Shown: in pieces, positions 1 to 64,000 of the stretch
Layout of the letters: each line of letters begins with the position of its first letter
Numbering within the stretch: the first letter of the stretch is position 1
Origin: an uncultured Nitrososphaerales archaeon
Lineage (GTDB): Archaea; Thermoproteota; Nitrososphaeria; Nitrososphaerales; Nitrososphaeraceae
DNA: 64,000 bases
Assembly: GCA_963695855.1 (NCBI GenBank)
Contig: CAVOHZ010000010.1
Location: 608,001 to 672,000 of the forward strand
Direction of reading: 5' to 3'
Notes under the pieces: model-generated
The model's input: the letters and a program-made list of their open reading frames with translations, nothing else
Told to the model about the DNA's origin: nothing
The model's database searches: none
Position numbers and translations under genes: made by a program

Positions 1-26
1 AATCAATACAATTTTCAAAATGCAAC

Positions 27-575
27 ATGATAAGAATTAATAAAAAATTAGTCCAATCAAAAAAGCTTGTAATAACATGCTTTTATCTTAGCGTAATCGT
101 AATGCTAATAATTTCGGGGTATGGTTTATCTATGAGTGCGGATAATTACAAAAAGAACCAAAAAATAATTATTGGTGATGTATTAGTCAATACTGAATTT
201 CCCTTTAAAGGTTCTATTAATTTGGTGACTTATTTAATGATATTCTCATTGGTATCATGGTTTACTGCAATCAAAATTTTTGAAGATAACATCATTAATA
301 TACCGACACATATAAAAACAATATTACAAATTATAAGTTTAGTTTCTATAGTTATTTGCGCTTACGAATTATTTTATAATTTTACAGTTTGGAACTCGAG
401 AATAACTGATAATCTGATAAGCGGTTATTTTGAACCTAATAAGGAATTGATTAATTATCCTAAACCAGATACTCCATGGAATTTGTCATTTGCAACTCAA
501 ATGTTTCTGGCTGCCCTTATAATTACAAGTCACAGTTTTTACACCATGACGAAATCAAAAAATACGGAATTATGA
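27..575 (+). CDS. hypothetical membrane protein
   Basis: 182-aa ORF with about four hydrophobic segments; no family recognised. Confidence 0.7.
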   Translation: MIRINKKLVQSKKLVITCFYLSVIVMLIISGYGLSMSADNYKKNQKIIIGDVLVNTEFPFKGSINLVTYLMIFSLVSWFTAIKIFEDNIINIPTHIKTILQIISLVSIVICAYELFYNFTVWNSRITDNLISGYFEPNKELINYPKPDTPWNLSFATQMFLAALIITSHSFYTMTKSKNTEL

Positions 576-674
576 ATATCAATGCAAAAATAAAGATATC
601 AAATTAGAATTAAAGAAAATTCTTTATAAATTTACGATTACATTTATAACATTTAAGACGTAAGATAATCATAA

Positions 675-1280
675 ATGAATAGTTCTATTGTTCTAAGGAG
701 TAAGAAAACAGAAAAAGTATTATTCATAAAATTCAAACTTTTCACCTTTTCAATTGCTTTGTTAGTTGGAATTGCTTTGATTTTTGGTAATATCTTTTCC
801 TTGAATGAAGTAATAGCACAATCTACAAATACAGACAATAAAAATAATAAGCCTCTAAAAAATTTTGAAAAGGAGGTTCCATCTCTAAAAGTGTCATTTG
901 AAGACAAAGATCTTGATTTAGATCCGTATATACATAAAGAGAATGAAATTATTACGCAAATAGGAATACCACAATTCTTTGAAACTCAAACCAACGACAA
1001 ACCAGAATTTACTGTAAAACAAGGTGACAAGTTAACTTTAGAATATGGAAAACAGCCTCGAGAAATGAAAGCTTATATTATTGATTACGATTCAGATGTA
1101 AATGAAATATATCCAGTCAAACAATTAGATTTTTCGACCATAATGATTCCAGAAGATGCACCACAAGGGTTAAAAAATCTGGAAATAAGATGCACATATG
1201 ATAATAACGAACAAGTTTCATATACAACATCGATGTTTATTGGAACGACTGAAGATAATGATGAAGAGAGCAAGAAGTAA
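675..1280 (+). CDS. exported hypothetical protein
   Basis: Hydrophobic signal-like segment ending VIAQ followed by a beta-rich polar domain; start uncertain. Confidence 0.65.
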   Translation: MNSSIVLRSKKTEKVLFIKFKLFTFSIALLVGIALIFGNIFSLNEVIAQSTNTDNKNNKPLKNFEKEVPSLKVSFEDKDLDLDPYIHKENEIITQIGIPQFFETQTNDKPEFTVKQGDKLTLEYGKQPREMKAYIIDYDSDVNEIYPVKQLDFSTIMIPEDAPQGLKNLEIRCTYDNNEQVSYTTSMFIGTTEDNDEESKK

Positions 1281-1811
1281 CAATCTTTAGACAGTATAGA
1301 AACCAAATAGGTTTGAAATTTCGAAATATATTGCGGTGATAAATATACCGAAGGGTAGTTATGATTTTTTACCAAATTTTGTAAGGTTCTACAATGCAAT
1401 ATAAGCATGATGTTAATTCCACCTACTCAGAAAGTTAATCTGACTCTATTTAGGAATATATCGTTCAATACAATTATTCATCGTCTAAAAATCTACATTC
1501 ACAATGAAAATTTAGCGTGTGATAAGAATGTCAAAAAAATAGTTTTGGCGAACCTGAATATGACGAAGTTTTTTTATGAAAACAAGTAGATGCTTTAATA
1601 AAATTCATTAAATAATAGAGATACAACTCTTTAAAGGCACATACATAAAAAGAATAATAGCTATAAAAAAATCACAATTCTAACTGGAAGATAGTTCTAT
1701 TTTATTAATAAATATGTTAAACCTTCTCGAAATAATTTCATATAAGCCATATTAACATGATCAACGAAGAATAATAGAATTTTCTATTCAAAAGAGTATA
1801 AAATAAAAAGA

Positions 1812-2036
1812 TCAGGAGGTGCGGTTAGCCCAAGCAATAACGGTGATTGTACTTAAAACTGAACCAATTATTCCTGCAATTAACGCACCGAGTATTGACT
1901 CATCGAGAAATTGCGGTACCATCGTTTCAAACCAAGATGTAATATTCGGAAAAGAGATATAACTTCCGAATCCGATAGTGAACCCTACAAGCCAAAACAT
2001 GAATATCGCTAATTTCCTAGACATTTTAATCACCAT
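1812..2036 (-). CDS. small membrane protein
   Basis: 74 aa with two TM helices and GxxxG-like patterns. Confidence 0.6.
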   Translation of the reverse strand: MVIKMSRKLAIFMFWLVGFTIGFGSYISFPNITSWFETMVPQFLDESILGALIAGIIGSVLSTITVIAWANRTS

Positions 2037-2284
2037 AATATGAAATCAATTTTTTTTCTATATCAGTAAGAAAAACGTTATTTATCATTTTTAGGTTATT
2101 AATGAAGAGGATATTAAGATAGTTTGTTAATATTCATATAATCTAAGGTTTAATAATATTGTACTAGAACGGATTCTCTAGATTAAATCATGACTGTCTA
2201 GCATATAATAAAAAAATAAAGAAGCGTAAAATTAAGCATTAGAAAGTAATAATATTTATAGTAACAATAACTATATGTTCTTGT

Positions 2285-2518
2285 ATGTCTTTAATTTCAT
2301 CTAAGGAACGGATAAACGGAGAAATACTCACGGGAATAGCGCTTGTAATCTTGTCCCTTCTTTTCATATTTGCGGGATCGGTGAACGCGGTTTGGGCGAT
2401 AATACTTCCAGGCGACTATCTCATTTTAATACTAGGTTTAGCGTTTATAGCATTAGGAGTTGTATCAATCATAAGGCATAGAAATCTTCCAGAAGAAACT
2501 AGCACTCATCATCACTAA
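2285..2518 (+). CDS. small membrane protein
   Basis: 77 aa, two TM helices, TATA-like element about 25 nt upstream. Confidence 0.6.
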   Translation: MSLISSKERINGEILTGIALVILSLLFIFAGSVNAVWAIILPGDYLILILGLAFIALGVVSIIRHRNLPEETSTHHH

Positions 2519-2601
2519 TTTTCAGCAAAATAACAATCCCAATTTATTTTACCATTTTCACAAGTTTTATTAATAGTAATAGTAAATTTCTTATTCATAT
2601 T

Positions 2602-3309
2602 TTGAGTCTCTATTTTCTTTTAATAATTCTGGCAACTTCGTCTATCGGAATGATAAATAACATTCTTGATTCTATTGCAAACCTAATATATGAATTTGGG
2701 TATTTGGGAATTTTTATTGCAGCGCTAGTAGAGACACTGTTTCCTATAATACCCAGTGAATTAATTTTTCCTCTAGCAGGTTACGTTGCACATAGCCAGA
2801 ATCTTGGAATAATTAGTGCAATTACGTTCGGTTTAATTGGATCAATTGGCTCGACAGTTGGGGCTTTAATTATTTATACTGCAGCATTGAAAGTCGGGAG
2901 AAAAGTATTATTAAAAATAGGGAGATACTTTTTGATTAATGAGAAAAAGCTCGAGAAATCTGAATTATGGTTCAAAAATTATGGCAAACTTGCAGTATTT
3001 TTAGGAAGACTTGCACCCGGAGTAAGAGAACTGATCTCAATTCCTGCTGGACTTTCCAGAATGAATATTATTGAATTTACTTTTTTTACCTTCATAGGGT
3101 CTTTTATTTGGAGCCTTTCTCTTACTCTGGTAGGTTATTATCTTGGAGAAGCATGGAATAAATTTTCGAAAGAATCTTCACCCATATTTAACATTCTTGC
3201 AGTCATAATTATTTCCATCCTATCTGGTATTATAGTTTATAGATATTTTAGAAAAAGAAAAAATAAAGGTGGGAAAATAGGCGACTCTACAGATTATTCT
3301 ACAAAATAA
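2602..3309 (+). CDS. DedA/VTT (SNARE-associated) family membrane protein
   Basis: Motifs ETLFPIIPSELIFPLAGY and GRLAPGVRELISIPAG; alternative start ATG 2650. Confidence 0.9.
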   Translation: MSLYFLLIILATSSIGMINNILDSIANLIYEFGYLGIFIAALVETLFPIIPSELIFPLAGYVAHSQNLGIISAITFGLIGSIGSTVGALIIYTAALKVGRKVLLKIGRYFLINEKKLEKSELWFKNYGKLAVFLGRLAPGVRELISIPAGLSRMNIIEFTFFTFIGSFIWSLSLTLVGYYLGEAWNKFSKESSPIFNILAVIIISILSGIIVYRYFRKRKNKGGKIGDSTDYSTK

Positions 3310-3323
3310 TTTTAATAAATCTT

Positions 3324-4352
3324 TTAGATGTGACTGACAATTTTTTTTTCTTGTAATTCTCTACGTAATTCTCTGTAATCCCTATACATTACATCTACTT
3401 CCATTGCGGATTGTAAGATTTTACTTTTCATTTTTGGGGAAGAATTAAAGAACATTCTTGTGTCTTTTGGCAAACAATGCCCACCTATTCCATCTCTTGG
3501 TTCCAGAATTTCGACATTCCATTTAGTATTTAGTGCATCTCGTAATTCAGAAAAATGAACACCAGTTGCTTGACAATATAAATAAAGTTCTTCAGCAAAT
3601 GCTATCTGAAGATACCTATGAGAATTTTCTATAATTTTTGTCAATTCGGCAATTTCTATTGAAGAAACAGGATGCATTTTTATGGACAAGCCAGCTTTTG
3701 AATATATCAAATTTTCTGCAGCGTTTTCCTCATATTTACTAGATTCTGAATCTAGCGGGTCTGGCCCTAGGGAAAAATCCATCTCATTATAAATTTCATA
3801 TCCCGAAGAGAGGGATTTCTTTTCTTGAGATGGTGGATTATTTTCCAAGGTTCCGGTGTAAAAATCTAAACCAGTTTTTAAACAGCAGGGATTAACTCCT
3901 CCTATTACACGTAATTGATTTACACCATATTTTTCTTCATCAAGTGAGTACCACCTATGAGGGGCATGAACTACATGAAACCGATGACCTAACAACTCGA
4001 ATATTCTCCTGGATGTACCTTTAGGAACAGTACTCTCAATTGAGACCAAGGCGCCAATCTTACCTTCTAAGGATATTCTGCTGACTATTGAAAACAAGCT
4101 ATCTATTTGTGGAGAATAAATATCGTGTGGTTTGTGAGTGGATACGCATATGATATATATATCAAATTCTTTGAAACTATCTGTTATCTTGATACTATGA
4201 ATTTGTTCTGCCATAACCATTGCTTCTTTTTTTATATCATAGCCATACACATCAAAACCATTAGCTTTCACAAATTTAGCTACAGGTAAACCCAATTGAC
4301 CTAATCCAATAACTAGAACCTTATTTTCTTGGATAAGAGACATATCAGACAT
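3324..4352 (-). CDS. UDP-glucose/GDP-mannose dehydrogenase family protein lacking the C-terminal domain
   Basis: Rossmann GLGQLG, IESTV, AELTKIIEN, catalytic GGHCLPKD. Confidence 0.85.
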   Translation of the reverse strand: MSDMSLIQENKVLVIGLGQLGLPVAKFVKANGFDVYGYDIKKEAMVMAEQIHSIKITDSFKEFDIYIICVSTHKPHDIYSPQIDSLFSIVSRISLEGKIGALVSIESTVPKGTSRRIFELLGHRFHVVHAPHRWYSLDEEKYGVNQLRVIGGVNPCCLKTGLDFYTGTLENNPPSQEKKSLSSGYEIYNEMDFSLGPDPLDSESSKYEENAAENLIYSKAGLSIKMHPVSSIEIAELTKIIENSHRYLQIAFAEELYLYCQATGVHFSELRDALNTKWNVEILEPRDGIGGHCLPKDTRMFFNSSPKMKSKILQSAMEVDVMYRDYRELRRELQEKKIVSHI

Positions 4353-4605
4353 TCGAAAGAAAATTCAATTTTTTTTATTATATATATTGGCGAAAAGAGA
4401 TACTATGATTTTGTATCATAAATTTAAACTATATTTTTATGTAGACGTTTTTTTTATAAATTTTGACATATCAATTGTTAAGAATGCATCTGTTTTACAA
4501 ATTCAGAGTGAAAAATTTATGGATAAATCTCATGTAAAGAAAATCAATTTTGGTATTTAATATAACAAATATAAAAGAAAATAAATTGATTAGAATCTAT
4601 ATCCG

Positions 4606-5406
4606 TTGACATTATTAATTTCTACGCAAAAATTAGATGAATTAATTCAAAAAAAAGATGAAAAGTTAAGGATAATCGATACTAGGTCTTTTGGCGAATA
4701 TGTTTTAGGACATATTCCAGGGTCTATAAACACAGAATTAATGCAATTTCATTGGAGTGATACAACAAAAAATGGTATAAAACAGTTCAATAAACAGAAT
4801 ATTAAGTTATTTTCTAATTTTGGGATAAAAAAGAATACTTTCCTTGTTTTTTATGAAAACGGTTCTGGGCCTTCAGCTGCAAGAGGAGTCTGGCTTTCAT
4901 TATATTTTTCACATAAGAAAGTCGCCATGTTAGACGGAGGATTTGATAAATGGAGAGTTGAAAATAGAGTAATTGCCACAGAAAGTGAGAAATTTCAACA
5001 TAGACGATTTGAAGGTAAACCTAATTCGTCTATACTGGCGGATTTAAATTTTATGAAGAAAGTGATTAAAAAGAAGAAAGATTATCAGATTATTGATGTA
5101 CGCACTTCTGATGAATTTTCAGGACAACAGGTTAGAGCGTGCAGGAGAGGACATATACCTTTGTCTCAGAATATCGAGTGGAATACAAATGTTAAGGATG
5201 GAAGATTTAAGTCGATAAATGAACTAAAAAAAATATACTCAGAGATTTCGCCTGATAAAGAAACAGTTACATATTGTCAGGGCGGATATAGAGCAGCAAA
5301 TACATTTGTTATATTAAGCGAACTTGGGTTTAAAAAGGCGAAATTATATCTTGGATCATGGAATGAATGGGGGAACGATATGAGTCTACCAATTGAGGAT
5401 AATTGA
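4606..5406 (+). CDS. tandem-domain rhodanese / thiosulfate sulfurtransferase
   Basis: GHIPGS, LDGGFDKW, active-site CQGGYRA, YLGSWNEW. Confidence 0.92.
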   Translation: MTLLISTQKLDELIQKKDEKLRIIDTRSFGEYVLGHIPGSINTELMQFHWSDTTKNGIKQFNKQNIKLFSNFGIKKNTFLVFYENGSGPSAARGVWLSLYFSHKKVAMLDGGFDKWRVENRVIATESEKFQHRRFEGKPNSSILADLNFMKKVIKKKKDYQIIDVRTSDEFSGQQVRACRRGHIPLSQNIEWNTNVKDGRFKSINELKKIYSEISPDKETVTYCQGGYRAANTFVILSELGFKKAKLYLGSWNEWGNDMSLPIEDN

Positions 5407-5416
5407 AGTGGTTTCT

Positions 5417-5439
5417 AATAGAATAGAATAGAATAGAAT
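5417..5439. repeat. (AATAG)4 microsatellite
   Basis: aatagaatagaatagaatagaat read directly. Confidence 0.8.
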
Positions 5440-5574
5440 TAATCAATTTTGTATTTTTGTTATTGGACTGACTCGATAATCGATCCAATAAACATAGGTC
5501 TATTTATTACTACGAAAACTATAGAGAAACTGTTTATTTGTCATTATCTGACATTAATAAGGTTGGAAAAGACA

Positions 5575-6417
5575 ATGAAGATTAGCGCAGATAATAAACC
5601 GGAACCTTCACTGAAAATCGAGAAACCTAATGACATTGCCAAAACGAGGTTTCTTGTAACTCCTGCAAAACTAAACGTAAGAGAATTAAATGCAGGATTT
5701 CATAAAAAACAAGTTTTAAAAAAAATCAATCTAAATATGAAAGAAAAAAAGGTAACGGCGTTCATTGGTCCTTCCGGATGTGGTAAAACGACATTAATAA
5801 GATGTCTTAACAGAATGCATGAAATGACGAACGGGGCTTTTGTTAAGGGTGAAGTAAATTTAGATAATATTAATATTTACGATCCAAAGATCAATCCGGT
5901 TATTATAAAGAGAAGAATAGGAATGGTATTTCAAAAACCAAATCCCTTTCCTACGATGACTATTTTTGACAATGTTGCATCAGGCTTAAAACTAAATGGG
6001 GTAAGAGATAAGAAGTTGATTTCACAAATAGTGAAAGAGAGTCTTGAAAATGCTGCATTATGGGAAGAGGTAAAGAATGAATTAAATAAACCCGGAATGA
6101 GTTTGTCGGGAGGTCAACAACAAAGACTTTGTATTGCACGAGCTCTAGCCATGCATCCCGAAGTATTACTAATGGACGAACCTACTTCAGCATTGGATCC
6201 AATAGCATCATCCAAGATAGAAGATTTAGTTCATGAACTAAAAAAATATTTGACTATAGTAATAGTTACACATAACATGCAACAGGCTGCGAGGGTATCA
6301 GATTACACTGCTTTTATGTTTTTAGGCGAATTAATTGAATTTGGAGAAACAAAACAAATTTTCGAAAACCCTAGGGAAGAAATGACTGAAAATTATATAT
6401 GTGGAAAATTTGGATAA
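5575..6417 (+). CDS. pstB: phosphate ABC transporter ATP-binding protein
   Basis: [47 protein letters not shown]; start set at ATG 5575 (TTG 5563 possible). Confidence 0.95.
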
Positions 6418-6549
6418 TAATCTAAGCGTCATTATATAGTATAGAACAACGGAACAATATGATTTACATTATTAGTGATCAGTTACGTTTATCAATTATT
6501 TTATACTTATTTACGAGAAAACATCTAGTGAATAAAAGTTTAAAATAAA

Positions 6550-7212
6550 ATGACAAGGCTCTTAGATTTAGGTATTGATAGGATAAATAAGATATTAGAT
6601 GACATGGTACGTCTTGCAGAAAAATCTTTTATAGATGCCATTGATTCTTACAACAAAGGTACTAATTTATCAAAAAATAGTTTCAGGATTTCAGAAAAAT
6701 TAAGAATGTTGCAAGATGAGATTTCAGAAATATCAATAGAGCTTATTGCAAGATACCAGCCAGTAGCTACAGATTTGAGATTCATCAAATCATCCCTTGA
6801 AATTTCATACAATATATCAAGATTTGGACGATATTCTTTTGATATTGTTGATTTAATACAAGAAAGTGGCCCATTAGAAGATTGCGACAAATCTAGAGTA
6901 TTGGAAATCTCAAAAACTGTAAAAGAGATGATTATGATTTGTTCGAATGCGATAGATACGTGGGATATAGGAAAAGTTAAAGAACTATACCAGTTAGAAA
7001 ATAATATTGACAGAGAATATAAAAAATATCTTAGAGATATAATTCAGTCTAGTGAATCTTCATTAAACGAGACCGAAAAGAGACAGAGCTTTAATTGTTA
7101 TCTTACCAGTTTGCTTATTCTACGATATTTTGAAAGAATTTCCGATCATGCGTGTAGTATTGGTGATTCTATTAGTTATATAAAATATGGAAAATCTAGT
7201 CCTAGACTCTAA
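6550..7212 (+). CDS. phoU: phosphate uptake regulator PhoU
   Basis: ARYQPVATDLR and ERISDHA motifs; follows pstB. Confidence 0.92.
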   Translation: MTRLLDLGIDRINKILDDMVRLAEKSFIDAIDSYNKGTNLSKNSFRISEKLRMLQDEISEISIELIARYQPVATDLRFIKSSLEISYNISRFGRYSFDIVDLIQESGPLEDCDKSRVLEISKTVKEMIMICSNAIDTWDIGKVKELYQLENNIDREYKKYLRDIIQSSESSLNETEKRQSFNCYLTSLLILRYFERISDHACSIGDSISYIKYGKSSPRL

Positions 7213-7292
7213 AAAACAAAATTATATGATTAGGACATGACAATACTAAATCAAATGTTAAATATTCAGAACAATTCCTTAAAAATAATAAA

Positions 7293-7757
7293 ATGGAAAA
7301 GGTTAGTGATGAAGTAGTAATAAGGGAATTAGAGGAAAGTCACCTTGGAAAAGATTTCCTAGACACTCTTTCAAATTTGGGAGATATTAAAAAATTAAGA
7401 AACGATCAAAAACATATGTTAAAAATTTTTAAAAATATAAAAGAAAAATCAAGTTCAAGAATTTTTGTAGCTTTAATCGATAATAAAATAGTAGGTGCAA
7501 TTACGACAATTATTGAATACAAGTTTATTCATAATGGGGGAAAAGTCTGCCACATTGAAGATGTTGTGACAAGAAAAGGATATGAAAAATTAGGTATTGG
7601 GTCTAGTCTTATCAGAAAGGCAATAGATTTGTCCACCAAAGAAGATTGTTATAAGGTAGTACTAAATTGCTCCGAGAAAAATATCCTATTTTATGAAAAA
7701 AATGGATTTCATAAATATGAGATCGAAATGAGATTTGATATCAACAAGAAAAATTAA
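7293..7757 (+). CDS. GNAT acetyltransferase, glucosamine-6-phosphate N-acetyltransferase (GNA1)-like
   Basis: EYKFIH, HIEDVV, GIGSSLI, CYKVVLNC, FYEKNGF. Confidence 0.85.
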   Translation: MEKVSDEVVIRELEESHLGKDFLDTLSNLGDIKKLRNDQKHMLKIFKNIKEKSSSRIFVALIDNKIVGAITTIIEYKFIHNGGKVCHIEDVVTRKGYEKLGIGSSLIRKAIDLSTKEDCYKVVLNCSEKNILFYEKNGFHKYEIEMRFDINKKN

Positions 7758-8567
7758 TTGTTGGTTTTTTTTAATTAAACTAGAGGTTGAAATAACTAAA
7801 AGGATAACATTTTTGTTTATAATTTATCATATACTGAGATTAGAAATTTTAATAAATCATCGTATCCAAGATACCCCATTTGAGAATTTCCAAAGATATA
7901 TCTTTCCAATTTTGCTGTATGCATATTGTACCAATTGGCTAGAAGATAATTACTTTTATTTTTGTGATTCTTTAATTTACTAATAATAACAATATACAAG
8001 TTGTTACACATAATTCTAAAAGTAATTTGTTCAAATTAAAACATCCTATTTCTGAACTATGTAGATTCCCCTGTTTATAGACACATTGACAAATAGTATT
8101 GTATTCATAGAACATATCAAATTCAATATAATCATACGTTATAAATTGAATAGATAAAAATCAAAAAAACACCATATAACAAACTACTTTTTGATTAATT
8201 TAATAAGTCTAATCAAGAAATTAATGAATGAAGAATTTTGTCCTTAAAAGAACAAATGGTATTTCTTTTAAAATAGTGTGAATTAATAAAATTGGAAGGT
8301 TATGAGTTTTCTTGATTTTAGTTTCTATTATGAGGAACAGGTTCTTTTAAGAGCTGCAACTGTTTCTTCTTTGACAAAAATATCGTATGCTGTTTCGATT
8401 TCAAAAAGGTATAAACATATTTTTCATTGAATCTATATAAACAAATTGCAGAAGGTATATTAATAAAATTATTTTTTGGTACTTACACCAATACTGACTA
8501 TTTCAAGCAAAATATCAGACTACTGAGGAAGTAATATTAATACGTCCTTTGTTTATTTTTTTATAAT

Positions 8568-9359
8568 ATGTCAAATACACCTATCATGGTTTTTGATTCT
8601 GGAATAGGTTCTATGTCTATAATCAAGGAACTAAGAAAGGAACTACCAAATGAAAATATATTATATTTCGCAGATAGGGCAAATTTTCCATACGGAAACA
8701 AGTCACATAAAAGACTTTTAGAAATTATGAAGAATACTATTAAATACCTGGAGAGATTCAAACCAAAGATAATAATAATAGCTTCCAATACGCCTTCGCT
8801 TCAGATTTTAGATGAAATTAAAGATAAAGTTAATGTTCCTTTACTAGGTGTGAGGCCTCCTCTAAGAGAATCAGTAAAGCTAACGAAAAATAATCACATC
8901 GGAATAATGGCAACAGAATCAGCTATCAATAGTAAGGAGATAGATAAACAAATAAACGATGAAATTCCTCAAAAGATATTTGTTAATAAGTATAACGCAT
9001 CGCCGTTAATAGCCTTGATTGAAAATGGAGATTTTATCAAAAGCAGAAAGAAGATCAGAAACCAAATTCATAGAATTCTAGGGAACATTGAAGATATAGA
9101 TGTCATAACATTATCAAGTACTCATCTTCCTTTCATCGTGGATCAATTATCTGAAGAGTTTCCATCTGTTAAATTTATCGATTCCGCAAAAACGACAGCA
9201 AAAAATGTAAAACAAATTTTGACAGACAACGGATTACGTAACAAAAATAACACTGGAAGGATAAGAATTCTTGTATCGGATGGAAAAGATGAATTTCAGG
9301 AAATGTTAAGATATTTGGGCGTAAAGGAAAATGTACAAGAAGTTTTTTGGTCAATTTAG
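8568..9359 (+). CDS. murI: glutamate racemase homolog with both catalytic Cys replaced by Ser
   Basis: FDSGIG and DRANFPYG motifs; ASNT and SSTH in place of ACNT and GCTH. Confidence 0.85.
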   Translation: MSNTPIMVFDSGIGSMSIIKELRKELPNENILYFADRANFPYGNKSHKRLLEIMKNTIKYLERFKPKIIIIASNTPSLQILDEIKDKVNVPLLGVRPPLRESVKLTKNNHIGIMATESAINSKEIDKQINDEIPQKIFVNKYNASPLIALIENGDFIKSRKKIRNQIHRILGNIEDIDVITLSSTHLPFIVDQLSEEFPSVKFIDSAKTTAKNVKQILTDNGLRNKNNTGRIRILVSDGKDEFQEMLRYLGVKENVQEVFWSI

Positions 9360-9429
9360 GTAATAGCCAACGAACAAAATATATATTATAAAATTAATCA
9401 AATTAGGCAAACCTAATGTGTATTAATTA

Positions 9430-11550
9430 ATGATTAGGAAAATAAGACTGGGCATAGACGTTGGAGGAACTTTTACTAAAGCTGTTGCTATTGATATTTT
9501 AACGGGAGAGTTATTGGGTAAAATGACAGTTCCCACTACACATAATGCTGATAAGGGGGTAGCCGAAGGTATAGTACTAGCACTTAAAAATTTAATGGAA
9601 ACGTATAGCGTACAAAGATCTGAAATAGAATTAATTTCACATAGTACTACTCAGGCAGTTAATGCGCTTCTTGAAGGAGACACTGCAAAAGTTGGGATTA
9701 TTGGGATGGGAGTAGGACTAGAAAAGTCTAACGTTGTCAAGAGGACCAATATAAAAAATATTGAATTATCTTCAAATAAATATCTACATACATGTTTTAG
9801 ATTTTTAGATACATCAAAATATTTGCAAAAACAGGAAGTTCAAGAAACAATATCATCGCTAAAAGACGAAGGTGCGGAGGTTTTGGTAGTCAGTGAAGCG
9901 TATGGTGTGGATGATCCAAGCAACGAACAATACGTGATGTCATATTCGGATCTTCCTATAACTGGAGGTCATGAGCTTACTGGAATTTATGGTCTTGAGA
10001 TTAGAACTTTGACTGCTGCAATAAATGCAGGTATAATGCCAAAGTCAATAAGTACGGCTAGATATGTTGAGTCTGCTGTAAGGAACGAGAATATAATTTG
10101 TCCTATAATGATAATGAAGGGGGACGGCGGAGTGACAGACATCGAAACTTTTAAAAACAAACCTATTTTGACAATACTATCAGGACCTGCGGCAAGTGTG
10201 GCGGGAGCGTTATTACATTCTCATATTTTGCAGGGATTATTCATTGAAGTTGGAGGAACCTCAACTAATATCTCTATTATAAAAAATGGCAAACCTGAAA
10301 TTCGGTATGTTACCATAATGGATCATCCGACTTGTATTCGTTCAGTGGATGTCAGAGTTGCAGGAGTGGCAGGAGGTTCATTAATAAGAATTTCAGGCAA
10401 AAAAATTATTGATGTAGGTCCTAGGTCAGCTCATATTGCTGGCTTGAAGTATTCCTGTTTTGTCGATCCCACAGAACTTGATAACTCAAGGTTAATAACT
10501 TTTAGACCTAGTGAAAATGATCCGGATAACTATATTTGTATAGAAACAGAGTCAAAAAAATTGATAGCAATAACCAATACCTGTGCAGCAAATGCTCTAG
10601 GATTGATAAAGGAAGGAGATTATGCATCAGGAAATAAAGAGGCAGCTAAAATAGCACTAAACCTCTTGGCAGAAAGAATAGGAGTTAGTAACTATAAGGA
10701 AGCTGCAGAAATAGTATTAGGTTTTTCTATTAAAAAAATTCTACGAATAATTGAACCGATGATTAGAGAATATCAGATAGAAACAGATCAGATGTTCCTA
10801 ATCGGGGGAGGCGGAGGAGCCTCTGCGTTGGTACCGTATATGGCAAATAAGCTAGAATATCAGTTCGAATTAGCTCAAAATGCAGAGGTAATATCATCTA
10901 TAGGAGTGGCTGCAGCAATAATATATGAGGAAATAGAAAAAACCATAAGCCAACCAAAACCTGAAGACGTTTCATTATTAATTGACGAAATTAAAAAAAG
11001 AACCCTCGAAAGAGGAGCGGCACCAGAATCAATTTCAATCCAAACTGAATATATCAATGAGCGTTCATTATTAAGAGGAATAGCATCAGGAAACGTTGAG
11101 TTAGATATCGGAAAAAATAACAAAAGAGAACTGAATTTTGCAGAAGTAGAGAATATTGCAATAAAAGTTCTAGGAAGTAACAAAGTGAAACAAATCCTCA
11201 ATATGAAAAATTATTATGGATTTACCTGCGAAATAATAAAAAAGAATTTTTTTGTCAAAGTAAGGAGAACCCCGATTGTAATATTAGATAAACTAGGCAG
11301 AATAAGATTAATGCTAGAAAATGCAGAAATAATTAATGGAACGAGAGATTTAAAAACCAATATAGAATCATTAGTATATGAATATAGTAACAAAAATAAA
11401 GATGACCTGGCCCCACAAATCCATATTTTGGATGATGTAAAGATCATTGATTTTTCAAGTTTAAGCTCTCCAGAACATCTAATCGAAGCCATAAAAAAAG
11501 AATTCGATAAATTAACTGTCGAAGCCGTAACTATCATTATAAAAAAATAG
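9430..11550 (+). CDS. hydantoinase/oxoprolinase family ATP-binding (A-type) protein
   Basis: GIDVGGTFT, HSTTQAVNALLEG, SGPAAS, EVGGTST, GPRSA. Confidence 0.9.
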   Translation: MIRKIRLGIDVGGTFTKAVAIDILTGELLGKMTVPTTHNADKGVAEGIVLALKNLMETYSVQRSEIELISHSTTQAVNALLEGDTAKVGIIGMGVGLEKSNVVKRTNIKNIELSSNKYLHTCFRFLDTSKYLQKQEVQETISSLKDEGAEVLVVSEAYGVDDPSNEQYVMSYSDLPITGGHELTGIYGLEIRTLTAAINAGIMPKSISTARYVESAVRNENIICPIMIMKGDGGVTDIETFKNKPILTILSGPAASVAGALLHSHILQGLFIEVGGTSTNISIIKNGKPEIRYVTIMDHPTCIRSVDVRVAGVAGGSLIRISGKKIIDVGPRSAHIAGLKYSCFVDPTELDNSRLITFRPSENDPDNYICIETESKKLIAITNTCAANALGLIKEGDYASGNKEAAKIALNLLAERIGVSNYKEAAEIVLGFSIKKILRIIEPMIREYQIETDQMFLIGGGGGASALVPYMANKLEYQFELAQNAEVISSIGVAAAIIYEEIEKTISQPKPEDVSLLIDEIKKRTLERGAAPESISIQTEYINERSLLRGIASGNVELDIGKNNKRELNFAEVENIAIKVLGSNKVKQILNMKNYYGFTCEIIKKNFFVKVRRTPIVILDKLGRIRLMLENAEIINGTRDLKTNIESLVYEYSNKNKDDLAPQIHILDDVKIIDFSSLSSPEHLIEAIKKEFDKLTVEAVTIIIKK

Positions 11551-11874
11551 AAGGGTAGAACAGAACATCATCATATGAGAGAATTCTTAAATCTACAAAA
11601 AATCTTTCCTAAAATATTCCAATTTTCAATTTCTATTACTAGGTATTTCATTAATTGATAATTGTTTTACAAAAATGGACAATTACTAGTACATTTAACC
11701 TTAATCAAATATAGTCTTATTTATTTATAATTTCAAAAATTATTTTTAACAAATTCCTGCTCTTTTGTTCAATAAAAAAACTGTAGATGGAAAAAAATAA
11801 TTAAAATAATCATTAACCAGAATATAGCGGACCTCATAAGGTTTTTATGATTCGATTAGTTTTATTGCTATTAT

Positions 11875-12768
11875 TTGTTAAAAGATAGTGTGGTTATCGC
11901 AGGACCAGCATCAGAGCAGTTAGCAGCTAATATTGCAAAAAGATTAAACATAAAAGTCATAAAACCTGAGCTCAGGATATTTGCAGACGGGGAAAGTAAA
12001 ATAAAGATGGAATCTGTGGAGAATAAACTATGCATAATTATTCAATCTCTTTATCCTCCTATCGACAGACACATACTGCAATTATTAATGATGATCCAAA
12101 AGTGTAGGAAAGACAAAGCATTAAAAACTATTGTAGTGGTTCCATACATGGCTTATGCAAGACAGGATAAAGCCTTTCTCGAGGGTGAAGTGATAAGTAT
12201 ATCAATCTTGGCAGAAATTATAGAATATTTTGGAGTTAATAGAGTAATAACGGTCGATATCCATAGTGAATCATCGTTATCTTATTTTGGAAATATTATC
12301 AAAAACATTTCGGCAATTCCAATATTAGCGGAATACGCTTTGCATAACATATTTCCTAATAATGTTATAATTATTTCTCCGGATTTTGGTGGATTAAAAA
12401 GAGCACAAAAATTTGGGGAAATAATACAAAGAGAAGTAACTTTTCTAAAGAAAACACGTGACAGACTAACAGGAATGGTTTCTATTGAGGATGTATTGGA
12501 TTTTAAAGTAAAAGATAAAGACGTAATTTTGGTTGATGATATGATTAGCACAGGTAATAGCATAATAAAGGCTTGTGAAGTACTAAGAAAAAATGGAGCT
12601 CAAAGAATTTTTGTAATTTGTTCTCATGCATTACTGCTTGATAAAGCGTTAGACAAAATAATACGAGCTGGCGCAACGGAGATAATCTCTACAAATTCCA
12701 TTCCCAACAGTTGTTCCAAGGTCAATCTGTCGAAAATTATATCTGAAGTAATTAGTGAGATTAGCTGA
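11875..12768 (+). CDS. prs: ribose-phosphate pyrophosphokinase
   Basis: FADGE, PYMAYARQDK, VDIHS, SPDFGG, VDDMISTG. Confidence 0.95.
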   Translation: MLKDSVVIAGPASEQLAANIAKRLNIKVIKPELRIFADGESKIKMESVENKLCIIIQSLYPPIDRHILQLLMMIQKCRKDKALKTIVVVPYMAYARQDKAFLEGEVISISILAEIIEYFGVNRVITVDIHSESSLSYFGNIIKNISAIPILAEYALHNIFPNNVIIISPDFGGLKRAQKFGEIIQREVTFLKKTRDRLTGMVSIEDVLDFKVKDKDVILVDDMISTGNSIIKACEVLRKNGAQRIFVICSHALLLDKALDKIIRAGATEIISTNSIPNSCSKVNLSKIISEVISEIS

Positions 12769-13185
12769 TTGGATTATTGTCAAGTATTAGCAGTTATAAT
12801 TGGAAATGACAAGATATATTATCATTATATATCTAATATATTTTGTTTTATCTTGTAATGCTTGGACCGGTAGCAGCAGAAGTAAAGCAAGAACAAATAG
12901 AGCAATTAACCGAACAAGATGAAATTCTTTATAGAAATTTTATCAATACTTTTAAAACAAAAATACAAAAGATGATTGCACAAAGGCATTAAGATATTTT
13001 CTTGAATTTCTTGGAGTTAAAAACGGTAAACGCTATTCGGTTCTTGTGGACCCGAAAAAAGACAAGAAGATGATAGAATCAGATATCAAAGATTTTTTGG
13101 TATTTCTCAGGGAAAAGAAAGGAATATCCTATAACTCTGCTACTCGATATTTTAAAGCAATAAAGAAATTTTACTATGTTAATTC

Positions 13186-13908
13186 GGTCCTGTTAAGTTA
13201 ACACTATTTCACCTCCAATTTTGAATACAAGTTCATTTCTATTTTTTGCGTTGTATAGATAAACGAATAGTTTGATCCAATTGTATACATGTGATAGATC
13301 ACAATTATTCCTACTCTTTTGGTTTATACAAGGATAATAATCATCAAAACATTCTGACCTGTCTTTAAAGTATTGCATCACTCTTTCAATCAGACTTCTC
13401 TCTAAAGGAGAATGCAGTCTATGTTTTAGATGCAAAAAAGTACAGGCTTGTGGGTACCATGTACCTCCATCAGTGTAAACTGTATGTCTACCATATTTGG
13501 ATACAAGAGATTGGATAAAATTCTCTGCTACAAACATGTTTCTCTCTTCTGAGATGTAGATCCCAAGCACAGATCTGTGAACAGGTTCAATACAGATCCA
13601 CAACCAGAAATGTTGATTACCAATCTGAATTATAGTTTCATCTATGATGAATGCTGATACTCTTTTTCTCTTGTAAATCTGTAATGAACCAAATCGTTGA
13701 ATCCATTCCCAGACTGCAACATGACTTCTTTTCTCATCTCTAAAGATTACTAATGCTTTAGATGTATTCCGTAGACTCAAACCAAGAAAGTACAAATACA
13801 AAGAATACATTACTATACATGTAGATGTTCTATTTCTGACAAATCTCAATAACATATGTCAGAATAGAACACTCGCAGCTAAAGCTCTATCGTTAACTTA
13901 ACAGCACC
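13186..13908 (-). mobile_element. IS6-family insertion sequence (723 bp) with 8-bp target-site duplication
   Basis: TIRs GGTCCTGTTAAGTTAAC / GTTAACTTAACAGCACC (1 mismatch in 17); GTTAATTC at 13178-13185 and 13909-13916. Confidence 0.93.
13193..13855 (-). CDS. IS6-family DDE transposase
   Basis: [39 protein letters not shown]; open ORF. Confidence 0.92.
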
Positions 13909-14300
13909 GTTAATTCTGAACTTGAATTTAAATGGCAATTTATCAAGATGTATCTTGGCAATGATGATGATGACTAATGACTAACCACCTTTTTTATAGA
14001 TAGTGGAGAAAATGGAACCAACAAACAAACAGCAGTAGCAACAAGTCAAGAATAATAATAATAAATAAAAAATCTCATAAATGATTAAAGGATTAAATTA
14101 TATGATAATAATAATACAATAATAATATTATGAAGATAAAATCTATTATACTTCTAACTGTATTGATTGGAATTATTTATGGCATCTTTCTCTATTTCCT
14201 TGTCTAAAATCAACAATTTTTTATTTTACTTTATTTTAGAGCCTATCCCAAAAATAGATAGGAATATAGCTTGTTGGTTTCTTATCATATATGATAATGT

Positions 14301-14666
14301 TTGAGTAAGAATAAAAAGTATATTAGAACAATTACATGTATTCCAGATGATCTTTGGAATGAAATTACAAATATTTTACCGGATGAGAAACCAGACAATA
14401 CAATAGGTCGTCCAATTGTTCCATATAGAAAAGTATTTGATGGCATCATGTTTATCCTGAGGACTGGATGTCAGTGGAAAATGTTACCCAAAGAATATGG
14501 TTCAGGTTCAACATGTCATAGAAGATTTCAGGAATGGAGAGAATCAGGAATATTCGATATACTATGGAGTAGATTGCTAAAAATATACGATAACAAGAGA
14601 GGAATCAAATGTACATTGCAATCACTTGATAGCATATCCGTAAAATCACCTTTAGGGGGGCGATGA
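14301..14666 (+). CDS. IS5-family transposase, N-terminal ORF
   Basis: LRTGCQWKMLPKEYGSGSTCHRRFQEW; ends at a G6 run overlapping ORF B. Confidence 0.85.
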   Translation: MSKNKKYIRTITCIPDDLWNEITNILPDEKPDNTIGRPIVPYRKVFDGIMFILRTGCQWKMLPKEYGSGSTCHRRFQEWRESGIFDILWSRLLKIYDNKRGIKCTLQSLDSISVKSPLGGR

Positions 14667-15151
14667 CTGGACATAATCCTACTGACAGAAGTAAATTAGG
14701 CACCAAAAGACATATTTTAACGGATAAGCATGGTATTCCACTATCTGCTCTTATAACATCTGCAAATACTCACGATGTTACTACTGTTGCAATTGATACA
14801 GTTGACACCATGGTTATCAAAAAACAGTTTTCAAAATCAACAACAAAATACAGTAACAAGAACAAGAAGAAGAAACAAAATCTATGCCTTGATAAAGCAT
14901 ATCATTCCAAAGAAGTAGAACAAGAAATTGTCAAGAGAGGATATATTCCACATATACGACACAGAAGAGAAGAAAAGATATTTTGTAGAAAACATCCATT
15001 AAGATGATGGGTTGTAGAGAGAACAAATTCATGGCACAATAGATTCAGGAAATTATTTACAAGATATGAAAAGAAGGAAGAGGAGAACTATCTGGGTCTT
15101 GTAAAATTAGCAAGTAGCATAATTGTTTACAGGAGGATAATTTTTAGATAG
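14663..15151 (+). pseudogene. IS5-family transposase C-terminal ORF with in-frame nonsense codon
   Basis: GTKRHILTD, LCLDKAY, then HPLR*WVVERTNSWHNRFRKL: TGA at 15005-15007 precedes the catalytic E motif. Confidence 0.85.
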
Positions 15152-15231
15152 GCTCTAAATTTAGATAAATTATGACTATACATTAGTCATCAATACATAC
15201 GTTTTTATACCTTAGTAACGTATATATTTAC

Positions 15232-15564
15232 ATGTCAGCAAGAAAAGAAGAAATAAAAGGAAAGAAAAATATAGCTGTACAATTAAACATACTTAAAGTT
15301 CTGTTAAATGAACGTCCTCTTATCCCATTATTGAGAATACTAAAAAAGAACAAAGAGTTGCACACAAGAGAATTACTTATGACAATGGGAAGTTGGGGAT
15401 ATGGACAATCCTTACTGAAAAGAGCAACATATTTAGAATTGATTGAAAGACAAGTAAAAAAAGAAAAATCTCCTAGGCGAGGGAAACCAAGGATTTATAA
15501 TTCTTTAACAAATAAGGGTAGAGAAGTAATAGGATTAGCTGATAAAGTCGTATACACAAAGTAA
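15232..15564 (+). CDS. winged-helix DNA-binding protein
   Basis: Basic 110 aa ending in the wing motif PRIYNSLTNKGREV. Confidence 0.7.
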   Translation: MSARKEEIKGKKNIAVQLNILKVLLNERPLIPLLRILKKNKELHTRELLMTMGSWGYGQSLLKRATYLELIERQVKKEKSPRRGKPRIYNSLTNKGREVIGLADKVVYTK

Positions 15565-15897
15565 TTGTTTGGAAAAAACCTCTTATCTATTATAAGATTA
15601 CTAGTATTTGAACAAACTTTAGCCATAAGTAGATAAGAATTTTTGTTGTCTGATAGTAACTAATAGTATCGAAGTTACTTCAAATATTAATCACTTTATA
15701 ATCGTTTAAATGGATTAAGGTTTTTATCCTCTCTATAATGTATAACTATTGTAAGTCATGTGAATATTAGGTAAGATGAATAGCTACGCTAAAATTTTCC
15801 CCAAATGGTCGCTATTCTGAAAGAATTAAAGAACTAGAACTAGCTATACATACCTTAAGTATTAATCAAAGTTTTTTTATAAGCTCAAGGTATTATT

Positions 15898-16332
15898 TTA
15901 TGATTGTTCCACCGTTTTTTTTAATACTTCATTCATTTTTTTAAAACTGGCTAAAATATCGTCTGCCGTTTTTTGTGAAACTAACTTAAGACCTATTCCT
16001 GAAAATATTTCTTTATTGACAAAATTGACTTTATTATCAGATAGTTTTTCAATTGAAAAAATTCTTTCACCCTCAAATATCTTTGAAGAAAAGAATTTTC
16101 CCTTCCATCGTAATTCATGATTAGGAGTAATTTTTGTAATTTTTGGATGATAAATTCTATTCTTTCCCCCTATTGTATTTACGTGAATTTCTAATTTATT
16201 ACCTATGGAAAGTTCTCCTATTATTTTTATAATTATTGGATTCCATTGGGAATAATTTTTAAAATCAGTAAGTATTTTCCATACAATTTCTGGTCGAGAA
16301 TTTATTTGGATTTCAGTAGCAAGTTCTGCCAA
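15898..16332 (-). CDS. SRPBCC / polyketide-cyclase-like domain protein
   Basis: VWKILTDFKNYSQWNP, ELRWKG, FKKMNEVLK. Confidence 0.85.
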   Translation of the reverse strand: MAELATEIQINSRPEIVWKILTDFKNYSQWNPIIIKIIGELSIGNKLEIHVNTIGGKNRIYHPKITKITPNHELRWKGKFFSSKIFEGERIFSIEKLSDNKVNFVNKEIFSGIGLKLVSQKTADDILASFKKMNEVLKKTVEQS

Positions 16333-16799
16333 TATGTAAATTAATAACTTGATACGTTTTTAACATTTACTCTAATCTTGACGCATATGTAACAAACGCA
16401 TTATTACAATCTATGAAGATACAATAACATTAATGCATTTATTATTGAACGTGCGACTGAGCTTCCTCCTTTTCTACCAATATTAGCAATATTAGGGATA
16501 GTAGTTTTAGAGTTCTTTTTTAGATTCGACTGCAGAAACTATTGTTTTTATTAGCTTTTTTGAAGATAATATAATAAAGAAATCAAAATAGATTGTTTCA
16601 AGATATGTAACGCCAAAAAATTGAAAAGTGCATTCACCGAAACGACAGACAAAATATAAATATAATGGTAAATTAAAAGTCGGAAATTCCGATATACGAA
16701 TATGAAAAACGAATTCAGCTAGATTCAAATCGAACAAAATCGAGGATATAAACAAAGGCAAAAGAGAATAAATTGTGTGCAATAATACACAACGATACC

Positions 16800-17132
16800 A
16801 TGAAATGGTTGTCATTAAAACAGCCCTTTGCAGACCTTTTAACTCATGGTGAAAAGACAATGAAGTTAAGGAAATGGAATACTTCATTTAGAGGAGAATT
16901 TTTAATCCAAGCATCAAAAAACATCGATATAGAATCCTGTGAAAGACTCGATATGGATACTAACAAGCTTACAGTAAGAGCGATAATAGGTTCTGCCTTT
17001 CTATATGATGCCAAAGAATATAATAATCGAGAAGAATTTGAAAGGGATAGACACAAACACCTTTCTGTAGTTACCAAGTATTTTGAAGGTTATACATACG
17101 GTTTTTTGGTTAGAAATGCAAAGACTATCTAA
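16800..17132 (+). CDS. ASCH domain protein, C-terminally truncated
   Basis: LSLKQPFADL, GEKTMKLRKWNTSFRGEFLIQAS, AIIGSA; stops after RNAK. Confidence 0.75.
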   Translation: MKWLSLKQPFADLLTHGEKTMKLRKWNTSFRGEFLIQASKNIDIESCERLDMDTNKLTVRAIIGSAFLYDAKEYNNREEFERDRHKHLSVVTKYFEGYTYGFLVRNAKTI

Positions 17133-17299
17133 AACATGCTGGATTATTGATAGGAACAAGAAGAGGATTATTTAAAATAACAGAAAAAGGTAAAAATGTA
17201 TTAAAACAAAATATTAACAAAATTGATAATAAATTTTTGGAACAGTTTTCTGAATTCAAAGAATTTACAATGGTGAAAGATACAGCAATAAAGAAATAA
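17126..17299 (+). pseudogene. Mrr N-terminal winged-helix domain fragment
   Basis: No start codon; reads YLKHAGLLIGTRRGLFKITEKGKNVLKQNINKIDNKFLEQFSEFKEF, typical of the second half of Mrr_N. Confidence 0.7.
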
Positions 17300-17327
17300 A
17301 TTCATTTATTTATTACTCTAGCGATAT

Positions 17328-17351
17328 GAATAGAATAGAATAGAATAGAAT
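17328..17351. repeat. (GAATA)4 microsatellite
   Basis: gaatagaatagaatagaatagaat read directly. Confidence 0.8.
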
Positions 17352-17436
17352 GATTGATAATATCTTAGTTAGTAACGTAATTATTTTACGTAAATGTGAT
17401 AGGATAAAGACGCAGTTATAATTGGAAATGATATAA

Positions 17437-18357
17437 ATGACTGACATGAAACTTGTTTTTTTAGGTACGTCTGCAGCGATCCCTACATTGCAACGTGGTC
17501 TATCATCCCTAGCAATCGTTAGAGGAAACGAGATTTTAATTTTCGATGCCGGAGAAGGAATGCAAACAAGATTTATTGAATCAAAGATTGGGATGAATAA
17601 AAAAATGAAGATTTTCATAACTCATATGCATGGTGATCATTGTGTGGGATTGTTAGGTTTGCTGCAAACTCTTTCCTTAATGGGAAGGAACAAGCCTATA
17701 GAAATTTTTGGAGAACCAACGATCGGAGAATTTATAAATCAAAATATAAGAATAATTAATTTCAAATTAACTTTTGATATTACTATTCATAAAATATCTG
17801 GAGAGGGAATAGTAATAAGTGAAAAAGATTATAAAATTACCAGTTGTTTTGCGGATCATTCGAAGTTAGCTTATTCTTTTTGTCTGGAAGAATTTGACAG
17901 GCCTGGAATTTTTCATTTAGACTCGGTAAAACGTTTGGGGATTCCAGAGGGAAAGATTTATAGTGATTTACAACACGGAAAAGATATAACTTTTAAAGGA
18001 GAGAAAATATCTTCAAAAGGTATCACAGGGCCACCGCGACCTGGAAGAAAAATAGGAATATCAGGAGATACGAGACCTACATTAAAATTAACTAATTTCT
18101 TCAAGAATTCAGATGTTTTAATATTTGAAGCGACTTTTTTACACAAGGATATTGAGAAGGCAAAAGAAAGTTTTCACTCAACTGCTTTCGAAGCTGCTTT
18201 GCTAGCGAAGAATTCTAATATTAAAAAACTAATATTAACACATTTTAGTGCAAGATACAGGGATATCGCTCCGATAGAAAGCGAAGCTAGAAAGATCTTT
18301 GAGAATGTATATATTGCAAACGATTTGGATGTTTTTATAGTTCCGTATACTAAATAG
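17437..18357 (+). CDS. rnz: ribonuclease Z
   Basis: FLGTSAAIP, DAGEG, HMHGDH, SGDTRP, HST, THFSARY. Confidence 0.96.
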   Translation: MTDMKLVFLGTSAAIPTLQRGLSSLAIVRGNEILIFDAGEGMQTRFIESKIGMNKKMKIFITHMHGDHCVGLLGLLQTLSLMGRNKPIEIFGEPTIGEFINQNIRIINFKLTFDITIHKISGEGIVISEKDYKITSCFADHSKLAYSFCLEEFDRPGIFHLDSVKRLGIPEGKIYSDLQHGKDITFKGEKISSKGITGPPRPGRKIGISGDTRPTLKLTNFFKNSDVLIFEATFLHKDIEKAKESFHSTAFEAALLAKNSNIKKLILTHFSARYRDIAPIESEARKIFENVYIANDLDVFIVPYTK

Positions 18358-18413
18358 GGAGAAAAATAATAGAATAGCAATCAGATAAAAATCGATGAAA
18401 AGAAAAAATAATT

Positions 18414-18812
18414 TTATTCAATCTGATTATTTTGTAAAACGCTGGCTTTTGTTGCGTTAAGAACGTATTCTGCTACAATACTCGTAGCATTTGTATTCTT
18501 CAACGTTTCGATTAATAGTGGGATTCTTTCCTGTGCTATTTGTTGCAATATTGAACTATCTACTACACTACTATTTACCTCATCGATAACGAAATCAATA
18601 ACTGTATCTGTAGCATTAGAATTCTTCGTAATATTTATTACCAATGGCAAATTAGCTAGAACATTTTCAAAAGAGTTAGAAGTATTTTTAGTAGATTTCG
18701 TTGTAGTATTATTTGGAATTTCTGCAAATATATCATTTAATAGAGTCAAATTTGCGAGAAGAGACCATATTGCAACCATGACAATTAATTTATGTATTAT
18801 TCTCATGTTCAT
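18414..18812 (-). CDS. exported hypothetical protein
   Basis: Signal peptide ending IFA; N/T-rich with an internal repeat (LPLVINITKNSNAT / IPLLIETLKNTNAT). Confidence 0.6.
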   Translation of the reverse strand: MNMRIIHKLIVMVAIWSLLANLTLLNDIFAEIPNNTTTKSTKNTSNSFENVLANLPLVINITKNSNATDTVIDFVIDEVNSSVVDSSILQQIAQERIPLLIETLKNTNATSIVAEYVLNATKASVLQNNQIE

Positions 18813-19775
18813 TAAGGTATTACTAATTTAGAAATTTATTAATTTTTCTAATTTATTTTTTGACTATGTGGTAACATAATTTTAACACTTCTTAATGCTA
18901 AGAACAATTTTAATATAAGGTATAACTTTCTATACCTTTAGAGATGATAGTCTAACGCAGAATTTTATAAATTCGTATCTAATCCAAATAAAATTCACTT
19001 TATTATAAGAAATGTGAAAAATAAGATGAATTATTCAATCTGAAATTATAGTTTTATAATTAATTAGGGAGTATTGTTGAAAGGAAGAAAAGTTGTCATC
19101 TTATCATCATTTCAAGATCAAACCCACTGTTAACAATCAAAATGGTAGCATATCTCAGGTACTAAGACATAATACACCAGAAAAATCCTATTGAATTAGG
19201 TCATAGAACTTCTCTGAGTCAAGTTATTCGACTGCCTTGCATTCAAATTGCGAACAATTTTTATTGGAATTTTTTTATGGGTATCGAGAATTTATCATTT
19301 TTGGTTGATATACACCATTCGATAAAAATTCCTAAATTCAGATTGTCGATTAATGAATTGGTTTATCAAAACAGCGATAGAAGAACCATATTTTGAAATG
19401 CAATGTTCTGAAATAAAATTTCTAAAAACAATTCTGACACTTCATTAACGTCCTGATCAATAAGCTGTGATCCAGTGAACTTCGTAATTGACAGAAAAAT
19501 AGTATATTGAAATTACTAAAAGATGAAACAGGTAATAGTATACATCTCTTTCAAAATTGGCAGATTATATTGATTGAACAAGGCCATCAATTAGAAAGGT
19601 GGTTATTTTTGGCATCACGTTCTAAGAAAGAAGCAATTATTAAAAAGAATTAAACTGAAGGAATAATCAAGTAGTGGTATTGTAATAGACCGACTACAAT
19701 TATAGAAAATCCAAAAAAACTAAGGTCTAGGTACAGTGCAAAAATATAATTATTAGGAATTATTGCCTCGTCTAT

Positions 19776-20168
19776 TTATGGATAGGTTCCCTTTTTATCT
19801 CGTTCATCGAATACATTTTTCATAACTTCCAATCCATTTAAAGCAGCCGGAAATCCAGAATACAAAGATATCTGGATAATTATTTCCAGAATTTCTTCAC
19901 GCGAACACCCTACATTTAAAGCACCATGAATATGTGACTTTAATTGCGGTTTTGCATTACCCATGGTTAAAAGAGAAGATATTGTAACAATTTCTCTTGC
20001 TTTGAGGTCCAAACCTTTTCTATTATATATTTCTCCAAAAGCGAACTCGATGATATATCGAGACATGTCTGATGAAATATGATTTAAATTTTCTAATACT
20101 TTAGTCCCAATTTCTCCATAAATTTCTTTAAAATGTTTAAGCCCTAGCTCGTATCTAGATTCATTCAT
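19776..20168 (-). CDS. carboxymuconolactone decarboxylase (CMD) family protein
   Basis: FAFGEIY, LDLKAREIVTI, HIHGALNVG, YSGFPAA. Confidence 0.9.
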   Translation of the reverse strand: MNESRYELGLKHFKEIYGEIGTKVLENLNHISSDMSRYIIEFAFGEIYNRKGLDLKAREIVTISSLLTMGNAKPQLKSHIHGALNVGCSREEILEIIIQISLYSGFPAALNGLEVMKNVFDERDKKGTYP

Positions 20169-20282
20169 AGAATAAAGTAGTCTTCCAATCATATATTAAT
20201 TATAATAATCATATCATAATTCACTAACAAATATTAATAACAATAATAACAACCAAGTTTAAGAAGGTATACAAAAATTATA

Positions 20283-20471
20283 TTATGTTCTAGTTTGCGC
20301 AGAAGTAAGATCAGGGTGTTCTTTTCTTAAATGAATCTTGAGATCTCTCTTATTATAACATATTCTATTACAAATTTGACAGGTTATTTTTTCATAGGCT
20401 TCGTCGGATCTATTATTGGTCATCTTGATTTGATCAATTATTTTTGAGAAATAATCTTTTAGACCAAACAT
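20283..20471 (-). CDS. small C2H2 zinc-finger protein
   Basis: CQIC-x12-HLRKEH. Confidence 0.6.
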   Translation of the reverse strand: MFGLKDYFSKIIDQIKMTNNRSDEAYEKITCQICNRICYNKRDLKIHLRKEHPDLTSAQTRT

Positions 20472-20648
20472 ATTTCTAATATTATTTTTTCACTTTATAA
20501 AGTTATTCATACGAAACGAATTTTTAGAACAAGTTAAAAATACAATCAACATTGATTATTCCCGATTCGTAAACAACGAAAACAATAAAGAAATCCCGGT
20601 TGATATCAGCACAATAAGTAATATACCAGATATTTTCTAGTAATCTAG

Positions 20649-21410
20649 TTGAAGATTGAAGAATTTCTTTCCACACTTCCCGCTGGAATAATTTCTGGAA
20701 AGGAAATAAATATTACTGACAATGTCTTTAGAAATATTTTCAGGTTTGCAGATCTTTCTTCTAGAGATATTTTTTTTTATCTAGGATTTGGAAATAATTT
20801 AAATGCATTGAATATTGCTAAGAAAGAATTTAATACAAAAGAGGTTTTTGGAATTGATAATAGGACGAAATTTGCTGATAAGGCAAAAATGGAATCACAA
20901 AGTGTTGAAATAAATATCATCAACAGAAATATTGATGAAGTGGATTTATCCAAGGCCACAATAATTTTTTTTTGGTTTAGTAATATCAAACAGATCGACC
21001 ATCTAGTAACAAAATTTGAAAATGAATTGACGAAAAATACAAGGATAATAACAGTATTATCACCTCCAGGATTATTACTTCCTTCAAAAGTTGAGTTTCC
21101 ATTCATATTGTGTAAAAAACCATTCAAGTATGCAAATAACATAAAAGAACAAATTAAGGCGATTTATGGAAATGAATGTTTAGATTTTACAGCCTGCTGG
21201 TTATTATCAGAACAATATATTAAAAAAATGGAAATAAATGGAGAATATTCAAGGTTTACAAATGTGTTGATGAGTATTATAATATGGATTAATGCATGGA
21301 ATATGAAAGCGACGTGTGAAGAAGAGATTCCCCCGCCAGTACAAAGTTATCTAGGAATTCTGCGTACATTCTTTAACATAGATCTTAAAGAAATGATTGT
21401 TAGGAAATAG
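20649..21410 (+). CDS. SAM-dependent methyltransferase-like protein
   Basis: Degenerate motif I (FYLGFG), VFGID, DLSKATIIFFW; unique C-terminal domain. Confidence 0.7.
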   Translation: MKIEEFLSTLPAGIISGKEINITDNVFRNIFRFADLSSRDIFFYLGFGNNLNALNIAKKEFNTKEVFGIDNRTKFADKAKMESQSVEINIINRNIDEVDLSKATIIFFWFSNIKQIDHLVTKFENELTKNTRIITVLSPPGLLLPSKVEFPFILCKKPFKYANNIKEQIKAIYGNECLDFTACWLLSEQYIKKMEINGEYSRFTNVLMSIIIWINAWNMKATCEEEIPPPVQSYLGILRTFFNIDLKEMIVRK

Positions 21411-21545
21411 CACAATAATCGAAGGATAAAAACTTTCTACTGACAGTTCTGTCTTATAAACGAGGAAAATTAAAATGAATTACACTAAATTGGTTCAAAG
21501 GAAATCAATTAAATATTGCTAACAATTATTCGTAAAGTTATCATC

Positions 21546-23153
21546 ATGGCCAAGGATCCAGAGAAGACAAATTTGAAAAGTTTAGCTGTGATAAAGAAGA
21601 TGGGATTTGAACCTAAAAAAATTTGTGCCAATCTATCGGTTCCAGAATTGGTAGAATTTTCAGTTATTCGTAAAGAAGCTAATATGTCCTCAACAGGAGC
21701 CTTGTCCGTATTCACTGGAAAATTTACTGGAAGATCCCCTGATGATCGATATATTGTTGAAGATAATATAACTAAAAAAAATATTAATTGGGGAAAAGTA
21801 AATCATCCAATTTCAGAACAGACTTTTGATCAAATATTTGAACGAATGAAAGAGTTTGTAAGAAACAAGGAATTATTCTTATTTAATGGATACGTAGGAG
21901 CAGATGAGGAAGCAAGGTTTCCTGTAAGTGTAATTACAGATAAAGCTTGGCAATCTCTTTTCGCTAATCAAATTTTGATAAAACCAAAAGAAAATGAATT
22001 AAAAAATTTTTCTCCAAAATTGGTTGTCTTTTCTTTAAATGATTTTAAAGCGATGCCGAAAAAAGAGAAAACGGAGTCAGAAACATTCATTATTATTAAT
22101 TTAAAAAAGAAGATTGTTTTAATAGGATACACTTCCTATGCCGGAGAAATAAAAAAATCAATATTTTCTGTTATGAATTATTTCTTGCCTGCAAAAGGCA
22201 TTTTTCCTATGCATTGCTCTGCAAATGTTGGTAAAAATGGAGACACTACACTATTCTTCGGATTATCAGGAACTGGCAAAACAACGTTATCTGCTGATTC
22301 TGATAGATTTTTGATTGGAGATGACGAACATGGATGGTCCGCAGATGGAATATTCAATTTTGAGGGAGGATGTTATGCAAAATGCATAAACCTGAAAAAG
22401 GAAACAGAACCACAGATCTGGAACGCAATAAAATTTGGATCGGTTATGGAAAATGTCGTTATTTCAAATAATAAAAGGGTACCCGACTTTAATGACAATT
22501 CATTAACGGAAAATACTCGTGCTGTATACCCTTTAGAATTCATACCACGGGCAGTAATACCTAGTGTAGGTAGTCATCCAAATGTGATAATTTTTCTTAC
22601 TGCTGATGCTTTTGGCGTATTGCCACCAATTGCAAAATTGACAAAAGAAGGAGCAATGTATCATTTTATGTCTGGATATACCAGTAAGTTAGCCGGTACT
22701 GAAAGAGGAATTACAAAACCCAAAGAAACCTTTTCCCAATGCTTTGGTGCACCATTCATGCCCCTGCACGCTATGGATTACGCCGAAATGTTAGGACGAA
22801 AAATGACGGAGCACAATTCAAGGGTATATTTGATTAATACTGGATGGCATGGAGGTCCTTATGGAATAGGCAAGAGAATTGACCTTAGACATACCAGAAT
22901 AATGGTGACTAATGCTATAAGTGGAGAAATAGATAAATGCTCATTTAAATTGCATCAAATTTTCAATTTGCAGATTCCAACATCATGTCCTGGTGTACCT
23001 AACGAGCTACTTGATCCCAGTCAAACATGGAAAGATAAAAAAGATTACAATATTGCTGCTAGGAAATTAGCAAGATTATTCACACAAAATTTTGAGAAAT
23101 TCGGGCGAGTATCTAAAGAAATTATTGATGCTGGTCCAAAACCAAATGTATAA
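21546..23153 (+). CDS. pckA: phosphoenolpyruvate carboxykinase (ATP)
   Basis: TGRSP, YAGEIKK, MHCSAN, GLSGTGKTTLS, GDDEHGW, NFEGGCYAK. Confidence 0.97.
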   Translation: MAKDPEKTNLKSLAVIKKMGFEPKKICANLSVPELVEFSVIRKEANMSSTGALSVFTGKFTGRSPDDRYIVEDNITKKNINWGKVNHPISEQTFDQIFERMKEFVRNKELFLFNGYVGADEEARFPVSVITDKAWQSLFANQILIKPKENELKNFSPKLVVFSLNDFKAMPKKEKTESETFIIINLKKKIVLIGYTSYAGEIKKSIFSVMNYFLPAKGIFPMHCSANVGKNGDTTLFFGLSGTGKTTLSADSDRFLIGDDEHGWSADGIFNFEGGCYAKCINLKKETEPQIWNAIKFGSVMENVVISNNKRVPDFNDNSLTENTRAVYPLEFIPRAVIPSVGSHPNVIIFLTADAFGVLPPIAKLTKEGAMYHFMSGYTSKLAGTERGITKPKETFSQCFGAPFMPLHAMDYAEMLGRKMTEHNSRVYLINTGWHGGPYGIGKRIDLRHTRIMVTNAISGEIDKCSFKLHQIFNLQIPTSCPGVPNELLDPSQTWKDKKDYNIAARKLARLFTQNFEKFGRVSKEIIDAGPKPNV

Positions 23154-23156
23154 AAG

Positions 23157-23289
23157 TAGCCCGGAGCAGATTCGAACTGCTGTCTCCAGGTTTCTTTTCT
23201 GAGATCCAGAGCCTGAAATCCTTAGCCCTACCATGGAGTTTAGCCGCTAGATTCGGCATCAGTCACGAAACAACTGATTCGACCGGGCT
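23157..23289 (-). tRNA. tRNA-Gln(CUG) with three introns (10/11, 21/22, 37/38)
   Basis: Removing 23252-23279, 23222-23239 and 23192-23205 gives a 73-nt cloverleaf AGCCCGGUCGUCUAGCGGCUAAGGAUUUCAGGCUCUGGACCUGGAGACAGCAGUUCGAAUCUGCUCCGGGCUA. Confidence 0.9.
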
Positions 23290-23564
23290 CCTCGAGCTAC
23301 ATTTTTACTTGTTTTATACAGATATTTATTTTCTCTGACTAGTCTTTTGTACCACTCTTTCAAAATATCTTATATTGCCATTTTTCTTATAAAATGCGAT
23401 AAATATTAGCAGTTAACTTGAAATATATACTAATCATTTAATATCTAAATTTTGACGAATGTACAATGAGTTTGTTTATTTTTGAAACAAAATTTTAATT
23501 GGAGAGAATTTAATTCAATCAGAACGGCTTTATATACCCGATGACGATTATTAAATTTGGACTT

Positions 23565-25460
23565 TTACCCATATCTGAAGAAAATTCCCTTTTCACCTTT
23601 TGGATGCTTCCATTCAGTTTCTTTTGAACAAGTTCCGCATTCGATACATCCTTCATGTTGAAGGACTACCTTGTTATCCTCTACACTATAACATTTTGTT
23701 GGGCACAGGATTGTCATCTTTTTCATGAATTCAATTTGCGGTTTTGTTACTAAGATATGAGGCGAACTATCTTCATAATATTTCAACTTAGAAATACGTT
23801 CGTCGATTTCAGGAATATTTAATTCATATTCAGAGGAAATCATTTTGCCAAGTTTTTCTGCTAGCAATATAGGTACATCAGTATAGGTATTTTTTGACTC
23901 CAAAAAGGATAAAAATCTATTGTAACCAAGTCTATTGATCAAACTTATTCCTAAATTTCGCAGAAATTCATTAGACATGCAATCGAGAACAAAATTATTT
24001 TTAAAACCCAAATCGTGTAAAGGCGTTTGTCTGATTGTATTCACAAGTGTTTTGACATAGCCCTTATCGATTTTTTTCATATCTCTTGTATAAGGACTTT
24101 CATCCAAAGAGTCGGTATAAATTTTTCCCATATAGTCAGATTCAGAATTATTTCTGTCAATAGATCTCGCAACAGCTTGTGCTGCCCTCGCAGCATCATC
24201 TATACCGACATTCAAACCTTCAATTCTTGGACCTATAAAAACTCCTCTCCCAGCGGCATCTCCTATAAACAAAATATTCTTGTAATACGGTTTTGTCATC
24301 ATAGATCTCTTACCATCTGGTACCAACTTTGCACCATATTCTAATTCCACATAGTTAGTAACAAATTTGGTATTATATTCGTCAATCAATTTGTTTTTAG
24401 TTAAAGTCATCTTTTCTTCTATATCTTCAATAGACTTAAATTTCCCGTCTGTTATATATTTTTGTCTATTTTTTGGTGAATAATAAATATACTTTAACTC
24501 ATTCCAAGTGTTTATTAGTTTACTTATCGCAAACGATTTCTTGGTTTGTTCTTCTTTAGGTAAATCCCTTGCTATATTTTTTATTGGAACCTCATCTTTT
24601 ATGAGTTCCTTTATCATTGGATTATTAAGTAAAGCGTTAATAAGACCATAAGGTTCTACAGGATTTTTTAGCAAAGAATCAAGATGATATACCCCTCCAA
24701 TTGACAGAGATTCTCTGTTAGTATAAAGAAAACCTCCTCCAATTTGGTTTAGCGAAGTATCGCCACTAAAAAGATGGGCTATACCTTCTTCTGGGCTTAT
24801 ATTAAACCTCTTTTCGATTATTTCTTCTGGTAATTTGATTACAACTTTGACTCCCTGATAAAGTTGTTCCGTGGAAAATTTGTCTCTTGCACCTACCATT
24901 GATGCAACTTCTGAATTAACTCCATCTGCAGCTATTATTGCATCAGTCTCAAATTCCTCAAGTTCGTCAGTTTCGACAATCATGGAAGGAGTAGACTTAG
25001 AATCTGTTACCTCTTTATCTTTCCATGAAATACCGTTGACGTGAACACCTGATATTATACCTCCGCCCTGTTTTTCTGCCTCTTCGCCAGCCTCTGTTGC
25101 AAACCAAGAATTTAATTTGTTTAAAAGAACAGAATAACCAAAATTAGATTTATAATCATGGACAGGAGTAAGATCGATAGAAAAAACTTTATTTTTTGAA
25201 GTTGCGTTTAAAACATATTTAGTTATCCGACGCTCAAAAGGTGTTTCTTTGAGGAAGTTTTCTCCATAGATATCCTCAACATTATAAACTTTACCATATG
25301 CAGAATTTTTAGAATACAAAATTCCACCAGATATATTTTTTGATCCTATCACCTTTCCTGATTCTATCAAGATAGCCTGCTTTCCTAAAGTCGAAATATG
25401 TTTTAGTGCAGATAACCCTGCAGAGCCCCCGCCAATAATTATAACATCATAATGATCCAT
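23565..25460 (-). CDS. fixC: FixC-type ETF:quinone oxidoreductase fused to a FixX-like ferredoxin
   Basis: GGGSAG, GSKNISGG, AADGVNS, GGGFLYTN, IGDAAG; C-terminal CPTKCY..CIECGTC. Confidence 0.85.
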   Translation of the reverse strand: MDHYDVIIIGGGSAGLSALKHISTLGKQAILIESGKVIGSKNISGGILYSKNSAYGKVYNVEDIYGENFLKETPFERRITKYVLNATSKNKVFSIDLTPVHDYKSNFGYSVLLNKLNSWFATEAGEEAEKQGGGIISGVHVNGISWKDKEVTDSKSTPSMIVETDELEEFETDAIIAADGVNSEVASMVGARDKFSTEQLYQGVKVVIKLPEEIIEKRFNISPEEGIAHLFSGDTSLNQIGGGFLYTNRESLSIGGVYHLDSLLKNPVEPYGLINALLNNPMIKELIKDEVPIKNIARDLPKEEQTKKSFAISKLINTWNELKYIYYSPKNRQKYITDGKFKSIEDIEEKMTLTKNKLIDEYNTKFVTNYVELEYGAKLVPDGKRSMMTKPYYKNILFIGDAAGRGVFIGPRIEGLNVGIDDAARAAQAVARSIDRNNSESDYMGKIYTDSLDESPYTRDMKKIDKGYVKTLVNTIRQTPLHDLGFKNNFVLDCMSNEFLRNLGISLINRLGYNRFLSFLESKNTYTDVPILLAEKLGKMISSEYELNIPEIDERISKLKYYEDSSPHILVTKPQIEFMKKMTILCPTKCYSVEDNKVVLQHEGCIECGTCSKETEWKHPKGEKGIFFRYG

Positions 25461-25502
25461 CTATATCAACCTACCAAACAATGGGTACAAATACATCGGT
25501 GG

Positions 25503-26786
25503 TCATTTTTTTGAAGCCTGAACTTCTAGAGGAGATACTATCCTTTTGATCTCGTCGATAAGAACTGGAATAACGTCTTCCATTTTACCTCTGATTAATA
25601 CGTCGCATTCATTCATAATAGGAGCGTTTTCATCAGGATTTATTGCTATAACAAATTCTGATTCTTTCATTCCTTCAAGATGTTGTATTGCACCACTTAT
25701 TCCAATTGATATGTAAATTTTAGGCGTTATTTTCCTTCCACTTGTTCCAATTACCCTACTAGGGATAATATATGTTGAGTTTATTCTTTCATCTAGGGGA
25801 AATATTTTCTTAGATATTGGTAAGGATATACCGATTTCTGCTTTGAGGAGTTTTGCTAACGATTCAATTAATTTTATATTTTCTTCTGGATTTTCCTTTA
25901 TTCCTCTTCCGAAACTAATTACTATTTTATGAGAATCAAAATCAATTTTGTCCTTGATTATAGTTCTGTTCAAAATCTTTATCCTAAGATCCTGTTCGTT
26001 AAATTTAGGAGTATATTCAACAATTATTCCTCTTCTATTCGTTTCGCGCTTGATTGGAATAAAAGCTCCAGGAATTATACTACACGCTTGTGGGTGATAA
26101 TCTTTTTTAATTTCTGGACTTTTATTATCAAGACACAAAATAGTAGTCCATAAAAAACCCGAGAAATCTGGTCTATACATTTCTAAAATCTTCTCATACC
26201 TAACTGTTTGACCGTTTGTTTTGTATTGGTGTTTAATATCCAGATCATCAATAGAGAGCTTGTTTACATCGGAAGCGAGACCCGAGTCAAGTTCAGCGAG
26301 GACTGTTGCAGATAAGTGTCTACCAATACTATCTGCAGCGAAAAACATGTATCGTGGTTTTTCAAATTCAGAAGCATATTCTGGTGAGATAGCTGCAATC
26401 ATTTTCTTATCAACCACCATCTGTGAAATAACTTTTGTACAAGTCTGATTCAATAGATATTTCAAGTTAGTATTATCTGCATACATAACCGCATCAGCAC
26501 CATGGTAAATAAATTCATTGCACATTTCTTTTACATTTTCTCCCAGCACCAAGGCTATGACTTTTTCATTAGAATTGTATCGTGTGTTAAAACTATCCAT
26601 CAAACGTCGCGCTTCGCCTAACATTTCATAATTCACAGGAATCGCCATTCCATCAACTATTTCTATAACAACATACAAGTTACGGTACTTGTTTGTATTA
26701 ATATAATGACTTGACTTTTGGGCGGAATTGATATTATCCAAACCATGGGCGTTGCTTAAACCATTATCAACAGTCATATCTATCAA
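25503..26786 (-). CDS. etfA: electron transfer flavoprotein alpha subunit
   Basis: IGTSGRKITPKIYISIGISGAIQHLEGM, INPDENAPI. Confidence 0.92.
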   Translation of the reverse strand: MIDMTVDNGLSNAHGLDNINSAQKSSHYINTNKYRNLYVVIEIVDGMAIPVNYEMLGEARRLMDSFNTRYNSNEKVIALVLGENVKEMCNEFIYHGADAVMYADNTNLKYLLNQTCTKVISQMVVDKKMIAAISPEYASEFEKPRYMFFAADSIGRHLSATVLAELDSGLASDVNKLSIDDLDIKHQYKTNGQTVRYEKILEMYRPDFSGFLWTTILCLDNKSPEIKKDYHPQACSIIPGAFIPIKRETNRRGIIVEYTPKFNEQDLRIKILNRTIIKDKIDFDSHKIVISFGRGIKENPEENIKLIESLAKLLKAEIGISLPISKKIFPLDERINSTYIIPSRVIGTSGRKITPKIYISIGISGAIQHLEGMKESEFVIAINPDENAPIMNECDVLIRGKMEDVIPVLIDEIKRIVSPLEVQASKK

Positions 26787-26790
26787 CCGT

Positions 26791-27684
26791 TTAAGAGGAA
26801 TAATGATTTCCAGTCAATAATAATATTTTCTTCACGACTTCTTTAATTCGTTCATTATTATCTGCATCAATAATTTCTGCCTTTCTATTCGATTGACCCT
26901 TAGGAATTCTCTCCACTTTATATACAATAGTTGGAGAACCAGGTAAACCGACTGTTTTTGGATCCAATCCTAAATCATCGTGATTAAAGATTTTAAGATA
27001 AGATTTATAATTGTCGCCCCTAGATTTAGCTTCCTTTTGATACCTTGTAGAAATCAATCTTGATGATAAAGTATTAAATGATGGTTTGTAAGAGGGATCG
27101 ACTGAAATAAACACGGGAAGAGGTGCTTCAATTTCTTCAACAATATTATACGTTCCATTCAAAGATATAAGACGTTGAAGAATTATTAGTCTTTCCTTTA
27201 GATTTATACTATAACTTATTACATTTCCAAAAAACGGATAATTAAGCTTCCACGCGGTTTGAGGTCCAGTTTGACCAGTTTCCCCATCTGAGGCGCGATG
27301 ACCTGAAAAAATTATGTCAATTCCGCTATTATTATCATTATTCATACTCATTTTTTTTATTCCTGCTTTTAATACCTCGGCCGTAGCTAAAGTATCTGCA
27401 CTAGCAAATATTCTATCAGTATAAAGATGAAGTAAGTCTGCATCACATAACTGTTGAGCTTCTCTTAGTGCCATGTCCGACATTGGAGGTCCCATTGTAG
27501 CAACTGAGATGTGTGCCCCATAATTAACCTTGGCATAAAAAGATGCTAACGATGCTATTACACTATGAGCGCCTAATTTGCTCTTGGTCTCAGCTCTATT
27601 AAGAGTACCGTCCGGATTATAGCTAATACTGCCTTCAGAAAAATCTGGTTCAAGTTTTATAATTACCGCAATATTGAGGGTCAA
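26791..27684 (-). CDS. etfB: electron transfer flavoprotein beta subunit
   Basis: TMGPP, DRIFASADTLAT, DGETGQTGP, GLPGSPT. Confidence 0.92.
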   Translation of the reverse strand: MTLNIAVIIKLEPDFSEGSISYNPDGTLNRAETKSKLGAHSVIASLASFYAKVNYGAHISVATMGPPMSDMALREAQQLCDADLLHLYTDRIFASADTLATAEVLKAGIKKMSMNNDNNSGIDIIFSGHRASDGETGQTGPQTAWKLNYPFFGNVISYSINLKERLIILQRLISLNGTYNIVEEIEAPLPVFISVDPSYKPSFNTLSSRLISTRYQKEAKSRGDNYKSYLKIFNHDDLGLDPKTVGLPGSPTIVYKVERIPKGQSNRKAEIIDADNNERIKEVVKKILLLTGNHYSS

Positions 27685-28480
27685 GAAATAATATCTTATT
27701 TTTAAGGTTTAAAATAATTTGTCAAGCTAGATGAGTATATTTAATATTATCTATTACTAGTTTCGGGTTTAGCTTGATATGATTTTATTTGGACGAAGTC
27801 ATAATCATCAAGAAGATGAAAGATATAACTAAAAAGAATATGAAATGAAGGAGATTCTAGCATTAACTAGCGGTACCTAACAATATTTAGTGCTAATTAT
27901 CTTTCAATCAAACAACTACAGTATAAATCTATATTCAAAATATATTCACAGGTATAAAATATTAAAGAAGTGAATATATTGGTGATCCTTAACCAATTGG
28001 TATTATCTTTTTATCTCGCAATTTGTTAAACATATGTATATATCTATTGAGCGTTTGCCCTAAAAACACGATTTAAATTTCACGATCATTCCGTTTTTTT
28101 TTCGGAATTGTTAATTTCTTCCACTTTAACCGTTAATCCTATTGAAATCAATATACCGTAGATGCTAAAAAATTTATGTAATTAGGTAATTTATTTACTT
28201 ATTTGGCAGTATTTTTTTATCGTCCAGATTTTGAGAATTTATTTAAAAAGTATAGCACATAGAGATTCAAAAAATCCTTTTCTTATTTTAATTAAGCAAT
28301 TTATCATAAATAAAACATAAATCAATAATCTAATCAAAAGAGAAATTAAAAATCAAATTAACCTATATTCTAATTTGAAAAAAAGTACTTTATTTTTCAG
28401 AACAAGTATAGAACTGTGATCATTTTGTTCTAAAATAGAGAAATTTTCACTATATTCAACAAAAAATTGTGATTATCAGA

Positions 28481-28903
28481 TCATTTTTGTTGTTCGCGAT
28501 CAGAAAATCTTAATTGTATATCTTTATGAGGACATACATGAATTATTTCCTCAGCTAATTTATAACTCCCTTCATTCAGATTTTCCTCTTGTGAAAATTC
28601 AAATACCGTTTTTGTTTCGGGTAAATATACTTTTTTGATATTTAGATCACCCTCTCCTTCTTCTCCCTTCTTAAAAACATATCTTTCTCCTCTTTTGGTT
28701 ATTGGATTCCAGCTCCTTAGTAATATCCCTTGATTTTCGATGTTTTGATTTGTTTTTTTATCATAGATTTTAGTATTTATGAAAAGATGGAAGAAAATGT
28801 CGCTTGAATTATAGAGATACTTCAATGTGTATTTGTTATAATCTGGAGTTCTTTCTGCTTCATGATTTTGTTTTAGTCCATTTTCCAATTTATTAAAAAA
28901 CAT
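28481..28903 (-). CDS. hypothetical protein
   Basis: 140-aa ORF with no competing frame; no family recognised. Confidence 0.5.
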   Translation of the reverse strand: MFFNKLENGLKQNHEAERTPDYNKYTLKYLYNSSDIFFHLFINTKIYDKKTNQNIENQGILLRSWNPITKRGERYVFKKGEEGEGDLNIKKVYLPETKTVFEFSQEENLNEGSYKLAEEIIHVCPHKDIQLRFSDREQQK

Positions 28904-29057
28904 TCTTTACATGATATTCTCCTTTAATATATTATTACATGCATTTTATTTAGATTTTACTAAAACGTCAAAAAAATTGAAGCCGTTGCTAGTATGTTTG
29001 AAATGAATGATACAGATATGATTTCATCATCATGAGATGTCCTGTATCTTTAAATCA

Positions 29058-29522
29058 CTATTTTATTACCAAAACTGGACAATGAGAATGCGTAATCACC
29101 CCAGAAGCAACACTTCCCAATAGTAACTTCTTGATACCAGATCTTCCGCGCGTTCCCATCACTATCAAATCAATTTTTTCCTTCTCCGAAAAATTAATGA
29201 TTGCAGGTACTATTGAGGAAGCGACTATTACTTGCGACTTAAATTTAATAATTTTTGTTTGATCTACAGAACTTGACTCTTGTTTAACTTTTTCAAACCA
29301 TCCTTCAGCCTTTTGTTTTTCCATCTCAAGTAGTTTATTGATTGAATCATCAGGAACTAAGCCAAGAGATGAATAGGTAAATCCAGTTTCTGAAACCACC
29401 ACATATAGAGCGATTACTTGACTATCGAACTTGATAGATAGAGAGATAGCATATCCCGCTGCTTCAAATGATTTTTCTGACCCATCGATAGCTACTAAGA
29501 TTCTTGACATTTCTTCCTTCAT
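29058..29522 (-). CDS. universal stress protein (UspA family)
   Basis: ILVAIDGSEKS, DLIVMGTRGRSG, LLGSVA, CPVLVIK. Confidence 0.93.
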   Translation of the reverse strand: MKEEMSRILVAIDGSEKSFEAAGYAISLSIKFDSQVIALYVVVSETGFTYSSLGLVPDDSINKLLEMEKQKAEGWFEKVKQESSSVDQTKIIKFKSQVIVASSIVPAIINFSEKEKIDLIVMGTRGRSGIKKLLLGSVASGVITHSHCPVLVIK

Positions 29523-29769
29523 ATAATAGATAAGATATAAAATATAAAATATAAAAAACCTATCTAACATGTAAGAGGATCATTTCCATCAGATTTAATA
29601 CCAAACGATTGGAATTTGATAACCCGCATACAAAATGGGATGTATTTAGAATGCCAAAAGAAAGTAAATATCAACGATTAGTTAGCCAATTGCTGCTTGT
29701 GTTTGCTCTGTTTCAGAACTCGTTCATACAATCTTTTTATACATCCAATCAACAAATATGTTACAATTA

Positions 29770-30100
29770 TACCATCAAACCAATTATACAATGATACTTT
29801 TAGCATCATCTCTTTTACCATGTTCTCAAATTATCTTCCTAATCATATTCTCTGATCTGATAGCAGTAACATATTCTCCATACATTCTCTTGATAATGGA
29901 AAAAATACTTTCTGCAATCATCTCCTACCACAGCATTTGCTAACTTTCCATTTATTAGCGTCAGTTTTCAGCTTCTTTACAGCCTTATTTTTGAGATACT
30001 GATTGTTACTTTTAAATCTGGAATCCTTCTTTACCTTTATTATTGCTGGTTGTATGTCTTTAAATTATAGAAACTGAAAAATCTTATCACTGTCATTAGG
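29770..30100 (-). pseudogene. degraded IS5-family (IS903/ISH1-like) transposase C-terminal remnant
   Basis: Broken frames DSDKIFQFL..IKVKKDS..GRR*IAESIFSIIKRMYGEYV..ENMVKEMMLKVSLYNWF; boundaries approximate. Confidence 0.65.
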
Positions 30101-30346
30101 AATCATCTCGAATTGGAATTTTTACTCTTTTATTCCGTTTTATTGTTATATCATCTTCCATGTCAGGAAGCACTCCAATCATGTACTTCTTCATTAGTTA
30201 CTTCTAATGATAAAATTCTCTTTCGTTTCATATCAACTGCTAAATGTATTTAGATAATCTCTTTTGACATTGCAAATCATTTTTTTGACATTTTAATACT
30301 GTTATTAGGTTTCTAAATATAGTAACAATACAGTCTATATTAAATT

Positions 30347-30967
30347 CTATTCTATTGTTTTTATCAGATCTGTTAATGACCTTTTTGGTTTTGGATGTAA
30401 AATCGTCAAAGGATATCCAATACACAAAATTGAGGAAGGAGCCAGATCTGTATTTATTGCCTCCTTCACCTTCTTCTCATCTATCATGCCTATCCAAACT
30501 GAACTTAGTCCCAACGAATGTGCAGCTAATTGAGCATATGATGCTGCTAAGGTTGCATCTTGAAGAGAAAATTTTTTAATAATTTCTACCGGGAATTTCA
30601 TTTTTACTCTTTCTGGGTTCATACAAAATACTAAAACAACGGGGGAATTGACATATGGCTGATTATTTGAGGCTTCAACCAATTTTTCCTTAGTGTTTCT
30701 GTTCTTCACATGAAAGATTTCAAAGCCCTGGAAACCCCCTGCGGTTGGAGCTGTATCTGCGGCTGCAAATATTATATCCATCTTCCAATCTTCTACTTGT
30801 TTTTCTTCAAATTTTCTCTGTGATCTTCTATTTAACATTACATTGTATATGTTAGTTTCCAAAATATCCTCAAAATTAACTTCACTTATCTCCGGTTTTG
30901 GAAAAACCTTTCCTGTACTTCCTGATTCATCATACATCCTTTTTAAAATTTCTTGTGGGTCTGACAA
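30347..30967 (-). CDS. nitroreductase family protein
   Basis: RRSQRKF, APTAGGFQ, LAAHSLGLSSVWIG, LCIGYP. Confidence 0.9.
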   Translation of the reverse strand: MSDPQEILKRMYDESGSTGKVFPKPEISEVNFEDILETNIYNVMLNRRSQRKFEEKQVEDWKMDIIFAAADTAPTAGGFQGFEIFHVKNRNTKEKLVEASNNQPYVNSPVVLVFCMNPERVKMKFPVEIIKKFSLQDATLAASYAQLAAHSLGLSSVWIGMIDEKKVKEAINTDLAPSSILCIGYPLTILHPKPKRSLTDLIKTIE

Positions 30968-31055
30968 TACCTTGTAAATGAATCACTAGTAAAAAAATAT
31001 TATTGAATAAATTTTAGAGATTTTATTTTATATTTTAATATAATTTATCATTTTA

Positions 31056-32624
31056 TCAATTAATCATGAAAAGCTTCAGGATTTTTTTTCCATCCTCGAA
31101 ATTGTTCAATTGTTCCTTTATGTCTTCAGTCTTTAATACATATTCTGTTCTTGGTTGACCATCGATTTCATATCTTAATATTAATTCGCCAACAACGGGA
31201 CTTTTTTCTTTTATTTTTTCTACATGGGGTATTAGGTATTCTGCGACTATTTCTAGAAATCGTGATATCAAAGTTTTATCATAATAAATCCTTTCATTGC
31301 TTCCATCTTTATCTATATAATGATCGATTGCTTTTTTACCATATAATTCAATATATACTAGTCTAAACCCATTTTGGAGGTTTAGAGGATCTATTGTTTT
31401 TTCGATATTTTTTATAATAGATTTACAGAGGTTAAAAATCTGTTTAAAATCCACAGTATCAAAAAAATCTTTTATCATAGGCATAATGTTCTTTTTTTCG
31501 TTGTTTACAATATAATCAATAGTTAATAGATCGCTTTTCTTAATCCATGTTTTTAATTCTTCGTTGTCAAATGTCTCATTAAAACATTTTTCAATTTCGT
31601 TACTCATTAAATTCAGATTAATTTCAATGATTTTATCAGTTTTGGAATTTGAAATTTCATTTGCTATTCCTAAAATAATATTTTTATTCTTTTCTAGTTT
31701 AATATGTGACAAGAAATAATTATCCAGAATAATCTTTTCTGGCTCTTTATTTGAATTTTCTTTATCATCTTCAATACTGGAAACCAATTTGAAAGATCTT
31801 TTTAGTTTTTTAGATATTGAGACTTTATATCCTATCGGGAAAACCAAGTTACGAATATTGAAATCTGACAGTTTTTGTTTCTGATTAAAAAAATTACTCG
31901 GTGAATCATCCATCGAGAAAGAATACGTTAAAACCTTAGAACCATCTTCATGCTCGTCTCTGTTGTCAATTATAATTGAATTTGTGTTTGTTATTTTATA
32001 GTAAATCTTTCCATCATCATTTATTAAATCCATTTCAAAACTGTTTTTTAAGTTCACCAAAAAAGAATAAGGAAAGGTTACCAATCCTTTTGCTAGCCAG
32101 GTTTGAATTAATTTAATAGAGTTTCTATAATAGTCATTTGTTTTTATTTTGATATTTTCTTGATAATTCTTTAGATTTCTGGAGTATTCCTTTTCCATTA
32201 CCTGAAATGAATTCATCAGATAATCTTTTGTGTCGAAAAAAATTTTACCTTCATTCGATTTCTCATTTAATGTTTGTAATACTTTCAAATGATGTGTGGA
32301 ATAGAAATTATAAATAGATGATTCCATGGCCTTAGTAAAATCTGTAAATCTATTGTGTAAATCTTTCTGAAAGTTGTATGTATCTTCAATATGCTGATCT
32401 AATTTTATAATTTTATCATGAATAACAAATATGTTATTAGAGATAGATATATAATCATTTAAAATGTTAATAAAATTTCTGTTTTCTTCAAATTCAGAAT
32501 AATCACCATACAAATATCTACCTGTTGAGGATTCAGTCAAATCTGCATTAATGTTAGTAATATTAGTTTCTAGAATATTAGTATTTCCTTCTTTTTCAGA
32601 AATATTTTCTTGATTAATATTCAT
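31056..32624 (-). CDS. large hypothetical protein with N-terminal coiled coil
   Basis: 522-aa ORF; GRYLYGD N-terminus and SPVVGELILR C-terminus; no family recognised. Confidence 0.75.
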   Translation of the reverse strand: MNINQENISEKEGNTNILETNITNINADLTESSTGRYLYGDYSEFEENRNFINILNDYISISNNIFVIHDKIIKLDQHIEDTYNFQKDLHNRFTDFTKAMESSIYNFYSTHHLKVLQTLNEKSNEGKIFFDTKDYLMNSFQVMEKEYSRNLKNYQENIKIKTNDYYRNSIKLIQTWLAKGLVTFPYSFLVNLKNSFEMDLINDDGKIYYKITNTNSIIIDNRDEHEDGSKVLTYSFSMDDSPSNFFNQKQKLSDFNIRNLVFPIGYKVSISKKLKRSFKLVSSIEDDKENSNKEPEKIILDNYFLSHIKLEKNKNIILGIANEISNSKTDKIIEINLNLMSNEIEKCFNETFDNEELKTWIKKSDLLTIDYIVNNEKKNIMPMIKDFFDTVDFKQIFNLCKSIIKNIEKTIDPLNLQNGFRLVYIELYGKKAIDHYIDKDGSNERIYYDKTLISRFLEIVAEYLIPHVEKIKEKSPVVGELILRYEIDGQPRTEYVLKTEDIKEQLNNFEDGKKILKLFMIN

Positions 32625-32839
32625 ATTGTGTATTAGTTATATGAGGTTTAAATTGCTTATTAGTAAATTTATTTCAACAAATAATTAATGCAAATTAATA
32701 CTTTTATATTAATCATTTTCTTTTTTTATAGATGTCACTAGGTTTATCGTTTTTTGCAAATCGATATATTGAATTTCATGACTGTTAGATTGTCTTCCTA
32801 CAATAAATTAAAATTGAGATGTATTAATTTTTAATTAAA

Positions 32840-32930
32840 GGGCTCGTAGCGCAGACTTTCATAGGCGTAAAATGGATAGCGCGGACGCCTCCTAAGCGTC
32901 AGGTCGAGGGTTCAAATCCCTCCGGGCCCG
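32840..32930 (+). tRNA. tRNA-Arg(CCU) with a 16-nt D-loop intron at 15/16
   Basis: Removing 32855-32870 (ACUUUCAUAGGCGUAA) gives a 75-nt cloverleaf; anticodon arm GACGC-CUCCUAA-GCGUC, T arm GAGGG-UUCAAAU-CCCUC. Confidence 0.93.
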
Positions 32931-32938
32931 AACCAAAT

Positions 32939-33313
32939 TTATACACTTGTATACGGTGAAGATGATGATTGTAATTCTCCTAGTATTTCTGCTAATGGGT
33001 CTGGTAAGTGATCTTTTAACCCTAATTCATTTGAACTTTCAAGGAGAGGGTTGGCTATATCATTTGATTTTATTTGTCCTTCTTCTTCTTGTCGTTGTTA
33101 CTAAAATATTTTTTCCCATTTTTTATTTACAGCTTGAAAATCTTTACTGAGTTTCTCAAGTTTAGACTTATCATCATCTACTTGTGCTACCGCTTTGAAC
33201 GCAAAGGAGTTATTTATGTGAATAAATAAATCAAAAGAGAAAGCAGAACTTATTAAAATAAACATAAACATACATAATGAAGATAAAATAAATAAACTCA
33301 GATTGTTTTCCAA
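32939..33313 (-). pseudogene. secreted protein pseudogene
   Basis: Signal-peptide ORF 33101-33313 continues in frame past TAG TAA as QRQEEEGQIKSNDIANPLLESS..PYTSV*. Confidence 0.5.
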
Positions 33314-34312
33314 ATTTTATACTTGCACTAAATAAAATAATAATAAAGTTATTATGTTCAAATAAACAAATCAGATAAATCATATAATTTTTTAGTTCTA
33401 TTTTACAGTATCTTAAAATTAAATATTAACAAGAAAGCTTGCTCAGAATGATGCTCTGAATATTGATTGGAATATAAAGATCGCTTAATTTTCAAATTGT
33501 TACTGTCAGCTCTTTTACTTTATTATGGAGCTCTTGGATTGGTTCATTTTCTTATGAATTTATCTCAAATGAATTCCCATTAAGTTTTCTAAATAGTGAT
33601 TATACAAATTTGCGTGCACCTAATCTTTTTGTATCATAGGACATATAAAACGTGTCACACTCTGAAAAGTTTTTGTGCCCAGACGGACATTATTTTTTTA
33701 TTATTTTATCTGATAATGAACTAAAATGCTATAAATCAATGGATTCTATAAAATTAAAATGTTGAATTTATGGAAATGAGTATTATTTTTTATCAGTCTC
33801 TGGAGGTAAATTTTCTTTCAGCATGTAACAGTTTTAGTGTGACAATGTCACACATAGAATAAAGTTTAAACGCAGAGAGAAGGATATTTTTAGTTTACAC
33901 CGTCAATGTGTTAATTTATTCTTTTTTCTAGAGTGTCGAAAGCTAATAATTACTTTGATCTGTAATACCATTCAAACTGTGTATCAAATAGGCTTACAAA
34001 TAAAATCAATGCCTCAACCTAAGTTTACCAAAATTTTGATATTATAACAGTATTTCTAATACGTTTACATAAAGTATATTAGAAACAGAACCCGCTCGAT
34101 TTGTCCTAGCTACCACTTTAATAATTCTTGTATAAGACCATAATTATTGAACTTCAACATATGATAGTCATTACATAATAAAGCAATATTACAGAAGTAG
34201 GTCCTATACCAAATACCATAAACTTGGAAGATATGAGAGAGAATACAAACAAACTACTTTAACTCTTGTCATTTCATCCTGCTTTAGCAAAATGATTCAT
34301 AACCTTCTATCA

Positions 34313-34591
34313 TCAAGTTAAACAATCAAACTCTGATACTTCTATACCCAGTTCCCTTTGTAATTTTTGTATTACTTTTGCATAATACTCTTCTCTATCA
34401 TATTCAAATTTGTCTTTGGCTATCCAATATCCTACCCATGCTTTATGTAGAGCACCCCATGTCTGGTTTTCATAATATCCTGATGGAAGGATATTGTGAT
34501 ATCTGTATCCGTACTTGAAGCCCTTATACGGGTCCCACTTTTTTAGCTTTAAGAATTTGTCGAAACTGTAACGATATTTATGAGATCTCAT
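34313..34591 (-). CDS. hypothetical protein (element cargo)
   Basis: 92-aa aromatic-rich ORF (WGALHKAWVGY..YAKVIQKLQRELG). Confidence 0.65.
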   Translation of the reverse strand: MRSHKYRYSFDKFLKLKKWDPYKGFKYGYRYHNILPSGYYENQTWGALHKAWVGYWIAKDKFEYDREEYYAKVIQKLQRELGIEVSEFDCLT

Positions 34592-34858
34592 CCATTAATT
34601 TATCTTCACGAAATTATTTAAAAGAATTCATTTCTTTCAACAAATGATATTTCTATCGATATAATTTTTTATAATCATGTGGTTTGATATTTCTCAAAAT
34701 AATCATTACTAAAAAATTTTCGTAGAAGAAATTTCTGTTATTAGTTCCTCATGGAATTTTTTTATTTTTAAATTTTTCCCAACAAATAATATTCTGAAAA
34801 ATGTATCGACAATTAGGCACTATCGAAATATTGTAATAATCAAACATTGTTATCCATG

Positions 34859-34885
34859 GTGTCCACAGTGTCCACGGTGTCCACA
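34859..34885. repeat. 3 x 9-bp tandem repeat GTGTCCACR (iteron-like)
   Basis: gtgtccaca gtgtccacg gtgtccaca, preceded by degenerate ttatccatg. Confidence 0.85.
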
Positions 34886-35068
34886 TCTTAACTGTCTGAA
34901 AAAATAAAATTTTTATCTCTTCTTGACCTTTACAATTGTAAAGGTTTTTCATAAATTTCGATTAAAAAATCTCAGACTGAATATAGATATGGCCAGTGTG
35001 GCAAGTGTGAACAGCAAGAAATGACTAAGATAGTTAAATTATCTATATACGAGGTCGCTAGTTAGTAA

Positions 35069-35255
35069 TTGGGAAAATTCAGGCATAAACAAAACGAGAT
35101 TTTAACGGTATTAGTAACCGATTGTGTTAACTATGGTTTTACAGAGAAAGAAGCAGTATCTTATATCAAAACAAGGTTAGGAGGTAAAGAGACATCACCA
35201 GAAACATAATATCTTCGTAAGAAAAATATTGACTCTGGAAATTATTTAAATGAGA
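35069..35255 (+). pseudogene. HTH-like protein pseudogene, copy 1
   Basis: MGKFRHKQNEILTVLVTDCVNYGFTEKEAVSYIKTRLGGKETSPET*YLRKKNIDSG; end approximate. Confidence 0.6.
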
Positions 35256-35518
35256 ATGGAGGAAAAGATATGGCGGTTGCAATATATAAAATTGTTAATT
35301 TTAGTTAGTGTGTTAGTATGGAAGGAAAAAGAGCAAAATAACAAAAGTAATTGCAGCAAGTGTTGATAAAATTACAAGAGTAGTTGACTTCATAATATTA
35401 TATTATACATTGTATTATTTTTGTTTTTTTATATTAAAGTTTTTGTATGATGATGACGAATAAGAATTACAGAGAGAAGAGAGTAAAAGAGTCTATACAT
35501 TTGATGAATAGGTAGTAA

Positions 35519-35805
35519 GTGGAAAATTTTACAGATAAAGAAAATCAGGTATTAATGCCGTTAGTTGCACATTTTGTTAATTATGGATTTACAGAGAAAG
35601 AAGTATAGCATACATCAAGGCAAGACTAGGCAGGGATCTTTCTCCGAATGCTTACTATATGCACAAAAGGAAAGTAGATGGCGGCCACTATGGAAAAGAA
35701 TGGTTAAACTATTTTACCCTTATTGGTTTTGTTGTAAAGCATAAACAGATAATTGAGATTGTGGGAATGCTCAACAAGGATAGTATAAGAGACTATCTCA
35801 TATAA
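35519..35805 (+). pseudogene. HTH-like protein pseudogene, copy 2 (frameshifted)
   Basis: MENFTDKENQVLMPLVAHFVNYGFTEKE/IAYIKARLGRDLSPNAYYMHKRKVDGG..; clear paralog of copy 1. Confidence 0.6.
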
Positions 35806-35807
35806 CA

Positions 35808-35939
35808 GGCAAAACTTGGCTGTTCATGGAATTTACAAAAATTAGTGTATTCACCATATACGTCGTTCTTTGTCTCGTATTCGTCCGGGTCCTCTGTTCT
35901 CATTATGGCGTCGTCCAAAAATGCGCCAATTCCTATTTC
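35808..35939 (-). pseudogene. fragment resembling the C-terminal winged helix of D5/P4-type primase-helicase
   Basis: IGAFLDDAIMRTEDPDEYETKNDVYGEYTNFCKFHEQP; locally higher GC. Confidence 0.5.
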
Positions 35940-36456
35940 TCATTCTTTCTTTGCAAGTATTACAATTATAGCAACTCATATAATTAAAATATAAGTTTCT
36001 AATATTAAAAGCTAAATATATGTTAGTTCTATCTCGCTAATCGACTCTTATTTTTGTACCGCTATCGGTGTTACTCCCTCCGGGGCCCGATTGTATCAGT
36101 CTTCAAATAAAAGTTATTTAATAGGAAAGATGTCTATTACTCTAGTGATATTGTTAGTCTCACGTCTTGCTGCCATACCCAATAGCGACGAAGAAAGCGA
36201 AACCTTATTTTCCCACCTATCTTCTGTTCAGCATGCTTTAGATTGAGCAGACTATTGATATATTGCAATACCTAACAGAATTTTGATTATTCTCATTCCA
36301 ACTAATAGACTAAAATTTTTTTTATTTTTAAGATATTTAGACTAATTAATATTCGTATAATCTTGTTATCACGCCAGATTGTGCAGATTTTTATCTCACT
36401 CAAATTAACTATGAATCAAGTGATAAAAATTGGTAGAACTAGAAAATAATAAATAT

Positions 36457-36894
36457 TTATTCAGGACAAAGCCAACCGATAACATTTAATATATTTTCAC
36501 TTGTAATTGATATTTTAATTGGTCCCAATGGCGATTCTTCCTCATTATCAACTAAGACTATTATCCCTTGGGTAGCTGCCTGTTTATTAATATAAAACCA
36601 AGTTACGTTTTCTTGTAGATGAGATAACAATAATCTTCGAAGTACCGATGTAACTAATCTATTTCTGACTTGTTCGTATATGGAATTTAGAACTTTATAG
36701 TTATTGGATTTTCCTATTACCAAATTGTTTCCATATTTCCTATACTCAATGCCAACTTCACCAGTTATTAAATTAATGACATCCAACACTTTAGAAGGAT
36801 CTTCTGTTGCATTTATTGAAGATGAAATCTGTATTTCTAATTTGAGATTGGAGGGAAATTTGCTTATCTTTTCAGATGACGGCATTTTTAACAT
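36457..36894 (-). CDS. UPF0201 / DUF54 RNA-binding protein
   Basis: INATEDPSKV, NKQAA, ESPLGPIKI, WL; coupled to the UPF0200 gene as is usual in archaea. Confidence 0.85.
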   Translation of the reverse strand: MLKMPSSEKISKFPSNLKLEIQISSSINATEDPSKVLDVINLITGEVGIEYRKYGNNLVIGKSNNYKVLNSIYEQVRNRLVTSVLRRLLLSHLQENVTWFYINKQAATQGIIVLVDNEEESPLGPIKISITSENILNVIGWLCPE

Positions 36895-37463
36895 CTAATT
36901 GATAGTAACCAATTTCGCGATATTTGTTTTGCTTGTTCTTTTAATTGATGTAAGGAAATTTCATTATTTGAGATAATTTCATCTGCAAACGCTATTGCCT
37001 CACTCAGTCCAACAGATAGCTCCCGTTTGTCTCTTATTAAACATTCTTGTAGAGTAGAGGGAGCATCACTTCTAGAACGATCTTTTAAGTGTCTGATTCT
37101 GGTGTCAATAGATCCATGAATTGATAGGATCTTCACTACACCTATTTTTTTTAACAAATCTATTTCATGAACGCTTCTTATACCATCTATTACAAATTTG
37201 TAATGCAATTCATCATTGTATTTTTCCGATATCTGACTAATAATTAAAGTAGCAATAGCTCTCGGACCTAATTCCCTTCTTAATTTTAGCATAAGGTAGC
37301 CCAAATTTTCATCGGTAGGTTCCAATTTTCTTTTTTTTGCTTCCATTCTAACACAATCGCCCATATTTAGGAGAGTAAAACCCTCTTCCTCCAATGCTTT
37401 TGCTACCGTAGTTTTTCCAGCTCCTGGCATTCCAGTTAAACAAATGATAAATTTCCTTTTAAT
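36888..37463 (-). CDS. UPF0200 dephospho-CoA-kinase-like P-loop NTPase (probable ATT start)
   Basis: FIICLTGMPGAGKT, MGDCVR, IDGIRS, RDKRELSVG; conserved strand lies upstream of the ATG at 37430. Confidence 0.85.
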   Translation of the reverse strand: MKRKFIICLTGMPGAGKTTVAKALEEEGFTLLNMGDCVRMEAKKRKLEPTDENLGYLMLKLRRELGPRAIATLIISQISEKYNDELHYKFVIDGIRSVHEIDLLKKIGVVKILSIHGSIDTRIRHLKDRSRSDAPSTLQECLIRDKRELSVGLSEAIAFADEIISNNEISLHQLKEQAKQISRNWLLSIRC

Positions 37464-37932
37464 TTGATAGTCACCACAATTGATTAGAATAAAACCAGAT
37501 CTGTTATCAACGTTATGCTATAAATGGAAAAAAGTTTTTCAAAAATCAATTGAGCAAATCATTTGTAGAGGTATTAAATACGGATAATATCAAGTTCCGG
37601 ATAATAATATTAAAGAAGAGATAGTCATTTTAGAATCCTAGTTATTCTTATGAAATCAGTTATCTCATATTTGGTTATGCCGCGATAGATATAAATGGTG
37701 TCGAATATTCAATTAGGCCTTTGAAAATAATTATGATCCCAAAAAATGTTTGGTACAAATTCGCTACTAAATGTCATTAGATAGTAGTATTATACGTTAA
37801 TGCCAAATAGTGATACAAGAAAATTGAAATCATAGAATGACTGAATTTATATTATTCTCTACGTGATTTCTTGAATATTAACTAGAAATAAAAGAAAAAT
37901 ACAAATACTCAAACCTTCAATGTGTTTACATC

Positions 37933-38100
37933 ATGCCAATAACCGATGCCATAAAAAAGCAAATAGCCCAAAAAAGAAGATTATTTTATAAAATATGTTT
38001 TAAATGCGGTGGTAGAAATCCTATTTCATCTGGCAGATGTCGAAAATGCCATAGCCAACATATGAGATTAAAGAATAGAAATGTAGGAGCTAAAAAATAA
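37933..38100 (+). CDS. rpl40e: 50S ribosomal protein L40e (not in ORF track)
   Basis: MPITDAIKKQIAQKRRLFYKICFKCGGRNPISSGRCRKCHSQHMRLKNRNVGAKK. Confidence 0.95.
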   Translation: MPITDAIKKQIAQKRRLFYKICFKCGGRNPISSGRCRKCHSQHMRLKNRNVGAKK

Positions 38101-38209
38101 ATAAGATTTACTAGTGACATTACTATTGGATACTAGATCGAATTATTAAACTATAATTATACAGATCGAATGTTATACAGATCGAATGTAAATAGGAAAT
38201 AAGAAAAAA

Positions 38210-39937
38210 CTACCAGTAATTCGCTTTTATTTTTTCTATTGCTCTTTCGTGGTCTGGACCTTGTTTTCTTGCAAACTTTTCCATAGATGACAAAGGAATA
38301 CCTCCTAATGTTTTAGCTAATCCCGAGAAGAAGGTGTTTTTAATTGGATTCTCACGTCCTACCTTTGACATGAACTTCTGAATTCCATGACTGAAATTAT
38401 GTTGCCATGTTTTATACATAACTCCAAGTTTCCCGGCATCCATTGTATTTCCAATATCAAAAAAATCTGATTTTTCAAGTAACCCAATAGGAACAAAAGT
38501 TAATGGTGTAACAGTAAACTTTGAGTCAGGTTGCTCTTGCTCTAGTTCGTGAATTAATCGAATGGTCTCCCAACTGTCATCCATAGTTTCATTATTATCT
38601 AGTCCCATTATGAGTGTAAAAGCAGGAATCCAATAATGCTCATTCAGAGTTTTTACCCCTTCTTTAACTACCCAATGCCATTCTGATGGTTTGAAAGGAG
38701 CTAATTTTCTATCCGCATATTTTCCAATTAACCTAATACTGCCAGTTTCAAATCCACATTGGATTCCGATGAAGTTATCTGGCCCAGACTTTATTATTCT
38801 GGAAATATTTGGGACCAGTCTCTCATCTGCAATCGCACCGGCCAAAGTTCCATGAGTTGGATTGGTGTGTTCAATTCCTGTATCCATAATTCCTTTGAAT
38901 AATTCCTCTATAGCTTCTCTATTTGGTTGCATGTTCTTCGTGGTTCTTGGATTTAATCCATACACGAAAATATCATCGCTTTGTATCCAAGCATTCTTCA
39001 AACCACCATATTTCATATTAATTTCGATTTCTTGTTGTACTTTTTCCACAGGATAATATCGAAGAGGACGTAAAGTAACATCACAAAATTTGCATCCCCT
39101 ACCACAGCCTCGCATCACTTCAATCATCCCATGCATACTAGGATGAACAATGTTAGGAATTTCATCAACAGAAGGTTCATCAGAATAATGGATAAATCTA
39201 CCATGATATTTTCTATCATTTTTTGAAAATTCTTTTATTTCAACCTTAAACTTGTTCCTTTTAAATGGGTTTGCTGTTTCTAAGTCTCCATTTATCAAAG
39301 CATCAAAAAAACTGCCACCTGCCCCATCTATTTCAGGGCCAATACCACCCAAATCGCCCTCTACTATTCCATATATCCCATATTCTTCGATCTTTGCTGG
39401 ATCATAATTATATTGCCAGGTTCCAGAAGCACCAATAACTACCTTCGCTTTACTTCCATTCTTAGCCTTGGCAGAATTTATTTTCATATGTAACTCTCTA
39501 TTATATAATTCGTCATAGGACATCATTGTTTTTCGACCAAATGTAAATGTCATCGTCACAGGCCCCATTCCAAGAGGATCCATTTCATAAGTACCTACTA
39601 CTTCTGTTTCTGGTCCAATAAATTTATCAATATGATCAGGATGTGCAACTACCACATCTTCAGGTTTGTATCCATCTCGAAGAAGAGACGCTTCAACTTT
39701 ACGTAGCCCATAAGGAGCATAGTTTGCGATTCCATTATTATGTCCTATTGGATTACAGATGAAATCAAATAATACTCTTGGAGTCACCTGATTTTTAAGA
39801 ATATAATACCAGAAAGAATCCTTCCTTCTACTATTATCTATAGCTGGGGCACAACCAAAAAATGAAGCTAAAGAGATTCCTCTATAAGGGGACATTAGCG
39901 TACGGTCCGCAGATAAAACTACTTTCGGATATTTCAT
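38210..39937 (-). CDS. B12-binding radical SAM protein, probable GDGT ring synthase (Grs) family
   Basis: CGRGCKFC cluster motif; VVLSADRTLMS, APYGLRKVEA and DPLGMGP recalled as typical of GrsA/B. Confidence 0.75.
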   Translation of the reverse strand: MKYPKVVLSADRTLMSPYRGISLASFFGCAPAIDNSRRKDSFWYYILKNQVTPRVLFDFICNPIGHNNGIANYAPYGLRKVEASLLRDGYKPEDVVVAHPDHIDKFIGPETEVVGTYEMDPLGMGPVTMTFTFGRKTMMSYDELYNRELHMKINSAKAKNGSKAKVVIGASGTWQYNYDPAKIEEYGIYGIVEGDLGGIGPEIDGAGGSFFDALINGDLETANPFKRNKFKVEIKEFSKNDRKYHGRFIHYSDEPSVDEIPNIVHPSMHGMIEVMRGCGRGCKFCDVTLRPLRYYPVEKVQQEIEINMKYGGLKNAWIQSDDIFVYGLNPRTTKNMQPNREAIEELFKGIMDTGIEHTNPTHGTLAGAIADERLVPNISRIIKSGPDNFIGIQCGFETGSIRLIGKYADRKLAPFKPSEWHWVVKEGVKTLNEHYWIPAFTLIMGLDNNETMDDSWETIRLIHELEQEQPDSKFTVTPLTFVPIGLLEKSDFFDIGNTMDAGKLGVMYKTWQHNFSHGIQKFMSKVGRENPIKNTFFSGLAKTLGGIPLSSMEKFARKQGPDHERAIEKIKANYW

Positions 39938-40280
39938 TCTAAATCTTGATCCTAATTATAAAAGGTGAAAATTGCGTAGATTTTAACTTTTCCCAACGTT
40001 ACCGGTGATTTCTTAATGGAATTTTTATTTTGAGTAATTAATGATGTAAAAAGTGGAAGCAGGTATTAAATAGGATTATAATAAGTCTAGTTTATGGAGA
40101 ATAAAGTTAATTGTAATATTTGCAATAAATTAATTGTAGAAAACAATTTAGAAGAACATGTTTCTTCTAAAGAACACATTAATAATAAAAATACTCTAAT
40201 AAAAGAACTAAATTTTAACAAAGATAATCAAGATTTTCTAGAATCATCAGTATCTAAATGGCAAAATTAAGTATGTAGGT

Positions 40281-41045
40281 TCATGCAAGCGATAACACTA
40301 AACTACAAGCGACAACTATCAATGCTATTGAGAAAATTTTTCTCAGCAAGTCTTCTTTGAAAGAATGAAGGTACTTTGACCCAACCTGCGCCCCCAAAAA
40401 AGATCCCGATGCCAATGCAATCCCCAAAAAATATTCGGGGTGCTCCAAGATAATATGAGTTCCCAGTCCGGTAGCTGAGCTTAACAATAATGTAAATTGA
40501 GAAGTAGGACTAGCATTTATCATTTTCATCTCAAAAATAATTACCAAAATTGGTACAAAAATTATACCTCCTCCTACACCAAAAAAACTTGAAATAATGC
40601 CAGCCGTAAATGTTCCGATTACAAATAGTGGGTAAAACATGTATTTAGGAATATGAAAATTAGCAGTATAGATCATTCTATCTTTAAATAATATATAGAT
40701 ACCAACTATTATCAGTAGAACCGCAAAATAGATCTTGAATGAATCTAACGACGCATCTTTTGATAAGAAGCTTCCTATTATTGATCCAGGGATCGCCGGT
40801 ATAGCTAATTTCAATCCCAAAGAATAGTTAATATATTTTTTTTTAATGTAGGTTATGGTTGATGATAAACTGGTTGCTGTCACCGCTAAAAGACTGGAAC
40901 TAGCAATAACATAAGGAGGAAATCCTAGAAACGCAAGAGCAGGGGTCATAATAATACCTCCTCCTACACCTATTAGCGCTCCTAAAAGACCAGCCCCAAA
41001 TCCAATGGTAATTAATAGAATAAAAATAAACTCCAACAAATTCAT
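40281..41045 (-). CDS. TauE/SafE sulfite exporter family membrane protein
   Basis: Duplicated GVGGG..P motifs, about eight TM helices. Confidence 0.9.
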   Translation of the reverse strand: MNLLEFIFILLITIGFGAGLLGALIGVGGGIIMTPALAFLGFPPYVIASSSLLAVTATSLSSTITYIKKKYINYSLGLKLAIPAIPGSIIGSFLSKDASLDSFKIYFAVLLIIVGIYILFKDRMIYTANFHIPKYMFYPLFVIGTFTAGIISSFFGVGGGIIFVPILVIIFEMKMINASPTSQFTLLLSSATGLGTHIILEHPEYFLGIALASGSFLGAQVGSKYLHSFKEDLLRKIFSIALIVVACSLVLSLA

Positions 41046-41275
41046 ACACTAATCCACAATATTTTTCAGTTTGGAAAGCATTGATAACAAAATATTCGTC
41101 AATTCCAAAATATTAAAATCATGTATGTTATTTAATTTTGTTGAAGGAAAAAATATAGTTTTCGATAATAAAACTCATGAGATCATTTTATGGTTAATAT
41201 AATTAGAATATTGTTAGATGATCGGATTATTATAAAATATAAGTATATTATAATTTAGAATAATACTATTCAGCA

Positions 41276-42289
41276 ATGAGAATTATATTAATTGGATACG
41301 GAGTTATAGGTCAAAGTTTTACAAAACTCCTTCTTTCTAAATCAGTCGATTTATACAATCTATACGGAATGAAACCAAGGATAGTTGCTTGCGTGGATAG
41401 TAAAGGATCCGCAGTAGACCAATCTGGACTCGATCTTCAGAGATTGTTAGAAGTTAAGAAAAATACCGGAACTGTAGGAGGATTTGATAACAAGTTAAAG
41501 GCCGTCGATCCTTTACAAATTATAGAATCTGTTGATGCAGAAGTAGTCGTGGAATTGACTCCTACAAATCTAAACAATGGAGAACCAGGCTTATCCCACA
41601 TAATATCGGCAATGAAATGTGGAAAAAATGTCATAACAGTAAATAAAGGTCCGTTATCGGTGGCTTTCCCTTCTTTAATAGAATTGGCAAATTTTAATGG
41701 AATATTGTTCAGATTTAGCGGAACTGTCGGAGGAGCAACACCAATACTAGAATTTGCAAAAAAGTGTCTAAAAGGAGATAGAATTGTATCTTTCAAGGGT
41801 ATATTAAATGGAACAACAAATTATATTTTAACCAAAATGCAAGAAAAGTTGACATTTACTGAAGCCTTAAATGATGCACAAATAAAAGGATATGCAGAAA
41901 CTGTGCCCTCATTAGATGTCGATGGTTTTGATGCTGCTGCAAAATTGGTAATTATGTCGAATTGGTTGATGGATATGAAAGTAACCTTAAATGATGTAGA
42001 GAGAACTGGTGTTACTAAAGTGCAAACATATGAAGTAATAGAAGCAGAAAAAAGGGGGAATTCGATAAAATTGATAGCTAGTTGTGAGAACAAAAGATTA
42101 TCCGTAAAACCAATGGAAGTATCAAAATTGGATCCCATCTGTGTAAGTGGAACATTAAATGCTGTTACGTTTACACTAGAATATGCTGGCGATCAAACGA
42201 TAATTGGGAGAGGGGCTGGAGGAATAGAGACAGCCAGTGCAGTATTAAGAGACATTATAGAAATAAGGGATAATATAATAAATGTATAA
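41276..42289 (+). CDS. hom: homoserine dehydrogenase
   Basis: GYGVIG, NKGP, TVGGATP, GILNGTTNYIL, DVDGFDAAAK, GRGAGGIETASA. Confidence 0.95.
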   Translation: MRIILIGYGVIGQSFTKLLLSKSVDLYNLYGMKPRIVACVDSKGSAVDQSGLDLQRLLEVKKNTGTVGGFDNKLKAVDPLQIIESVDAEVVVELTPTNLNNGEPGLSHIISAMKCGKNVITVNKGPLSVAFPSLIELANFNGILFRFSGTVGGATPILEFAKKCLKGDRIVSFKGILNGTTNYILTKMQEKLTFTEALNDAQIKGYAETVPSLDVDGFDAAAKLVIMSNWLMDMKVTLNDVERTGVTKVQTYEVIEAEKRGNSIKLIASCENKRLSVKPMEVSKLDPICVSGTLNAVTFTLEYAGDQTIIGRGAGGIETASAVLRDIIEIRDNIINV

Positions 42290-42381
42290 AACTTAAAATT
42301 AAATACCTCAAATGTAGACAAAATTGTTTTTTGGTGTCAATGTCAAAAGGATTATTAGCCAGAATTAGACTCCTTAGATAA

Positions 42382-43026
42382 ATGTACAGCGGAGAAATGG
42401 AAGTTCAAGCTAAGAGAAAAGCACTGGCAGTTTTATATGATGAAATTAACAAAATATTAAATTCTGCTAGGGAGTTATCGAATTTGACTGCATCATTAAT
42501 TAACGAAGAAAATGATGATATCAAGACAAGTTTAGAAAGAATTAGAGATACAGAGGATGAAGTAGAAAATATAAGAAAAATTATCCGAGTAGCTGAAATT
42601 GATAGCTTGATGGGATACAGAGAAGATGTTCTTAGATCAGCATACATAATAGCTGATATTGCGGATTATATTAGTGGAATTGCTTTTAGATTGTCTAAAA
42701 TGAACATGTGTGTACTTAAAAAATCAAACTTTGATAAAGATATTAAAACATTAATAGATAAAGCAGTTGATTCTATTTTTAAACTGAATGAAATGGCGCG
42801 TGCATTGAGCATCAATCCTGTAAATACCATTGAATTAGCTCAAGTACAAAAACTAGAGATAGAAGTAGATGCGAAATATAGAAATATGATCATAAAAACA
42901 TTTAACGAAACAGAACATACAAAAGAATTATTACATTTGAAAGACACCGTAGAGGGAATAGAAGGAATGGCTGATAAATGTCAGGAAGCCTCTGATTCCT
43001 TTACAATACTAGCATTAAGCCTATAA
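42382..43026 (+). CDS. DUF47 / PhoU-like phosphate transport regulator
   Basis: Helical repeat with E..VD..YR and EGMADKC motifs. Confidence 0.8.
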   Translation: MYSGEMEVQAKRKALAVLYDEINKILNSARELSNLTASLINEENDDIKTSLERIRDTEDEVENIRKIIRVAEIDSLMGYREDVLRSAYIIADIADYISGIAFRLSKMNMCVLKKSNFDKDIKTLIDKAVDSIFKLNEMARALSINPVNTIELAQVQKLEIEVDAKYRNMIIKTFNETEHTKELLHLKDTVEGIEGMADKCQEASDSFTILALSL

Positions 43027-43030
43027 GGTA

Positions 43031-43585
43031 ATGAAAGATAAAAAAATTATAGGAGAATTAATAGAAAACAGAGTTATAGTTTGGAACATTTTAGAATCTA
43101 GGGATCTGTTTGGTAATGGGTATTTTGGGAAACCTCTGGGAGTTCCCAAACCAAAAGGAATTAATTTTGACTCTCCATTGATACTTGATTTAGTAGAAAG
43201 TTACTATTTGATACAGAAAGGAAAACTTAAAGTTATTTCAAATGACAAGTTATTATCTTTACGCGATTATAAGGAAATATGTAGAAAGCAATATGATAAA
43301 TTCGATTTAAAATATACAGTATTTCAGAATTTGAGAGACAGAGGATATGTAGTATCACCTGGAATAAAATTCGGATGTGATTTTGCAGTATATGAACATG
43401 GTCCGGGAATAGATCATGCACCATTTTTAGTGCAGGTATTAAATGCGGAAGAAGTGATTACGGCTACTAACATTATTTTATCAGGAAGACTTGCTACTAC
43501 AGTTAAAAAACAATTCATAATTGCAATTCCTAAAATGAAGGATAAGAGTGTACAGTTTATAGCGTTTGATTGGTGGAGGGCCTGA
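43031..43585 (+). CDS. endA: tRNA-splicing endonuclease, catalytic subunit
   Basis: GIKFGCDFAVY, GPGIDHA, GRLATTVKK carry the Tyr/His/Lys triad. Confidence 0.95.
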   Translation: MKDKKIIGELIENRVIVWNILESRDLFGNGYFGKPLGVPKPKGINFDSPLILDLVESYYLIQKGKLKVISNDKLLSLRDYKEICRKQYDKFDLKYTVFQNLRDRGYVVSPGIKFGCDFAVYEHGPGIDHAPFLVQVLNAEEVITATNIILSGRLATTVKKQFIIAIPKMKDKSVQFIAFDWWRA

Positions 43586-44084
43586 TATAGCAGTATAATA
43601 ACATCAAGATGTTGGTTTATTCTATGAAAAAAATTTCTTCCAATAAAATTTAATAAAATTCTGACCATTTCCTTGAAATAATTTTCACCAAGAGATTGGA
43701 ATTATGTCATGTCGAATAAAGAATAACGAAACTAATTGATAAATAACAATTATTATTTGGTTATGTTATTTTAACTGTATCATTATTCAAGTTTAAACCA
43801 GCCTTTTACGGTTGTAGCATTATTTTGCGAGTATTAATAAATCTAAATAGTGTGCAACCTAATTAGATTCATCTACGGAAATTTTTTTTTCTAGACTTCT
43901 AAATTCTCTCTAATCATCGCTGATAGTTTTTTATAAATATTATTAATGATAAAATTTATAACACAATTAAAAAGAGGAAAATATCAGAGTAATAAGATGG
44001 TACAGAGTCTAATTTTGACTGAAGAAACCTTATCGTCTTAATCACAAAGATAAAATAAGTCAAATTTCGCATAATACTAAATAC

Positions 44085-44303
44085 ATGAACCGGATAAAGA
44101 GATTATCTAATGAACTTTTAGAGAGGTATCATGACAAATTTACTATTAACTTTGATGAAAATAAAAAAAGTATTTCTGATTTAGCTACAATTCGATCCAA
44201 GATTTTGAGGAACCAGATAGCTGGATACATTACGTCAAAATTAAAAAGGGATGCGGATCAGGAAAAGACTGAATATACTGAAGATCAAACAGAAGGGAAC
44301 TAA
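44085..44303 (+). CDS. rps17e: 30S ribosomal protein S17e
   Basis: FDENKK, SKILRNQIAGYIT. Confidence 0.96.
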   Translation: MNRIKRLSNELLERYHDKFTINFDENKKSISDLATIRSKILRNQIAGYITSKLKRDADQEKTEYTEDQTEGN

Positions 44304-44311
44304 ATCTTATC

Positions 44312-44563
44312 TTGATCACCTTGAATCTTATGGGAGGATTGATATATGCTATTGGTCAAAATACATTAACTATAGATAAATCACAATCATCTATAAAAGA
44401 GATTTTAGACATTTTAAAAAACAAATCAAAAGATAAAAAAATAGTCGATAATAATATCATGATATCTATTAATGGTATAGATTCCAATGTATTGGGTGGT
44501 AGGAATGCCTCAGTTTCTGAGCAAGATAAGATTGTGGCAGTAACAATTGTACATGGGGGTTAA
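44312..44563 (+). CDS. MoaD/ThiS/SAMP ubiquitin-like protein
   Basis: beta-grasp size, SINGID, C-terminal VHGG. Confidence 0.88.
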   Translation: MITLNLMGGLIYAIGQNTLTIDKSQSSIKEILDILKNKSKDKKIVDNNIMISINGIDSNVLGGRNASVSEQDKIVAVTIVHGG

Positions 44564-45110
44564 AAACACCCTTCACACGAGTTTGATCTTAAAAAAAATT
44601 AATGAAAAATATATTTATTGTCATACTTCTTTCGTAAAAAAAGATAGTGATTATCTAAAAATAATAGAAAGAATAAAAGAAGAATGTCCTAAATCAAATA
44701 TCCAAATCATTAACACAAACTTGATTTATAATTTCGAACACATATCTGAGGTTTTAAAAATCTCTCTTTCTGCCAAAGAGAGAGACATTTTGGTTGCTAG
44801 AAAAATTGAGATGGATTTTTTAATGCGGATTATAGGAACCAGTCAAATTTCTGATGCAATAAAAATTGGAGGAATAAAATATGATCAATACAATACACTT
44901 GTTGCTCTAAGTGATGATAAATTGGAAGCAAAAAAAATAAGAGAAAAGTTATATTTATTGTTTGGTCATTCATATGATAAATTATTATTAGACAGCAAAG
45001 AACAGGCAATAAAATTAAATTATTTTAAAAAAGAATTTCAGAATCATCTTCTAAATGAAGGAATAATAATAGATGTGTTAAGAGAAAAAGCTATTTTGGT
45101 TACTTTATAA
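44547..45110 (+). CDS. cgi121: KEOPS complex subunit Cgi121
   Basis: EMDFLMRIIGTSQISDAIKIGG; start uncertain. Confidence 0.8.
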   Translation: MYMGVKNTLHTSLILKKINEKYIYCHTSFVKKDSDYLKIIERIKEECPKSNIQIINTNLIYNFEHISEVLKISLSAKERDILVARKIEMDFLMRIIGTSQISDAIKIGGIKYDQYNTLVALSDDKLEAKKIREKLYLLFGHSYDKLLLDSKEQAIKLNYFKKEFQNHLLNEGIIIDVLREKAILVTL

Positions 45111-45164
45111 TAATTGCAATATTTATTTTTGGATGAATAAATTCAACACTGCTCTTTCGGATCC

Positions 45165-46441
45165 TCAATTTATTTTATGAATAATAATTGAAGGATTTTT
45201 AGAAATAGCTTCATTAAAAGTATACTCATATGCAAAACCCCCAAATGGAGATTTTAGTTTTTCTGTATGAATGATTTTATTTTCATCAGTTATTAAAAAA
45301 TCAAAACTAGAATACCTTAACAGATCTTTATTAGTAGGATGTTGTAGATTCATTACGAAGTTAATTGGAGTCAGAGGAGTGATTATGGGAGGATTCCAAG
45401 AAATTTGAAACAAATATTTTTCATTAGTAGTCAAAATGTCCAAAGGAAATTTTGGCTTTTCCATAGCAAAAATTTTGAAGGGCGTGAGTATTTGATTATT
45501 ATCGTTATTAATTATGTTCTTTAAGTATATTTGCCTTGATAATTGATCTAATTGGTCTTTATTGAGAACCATATAAACAACGTGAATTTGGATCAGTGAA
45601 ATCATCCACAACGATCGACCTTGTTGAAAGATTCTTATCGAAAATTAAACCATTATAATTATTATTTTTTGAAAGATCTAATTTTTTGGGTATTACGAAT
45701 TCTAGATGTAAGAAACGGATTTGTTGAATGTATATTGGGTCCAAATAAACGGCATAAAAAATGATAATGTTTTATTTTCTATATCATAATCAATATTTTT
45801 TATAGAATCATAATAACTCTTTATTATTAATTTTTCCTTTTCCTTATCGTAGTTTATTACATCCAAAAAATAATTCTTTCCAATGCTTATGAATAAGTCG
45901 ATTTTTATGTCGTTATCGAGTTGTAATTCTTTACTAGTTTTTTTCAAAATAACACTAATGTGAAATAAACAGTCGTCTGAAAGAACTTTACTTCTTATTT
46001 TAAAAATATTATCTGGTTTTATATCTATAAGACAACTTCCAGGGTTTAATATGTCCTGAGTTGGTATATTTATAATAGGTTGAAGTTTTTTCTCTGGTAC
46101 GAGGTGAAAGACAAAGAACCCATTACTTGAATTAATACACAAGTTCAAAAGAGATTCTGGGCCAGACTAAATCTTGATATCGTAATCAATATTGGAGATA
46201 GTTTGATTAATTAGTTTATCGAAAATTCTAAGTAAAAACTTTGTATTTGAAAAATCCACAGGATCTTCAATAAATGCCGGAGTTAATGTTGTCTCAACAA
46301 CTATACTTTTACCAGAAATGTCAACATGAACAGAGCTGTCTGTACTTAGGCCATGTCCATAAATATGAATCAAAGAGTTTTGTAAAAGTAGAACGGTGAA
46401 AATGGAGATAACAAAATTATAAAAAAATTTTTATTTCTCAC
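45165..46441 (-). pseudogene. secreted surface protein pseudogene (resembles thaumarchaeal PEFG-CTERM-type proteins)
   Basis: Four ORF-track fragments join through frameshifts and a TAG at 46167-46169: HGLSTD..FFMPFIW/DPIYIQQIRFLHLEFVIPK..VDDF. Confidence 0.7.
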
Positions 46442-46507
46442 CTGATATTTTAGGTTGATAAAAGATATTATTAACTTTCTAAAAATTTAAATTCTTTCTA
46501 CAATTTA

Positions 46508-47535
46508 GAGTCTATCCCAAAATTATCATTCTGTAAACAATATGGTACTAGCTATACTGGCTAACTTAATTGCGTGTATTCTGTGATATTGGAAAATATC
46601 AATTTCAAGTGTAATAAACATTTTTTATCCAAAGAATTTGTAAATGAATTTTTGTTAGCCAGTATAGCTGCACAAGACCAAGATAGTTCGCTTTTTTCTT
46701 TTTATACCTTGTAAATAATTTCCTTAATCTATTATGTCATGAATTTGTTTTTTCTGAAACCCATCTTGTTGCTGGATGTGGCTTATCAATTTTCTTTTCC
46801 TTTCTCCTATGTCTTATGTGGGTTATGTATCCTCACTTAATGATTTCTTGTTCTACTTCTTAGGAATGATATGCCTTATCAAGACATAAATTCTGTTTTT
46901 TCTTTTGTGTATTCTTGTCTTTAGATATTTCCTTTGATGGTGGTTGTCTGTAACAGCCAAGCTATCAACTATATTTATTGGAGCAGTAAAATTATGAGTA
47001 CTGGCAGATGCTATAATAGCTGATAGCGCAATTACATTTTTATCCGTTAAAATATGTTTTTGTTCCTAAGTGGCGTCTATCACTACTATTTTGACATGTA
47101 TTCGTCTTCCCAAAAAATATTTTATAGATATACTGACAAGTGACTGCCATTTCCATTTAACTCCTCTCTCGTCATCATATATTTTTAGTAATCTTGTGCA
47201 TAATTTGACAAATGTACCTAATTGTATATACTCTTGAAATATTCTATTCCATATAGAACATGAACCATATTTTCTTGGTAACATTTTCCACTGACACCAA
47301 GTTCTCGAGACAAACATTATTCAATATAGTACTTTTCTATAGGGAACAATGGAACGACTGATTTTGTTCTCTGGCTTTTCATCTGGTAAAATATTTTTAA
47401 TTCCATTTCACAGATAATCTAGATTACGTGCAATTGTTCTAACATATCATTTTGTCTTATTGATTTTCTTCAATTATTGCTATTATGATAATGAAACCAA
47501 ACTAGCTGGATTCCTATATATTTTTGGGGTAGCTC
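46508..47535 (-). mobile_element. decayed IS5-family element, homolog of 14239-15155
   Basis: End GAGTCTATCCCAAAA at 46508 and degenerate TTTTTGGGGTAGCTC at 47535; broken transposase (CQWKMLPRKYGS, LCLDKAY). Confidence 0.85.
46555..46664. mobile_element. 110-bp MITE with TA target duplication (IS630-like)
   Basis: TIRs TACTGGCTAAC / GTTAGCCAGTA, TA at 46553-46554 and 46665-46666; excision restores the transposase codons LVQLAST. Confidence 0.85.
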
Positions 47536-47586
47536 GAGTTTGAAGCTTTAAGAATATAACGGGGGGAATATAGATGAATAGTAACA

Positions 47587-48246
47587 ATGAAAGGCTTACT
47601 TATTATTTTAGTAATCCTATGTTTTTGTTATTTTAATTTAGAATCTGTTTTTGCTCATGAAGAAATCAAATTAGGAAATATTACTGTGGAAGCTGGATGG
47701 ACGAAGGAACCTCCGTTGTTAAACACCTTGAATCAAATTGTTATATCAATATCTGAGAACGATAATCCGGTGAGAAATGCTTTGAAGGATATGACGGTAT
47801 CTATTCAATATGGAGGAATCTCAAAGCAACTGAGTTTCCTGCCTTCTGATGAATCCCCAGGAATTTACGTGGCAGAAATAATCCCTTCAAAAACAGGTAC
47901 TTATTATATTTATATGAACGGTCAATTAAAAGATCAAAAAATTAAAACAGAATTACAAATTGAGGATGTGGAGGATACAAAACAAATCTCTTTTCCTCCA
48001 GCTATCCAAGATACTTCTGAATCTACAGCAATCATTGGCAACCAAATCAAACCAATAATAAGTGATGTGATTAATCAAATAGATAATTTAAAGAAGGAAT
48101 TAAATTTTACAAATTCATTGTTGCAGGAAGCTTTGAATAAATACGAATCAATTCAGCAAAACATGGATAAAATTAATTTCATTAGCTATATAGCAGTTGG
48201 TTTAGGAACAGTTGGAATTTTGCTCTTTATTTTAAGGAAGAAATAA
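47587..48246 (+). CDS. exported membrane-anchored hypothetical protein
   Basis: Signal peptide VFA|HEE, GWTKEPP, Ig-like region, coiled coil, C-terminal TM plus KK. Confidence 0.8.
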   Translation: MKGLLIILVILCFCYFNLESVFAHEEIKLGNITVEAGWTKEPPLLNTLNQIVISISENDNPVRNALKDMTVSIQYGGISKQLSFLPSDESPGIYVAEIIPSKTGTYYIYMNGQLKDQKIKTELQIEDVEDTKQISFPPAIQDTSESTAIIGNQIKPIISDVINQIDNLKKELNFTNSLLQEALNKYESIQQNMDKINFISYIAVGLGTVGILLFILRKK

Positions 48247-48266
48247 TTTATACCGAATAGTTAATA

Positions 48267-49142
48267 TCATTTTTCTTTGTTGTTTAATATATTCATAACT
48301 TTATACATTTTCTCATATGAATCTTTGATATCATGATATTTTTGGAGAGAAGATTTAATATTTGTTATATTTTGAAATAATTTCAATTCATTTTTGTCAT
48401 TGATTAATTCATTATATTTTTGGTTAATTTTGAAATAATTCAATAATTCTTTTTTAAAGAAATGATTATCAAAAAAAAGTGAATTAATTAAGTCAGGTTC
48501 ATCATTCAAAATGCTCTCAGAAAGAATACACTGAATTTTAAAAGTAGTTCCTCCAAAAGTCAATAAATCATAATAATTCTTCTCGTGCAAAACATCAGCA
48601 AATAAAATATTTACATAATGAGTAAGCCCCAATACAACTGCCATCATCTGATCATGTAGACTTACATTTTTAACCTCTAAAATATTTGATTTAGGAAACA
48701 TATTCTTAACTACCTTAATTTCATTTTCCCGATTTCTTATCGGAATAAATAAAATCTTTAAATCCTTTTCTCTAGACGCTCCTGGACCAAACATTGGATG
48801 TATACAAATAGGAACGATAAAATCTGAGATAATTCTTAACTCTCTAAAGGATTTATTTTTTATAGATGAAATCTCGACAAGCTTAGATGAAGGTTTCATT
48901 AATTTAGAACATGTTTTTATCATTTTGGGGATGACTCTCAAAGGAACGCAAAGAATCACAAGGTCAGAAGTTTCAACACATTGTTGAAGATTATTTTCAA
49001 TTATAATGTTCCGTGCACTTAGTAACGCATTAGTTCTTATATCATATGCTTTTAGTATTACATCTTTTCTATGAAGAAAATATTTTATGAACCAAGATCC
49101 CATTTTTCCGCTAGCGCCGATAATCGATATCTCTGTTTTCAT
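48267..49142 (-). CDS. tyrA: prephenate/arogenate dehydrogenase
   Basis: GASGKMG, ISSIK, IHPMFGPG, HDQMMA..LGLTH. Confidence 0.9.
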   Translation of the reverse strand: MKTEISIIGASGKMGSWFIKYFLHRKDVILKAYDIRTNALLSARNIIIENNLQQCVETSDLVILCVPLRVIPKMIKTCSKLMKPSSKLVEISSIKNKSFRELRIISDFIVPICIHPMFGPGASREKDLKILFIPIRNRENEIKVVKNMFPKSNILEVKNVSLHDQMMAVVLGLTHYVNILFADVLHEKNYYDLLTFGGTTFKIQCILSESILNDEPDLINSLFFDNHFFKKELLNYFKINQKYNELINDKNELKLFQNITNIKSSLQKYHDIKDSYEKMYKVMNILNNKEK

Positions 49143-49148
49143 TAAATG

Positions 49149-50534
49149 TTAACCTTGAGTAAGAATTCTCTCCATTATATCTAATCCCTCATTTAATACG
49201 GTTTCTGGTTGACATGCGGATATTCGTATAAAGTGTTTATAAAAGCTACCAAATCCACTTCCGGGAGCAATAGCTACTCCATTTTCTAATAATTTTTCTA
49301 CTAAAGCCATATCTGATTTATAGACATCTGAGAGAATTTTGGGATATACGTACATTGCACCATCAGGATATACAAATTCCGTCCTCATTTTTCTTACTCG
49401 TTTGGTGATCAAATCAATACGGGATTTAACTAAATCTACATTATCTTGGATACTGCTTTCTAAAGCGCTCAATGCACAATATTGCATTGGTTCTGCCACC
49501 GAAGTAATAGAAGTAGCTTGTACTCCGCTCATCTTTCTAATTATTTCTTTATCAGATATCGCGTATCCCACCCTGAATCCAGTCATACCAAAAGTTTTGG
49601 AAAAAGATGAGATCGTTATTTTTTTGCTACATTCATACTCTAACAGACTAGTAAAATCTATGAAAGAATAAGCCGAATAGACTTCATCACTAAGTAAAAA
49701 TAAGTTATAATCTTTTGAAATAGATACAATTTTGTCAAGAATGTTTTTTGGAAGTATTTTTCCCGTTGGATTGTTCGGATAATTTAATATTATCATTTTT
49801 GTGTTAGCATTGAGCAGATTTTCAAGTTTTGAAACATTTGGAATCCATTTATCTTCTAATGATGTTTTTAATGATTTTATTTTTACCCCAATAAAGTCTG
49901 CACATTCTTTATACGCAGGCCAAGATGGTTCAATATTTATCAATTCGTCGCCTGGTTTTAAAAGAGATGTAATAGCGCTAAATACTGCAAATCTACCACC
50001 AGGGGTAACCAATACTTGTTCAGAATTCGTACCAAATCCTATTCTTTCCGCTATCGCATTTCGAAGTCTTGGTATTCCAGAAATTTCTGTATAATGATAT
50101 TTTTTATCATCATATATTTTTAATAGTTCGTTTCTCACGGATAACGGAGGAGCATAATCAGGTTCGCCTACTTCCAAGTGGAAAATATTCTGACCAAGTT
50201 TTTCCATTTCCTTAGCTTTCATGAAAACTGCCATATGTGGAGATATTTTGTGACTGTCAGATTTGCGATTTTGAACTTTCACTGACTCTAGTAATAGAAT
50301 ATTTAATAATTTACCGGAAAATTCTAAATCTATTCTAAGTTCTTTAGCAAGTTTAATTATTGATTCCTTTATATCATTCTCTACTTGTTCATCTTCTACA
50401 TCAATAGAGAGCTCTTGTTTTATATTACCAATTCTTTTGGCAATCTCCATTCTATTATGAACTAATCTAATTATTTCGCTAGTAACTTCCTTAATTTGAT
50501 TCCGCAAACCACTTAGTTCTTCTGAATTACTCAT
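49149..50534 (-). CDS. chorismate mutase (AroQ) fused to class I/II aminotransferase
   Basis: N-terminal LRNQI..RMEIAKRIGNIK; GEPD, PNNPTG, SDEVY, SFSKTFGMTGFRVG. Confidence 0.9.
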   Translation of the reverse strand: MSNSEELSGLRNQIKEVTSEIIRLVHNRMEIAKRIGNIKQELSIDVEDEQVENDIKESIIKLAKELRIDLEFSGKLLNILLLESVKVQNRKSDSHKISPHMAVFMKAKEMEKLGQNIFHLEVGEPDYAPPLSVRNELLKIYDDKKYHYTEISGIPRLRNAIAERIGFGTNSEQVLVTPGGRFAVFSAITSLLKPGDELINIEPSWPAYKECADFIGVKIKSLKTSLEDKWIPNVSKLENLLNANTKMIILNYPNNPTGKILPKNILDKIVSISKDYNLFLLSDEVYSAYSFIDFTSLLEYECSKKITISSFSKTFGMTGFRVGYAISDKEIIRKMSGVQATSITSVAEPMQYCALSALESSIQDNVDLVKSRIDLITKRVRKMRTEFVYPDGAMYVYPKILSDVYKSDMALVEKLLENGVAIAPGSGFGSFYKHFIRISACQPETVLNEGLDIMERILTQG

Positions 50535-51638
50535 TTAAACACCTCGTAACACGTTTGGAATAAATCCACATTTAATAGCATGATCTCCCAATGTAAGTGA
50601 TACTATACTCTCAACAACAGGTGGAGCTCTCGGAACAACACAAGGATCGTGTCTTCCCGGTACCTGCAAATCCACAAGAGATTTTGTAGCAAAATCAAAT
50701 GTTTTCTGTGTCTTTGCTATAGAAGCTGCAGGCTTAAATCCTATCCTTATAATTAATGGCATTCCAGTAGATAAACCTCCCAAAATACCTCCAGAATTGT
50801 TAGTAAGGGTGATTATTTTACCTTTCTCGCTAACGAATAAATCATTATTTTCTGAACCTAATTTTCTAGTAGCTCCGAAACCGGAGCCAAATTCGACTGC
50901 CTTAACAGCAGGTATGCTGAATAACGCTTTGCTTAAATCAGATTCCAACGACGAAAAGACTGGTTCTCCTAGACCCACAGGGATACTCTTGCTAACACAT
51001 TCTATAATACCGCCAATTGAATTTCCTGATTGTCTCGAAGTAAGAATAGCTTGTCTCATTTTTTCGGCTGTTTTCAGATCTGGACAACGAACTTCATTTG
51101 TATATCTATTCTTTTTAGCCAATTCAAAAGAAACGTCAGGAGATTTTATACCACCTATTTCAATGGTATAAGCTATGGTTTCTATTCCTAAAGTTTTTTT
51201 TAGCAATTTTTTAGCTATAACCCCTGCCATAACATAACTGGCGGTAAGTCTTCCTGAAAATCTTCCACTCCCCCTATAGTCACCATACCCACCGTATTTT
51301 ACCATAGCAGGAAAATCCGAATGACCTGGTCTGGGTATATTTTTTATTATATCATAAGGACGAGAATCGGAATCCTTATTCCAAATAATCATACATACAG
51401 GAGCACCGGTAGTATACCCATTAAAAGTTCCTGAAAGAATCTCGACTTTGTCATCTTCTTTTCTCTGAGTTGTGATTGCTGATTGTCCAGGTTTTCTTAG
51501 ATCTAGATCCGGCTGGATATCAGATTCAGAAATTTCTAGTCCTGCAGGACATCCATCGAGTATCGCTCCAACACATTTTCCATGACTCTCACCAAAACTA
51601 GTAACAACAAGTCTTTCTCCTAGACTATTTCCTACCAT
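50535..51638 (-). CDS. aroC: chorismate synthase
   Basis: FGESHG, PRPGHSD, GRFSGR, GGILGG, GRHDPCV. Confidence 0.97.
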   Translation of the reverse strand: MVGNSLGERLVVTSFGESHGKCVGAILDGCPAGLEISESDIQPDLDLRKPGQSAITTQRKEDDKVEILSGTFNGYTTGAPVCMIIWNKDSDSRPYDIIKNIPRPGHSDFPAMVKYGGYGDYRGSGRFSGRLTASYVMAGVIAKKLLKKTLGIETIAYTIEIGGIKSPDVSFELAKKNRYTNEVRCPDLKTAEKMRQAILTSRQSGNSIGGIIECVSKSIPVGLGEPVFSSLESDLSKALFSIPAVKAVEFGSGFGATRKLGSENNDLFVSEKGKIITLTNNSGGILGGLSTGMPLIIRIGFKPAASIAKTQKTFDFATKSLVDLQVPGRHDPCVVPRAPPVVESIVSLTLGDHAIKCGFIPNVLRGV

Positions 51639-51730
51639 GATATCAAAGCATAAATTACTAAACACCTTATATATTGACTTTTAATAGATTGAAATCCTGA
51701 TTTGAATCGTGACTGGATAATTATGAATAA

Positions 51731-53029
51731 TCAATCGAGTGTATTCACATTTGCTCCTAACCTTTTTAACTCGCTAATAAAAGCAGGATATGACACATCA
51801 ACAGATTCAGCGTCTGTTACGATAGATTTTTCGGTAAGAAGGGAGGCAATGGTAAACGCCATGAATAACCTATGATCATTATGAGAATCGAGTTTAGCAT
51901 TTTTTATTTTTTTTGTGGGTTGAATTGTTATTTCGGTCTGTTTTTCAGAGACATTTACTCCCAACTTTCTTAATTCAGAAACAATGTTAGATACTCTATC
52001 TGTCTCTTTTAATCTAGCGTGAGATATACCATATATCCTCATACGTGATTTTGCTTTTAGAGAAAGGATAGAAACAACCGGCAAGAGATCTGGTGTGTTT
52101 GTTAAATCACATTCGATTCCATCTAATTCATTTGAACCACAGACCACTAAGTTTCCCTTTTCTTTATCTACTATGATATTTCCACCCATTTTTTCAACTA
52201 CATCAATAATTTTTTCATCGCCTTGAGTCAATCCAAAATTTAAACCCTGAATGATAATTTTTTTTCCACACAATATACCTGCCGCGATTAGAAGAGATGC
52301 TGATGAAAAATCTCCAGGTACTGTAAAACTAGTACTTTTGTAATTAGTTTTGGGTATTATATATTTTGAATAGCTAGAATCATATTCTATTTTAACTCCA
52401 AATTTTCTCATTGTTTCTATAGTTGAGTCAATATAAGGGGCAGAGACTTGCTTGCCCTCAATTTTTAACGTTACTTCGGATTTAGCATAAATACATGAAA
52501 TTAATAATGAGGAGATAAATTGACTAGAAATTTTACCATTGATAATGACGGTCCCTCCCTGTATACCTCCACCTTTGATGACTAGAGGGGGAGTTCCGAG
52601 ATTATTAGTTGCAAAACATTCAACTCCAAGTTGATTCAAGGCAGAAATTAATGGCCTCATAGGTCTTTTTCTTAGGCTCTCATCTCCCGTTAATACTGTA
52701 TAGCCATTTTTTACTAGCGCACACATAGAAGCTAATATTCTAATAGTTGTTCCTGAATTTTCTGTATTGATTACATCCTTTGGTACATCGAATTCATGTT
52801 GTCCACGAATAGATATTGAATTAATTTTGTCGGACTGTTCAATTTCCACTCCAAGCATTTTGCAACCATGAATAGTTGCTAGTGTATCTCTACTTACTAA
52901 AGGATTTTTTATAATAGATTTGTTATCTGCTAATGAAGCTATCGCAATGGCTCTATGAGTATAACTTTTACTAGATGGGCATTTTATTTTACCATTAAGA
53001 ATTGATCTTTCTACTTTAATATTAACCAA
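51731..53029 (-). CDS. aroA: EPSP synthase
   Basis: SKSYTHRA, NSGTTIR, SSQFISSLL, KETDR, DHRLFM. Confidence 0.97.
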   Translation of the reverse strand: MVNIKVERSILNGKIKCPSSKSYTHRAIAIASLADNKSIIKNPLVSRDTLATIHGCKMLGVEIEQSDKINSISIRGQHEFDVPKDVINTENSGTTIRILASMCALVKNGYTVLTGDESLRKRPMRPLISALNQLGVECFATNNLGTPPLVIKGGGIQGGTVIINGKISSQFISSLLISCIYAKSEVTLKIEGKQVSAPYIDSTIETMRKFGVKIEYDSSYSKYIIPKTNYKSTSFTVPGDFSSASLLIAAGILCGKKIIIQGLNFGLTQGDEKIIDVVEKMGGNIIVDKEKGNLVVCGSNELDGIECDLTNTPDLLPVVSILSLKAKSRMRIYGISHARLKETDRVSNIVSELRKLGVNVSEKQTEITIQPTKKIKNAKLDSHNDHRLFMAFTIASLLTEKSIVTDAESVDVSYPAFISELKRLGANVNTLD

Positions 53030-53876
53030 ATATTTTTTCTACCGTTGCTTTTCTATTATTAACTTTACAAATGAAAGTTCTTCCATATCTTTCTAGATTG
53101 GCTTTCACATTATCAATATTTTTTTCTTTAACAATGGCGGCGACAGAGGGACCATTCCCTGAAATAGAAGCAGATAAAGCCCCACTTTCAATAGATGTAA
53201 TTATCGGTTCATAATCATATGACATGATTGAGGATACTAATGCTCCATTTAACTTCATTGCTGTCCAATAGTCAAATTGCTCTGCTAACTCAAATGCTTT
53301 GTTGAAAAGATCTGGGAAAGATTTTAATTTTAAAACATTTTTTCTGTGTACGTTATTTGGGATCAATATAACAACTGAAAGTTCCTCTGGACCATTTTCC
53401 CTACGTATTAAAGTATTAGAATAATTATCAGTCAAAACAATCCCTCCAAAGTAACAAGCAGTAGAATCATCGAAAGCTCCGGTCATTGTTACCTTCGCCA
53501 AACGACATGACTCAACAGCAGTGTTTAGTATCTTAAGGTCATTTAACTCATCATTTAAAAGCCCATAACACGCCAAGGATACTGCGGAAGAAACAGCACT
53601 AGAACTTTTAAGACCGAATCCTATAGGTATTTCAGAATAAATTGACAAGTGTATATCATTGTCTTTTCTAATTTGTTTTGGTATTACTTTATCAATAATG
53701 TAAGTAAAAAGGTCGTTATTTCTTCTCTGGAATATTATTTTTCCTTCTCCTTTCATCAAACTAATTTTTGCAGTAGTTTTGAGGGAAATTCCTAAAGCAG
53801 AACCTTTTCCCGTTGCGATCGCATTTACGATGGAAATTGCGCCGTGAACTGTGGCCTGACAAGATAATGGAATCAT
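53022..53876 (-). CDS. aroK: archaeal (GHMP-type) shikimate kinase
   Basis: NAIATGKG, PIGFGLKSSSA, TGAFDD, SGNGP. Confidence 0.93.
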   Translation of the reverse strand: MIPLSCQATVHGAISIVNAIATGKGSALGISLKTTAKISLMKGEGKIIFQRRNNDLFTYIIDKVIPKQIRKDNDIHLSIYSEIPIGFGLKSSSAVSSAVSLACYGLLNDELNDLKILNTAVESCRLAKVTMTGAFDDSTACYFGGIVLTDNYSNTLIRRENGPEELSVVILIPNNVHRKNVLKLKSFPDLFNKAFELAEQFDYWTAMKLNGALVSSIMSYDYEPIITSIESGALSASISGNGPSVAAIVKEKNIDNVKANLERYGRTFICKVNNRKATVEKIFG

Positions 53877-54718
53877 GGTGGTTCTCCAAAAACTCCTAGT
53901 AAGGATTTTTTCATGACATCCAGGGGAGCATCTAAACCAGTCCATATCTTGAATGCTTGGGAGCCTTGTTCCAACAGCATTTCATAGCCATATATTACAG
54001 TCGCACCGGCTTTTCTTGCATTTTTTATTAAACTAGTGTAAATAGGGCTGTAAACGATGTCATAAACAATGGTATTTTTACCGATATATTTTGAAGAGAC
54101 AGGACTTTCCTCATAATTTAGTCCCAAGGACGTAGCATTAATTATGAGATTAGAACCAGATGCTACATTTTGTAAGCTATCAAGTTCCTGAAAATCACAA
54201 TTCAACCCTAATTTATAAGCATGTTTTAAGAGTTTTAAGGCATTTAATTTTGAACGGTTAATAACAGTCACCCTCAATATCCCATTTTCTCGTGACAAAG
54301 CTGTAATGATGGCATAGGCGGCCCCCCCTGCCCCCAAAATTAACACTTTCATGCCATTAAATTTGATATTACGGTTATGAAGCGGTCTTACAAAACCGTA
54401 TACATCTGTGTTGTATCCTATGAATGTGCTACGAGTATTTTTAACCGTGTTTACAGCACCAGATTGAGAGGAGGATTCATCTAGTTCATCCATGTATTTT
54501 ATCATATCAATTTTATGTGGAATTGTGACATTAAATCCAGATATATCGATAGATCTTAAAGATTCGACGGCGCTTTTTAATTCAGATTTGGGAACTCGAT
54601 AAGAGATATAGGAACTATTGATCCCAAGCGCTTTAAAGGCTGAATTATGCATAATAGGAGATAGAGAGTGATCAATTGGATCACCTATTACACAATACAT
54701 TTTAAATTTAGAGGACAT
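53873..54718 (-). CDS. aroE: shikimate dehydrogenase
   Basis: HSLSP, NVTIPHK, GAVNT, NTDVYG, GAGGAA. Confidence 0.95.
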   Translation of the reverse strand: MSSKFKMYCVIGDPIDHSLSPIMHNSAFKALGINSSYISYRVPKSELKSAVESLRSIDISGFNVTIPHKIDMIKYMDELDESSSQSGAVNTVKNTRSTFIGYNTDVYGFVRPLHNRNIKFNGMKVLILGAGGAAYAIITALSRENGILRVTVINRSKLNALKLLKHAYKLGLNCDFQELDSLQNVASGSNLIINATSLGLNYEESPVSSKYIGKNTIVYDIVYSPIYTSLIKNARKAGATVIYGYEMLLEQGSQAFKIWTGLDAPLDVMKKSLLGVFGEPP

Positions 54719-55400
54719 GACGTGAGAAATGTCTTTCGATCCTTTCATAAATTTGTCGCATCTCTTTTACTGAAAGTTGACCAGGAGCTATGGGTTTTTG
54801 CAATGAAGCATAAGAAAAAGGAGAATTTCCTACCAATGTGCATAAAATTCGAGATAGTATTCCTAAATCACCCATTGCAAAGGAAATTAATTTGATATCA
54901 GGATATTTATTATAAAGATCCAATAAACGAAGTGCATCGCGCGCGCTATTGGCCATTGTGACTATCTTGAGAATGTTACTATAAGATTTCATTTTTTCCA
55001 TTTTTGCTTCAAGTTCAGAGTCCGGAGGTGTGTATTCAAAATTGTGCCATGAAACCAACAAACGACTTGAATTATTATGTAAATATTCGTAAAGAGATGG
55101 ATTGCTATCCAATGTAGAAATCTCAACATCTATAAATAAAGGATGAGAATCAGAAAGAAACTTTATTAGATCAATTCTTTCCTTTTCGTTACCAGAAAAT
55201 TTTCCTTGTTCCTCATTTGAACGAATGGTAAATATCGATTTGGATTTAAAAGGATAAACTATTTTTATAGCTTTCGCAATTTCTGATTTATCTAAAAAAT
55301 CAAAACGGATTTCAAAAAAATCAGCCAAGTATGCTTTTTCGAGAAGATCTTTTAATTGCTGTAGCGAAGTTGCTGCTATTGAAACACATATTTTTGTCAA
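54708..55400 (-). CDS. aroD: type I 3-dehydroquinate dehydratase
   Basis: EIRFD, FTIR, SWHNF, FAMG..SR, APGQ. Confidence 0.93.
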   Translation of the reverse strand: MTKICVSIAATSLQQLKDLLEKAYLADFFEIRFDFLDKSEIAKAIKIVYPFKSKSIFTIRSNEEQGKFSGNEKERIDLIKFLSDSHPLFIDVEISTLDSNPSLYEYLHNNSSRLLVSWHNFEYTPPDSELEAKMEKMKSYSNILKIVTMANSARDALRLLDLYNKYPDIKLISFAMGDLGILSRILCTLVGNSPFSYASLQKPIAPGQLSVKEMRQIYERIERHFSRHVL

Positions 55401-55585
55401 TGATGATTTTCAATCATATTTCTTATTTAGAGATTTACTGGTTTTCGAAAATATTTCACTTTATCCAAGAAAGACCATTGCTAGAAAGACAGTAAAACCA
55501 ATGATTTCGTTCAAATATGTTGGATTATTAGAATAGGAAACTAAAAAAATTGGCTTTTTGTGAATCACAAATAATATAAATAAAA

Positions 55586-56452
55586 CTATATGTTATGGTG
55601 TGAACGAACCTTTTTCCAATTGGCTATCAATGCTTCTGATCTAATATGTATAGGTTCACTCAAGCGTGAGCGAGCTAACTTGACGTAGTCATTTATAATA
55701 TCTACTCCAATAAAGTGACGTTGTAAATGAAAGGCTACTTTTGTGGTCTGACCGCTTCCGTTAAATGGATCCAAAATTAGATCCCCTTCATAAGAATATA
55801 ATTTCATGAGCCTATAGGGAATTTCTTCTGGAAAAGGACATGGGTGGTCTATATATCCTGGGGGGATAGGTGCGATATGCCATACAGAATTAGCTATCTC
55901 CTTTGTCCATTCTTCATGAGTTGCAGGTAGAGTTTCCTTCCTTTCTGTTCTTCCACTATTCACGTTACCCTTACGAAGGACTAAAATAAATTCATGCATT
56001 ATGTTTGCCCTATAATATTTTGGATAAGGATTGATTACAAACGATCCATAACGGTTAGTACCTCCAGTAACTTTATGCCAAATAATTTCTTCATGGAGAT
56101 TCCACTTACCAAATGGCTCAACTAGCTGAGACAAAACCATATGAGGAAGGGCTAACAGAGTGCCATTTACTACTTCATTAGCTATTACTATACAACAATA
56201 ACCACCTTCTTTAGTGCCATTAAAAATTTTATCATTAAAAAGAGATATCATTTCTTTTAGATATTCTTGAGTATCTATGGTGCTTTTTCCTCTATAGTAT
56301 GAACCATTTTTTGAAGCATGGGCGTTATAATCTATGGCATTCCTATACGGTGGCGAAGTAATAGTTAATTGTACTGAATTAGAAGGAAGTTTAGATATAA
56401 TTTCCTTACAATCTCCTGATAAAATTTTATCGACATAATTCTTAATACGCAT
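55586..56452 (-). CDS. orphan beta-class N4-C/N6-A DNA methyltransferase
   Basis: Motif IV TSPPY before HPCPFP and motif I DPFNGSGQT. Confidence 0.92.
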   Translation of the reverse strand: MRIKNYVDKILSGDCKEIISKLPSNSVQLTITSPPYRNAIDYNAHASKNGSYYRGKSTIDTQEYLKEMISLFNDKIFNGTKEGGYCCIVIANEVVNGTLLALPHMVLSQLVEPFGKWNLHEEIIWHKVTGGTNRYGSFVINPYPKYYRANIMHEFILVLRKGNVNSGRTERKETLPATHEEWTKEIANSVWHIAPIPPGYIDHPCPFPEEIPYRLMKLYSYEGDLILDPFNGSGQTTKVAFHLQRHFIGVDIINDYVKLARSRLSEPIHIRSEALIANWKKVRSHHNI

Positions 56453-56617
56453 AATAAAAAATGTAATTACCCTCAATATTCAGAATACTTTAAAATTATC
56501 GACCAGAAGATTAATAATTTTTATCTTTAAATCCAGATGTTCTTTTATTATAAAGGGAATCATTCCTAATATTATCACTATCCAATAAAAAGATAATTTT
56601 GTTAAACAATAAATAAA

Positions 56618-57688
56618 CTATTTTTCTAATATGAATTCATCCACTTCCATGCCAAAATGTCTACCGGTTGCTTGCTTTAAGAAACCCAATACTTTGTCAC
56701 CTTTCTTAACAGAAGTCACTGGAAGCAGATCGCCATTTTCACGTATAAATTGAATAGTTTCTGCATTTTGTACAATAACAGTACCTTCTATACCATCAGC
56801 ATTAGCTTTAATTAATTTTAATGGTCTTGTTTCTATTTTACATCTACCTACAGATACTACCCTCGAATTACCTTCTCTATTAACTATAAGAATTTCCGTG
56901 CCCGATTCTAATTCAGAGAGATATTTAGTTGTGCCGTTTGGAAGAACCGTATAACAATATACTGCGCCGGCATTTACTCTGAAAGGTCGTGGTGATGTAA
57001 ATGATGATCCTGAGGATTCATTATGTAATAGGAACATAAAGTTTGACTTACTACCAACTAACATTCCTTCTCCCTTTTCTAGTATAGAAACAGTATCGAC
57101 ACAAACCCTCTCTCCAACTCCAACATCCTTAACTTCGATGATTTCACATGACTTTATAGCAACGTTCTTCTTTTCCAGGTATCTTTTAGATTCCTTTATT
57201 TCCTCCAAATTTCCAGTTGAGAGTATAACCCCATCTACCCCCAATTCCAATACAGAAAACATTGTCCTTACTTCATCAGAATTTTTTGCCATAGTGATTA
57301 TCTTGGTGTTTGTATTTTGAAGATTTGCTATAATATTTTCTAATGGAATGATCTTCCAATCAGCTGTGTCAATGATAACATAATTCGCACCCAATGATTC
57401 TGCAGTCTGAATATCTACGATATCATTATTGGAAAGAACTTTCTTATAGTATGCTAGAAATTTACCTGACTCTTTATTCCTTTGCAAGAGAGCATGCGTT
57501 TGACATATTATAATATCAGCAGCGTTAGATTCATAAATCGTCTTAAAATTTTGACTTGGATTTAATAATGGATCGATATAGAACAAGTTTATACCATTCA
57601 TACTAATTATATCTTCTAGGAAGTTCTTAAGATCTGAATCATTTACTGTAGGTTTGATAATCAATTCTTTACCTTTTGTTTTTTCCAA
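56618..57688 (-). CDS. aroB': 3-dehydroquinate synthase II
   Basis: WKIIPLEN, LELGVDGV, RVCVDT, RPFRVNAG, QNAETI, GRHFG. Confidence 0.95.
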   Translation of the reverse strand: MEKTKGKELIIKPTVNDSDLKNFLEDIISMNGINLFYIDPLLNPSQNFKTIYESNAADIIICQTHALLQRNKESGKFLAYYKKVLSNNDIVDIQTAESLGANYVIIDTADWKIIPLENIIANLQNTNTKIITMAKNSDEVRTMFSVLELGVDGVILSTGNLEEIKESKRYLEKKNVAIKSCEIIEVKDVGVGERVCVDTVSILEKGEGMLVGSKSNFMFLLHNESSGSSFTSPRPFRVNAGAVYCYTVLPNGTTKYLSELESGTEILIVNREGNSRVVSVGRCKIETRPLKLIKANADGIEGTVIVQNAETIQFIRENGDLLPVTSVKKGDKVLGFLKQATGRHFGMEVDEFILEK

Positions 57689-58478
57689 GATTTCTTAATA
57701 CCTCTGTAGGATTTTTCTCTTTAATAATAATTTCATGTAATGCTCTAACTATTGATGGAGGATCTCTGTGCTGAAAAATATTTCTGCCAAAAGTTACACC
57801 CATTGCACCTGCTTTAATTGCACTTGAACACATTTCAAGAATGTCTAAATCAGTTTTTGCTTTTGGACCACCAGCAATCACCACAGGTACTGGACAACTT
57901 TTTATGACAGATTTAAATGAATCAAAGTCTCCCGTGTATACGGACTTGACTATATCAGCTCCTGCTTCTGCTCCTATTCTAGTAACATGAGCAACGACGT
58001 TTGGATCATAAGGGTTTTTTACGTTTTCACCTCTTGGGTACATCATAGCTAACAATGGAACATTCCACAATTGGCACTCATCTGAAATCATTCCAAGGAT
58101 TTCCAGCATTTCTGGTTCCTCCTTTGCACCTATGTTTATATGAACAGAGACCGCATCAGAACCTAAACGTATCGCCTCTTCAACACTTCCCATCAAAACT
58201 TTCTTATTTGGAGAGGGACCTAAAGAAGTACTAGCCGAAAGATGGGTAATTAAACCGATATTTACAGGTCTTGCCATGGATTTGAGGATTCCTTTATTAA
58301 TAATTACTGAAGTTATTCCAGAATTCTCACATTGGTAAATCATACGATGAGCATCTTCCAAACCCTCTATTGGGCCATCAGTTATTCCATGATCCATAGG
58401 AATACATAACATTTTTCCATCTTTTGTAATTCGGTTTATGCGAATGTCTCTTCCAGAGACCATAGGATTGAAGGACAT
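57669..58478 (-). CDS. aroA': 2-amino-3,7-dideoxy-D-threo-hept-6-ulosonate synthase
   Basis: PMDHG, MMYPRG, GADIVK, AGGPK, GRNIFQ; first gene of the aro operon. Confidence 0.92.
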   Translation of the reverse strand: MSFNPMVSGRDIRINRITKDGKMLCIPMDHGITDGPIEGLEDAHRMIYQCENSGITSVIINKGILKSMARPVNIGLITHLSASTSLGPSPNKKVLMGSVEEAIRLGSDAVSVHINIGAKEEPEMLEILGMISDECQLWNVPLLAMMYPRGENVKNPYDPNVVAHVTRIGAEAGADIVKSVYTGDFDSFKSVIKSCPVPVVIAGGPKAKTDLDILEMCSSAIKAGAMGVTFGRNIFQHRDPPSIVRALHEIIIKEKNPTEVLRNLGKNKR

Positions 58479-58574
58479 AATTGAGCTACTTAAAGTAATC
58501 TACTAATTTCTTAAATTAGAAAATCTTCAATATTAAGTATCTTTTAACACATTATAAAATAATTTAATGAACCA

Positions 58575-59357
58575 TTATTTTAATAAACAGATTTTTGGTA
58601 GATTTCTCTTATGATGTGTTTTTGAAATTAAATTCTGAATAAATAACAAATCTTCAATATCGAATCCTATTTCTGGTGGAAGATCATGATTGTACTTGTT
58701 TCTTGATATGTCCATCATGTTTTCTTTTTCAAGGAATTTCAAAATCTTATCGATTTTAGAATATTTCATTCCAATCTCTTCCTCTGCTGACTGACCTTTC
58801 CACAAAGCTGGACTACTTTTTTTATTTAGAATAGAAGACGGAATATTTAAATGACTTGCCAATTCACGCACTTCAGTTTTATAAAGATCGCCTAATGGAA
58901 GTATATCAGCTGCACCGTCACCAAACTTAGTAAAATATCCTATCCGTAGCTCACTTTTATCAGAAGAACCGATTACTAGTAAGTTATTCAGATTTGCATA
59001 ATAATAAATTAAATTCATACGAATTCGTGCCGCTAGATTTCCAATCGATAGTTGATTTTCTGGTAAAAGTTTAGTATAATTTTGTTTCAGATCAGTTATA
59101 TCTATTAAATGGTAACGTATATTTAGTATTCTTGATATAGATAAAGCATCTTCAATATCTTCTTGAGATGTAACATCTGTATCCGGAATAATTAAGCCTA
59201 TAATATCCTTAGTGTCTATAGATCTAGTCACTAAATAAACAGCAACACTGGAATCAATTCCTCCACTTAATCCTAAAACAACGCCCTTAGTATTTGAGCT
59301 TTTTACTTCTTCTTTAATAAATTGAGAAATTCTAATAACAATCTCTTCAAAGTCCAA
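58575..59357 (-). CDS. nadE: NH3-dependent NAD+ synthetase
   Basis: LSGGIDS, NLAARIRM, GYFTKFGDG, LYKTEV, HKR. Confidence 0.96.
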   Translation of the reverse strand: MDFEEIVIRISQFIKEEVKSSNTKGVVLGLSGGIDSSVAVYLVTRSIDTKDIIGLIIPDTDVTSQEDIEDALSISRILNIRYHLIDITDLKQNYTKLLPENQLSIGNLAARIRMNLIYYYANLNNLLVIGSSDKSELRIGYFTKFGDGAADILPLGDLYKTEVRELASHLNIPSSILNKKSSPALWKGQSAEEEIGMKYSKIDKILKFLEKENMMDISRNKYNHDLPPEIGFDIEDLLFIQNLISKTHHKRNLPKICLLK

Positions 59358-59561
59358 CGTTATTGAAATAGGAATAATGACATCATTATTAAACAGATCT
59401 AATTTTACTTAAATCTGTTTAAATGTAATAAAAAGAACCCTCTAACAAGAAATAAAGTATAATCAAAATCTCAATAACTTGAAATTAATAATTGAACCTC
59501 TTATCAACCGAAGGTAAAAATAAAAAATTTTAATTAGTAATAGAAAATAAGTATAATATCT

Positions 59562-60626
59562 TTGGCCAAGGCATTTATTAATTCGTATACTAAGGCAGGT
59601 GTGAACGTAAAAAAGATACGTTCGGCACAAGAAAACATAGGAAAAATGATTACAGAATCAAATTCTTACCAAAATATTGGGAAAATATTATTTGGATTTG
59701 GTCATTATTCTGGATTAATTAAACTTGGAAATAATGTAATAGCGCTCCATACCGATGGAGTAGGTACCAAAGTACTCATATGCCAAAAAATGAATTGTTT
59801 TGACACAATAGGAATAGATTGTATTGCAATGAATGTTAATGATATTATTTGTACAGGAGCTGAACCATTTGCATTTGTTGACTACATTGCACTAAAATCT
59901 GCAAACGAAAAATTAATCAAAAAACTACTAAAAGGATTAGTTAGCGGAGCTAAGGTTTCAAGAGTTGCGATCGTGGGGGGTGAAACTGCAGTAGTTCCAG
60001 AGTTATTATCTGGAGAATCAAAGGACGCATTTGACCTTGCTGGAACTGCTATAGGATTAACTGCTCCGGACAGATTAATTTTAGGCAATAAGATACGAAC
60101 TGGAGATGTGATATTAGGCATAGAAAGCAATGGATTACATTCAAATGGTTTTACACTGGCAAGGAAAGTATTATCAAAATATTCGATAGGTGATATTCCA
60201 AGATTTTTAACAAAACCAATTGGAGAAGAATTGCTTTCTCCAACTAGAATTTATGTTAGACCTATAATGGAATTGATAAGAGATAAAAATATATCTGTCC
60301 ACGGTCTTGCACACATAACAGGAGGATCCTTTACAAAATTAAAAAGATTAAATAACAAAGTAAGATTTAACCTTTCAAAACTTCCGAAGATTGATGGAAT
60401 TTTTAAACAGATTCAAAGTGATGGAAAAATTGATGTGAAAGAAATGTATAGAACTTTCAATATGGGGATAGGATTCTGTTTGATTATGCCCAAGAATTCT
60501 GTAGATAAGACGACAAGCATAGTTGAAAAACACAAGATGAGGGTATTTGATATTGGAGAAATCGATTCTAGTGGAATAGGTAATGTAGTTGGAAAGATAA
60601 ATGGAAAGAAATATATCTTCGCATAG
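59562..60626 (+). CDS. purM: phosphoribosylformylglycinamidine cyclo-ligase
   Basis: TDGVGTK, AMNVND, GGETA, GLHSNG, HITGG, TFNMGIG. Confidence 0.97.
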   Translation: MAKAFINSYTKAGVNVKKIRSAQENIGKMITESNSYQNIGKILFGFGHYSGLIKLGNNVIALHTDGVGTKVLICQKMNCFDTIGIDCIAMNVNDIICTGAEPFAFVDYIALKSANEKLIKKLLKGLVSGAKVSRVAIVGGETAVVPELLSGESKDAFDLAGTAIGLTAPDRLILGNKIRTGDVILGIESNGLHSNGFTLARKVLSKYSIGDIPRFLTKPIGEELLSPTRIYVRPIMELIRDKNISVHGLAHITGGSFTKLKRLNNKVRFNLSKLPKIDGIFKQIQSDGKIDVKEMYRTFNMGIGFCLIMPKNSVDKTTSIVEKHKMRVFDIGEIDSSGIGNVVGKINGKKYIFA

Positions 60627-60743
60627 GTTTACGTTCCTAATAATTAAACACATTACATTAATCAACCACGCCAATTTATTCTTAAAAATCATAAAGATAT
60701 AGCTAAAAATATATAGATATATTATAACGGGTATTTGACAATA

Positions 60744-62351
60744 TCAAATATATTTTTCTATAATTTCACACGTCCTATCCAATCCCAAATCAACAAGATA
60801 ATTTCCTAGTTTGGGACCTCGATCGGAATTTATCAACATCCGATATAGTAACTTAAAGAAAACACGTGGTTCAATCGCATGCTTTTTTGATATCTCAAAA
60901 ATGATGGTTTGTATGTCATTTGACAGATTTTCGCTTTCTTTTCCGATTAAATTCTTAAATCTGTTAACTAATTCCATTACAGCATTCTTTTCTTTTTGTT
61001 CGATCGAAATTTCGAAAGCGTTTTCTGAAATCAAGTCATCAGCCCAATTTGAGGCAAGACTTATTTTATTTATTACATCGTCTGTTTTTTCTTCTACTAG
61101 TCCATATTTTTTAAGCCTTGAAAAGATATTATCAGATCGTCCTTCATCGCTAAAAAGAGATGCCTGCTGTACTAATATACTGTACGGAATATGTTTAAGA
61201 CTATTATAAGGAGGATTAAGCTTATTAACATATTCATAGATTCCTTTTAATTTAATCTTTTTAGAATTATTATTTTCCTTAATTTTGTCAAAATAAATAT
61301 CCTCATAATAATCATATTCGTCCATTAGTGTTGGAATATCATCTAATCCAATATGTCTAGTTCCTGAAATCCTCTTAAATAATAATAATAAAATAGACGC
61401 CGGCGTACCATATTTCAACCACGTTTGAGGAGTTAAAACATTACCAGCTGATTTACTAATTTTTTTACCTCCCTTATCCAAAAACATCTCATATTTTACG
61501 TGCAGTGGATGTGGAAAATTCAATAGGGAAGTAGATACCCAGTCATTTACCCGTACCGAATCCATAATATCCTTACCGTACGCCTCAAATCGTATATCCA
61601 ATGCTTTCCATCTTGCTGCAAATTCAACTTTCCAAGCTAGTTTTCCTTCGCCTTTAGAAATATCAGACTCTCCTTTATGCCCACATCCAGATATTTCTTT
61701 TGTTCCAATTTTACTACCAGAACAAGAATAAAGTACTTTGTGTTCATTGGACAAATATTTTTCAGCACGTGTAACATACAATCTCCCACAATTATCACAT
61801 ACTGGAAAATAAGGTAACACGTCAATATATTTATCTTGACCTACAAGATTGGATATTTTTTTTCCCAGTAGTTCATTGTTACTGAGAATACAATCAATTT
61901 CTCTAGAAAGAATACCACTTTTATACACATCTGAGGCGCTTTTATAATTAAATTTGATACCTACTTTATCTAGACTTTCTAAAAGAAGACTACTCATGTG
62001 TTCACCATATGACTTATGACAATTTCCAAACGGATCAGGAATTGTTGAAACTGGTTTTGCAATATAATCATGAAGCCAAAGTGGGAAACCGGTCGGAATC
62101 TTTCTTAATCCATCCATATCATCTGAATATGTTATTAATTCAGATTTAAAACCAAGATTGTTTAATGCCAAACCGATCCCGTAGGCACGTACTGCGTCAC
62201 CCATACTTCCAATATGGGGTATTCCGGATGCCCCAAGTCCACTTTCTACTTTTATTAGATCCAAACTTCTTCCCAATTTTTTTTCTCTAATAATTAGCGA
62301 TTTAGCTACCTTGTCTAACCACGTTCCTTTTCCTATAATTTTATCTTTCAT
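60744..62351 (-). CDS. lysS: class I lysyl-tRNA synthetase
   Basis: SGIPHIGS (HIGH-like), GKLAWKVEF, KISKSAGN (KMSKS-like), GPKLG. Confidence 0.96.
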   Translation of the reverse strand: MKDKIIGKGTWLDKVAKSLIIREKKLGRSLDLIKVESGLGASGIPHIGSMGDAVRAYGIGLALNNLGFKSELITYSDDMDGLRKIPTGFPLWLHDYIAKPVSTIPDPFGNCHKSYGEHMSSLLLESLDKVGIKFNYKSASDVYKSGILSREIDCILSNNELLGKKISNLVGQDKYIDVLPYFPVCDNCGRLYVTRAEKYLSNEHKVLYSCSGSKIGTKEISGCGHKGESDISKGEGKLAWKVEFAARWKALDIRFEAYGKDIMDSVRVNDWVSTSLLNFPHPLHVKYEMFLDKGGKKISKSAGNVLTPQTWLKYGTPASILLLLFKRISGTRHIGLDDIPTLMDEYDYYEDIYFDKIKENNNSKKIKLKGIYEYVNKLNPPYNSLKHIPYSILVQQASLFSDEGRSDNIFSRLKKYGLVEEKTDDVINKISLASNWADDLISENAFEISIEQKEKNAVMELVNRFKNLIGKESENLSNDIQTIIFEISKKHAIEPRVFFKLLYRMLINSDRGPKLGNYLVDLGLDRTCEIIEKYI

Positions 62352-62757
62352 TTATAACGCCTCCATACAAAGTCTATGCGATATACAACATGCAAGTAAT
62401 TTTTATATTAACACTATAGTAATTATTTAAATTCTGCATTAATTTCATAGTATAGTAAAGAGTATAAAGTTGTTTTTCAAACTAATAGCACATCGTTAAG
62501 TTAAATTAAAAAGATCGATTGCTATTTATGTTCTATTCTAATTTATGGTAATAATTACATTTAAAAGAACCAGAAGTTTCACCGTCGTCTAAATGTATTC
62601 TATATGTTTATATTTTTTCAGATTTATCCCAAGGAAGTGCAAATTCGAGGAGTACATAACAATACATCGTTTAATTAACAAGTACGATAAAAAATGTGAT
62701 TATTTCTTTATTAGAAACTGTTTATTAAACTCTGTTAGTATAACAAATAGAAATAGT

Positions 62758-63999
62758 TTACACCAAAATTTTGGTAACATATGGACCATTTTGAATATAG
62801 CCTATTTTTTTATAATATTCTCTTGTTCCTACTGCACTTATAACTGAGATTTTATTTACGCAAAATTCTTCTTTTGATATTTTTTCAGCTTCTTCCATTA
62901 ATCTCAAACCTAAACCCTTGTGTTGATAATATCCATTATCATTTTTCTGACCAATATCTATTAACTTCCCATAAACATGTAATTCTCTTACTATAGCAGT
63001 GCCTTTCAATGGAAGAGAATTATCCTGCAATTCTTTCCTTCTCGGATTAAGTATATTTCTTAGTCGCAAAAAACCAAAAATTATTTTATTATCTTTACTT
63101 TCCATAGATAAGAATACCTCTTTTCCTCCTGAAGCAAAAAAGTCTATTCTACTCAATTTAATATCTTGATAAGATTCGAACATATTTCTTGTCATCATTG
63201 GTTCTCTACATCTTATACATTTACAAAATATACCCTCGTCTTTTAATTTTTTAAGAACAATTTGACGAATATTTCCCCTTCTAGTACCATTTACAATATC
63301 TGCAGGTTCTATTTCCCTTTGAATTCTCATAATTCGAACCCATGGAGGAATAATCTTCTTGACTTCCATCAAGATATTTACAATATCATCTTCAGAATAT
63401 GGAGAATATTTTCCGCTTTTATATAACTTATATAATCCGGTTCCTTGAAGAACAAGAGTGGGATAAATTTTTAACATGTCGGGTTTAAAATCAGGATTCT
63501 CAAATAGCATCTTAATATTATCTATATCTTTTTCAGGGGTTGAACCAGGTAATCCTGGCATCATATGACCTACGATTTTATATCCAGCGTCTCTCGATAA
63601 TTTAAAAGATTCTCTGACATCTAAAAGAGTATGGCCTCTATTTACTAATCGATAGACATTATCATCTAAAGCCTGAATTCCTATTTCAACTCTAGTTATT
63701 CCCATTTCTAACATTAAATCTATTTGTTTCTCTTTGCAATAATCAGGTTTAGTTTCAACAGTAAATCCTACACATCGATTTTTGGCATGTTCATTTGTCT
63801 TTAATGCATTTTCTAATGTAGATGACGGACAATCGTTTAGAGCATCGTAACATGATTTAACAAAATCCTTTTGATAACTTTCTGGCATAAATGGAAATGT
63901 TCCACCAACTATAACCAATTCAATTTTGCTAATATTGTGACCACGTCTACGAAGTTGTTCTAATTTTGATTTGACTTGGAAATATGGATCAAAATCTAC
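62758..63999 (-). CDS. elp3: Elp3 tRNA uridine(34) acetyltransferase (5' end beyond window)
   Basis: GGTF, ETKPD, HMMPGLP, KIYPT, RIQRE, RELHVYG, QHKGLG; frame open to the window edge. Confidence 0.95.
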   Translation of the reverse strand, partial: VDFDPYFQVKSKLEQLRRRGHNISKIELVIVGGTFPFMPESYQKDFVKSCYDALNDCPSSTLENALKTNEHAKNRCVGFTVETKPDYCKEKQIDLMLEMGITRVEIGIQALDDNVYRLVNRGHTLLDVRESFKLSRDAGYKIVGHMMPGLPGSTPEKDIDNIKMLFENPDFKPDMLKIYPTLVLQGTGLYKLYKSGKYSPYSEDDIVNILMEVKKIIPPWVRIMRIQREIEPADIVNGTRRGNIRQIVLKKLKDEGIFCKCIRCREPMMTRNMFESYQDIKLSRIDFFASGGKEVFLSMESKDNKIIFGFLRLRNILNPRRKELQDNSLPLKGTAIVRELHVYGKLIDIGQKNDNGYYQHKGLGLRLMEEAEKISKEEFCVNKISVISAVGTREYYKKIGYIQNGPYVTKILV

Positions 64000-64000
64000 G

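What the first reader, a model, noticed from the sequence alone, without database searches (positions are those of the whole stretch)
8568..11550. Cysteine-free glutamate-racemase homolog paired with a stand-alone ATP-dependent hydantoinase/oxoprolinase: candidate undescribed D-Glu / cyclic-amide pathway
Seen: the murI-like protein has no Cys at all. Codon 73 (TCC, 8784-8786, ASNT) and codon 184 (AGT, 9117-9119, SSTH) are Ser exactly where Asp/Glu racemases carry their two catalytic Cys, while the substrate-binding motifs (FDSG, FPYG, NT, TH) and the ORF are intact. 70 bp downstream on the same strand is a 706-aa hydantoinase/oxoprolinase A-type protein with both ATP-binding motifs and no B (hydrolase) subunit nearby. 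Known: MurI-fold racemases use a two-thiol mechanism, the same fold includes hydantoin racemases, and these archaea lack peptidoglycan. Inference: a Ser/Ser racemase, or a non-catalytic glutamate binder, working with an ATP-dependent lactam-activating enzyme, e.g. D-5-oxoproline/D-Glu salvage, poly-gamma-glutamate turnover or N scavenging from cyclic amides. A TATA-like stretch in the gap means co-transcription is not certain.
Basis: partly seen in the sequence, partly recalled or inferred. Interest (0 to 1): 0.78.

Follow-up and report, generated by a model that had tools for sequence, protein, structure and literature searches.

The report
Cysteine-free glutamate racemase relative in archaea
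Ammonia-oxidising archaea all carry a close relative of the bacterial cell-wall enzyme glutamate racemase in which both catalytic cysteines are serines, so what it does is open, and it is not truly paired with the ATPase gene next to it, which instead travels with an iron permease.

Summary
Observation confirmed. ORF 8568-9359 encodes a 263-aa MurI-fold protein without any Cys; Ser73 (TCC) and Ser184 (AGT) align with the two catalytic Cys of solved glutamate racemases. This is no local loss. Ser/Ser is invariant in 121/121 close homologues, 50/50 loci from four families of ammonia-oxidising archaea (AOA) and 120/120 bacterial relatives. The Ser/Ser proteins form one branch (support 100/99, motif columns removed).

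The gene is single-copy and near-universal in AOA. It was not found in 41 non-AOA class members or 172 other phylum members searched. It is under purifying selection (dN/dS about 0.1). One bacterium (Fusobacterium vincentii) carries it beside a normal Cys/Cys MurI. A 2025 paper calls the AOA gene a glutamate racemase with intact catalytic sites; the parts I read do not mention the swap.

The proposed pairing is not supported. Adjacency holds in 49 of 93 Nitrososphaeraceae genomes with both genes and nowhere else, and a conserved TATA-like box lies in the gap. The 706-aa neighbour is a HyuB-less HyuA-type ATPase. It co-occurs perfectly (68/68 genomes) with an FTR1-type iron permease gene and usually abuts it.

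The function of the Ser/Ser enzyme is inferred: probably an active, re-tuned proton-transfer isomerase on glutamate-like substrates.

The parts
8568..9359 (+). MurI-fold gene of the Ser/Ser branch (263 aa, no Cys)
   Evidence: ORF. TIGR00067 scores 162.2 bits against a cut-off of 146.65. AF2 model has pLDDT 94.7, and Foldseek gives TM 0.90 to RacE1 2DWU. It is the only MurI-family ORF in the genome. dN/dS is 0.10-0.12 against orthologues of 97% identity.
8784..8786 (+). Codon 73, TCC = Ser, at the place of the first catalytic Cys
   Evidence: Ser in 121/121 homologues. The codon is always TCN in 50/50 AOA loci.
9117..9119 (+). Codon 184, AGT = Ser, at the place of the second catalytic Cys
   Evidence: Ser in 121/121 homologues. 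The codon is always AGY in 50/50 AOA loci.
9377..9388 (+). TATA-like box (AAATATATAT..) in the 70-bp gap, about 45 nt before the ATG of the next gene
   Evidence: The block is invariant in 6 genomes of the genus whose proteins are only 60-97% identical. I infer that it is the next gene's own promoter.
9430..11550 (+). HyuB-less HyuA-type ASKHA ATPase (706 aa)
   Evidence: Pfam domains. Full-length Foldseek matches to the Apc alpha subunit, N-methylhydantoinase, acetone carboxylase beta and caprolactamase (TM about 0.55). It is the only Hydantoinase_A in the genome, and no Hydantoinase_B was found. It co-occurs with an FTR1-type permease in 68/68 genomes.
11875..12768 (+). Ribose-phosphate pyrophosphokinase (prs), part of the syntenic block, not of the finding's function
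   Evidence: Pfam. prs follows the HydA-like gene in g2, f5 and g5, and follows the MurI-like gene directly in g18 and g15, where HydA-like is missing.

Best explanation
The 263-aa gene belongs to a deep, single-origin branch of the MurI (glutamate racemase) family in which both catalytic cysteines are always serine. In ammonia-oxidising archaea it is a single-copy, near-universal core gene. In bacteria the same branch occurs as a paralogue beside a normal Cys/Cys MurI (shown here for one bacterium).

I read it as an active, cofactor-independent enzyme. Across the whole branch it keeps the MurI catalytic frame: Asp10, Glu152, Thr185-His186, and the two residues that flank the substrate's C-alpha. 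Only the specificity residues vary. The AOA proteins keep the glutamate contacts Ser11, Thr75 and Thr116; the bacterial ones change them to Ala, Ala and Val.

The most likely chemistry is a two-base 1,1-proton transfer (racemase or epimerase). The two Ser hydroxyls would act as proton relays to Asp10 and to His186/Glu152. In AOA the substrate would be glutamate or a close analogue, and the product would not be for a cell wall.

It is not a functional pair with its neighbour. The 706-aa neighbour is a HyuB-less HyuA-type ATPase whose conserved partner is an FTR1-type iron permease. Its place beside the MurI-like gene is lineage-specific synteny.

Shown: fold, Ser/Ser invariance, single origin, distribution, selection, lack of linkage, the FTR1 link. 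Inferred: that it is catalytic, the proton-relay mechanism, the substrate.
For: Ser/Ser invariance:
- 121/121 at both sites among the query and its 120 best homologues.
- 30/30 plus 20/20 AOA loci from families f1, f2, f3 and f5.
- 120/120 bacterial-type relatives.

Codon classes are frozen in AOA. Site 73 is TCN in 50/50 loci and site 184 is AGY in 50/50, with free synonymous change inside each class.

Single origin: 71 Ser/Ser rows separate from 26 Cys/Cys rows on one branch, UFBoot 100 / SH-aLRT 99, with the motif columns dropped.

Conserved machinery with varying specificity residues: D10, G12, G14, S15, D36, P41, Y42, G43, S73, S184, T185 and H186 are invariant, and E152 is at least 90% conserved, in 64 diverse Ser/Ser proteins. 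S11/T75/T116 are kept in AOA but are A/A/V in the bacterial clade.

Purifying selection: dN/dS 0.10-0.12 at dS about 0.1.

Core gene: 81/81 high-quality Nitrososphaeraceae genomes. Class counts are f1 18/18, f2 121/131, f3 6/6, f5 3/3, other families 0/42. Other families of the phylum are 0/172. There is only one MurI-family ORF in the genome.

Paralogy in bacteria: the Fusobacterium vincentii record holds the Ser/Ser gene and a canonical VACNTAS/LGCTHYP MurI, 30% identical.

Fold: pLDDT 94.7, TM 0.90 to 2DWU.

No functional pair.

From memory, not from a call: single Cys-to-Ser mutants of Lactobacillus glutamate racemase keep roughly a thousandth of the activity (Glavas and Tanner, 1999). If so, a Ser can relay the proton.
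Against: No activity or ligand data exist for any member. No member has a solved structure; the best PDB match of a bacterial member is ordinary MurI at E 1.6e-19.

A Ser hydroxyl is a poor base. No natural cofactor-free amino-acid racemase with two Ser is known to me.

Asn74, a glutamate contact in MurI, is not fixed in AOA. It is N in 93, T in 25 and I in 3 of 121, and I or V in f3 and f5.

The bacterial clade has lost three glutamate contacts, so the ancestral substrate of the branch need not be glutamate.

Gene neighbourhoods give no metabolic partner in archaea or bacteria.

Expression evidence is weak. There are only short contigs from soil and rhizosphere RNA libraries of two studies, which may contain DNA.
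Confidence: 0.5

Rival explanations
1. Different chemistry in the same fold. With Ser in place of Cys, Ser184-His186-Glu152 resembles a hydrolase triad, and Ser73-Asp10 a second dyad. The branch would then be a hydrolase, decarboxylase or other isomerase acting on glutamate derivatives (in AOA) and on less polar substrates (in bacteria), not a racemase.
For: Both Ser, His186, Asp10 and Glu152 are invariant or nearly so across the branch. Branch-specific changes surround the site: G15S, G183S, A76P, Y187L, P145S and G35A. The superfamily is already known to hold non-racemase chemistry, such as maleate isomerase and arylmalonate decarboxylase (recalled, not from a call). The bacterial clade changed its substrate contacts.
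Against: His186 and Glu152 are equally invariant in ordinary Cys/Cys MurI, so the 'triad' is inherited, not new. The AOA proteins keep the contacts for free glutamate. No neighbour suggests a hydrolytic pathway.
Confidence: 0.22
2. Non-catalytic pseudo-enzyme. The protein only binds glutamate (or D-Glu) and acts as a sensor, regulator or protein partner.
For: Both thiols of the textbook mechanism are gone. The gene stands alone with no pathway neighbours. Glutamate contacts are kept in AOA.
Against: At dead catalytic sites one expects drift among Ser, Ala, Gly and Thr. Here both sites are Ser in every sequence examined, with frozen codon classes. The helper residues Asp10, Glu152 and His186 are kept even in the bacterial clade, which changed its binding residues. 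That is the pattern of conserved chemistry with a changed substrate.
Confidence: 0.15
3. An ordinary, efficient glutamate racemase that lets AOA use D-glutamate, as proposed in mSystems 2025 (PMC12363236).
For: The paper (abstract and section 10 read) reports the gene in AOA, its absence from non-AOA relatives and a structural match to 2GZM. I reproduce these. The window protein passes the TIGR00067 cut-off.
Against: [quoted passage not shown] All 12 Nitrosopumilaceae loci and all representatives of that clade have Ser at both places. I found no mention of Cys or Ser at these sites in the text searched. The figures and supplement were not seen and may show the residues. Nitrosopumilaceae-type and bacterial members fall below the TIGR00067 cut-off (123.2 and 106.2 bits against 146.65).
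Confidence: 0.08
4. The Ser/Ser protein and the stand-alone hydantoinase-A-type ATPase form one pathway (D-5-oxoproline / D-Glu salvage, poly-gamma-glutamate turnover or cyclic-amide scavenging).
For: The genes lie on the same strand, 70-232 bp apart, in 49 genomes of 7 genera. One RNA-library contig covers the whole gap, 9354-9554. The genome holds two PGA_cap (CapA-like) matches elsewhere.
Against: The genes are unlinked in 44 of 93 family genomes with both, and were not adjacent where positions can be compared in the other AOA families (9 closed genomes, 12 mapped Nitrosopumilaceae loci, f5 genome G263). Their phyletic patterns differ: MurI-like is in 148 of 158 other AOA genomes, HydA-like in 67. 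A conserved TATA-like box lies in the gap. The RNA contig holds only 6 nt of the upstream gene. HydA-like co-occurs 68/68 with an FTR1-type permease and abuts it in 50 of 52 genomes of f2 plus f5. No HyuB, CapB-type ligase or PxpA was found. There is no HydA relative in 80 bacterial-type loci.
Confidence: 0.05

Closest known systems
Canonical glutamate racemase MurI/RacE (EC 5.1.1.3; e.g. B. subtilis RacE 1ZUW, B. anthracis RacE1 2DWU)
   Same: Same fold: TM 0.90, with all top Foldseek hits being MurI. Sequence match E 3.1e-31. Same length. Same DSG, PYG, NT, E152 and TH motifs.
   Different: Both catalytic Cys are Ser. There are further branch-specific changes: G15S, G35A, A76P, P145S, G183S and Y187L, plus small insertions near positions 132-135, 156-159 and 174-175. 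The host has no peptidoglycan, and no Mur-ligase domain was found in the genome. The proteins form a separate branch with 100/99 support.
Asp-racemase-like enzymes with one non-Cys base: EcL-DER/YgeA (Thr83/Cys197), RacX (Ala79/Cys193), PH1733-type Ser/Cys
   Same: Same superfamily (PF01177), with a natural replacement of a catalytic Cys. Passages of PMC12838360 were read. Earlier scan note e1-759893 was seen.
   Different: Those enzymes keep the second Cys, which is needed for activity: C197S is inactive and C193S is much reduced. They belong to the Asp-racemase branch, not to MurI. The PH1733 homologue 2ZSK matches the query only at E 1.4e-05. Here both bases are Ser.
Engineered C73S and C184S mutants of Lactobacillus glutamate racemase (recalled: Glavas and Tanner 1999; not seen in any call)
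   Same: Ser at a catalytic Cys position of MurI.
   Different: These are laboratory single mutants with strongly reduced rates. Here the double change is natural, ancient and selected, with accompanying changes around the site.
HyuA-type subunits of ATP-dependent hydantoinase / oxoprolinase / carboxylase complexes (Apc alpha and gamma 5L9W, acetone carboxylase beta 5SVC, caprolactamase 6YRA, N-methylhydantoinase 9H03)
   Same: Hydant_A_N plus Hydantoinase_A domains. Full-length structural match, E 6.5e-24 to 6.9e-18, TM about 0.55. ASKHA ATP motifs are present.
   Different: No HyuB partner was found in the genome or in any of 158 other AOA genomes. Non-AOA relatives, in contrast, have HyuA and HyuB side by side. 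The C-terminal 200 aa match no Pfam model. The conserved neighbour is an FTR1-type permease.
Ftr1/EfeU iron permease systems
   Same: The partner protein has the FTR1 domain (PF03239, E 8e-16; TIGR00145, E 5e-30) and two RExxE motifs.
   Different: As far as I recall, the known systems pair the permease with oxidases or periplasmic proteins, not with a cytoplasmic HyuA-type ATPase. A search for hydantoinase + Nitrosopumilus + iron found no paper.

Membership tests
MurI glutamate racemase (TIGR00067 / PF01177) | Two-domain alpha/beta MurI fold | tested here: met
   AF2 model pLDDT 94.7, pTM 0.91. Foldseek TM 0.90 to 2DWU, and the first 46 ranks are all glutamate racemases.
MurI glutamate racemase (TIGR00067 / PF01177) | Score above the curated family cut-off | tested here: met
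   The window protein scores 162.2 bits against 146.65. Nitrosopumilaceae-type P0131 (123.2) and bacterial P0284 (106.2) fall below the cut-off.
MurI glutamate racemase (TIGR00067 / PF01177) | Two catalytic cysteines (Cys73/Cys184 numbering) flanking C-alpha | tested here: not met
   Ser73 and Ser184. This holds in every member of the branch examined.
MurI glutamate racemase (TIGR00067 / PF01177) | Helper and substrate-contact residues (Asp10, Ser11, Tyr42-Gly43, Asn74-Thr75, Thr116, Glu152, Thr185-His186) | tested here: met
   All are present in the window protein. Asn74 varies in other AOA, and Ser11, Thr75 and Thr116 are changed in the bacterial clade. The roles of these residues are recalled from the MurI literature.
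MurI glutamate racemase (TIGR00067 / PF01177) | Interconverts L- and D-glutamate | not testable with these tools
   Needs an enzyme assay.
MurI glutamate racemase (TIGR00067 / PF01177) | Supplies D-Glu to peptidoglycan synthesis (Mur ligases present) | tested here: not met
   No Mur_ligase_M match in the 99.87%-complete genome, while the control rang in 12 of 14 genomes.
HyuA/HyuB ATP-dependent hydantoinase / oxoprolinase / carboxylase | HyuA architecture with ASKHA ATP-binding motifs | tested here: met
HyuA/HyuB ATP-dependent hydantoinase / oxoprolinase / carboxylase | A HyuB (Hydantoinase_B) subunit, encoded nearby or at least in the genome | tested here: not met
   No match in the own genome. 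No match in AOA: f1 0/18, f2 0/131, f3 0/6, f5 0/3. The same search found HyuB in 12 non-AOA genomes, next to their HyuA.
   Adjacent in 49 of 93 family genomes with both. Not adjacent where positions can be compared in f2 and f5 (9 closed genomes, 12 mapped f2 loci, G263); f3 has no HydA-like gene. MurI-like occurs alone in 20 of 121 family genomes.
FTR1-permease + HydA-like module (proposed here) | Conserved adjacency and matching phyletic pattern | tested here: met
   The same 68 of 201 genomes hold both genes, with an empty symmetric difference. Eleven genera are mixed for presence and are concordant throughout. The permease is directly upstream on the same strand in 49 of 51 f2 genomes and 1 of 1 f5 genome. 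In the window's own genome the two are 407 kb apart.

The most novel reading that the evidence does not exclude
The Ser/Ser branch is a catalytically distinct enzyme class in the MurI fold. It would be an oxygen-based two-base system (Ser73-Asp10 and Ser184-His186-Glu152 relays) doing either thiol-free racemisation or a new reaction. It was fixed once, kept for the whole history of ammonia-oxidising archaea as a core gene, and spread among bacteria as a paralogue of MurI. If so, the published reading of the AOA gene as a normal glutamate racemase is wrong in mechanism and perhaps in substrate.
Probability: 0.4. Interest if true: 0.8.

Novelty: new variant of a known kind. Interest (0 to 1): 0.6.

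Why it matters
The two-thiol mechanism is the textbook basis of cofactor-independent amino-acid racemases and of MurI inhibitor design. A large, ancient, strictly conserved natural branch with two serines either shows that the fold can do the job without thiols or marks an unrecognised reaction.

The gene is one of the few bacterial-type genes found in nearly all ammonia-oxidising archaea and in none of their relatives searched. Its role therefore bears on what was acquired when this globally important nitrifier lineage arose.

It also matters for annotation. Metagenomic surveys count these genes as glutamate racemase; the 2025 paper attributes 32-72% of sediment 'GLUR' to Nitrososphaeria. Inferred D-glutamate cycling may rest on a protein that lacks the catalytic residues.

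Separately, the HyuB-less ATPase tied to an FTR1 permease points to an undescribed, patchily distributed iron-uptake module in AOA.

Tried and rejected
1. The PF01177 family search of the own genome found nothing, not even the window's gene. I replaced it with my own HMM over six-frame ORFs.

2. The search for related loci on genome contigs with the single protein gave only 2 near-identical loci.

Taxon names for distant members came instead.

4. Gene neighbourhood as a clue to function:
- In Nitrosopumilaceae, f3 and f5 the MurI-like gene lies beside a divergent Snf7-like gene (directly adjacent in 13 of 16 loci) and close to cobalamin methyltransferase genes. Those genes are convergent or separated by an opposite-strand gene, so I draw no functional link.
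- A PRPP/pyrimidine link was considered. prs lies next to the genes in the window and near the gene on a Phyllobacterium plasmid, and a pyr operon lies near it in Fusobacterium. prs appears in only 1 of 82 bacterial-type loci, and in AOA it belongs to a HydA-prs-MBL syntenic block. Rejected.
- Bacterial contexts (49 loci of at least 5 kb out of 80) are heterogeneous. They include an Aas-like fusion in 10 loci and an alphaproteobacterial pckA-chvIG-hprK-npr-[gene]-ahcY block.

5. Co-transcription. RNA-library contigs (runs X4, X5, X9, X11) cover pieces of both genes. None bridges the gap with 31 or more letters on both sides, so this is inconclusive.

6. Direction of transfer between archaea and bacteria. 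The bacterial clade (100/99) groups with f3 plus f5 at only 89/55, and the deep order is unresolved at 65/36. No claim is made.

Each time the queue was full, so the job never ran.

8. Kerou et al. 2016 could not be read.

9. Literature searches that found no report of the Ser/Ser swap.


Full report
**What is in the window**

Searches show two same-strand ORFs. The first, 8568-9359, gives 263 aa. The second, 9430-11550, gives 706 aa. A 70-bp gap separates them.
- Upstream lie pstB (5449-6417), phoU (6550-7212), a GNAT acetyltransferase (7293-7757) and an ORF-poor stretch of 810 bp.
- Downstream lies prs (11875-12768).
- These neighbours were named from Pfam, except pstB, which I read from its translation.

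The first protein has no cysteine. It matches PF01177 (E 3.1e-13) and passes the curated cut-off of NCBIfam TIGR00067 'glutamate racemase' (162.2 against 146.65 bits). In the alignment to B. subtilis RacE with bound D-Glu (1ZUW, E 3.1e-31), IASNT lies on IACNT and SSTHLP on GCTHYP. An AlphaFold model built on 64 relatives is confident (pLDDT 94.7). It superposes on B. anthracis RacE1 at TM 0.90, and the first 46 ranks of the Foldseek list are all glutamate racemases.

**The serines are a property of a whole branch, not of this gene**

- The search of the 5.8-billion-protein collection found 643 homologues; the best 120 were examined, all of Nitrososphaeraceae type down to 53% identity. Both positions are Ser in 121 of 121, counting the query. 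D10, S11, G12, G14, S15, D36, P41, Y42, G43, T75, P76, T185 and H186 are also invariant.
- In the search over cluster representatives, 12,204 proteins scored E<=0.001 and the best 150 were listed. The nearest relatives share the signature FD[SA]GxGS / FPYG / [AG]SN[TA]PS / LSSTHLP. More distant hits have the canonical FDSGxGG / ACNTA / GCTHYP.
- Of the 137 listed representatives of 230-350 aa, 46 are Ser/Ser, 90 Cys/Cys and 1 Cys/Ser.
- A maximum-likelihood tree of 97 proteins, with the columns of the three signature motifs removed, puts 71 Ser/Ser rows and 26 Cys/Cys rows on the two sides of one branch. Support is ultrafast bootstrap 100 and SH-aLRT 99. For this tree I left out fragments, three odd rows (P0127, P0149, P0156) and a random two thirds of the Cys/Cys rows.

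**Distribution**

- In the window's family the gene is in 113 of 121 genomes and in 81 of 81 high-quality ones.
- In the class, at 85% completeness or more, it is in f1 18/18, f2 121/131, f3 6/6 and f5 3/3. It is in none of the 42 genomes of the other families, f4 included.
- In the phylum it is in none of 172 genomes of other families.
- The named hits identify f1 as Nitrososphaeraceae. I take the four families with the gene to be the ammonia oxidisers. This fits the 2025 paper below.
- All 50 AOA loci I read have Ser at both sites: 30 and 20 chosen for closed genomes from f1, f2, f3 and f5.
- My own HMM over all 5,886 stop-to-stop ORFs of the genome finds only this one family member, so there is no canonical MurI beside it.
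- The tallies include three genomes flagged as unpublished (G035, G077, G227). No conclusion depends on them.

**The branch also lives in bacteria**

A search with the distant member P0130 found 1,102 proteins. The best 120 are all Ser/Ser. Where a source names them, they come from Bradyrhizobium, Mesorhizobium, Paraburkholderia, Rugamonas, Crenobacter, Thalassospira, Sphingomonas and others, mostly under the name 'aspartate/glutamate racemase family protein'.

In this clade three residues that contact glutamate in MurI are changed: S11A, T75A and T116V. Asp10, Glu152, Thr185-His186 and both Ser stay.

The Fusobacterium vincentii record holds a Ser/Ser gene and, elsewhere, a canonical MurI (VACNTAS, LGCTHYP) that is only 30% identical. 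In that bacterium, then, the Ser/Ser form is a paralogue with its own job.

No member has a solved structure.

**Selection**

Against orthologues of 97% identity (dS about 0.1, not saturated) dN/dS is 0.10-0.12 for the MurI-like gene and 0.11-0.13 for its neighbour.

The codons tell the same story over a deeper span:
- In 50 of 50 AOA loci site 73 is TCN, with all four codons seen.
- In 50 of 50 AOA loci site 184 is AGY, with both codons seen.
- Each class is one step from the Cys codons TGY. The two classes cannot interconvert without leaving Ser.
- In 82 bacterial-type loci site 73 is TCN in 79 of the 79 readable. Site 184 is AGY in 41 and TCN in 40, so one class switch happened there.

Sites that have lost their function drift. 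These have not.

**What this suggests about mechanism (inference)**

- Across the whole branch the conserved items are the two residues that flank C-alpha and the helpers Asp10, Glu152 and His186. The specificity residues differ between the AOA and the bacterial clades. That is the usual signature of conserved chemistry on different substrates, and it argues for an active enzyme rather than a mere binder.
- Because the AOA proteins keep Ser11, Tyr42-Gly43, Thr75 and Thr116, glutamate or a close analogue is the likeliest substrate there. Asn74, however, is replaced by Thr, Ile or Val in several lineages.
- I therefore favour a two-base proton transfer in which each Ser relays the proton to Asp10 or to His186/Glu152.
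- From memory, single Cys-to-Ser mutants of a Lactobacillus enzyme keep about a thousandth of the activity. That makes such a relay conceivable. Branch-specific changes around the site (G15S, G183S, A76P, Y187L, P145S, G35A) could have tuned it.
- This mechanism is not shown by anything I could compute. New chemistry (22%) and a pseudo-enzyme (15%) remain serious rivals.

**Literature**

One paper reports the gene: mSystems 2025, PMC12363236. I read its abstract, all of section 10 and the passages found.
- It states that the gene is virtually absent from non-AOA Nitrososphaeria and is derived from bacteria.
- It infers D-glutamate use.
- The passages found for 'Cys', 'cysteine' and 'Ser' concern other matters.
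- The figures and supplement were not available to me and may show the residues.

My distribution data agree with the paper. The residue data do not.

Searches for a report of the swap found none. Related precedents exist in the Asp-racemase branch: Thr/Cys in EcL-DER and Ala/Cys in RacX (PMC12838360, passages), and a Ser/Cys homologue noted earlier in this scan. All of these keep one Cys.

**The pairing with the 706-aa gene**

In 121 family genomes:
- The two genes are adjacent, in the same order and strand with gaps of 70-232 bp, in 49 genomes. These belong to genera g1, g2, g3, g6, g10, g12 and g17.
- Both genes are present but apart in 44 genomes (g5, g8, g9, g13, g14, g16). In three closed g14 genomes they are more than 700 kb apart.
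- The MurI-like gene is alone in 20 genomes (all four of g18, six of g16).
- The other gene is alone in 3 genomes.
- Neither is present in 5 genomes.

In Nitrosopumilaceae the MurI-like gene is in 121 and the other in 51 of 131 genomes. They were not adjacent in the closed genomes G124, G132, G140, G144, G162, G164, G185, G186 and G190, and none of the 12 mapped Nitrosopumilaceae loci shows the ATPase gene near the MurI-like gene.

None of 80 bacterial-type loci (579 kb) holds a relative of it.

The gap carries an AAATATATAT block. It is invariant in six genomes of the genus whose proteins are 60-97% identical, and it lies about 45 nt before the second gene's ATG. I read it as that gene's own promoter.

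Contigs from soil and rhizosphere RNA libraries of two studies cover parts of both genes. One spans 9354-9554, but none bridges the junction. This neither shows nor excludes read-through.

The synteny has a simple history. A block HydA-prs-MBL-fold exists in f5 and f1. The MurI-like gene sits in front of it in part of f1. Where HydA is gone, the MurI-like gene is followed directly by prs (g18, g15) or by the MBL-fold gene (g9).

**What the 706-aa protein is**

It has the Hydant_A_N and Hydantoinase_A domains. Its ASKHA ATP motifs are invariant. Its model (pLDDT 79.5) matches HyuA-type subunits over its full length: acetophenone carboxylase, N-methylhydantoinase, acetone carboxylase and caprolactamase.

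To my recollection all of these work with a HyuB subunit. Here none was found, either in the genome or in any of 158 other AOA genomes. The same search found HyuB in 12 non-AOA genomes of the class, each beside a distant HyuA.

Its real companion is a 740-810-aa membrane protein with a C-terminal FTR1/EfeU iron-permease domain and two RExxE motifs.
- In 201 genomes of the class the two genes are present in exactly the same 68.
- These include 11 genera that are mixed for presence, all concordant.
- The permease gene lies directly upstream on the same strand, with a gap of 50 bp or less, in 49 of 51 Nitrosopumilaceae genomes and in the one f5 genome.
- In f1 it is within 10 kb in 5 of 16 genomes. 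In one genus (g2), a DtxR-type iron repressor gene lies directly upstream of the MurI-like gene (seen in the one mapped g2 locus, L053).
- In the window's own genome the two genes are 407 kb apart.

Kin are not independent, so no P-value is offered. The pattern is nonetheless far stronger than that for the MurI-like gene.

I infer an ATP-dependent accessory of an iron-uptake module. Conserved Cys302, Cys343 and Cys385 and several His residues may bind metal.

Passages of Shafiee et al. 2019 say that N. maritimus SCM1 lacks Fe-specific transporters such as FTR1, which fits a patchy module. A search for hydantoinase with Nitrosopumilus and iron found no paper. A complex prediction could not be run because the queue was full.

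**Verdict**

It concerns an ancient, strictly conserved Ser/Ser branch of MurI that is a core gene of ammonia-oxidising archaea and a paralogue of MurI in at least one bacterium.
- The proposed partnership and pathway are not supported.
- The finding is a new variant of a known kind. Its presence in AOA is published. Its missing thiols, its single origin and its bacterial relatives are, as far as my searches reach, not.
- Interest: 0.6.

Noticed in passing
window 9430-11550; L056 2783-7106 and L057-L064, L069; own genome L156 870-3305 (-): The HyuB-less HyuA-type ATPase and a 740-810-aa protein with a C-terminal FTR1 iron-permease domain occur in exactly the same 68 of 201 class genomes. They abut on the same strand in 50 of 52 genomes of Nitrosopumilaceae plus f5, often preceded by two HTH genes of about 110 aa. 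This looks like an undescribed iron-uptake module with an ATPase.
   Followed up: partly
L036-L051 (loci around the MurI-like gene in f2, f3, f5): The MurI-like gene keeps a divergent Snf7-like (ESCRT-III-type, weak Pfam match E 1.2e-05) gene directly upstream in 13 of 16 loci. It also lies close to two TP_methylase genes and a CbiT-like methyltransferase gene of cobalamin synthesis. The orientations speak against co-transcription.
   Followed up: partly
window 13196-13855 (-) and 14301-15007 (+): Insertion-sequence genes lie just downstream of prs: an IS240-type DDE transposase, and an IS5-type transposase split into two overlapping ORFs (DUF4096, then DDE_Tnp_1). The split could be a frameshift or a broken copy.
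   Followed up: partly
window 32864-32922 (+): Rfam reports a tRNA match (37.3 bits, model positions 9-63 only), while ARAGORN finds no tRNA in the whole window. It could be a tRNA with an intron or an odd structure, or a fragment.
   Followed up: no
window 7758-8567: There is an 810-bp AT-rich stretch without a credible ORF between the GNAT gene and the MurI-like gene. This is unusually long for this compact region.
   Followed up: no
own genome G000:C10:1452531-1453370 (L152) and G000:C2:116400-117065 (L153): Two PGA_cap (CapA-like) matches, the second with an in-frame TGA. No CapB-type Mur-ligase domain was found, so a poly-gamma-glutamate synthetase is not supported.
   Followed up: no
L068 4851-7475 (genus g9) and the g9 rows: In genus g9 the HydA-like protein is about 875 aa. 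The extra sequence splits the match to the window protein into three blocks, which suggests an inserted domain or an intein-like element.
   Followed up: no
table (for example G136, G162, G168, G203, G148, G186, G241, G258, G280, G140): About ten Nitrosopumilaceae matches to the FTR1-type protein run through one or two in-frame stop codons in the N-terminal half. The cause is unclear: adjacent paralogues read together, a split gene, or recoding.
   Followed up: no
(trees): The bacterial Ser/Ser clade (100/99) sits among the archaeal sequences, next to f3 plus f5, not outside them. Support is only 89/55. If this is real, bacteria took the Ser/Ser gene from archaea.
   Followed up: partly
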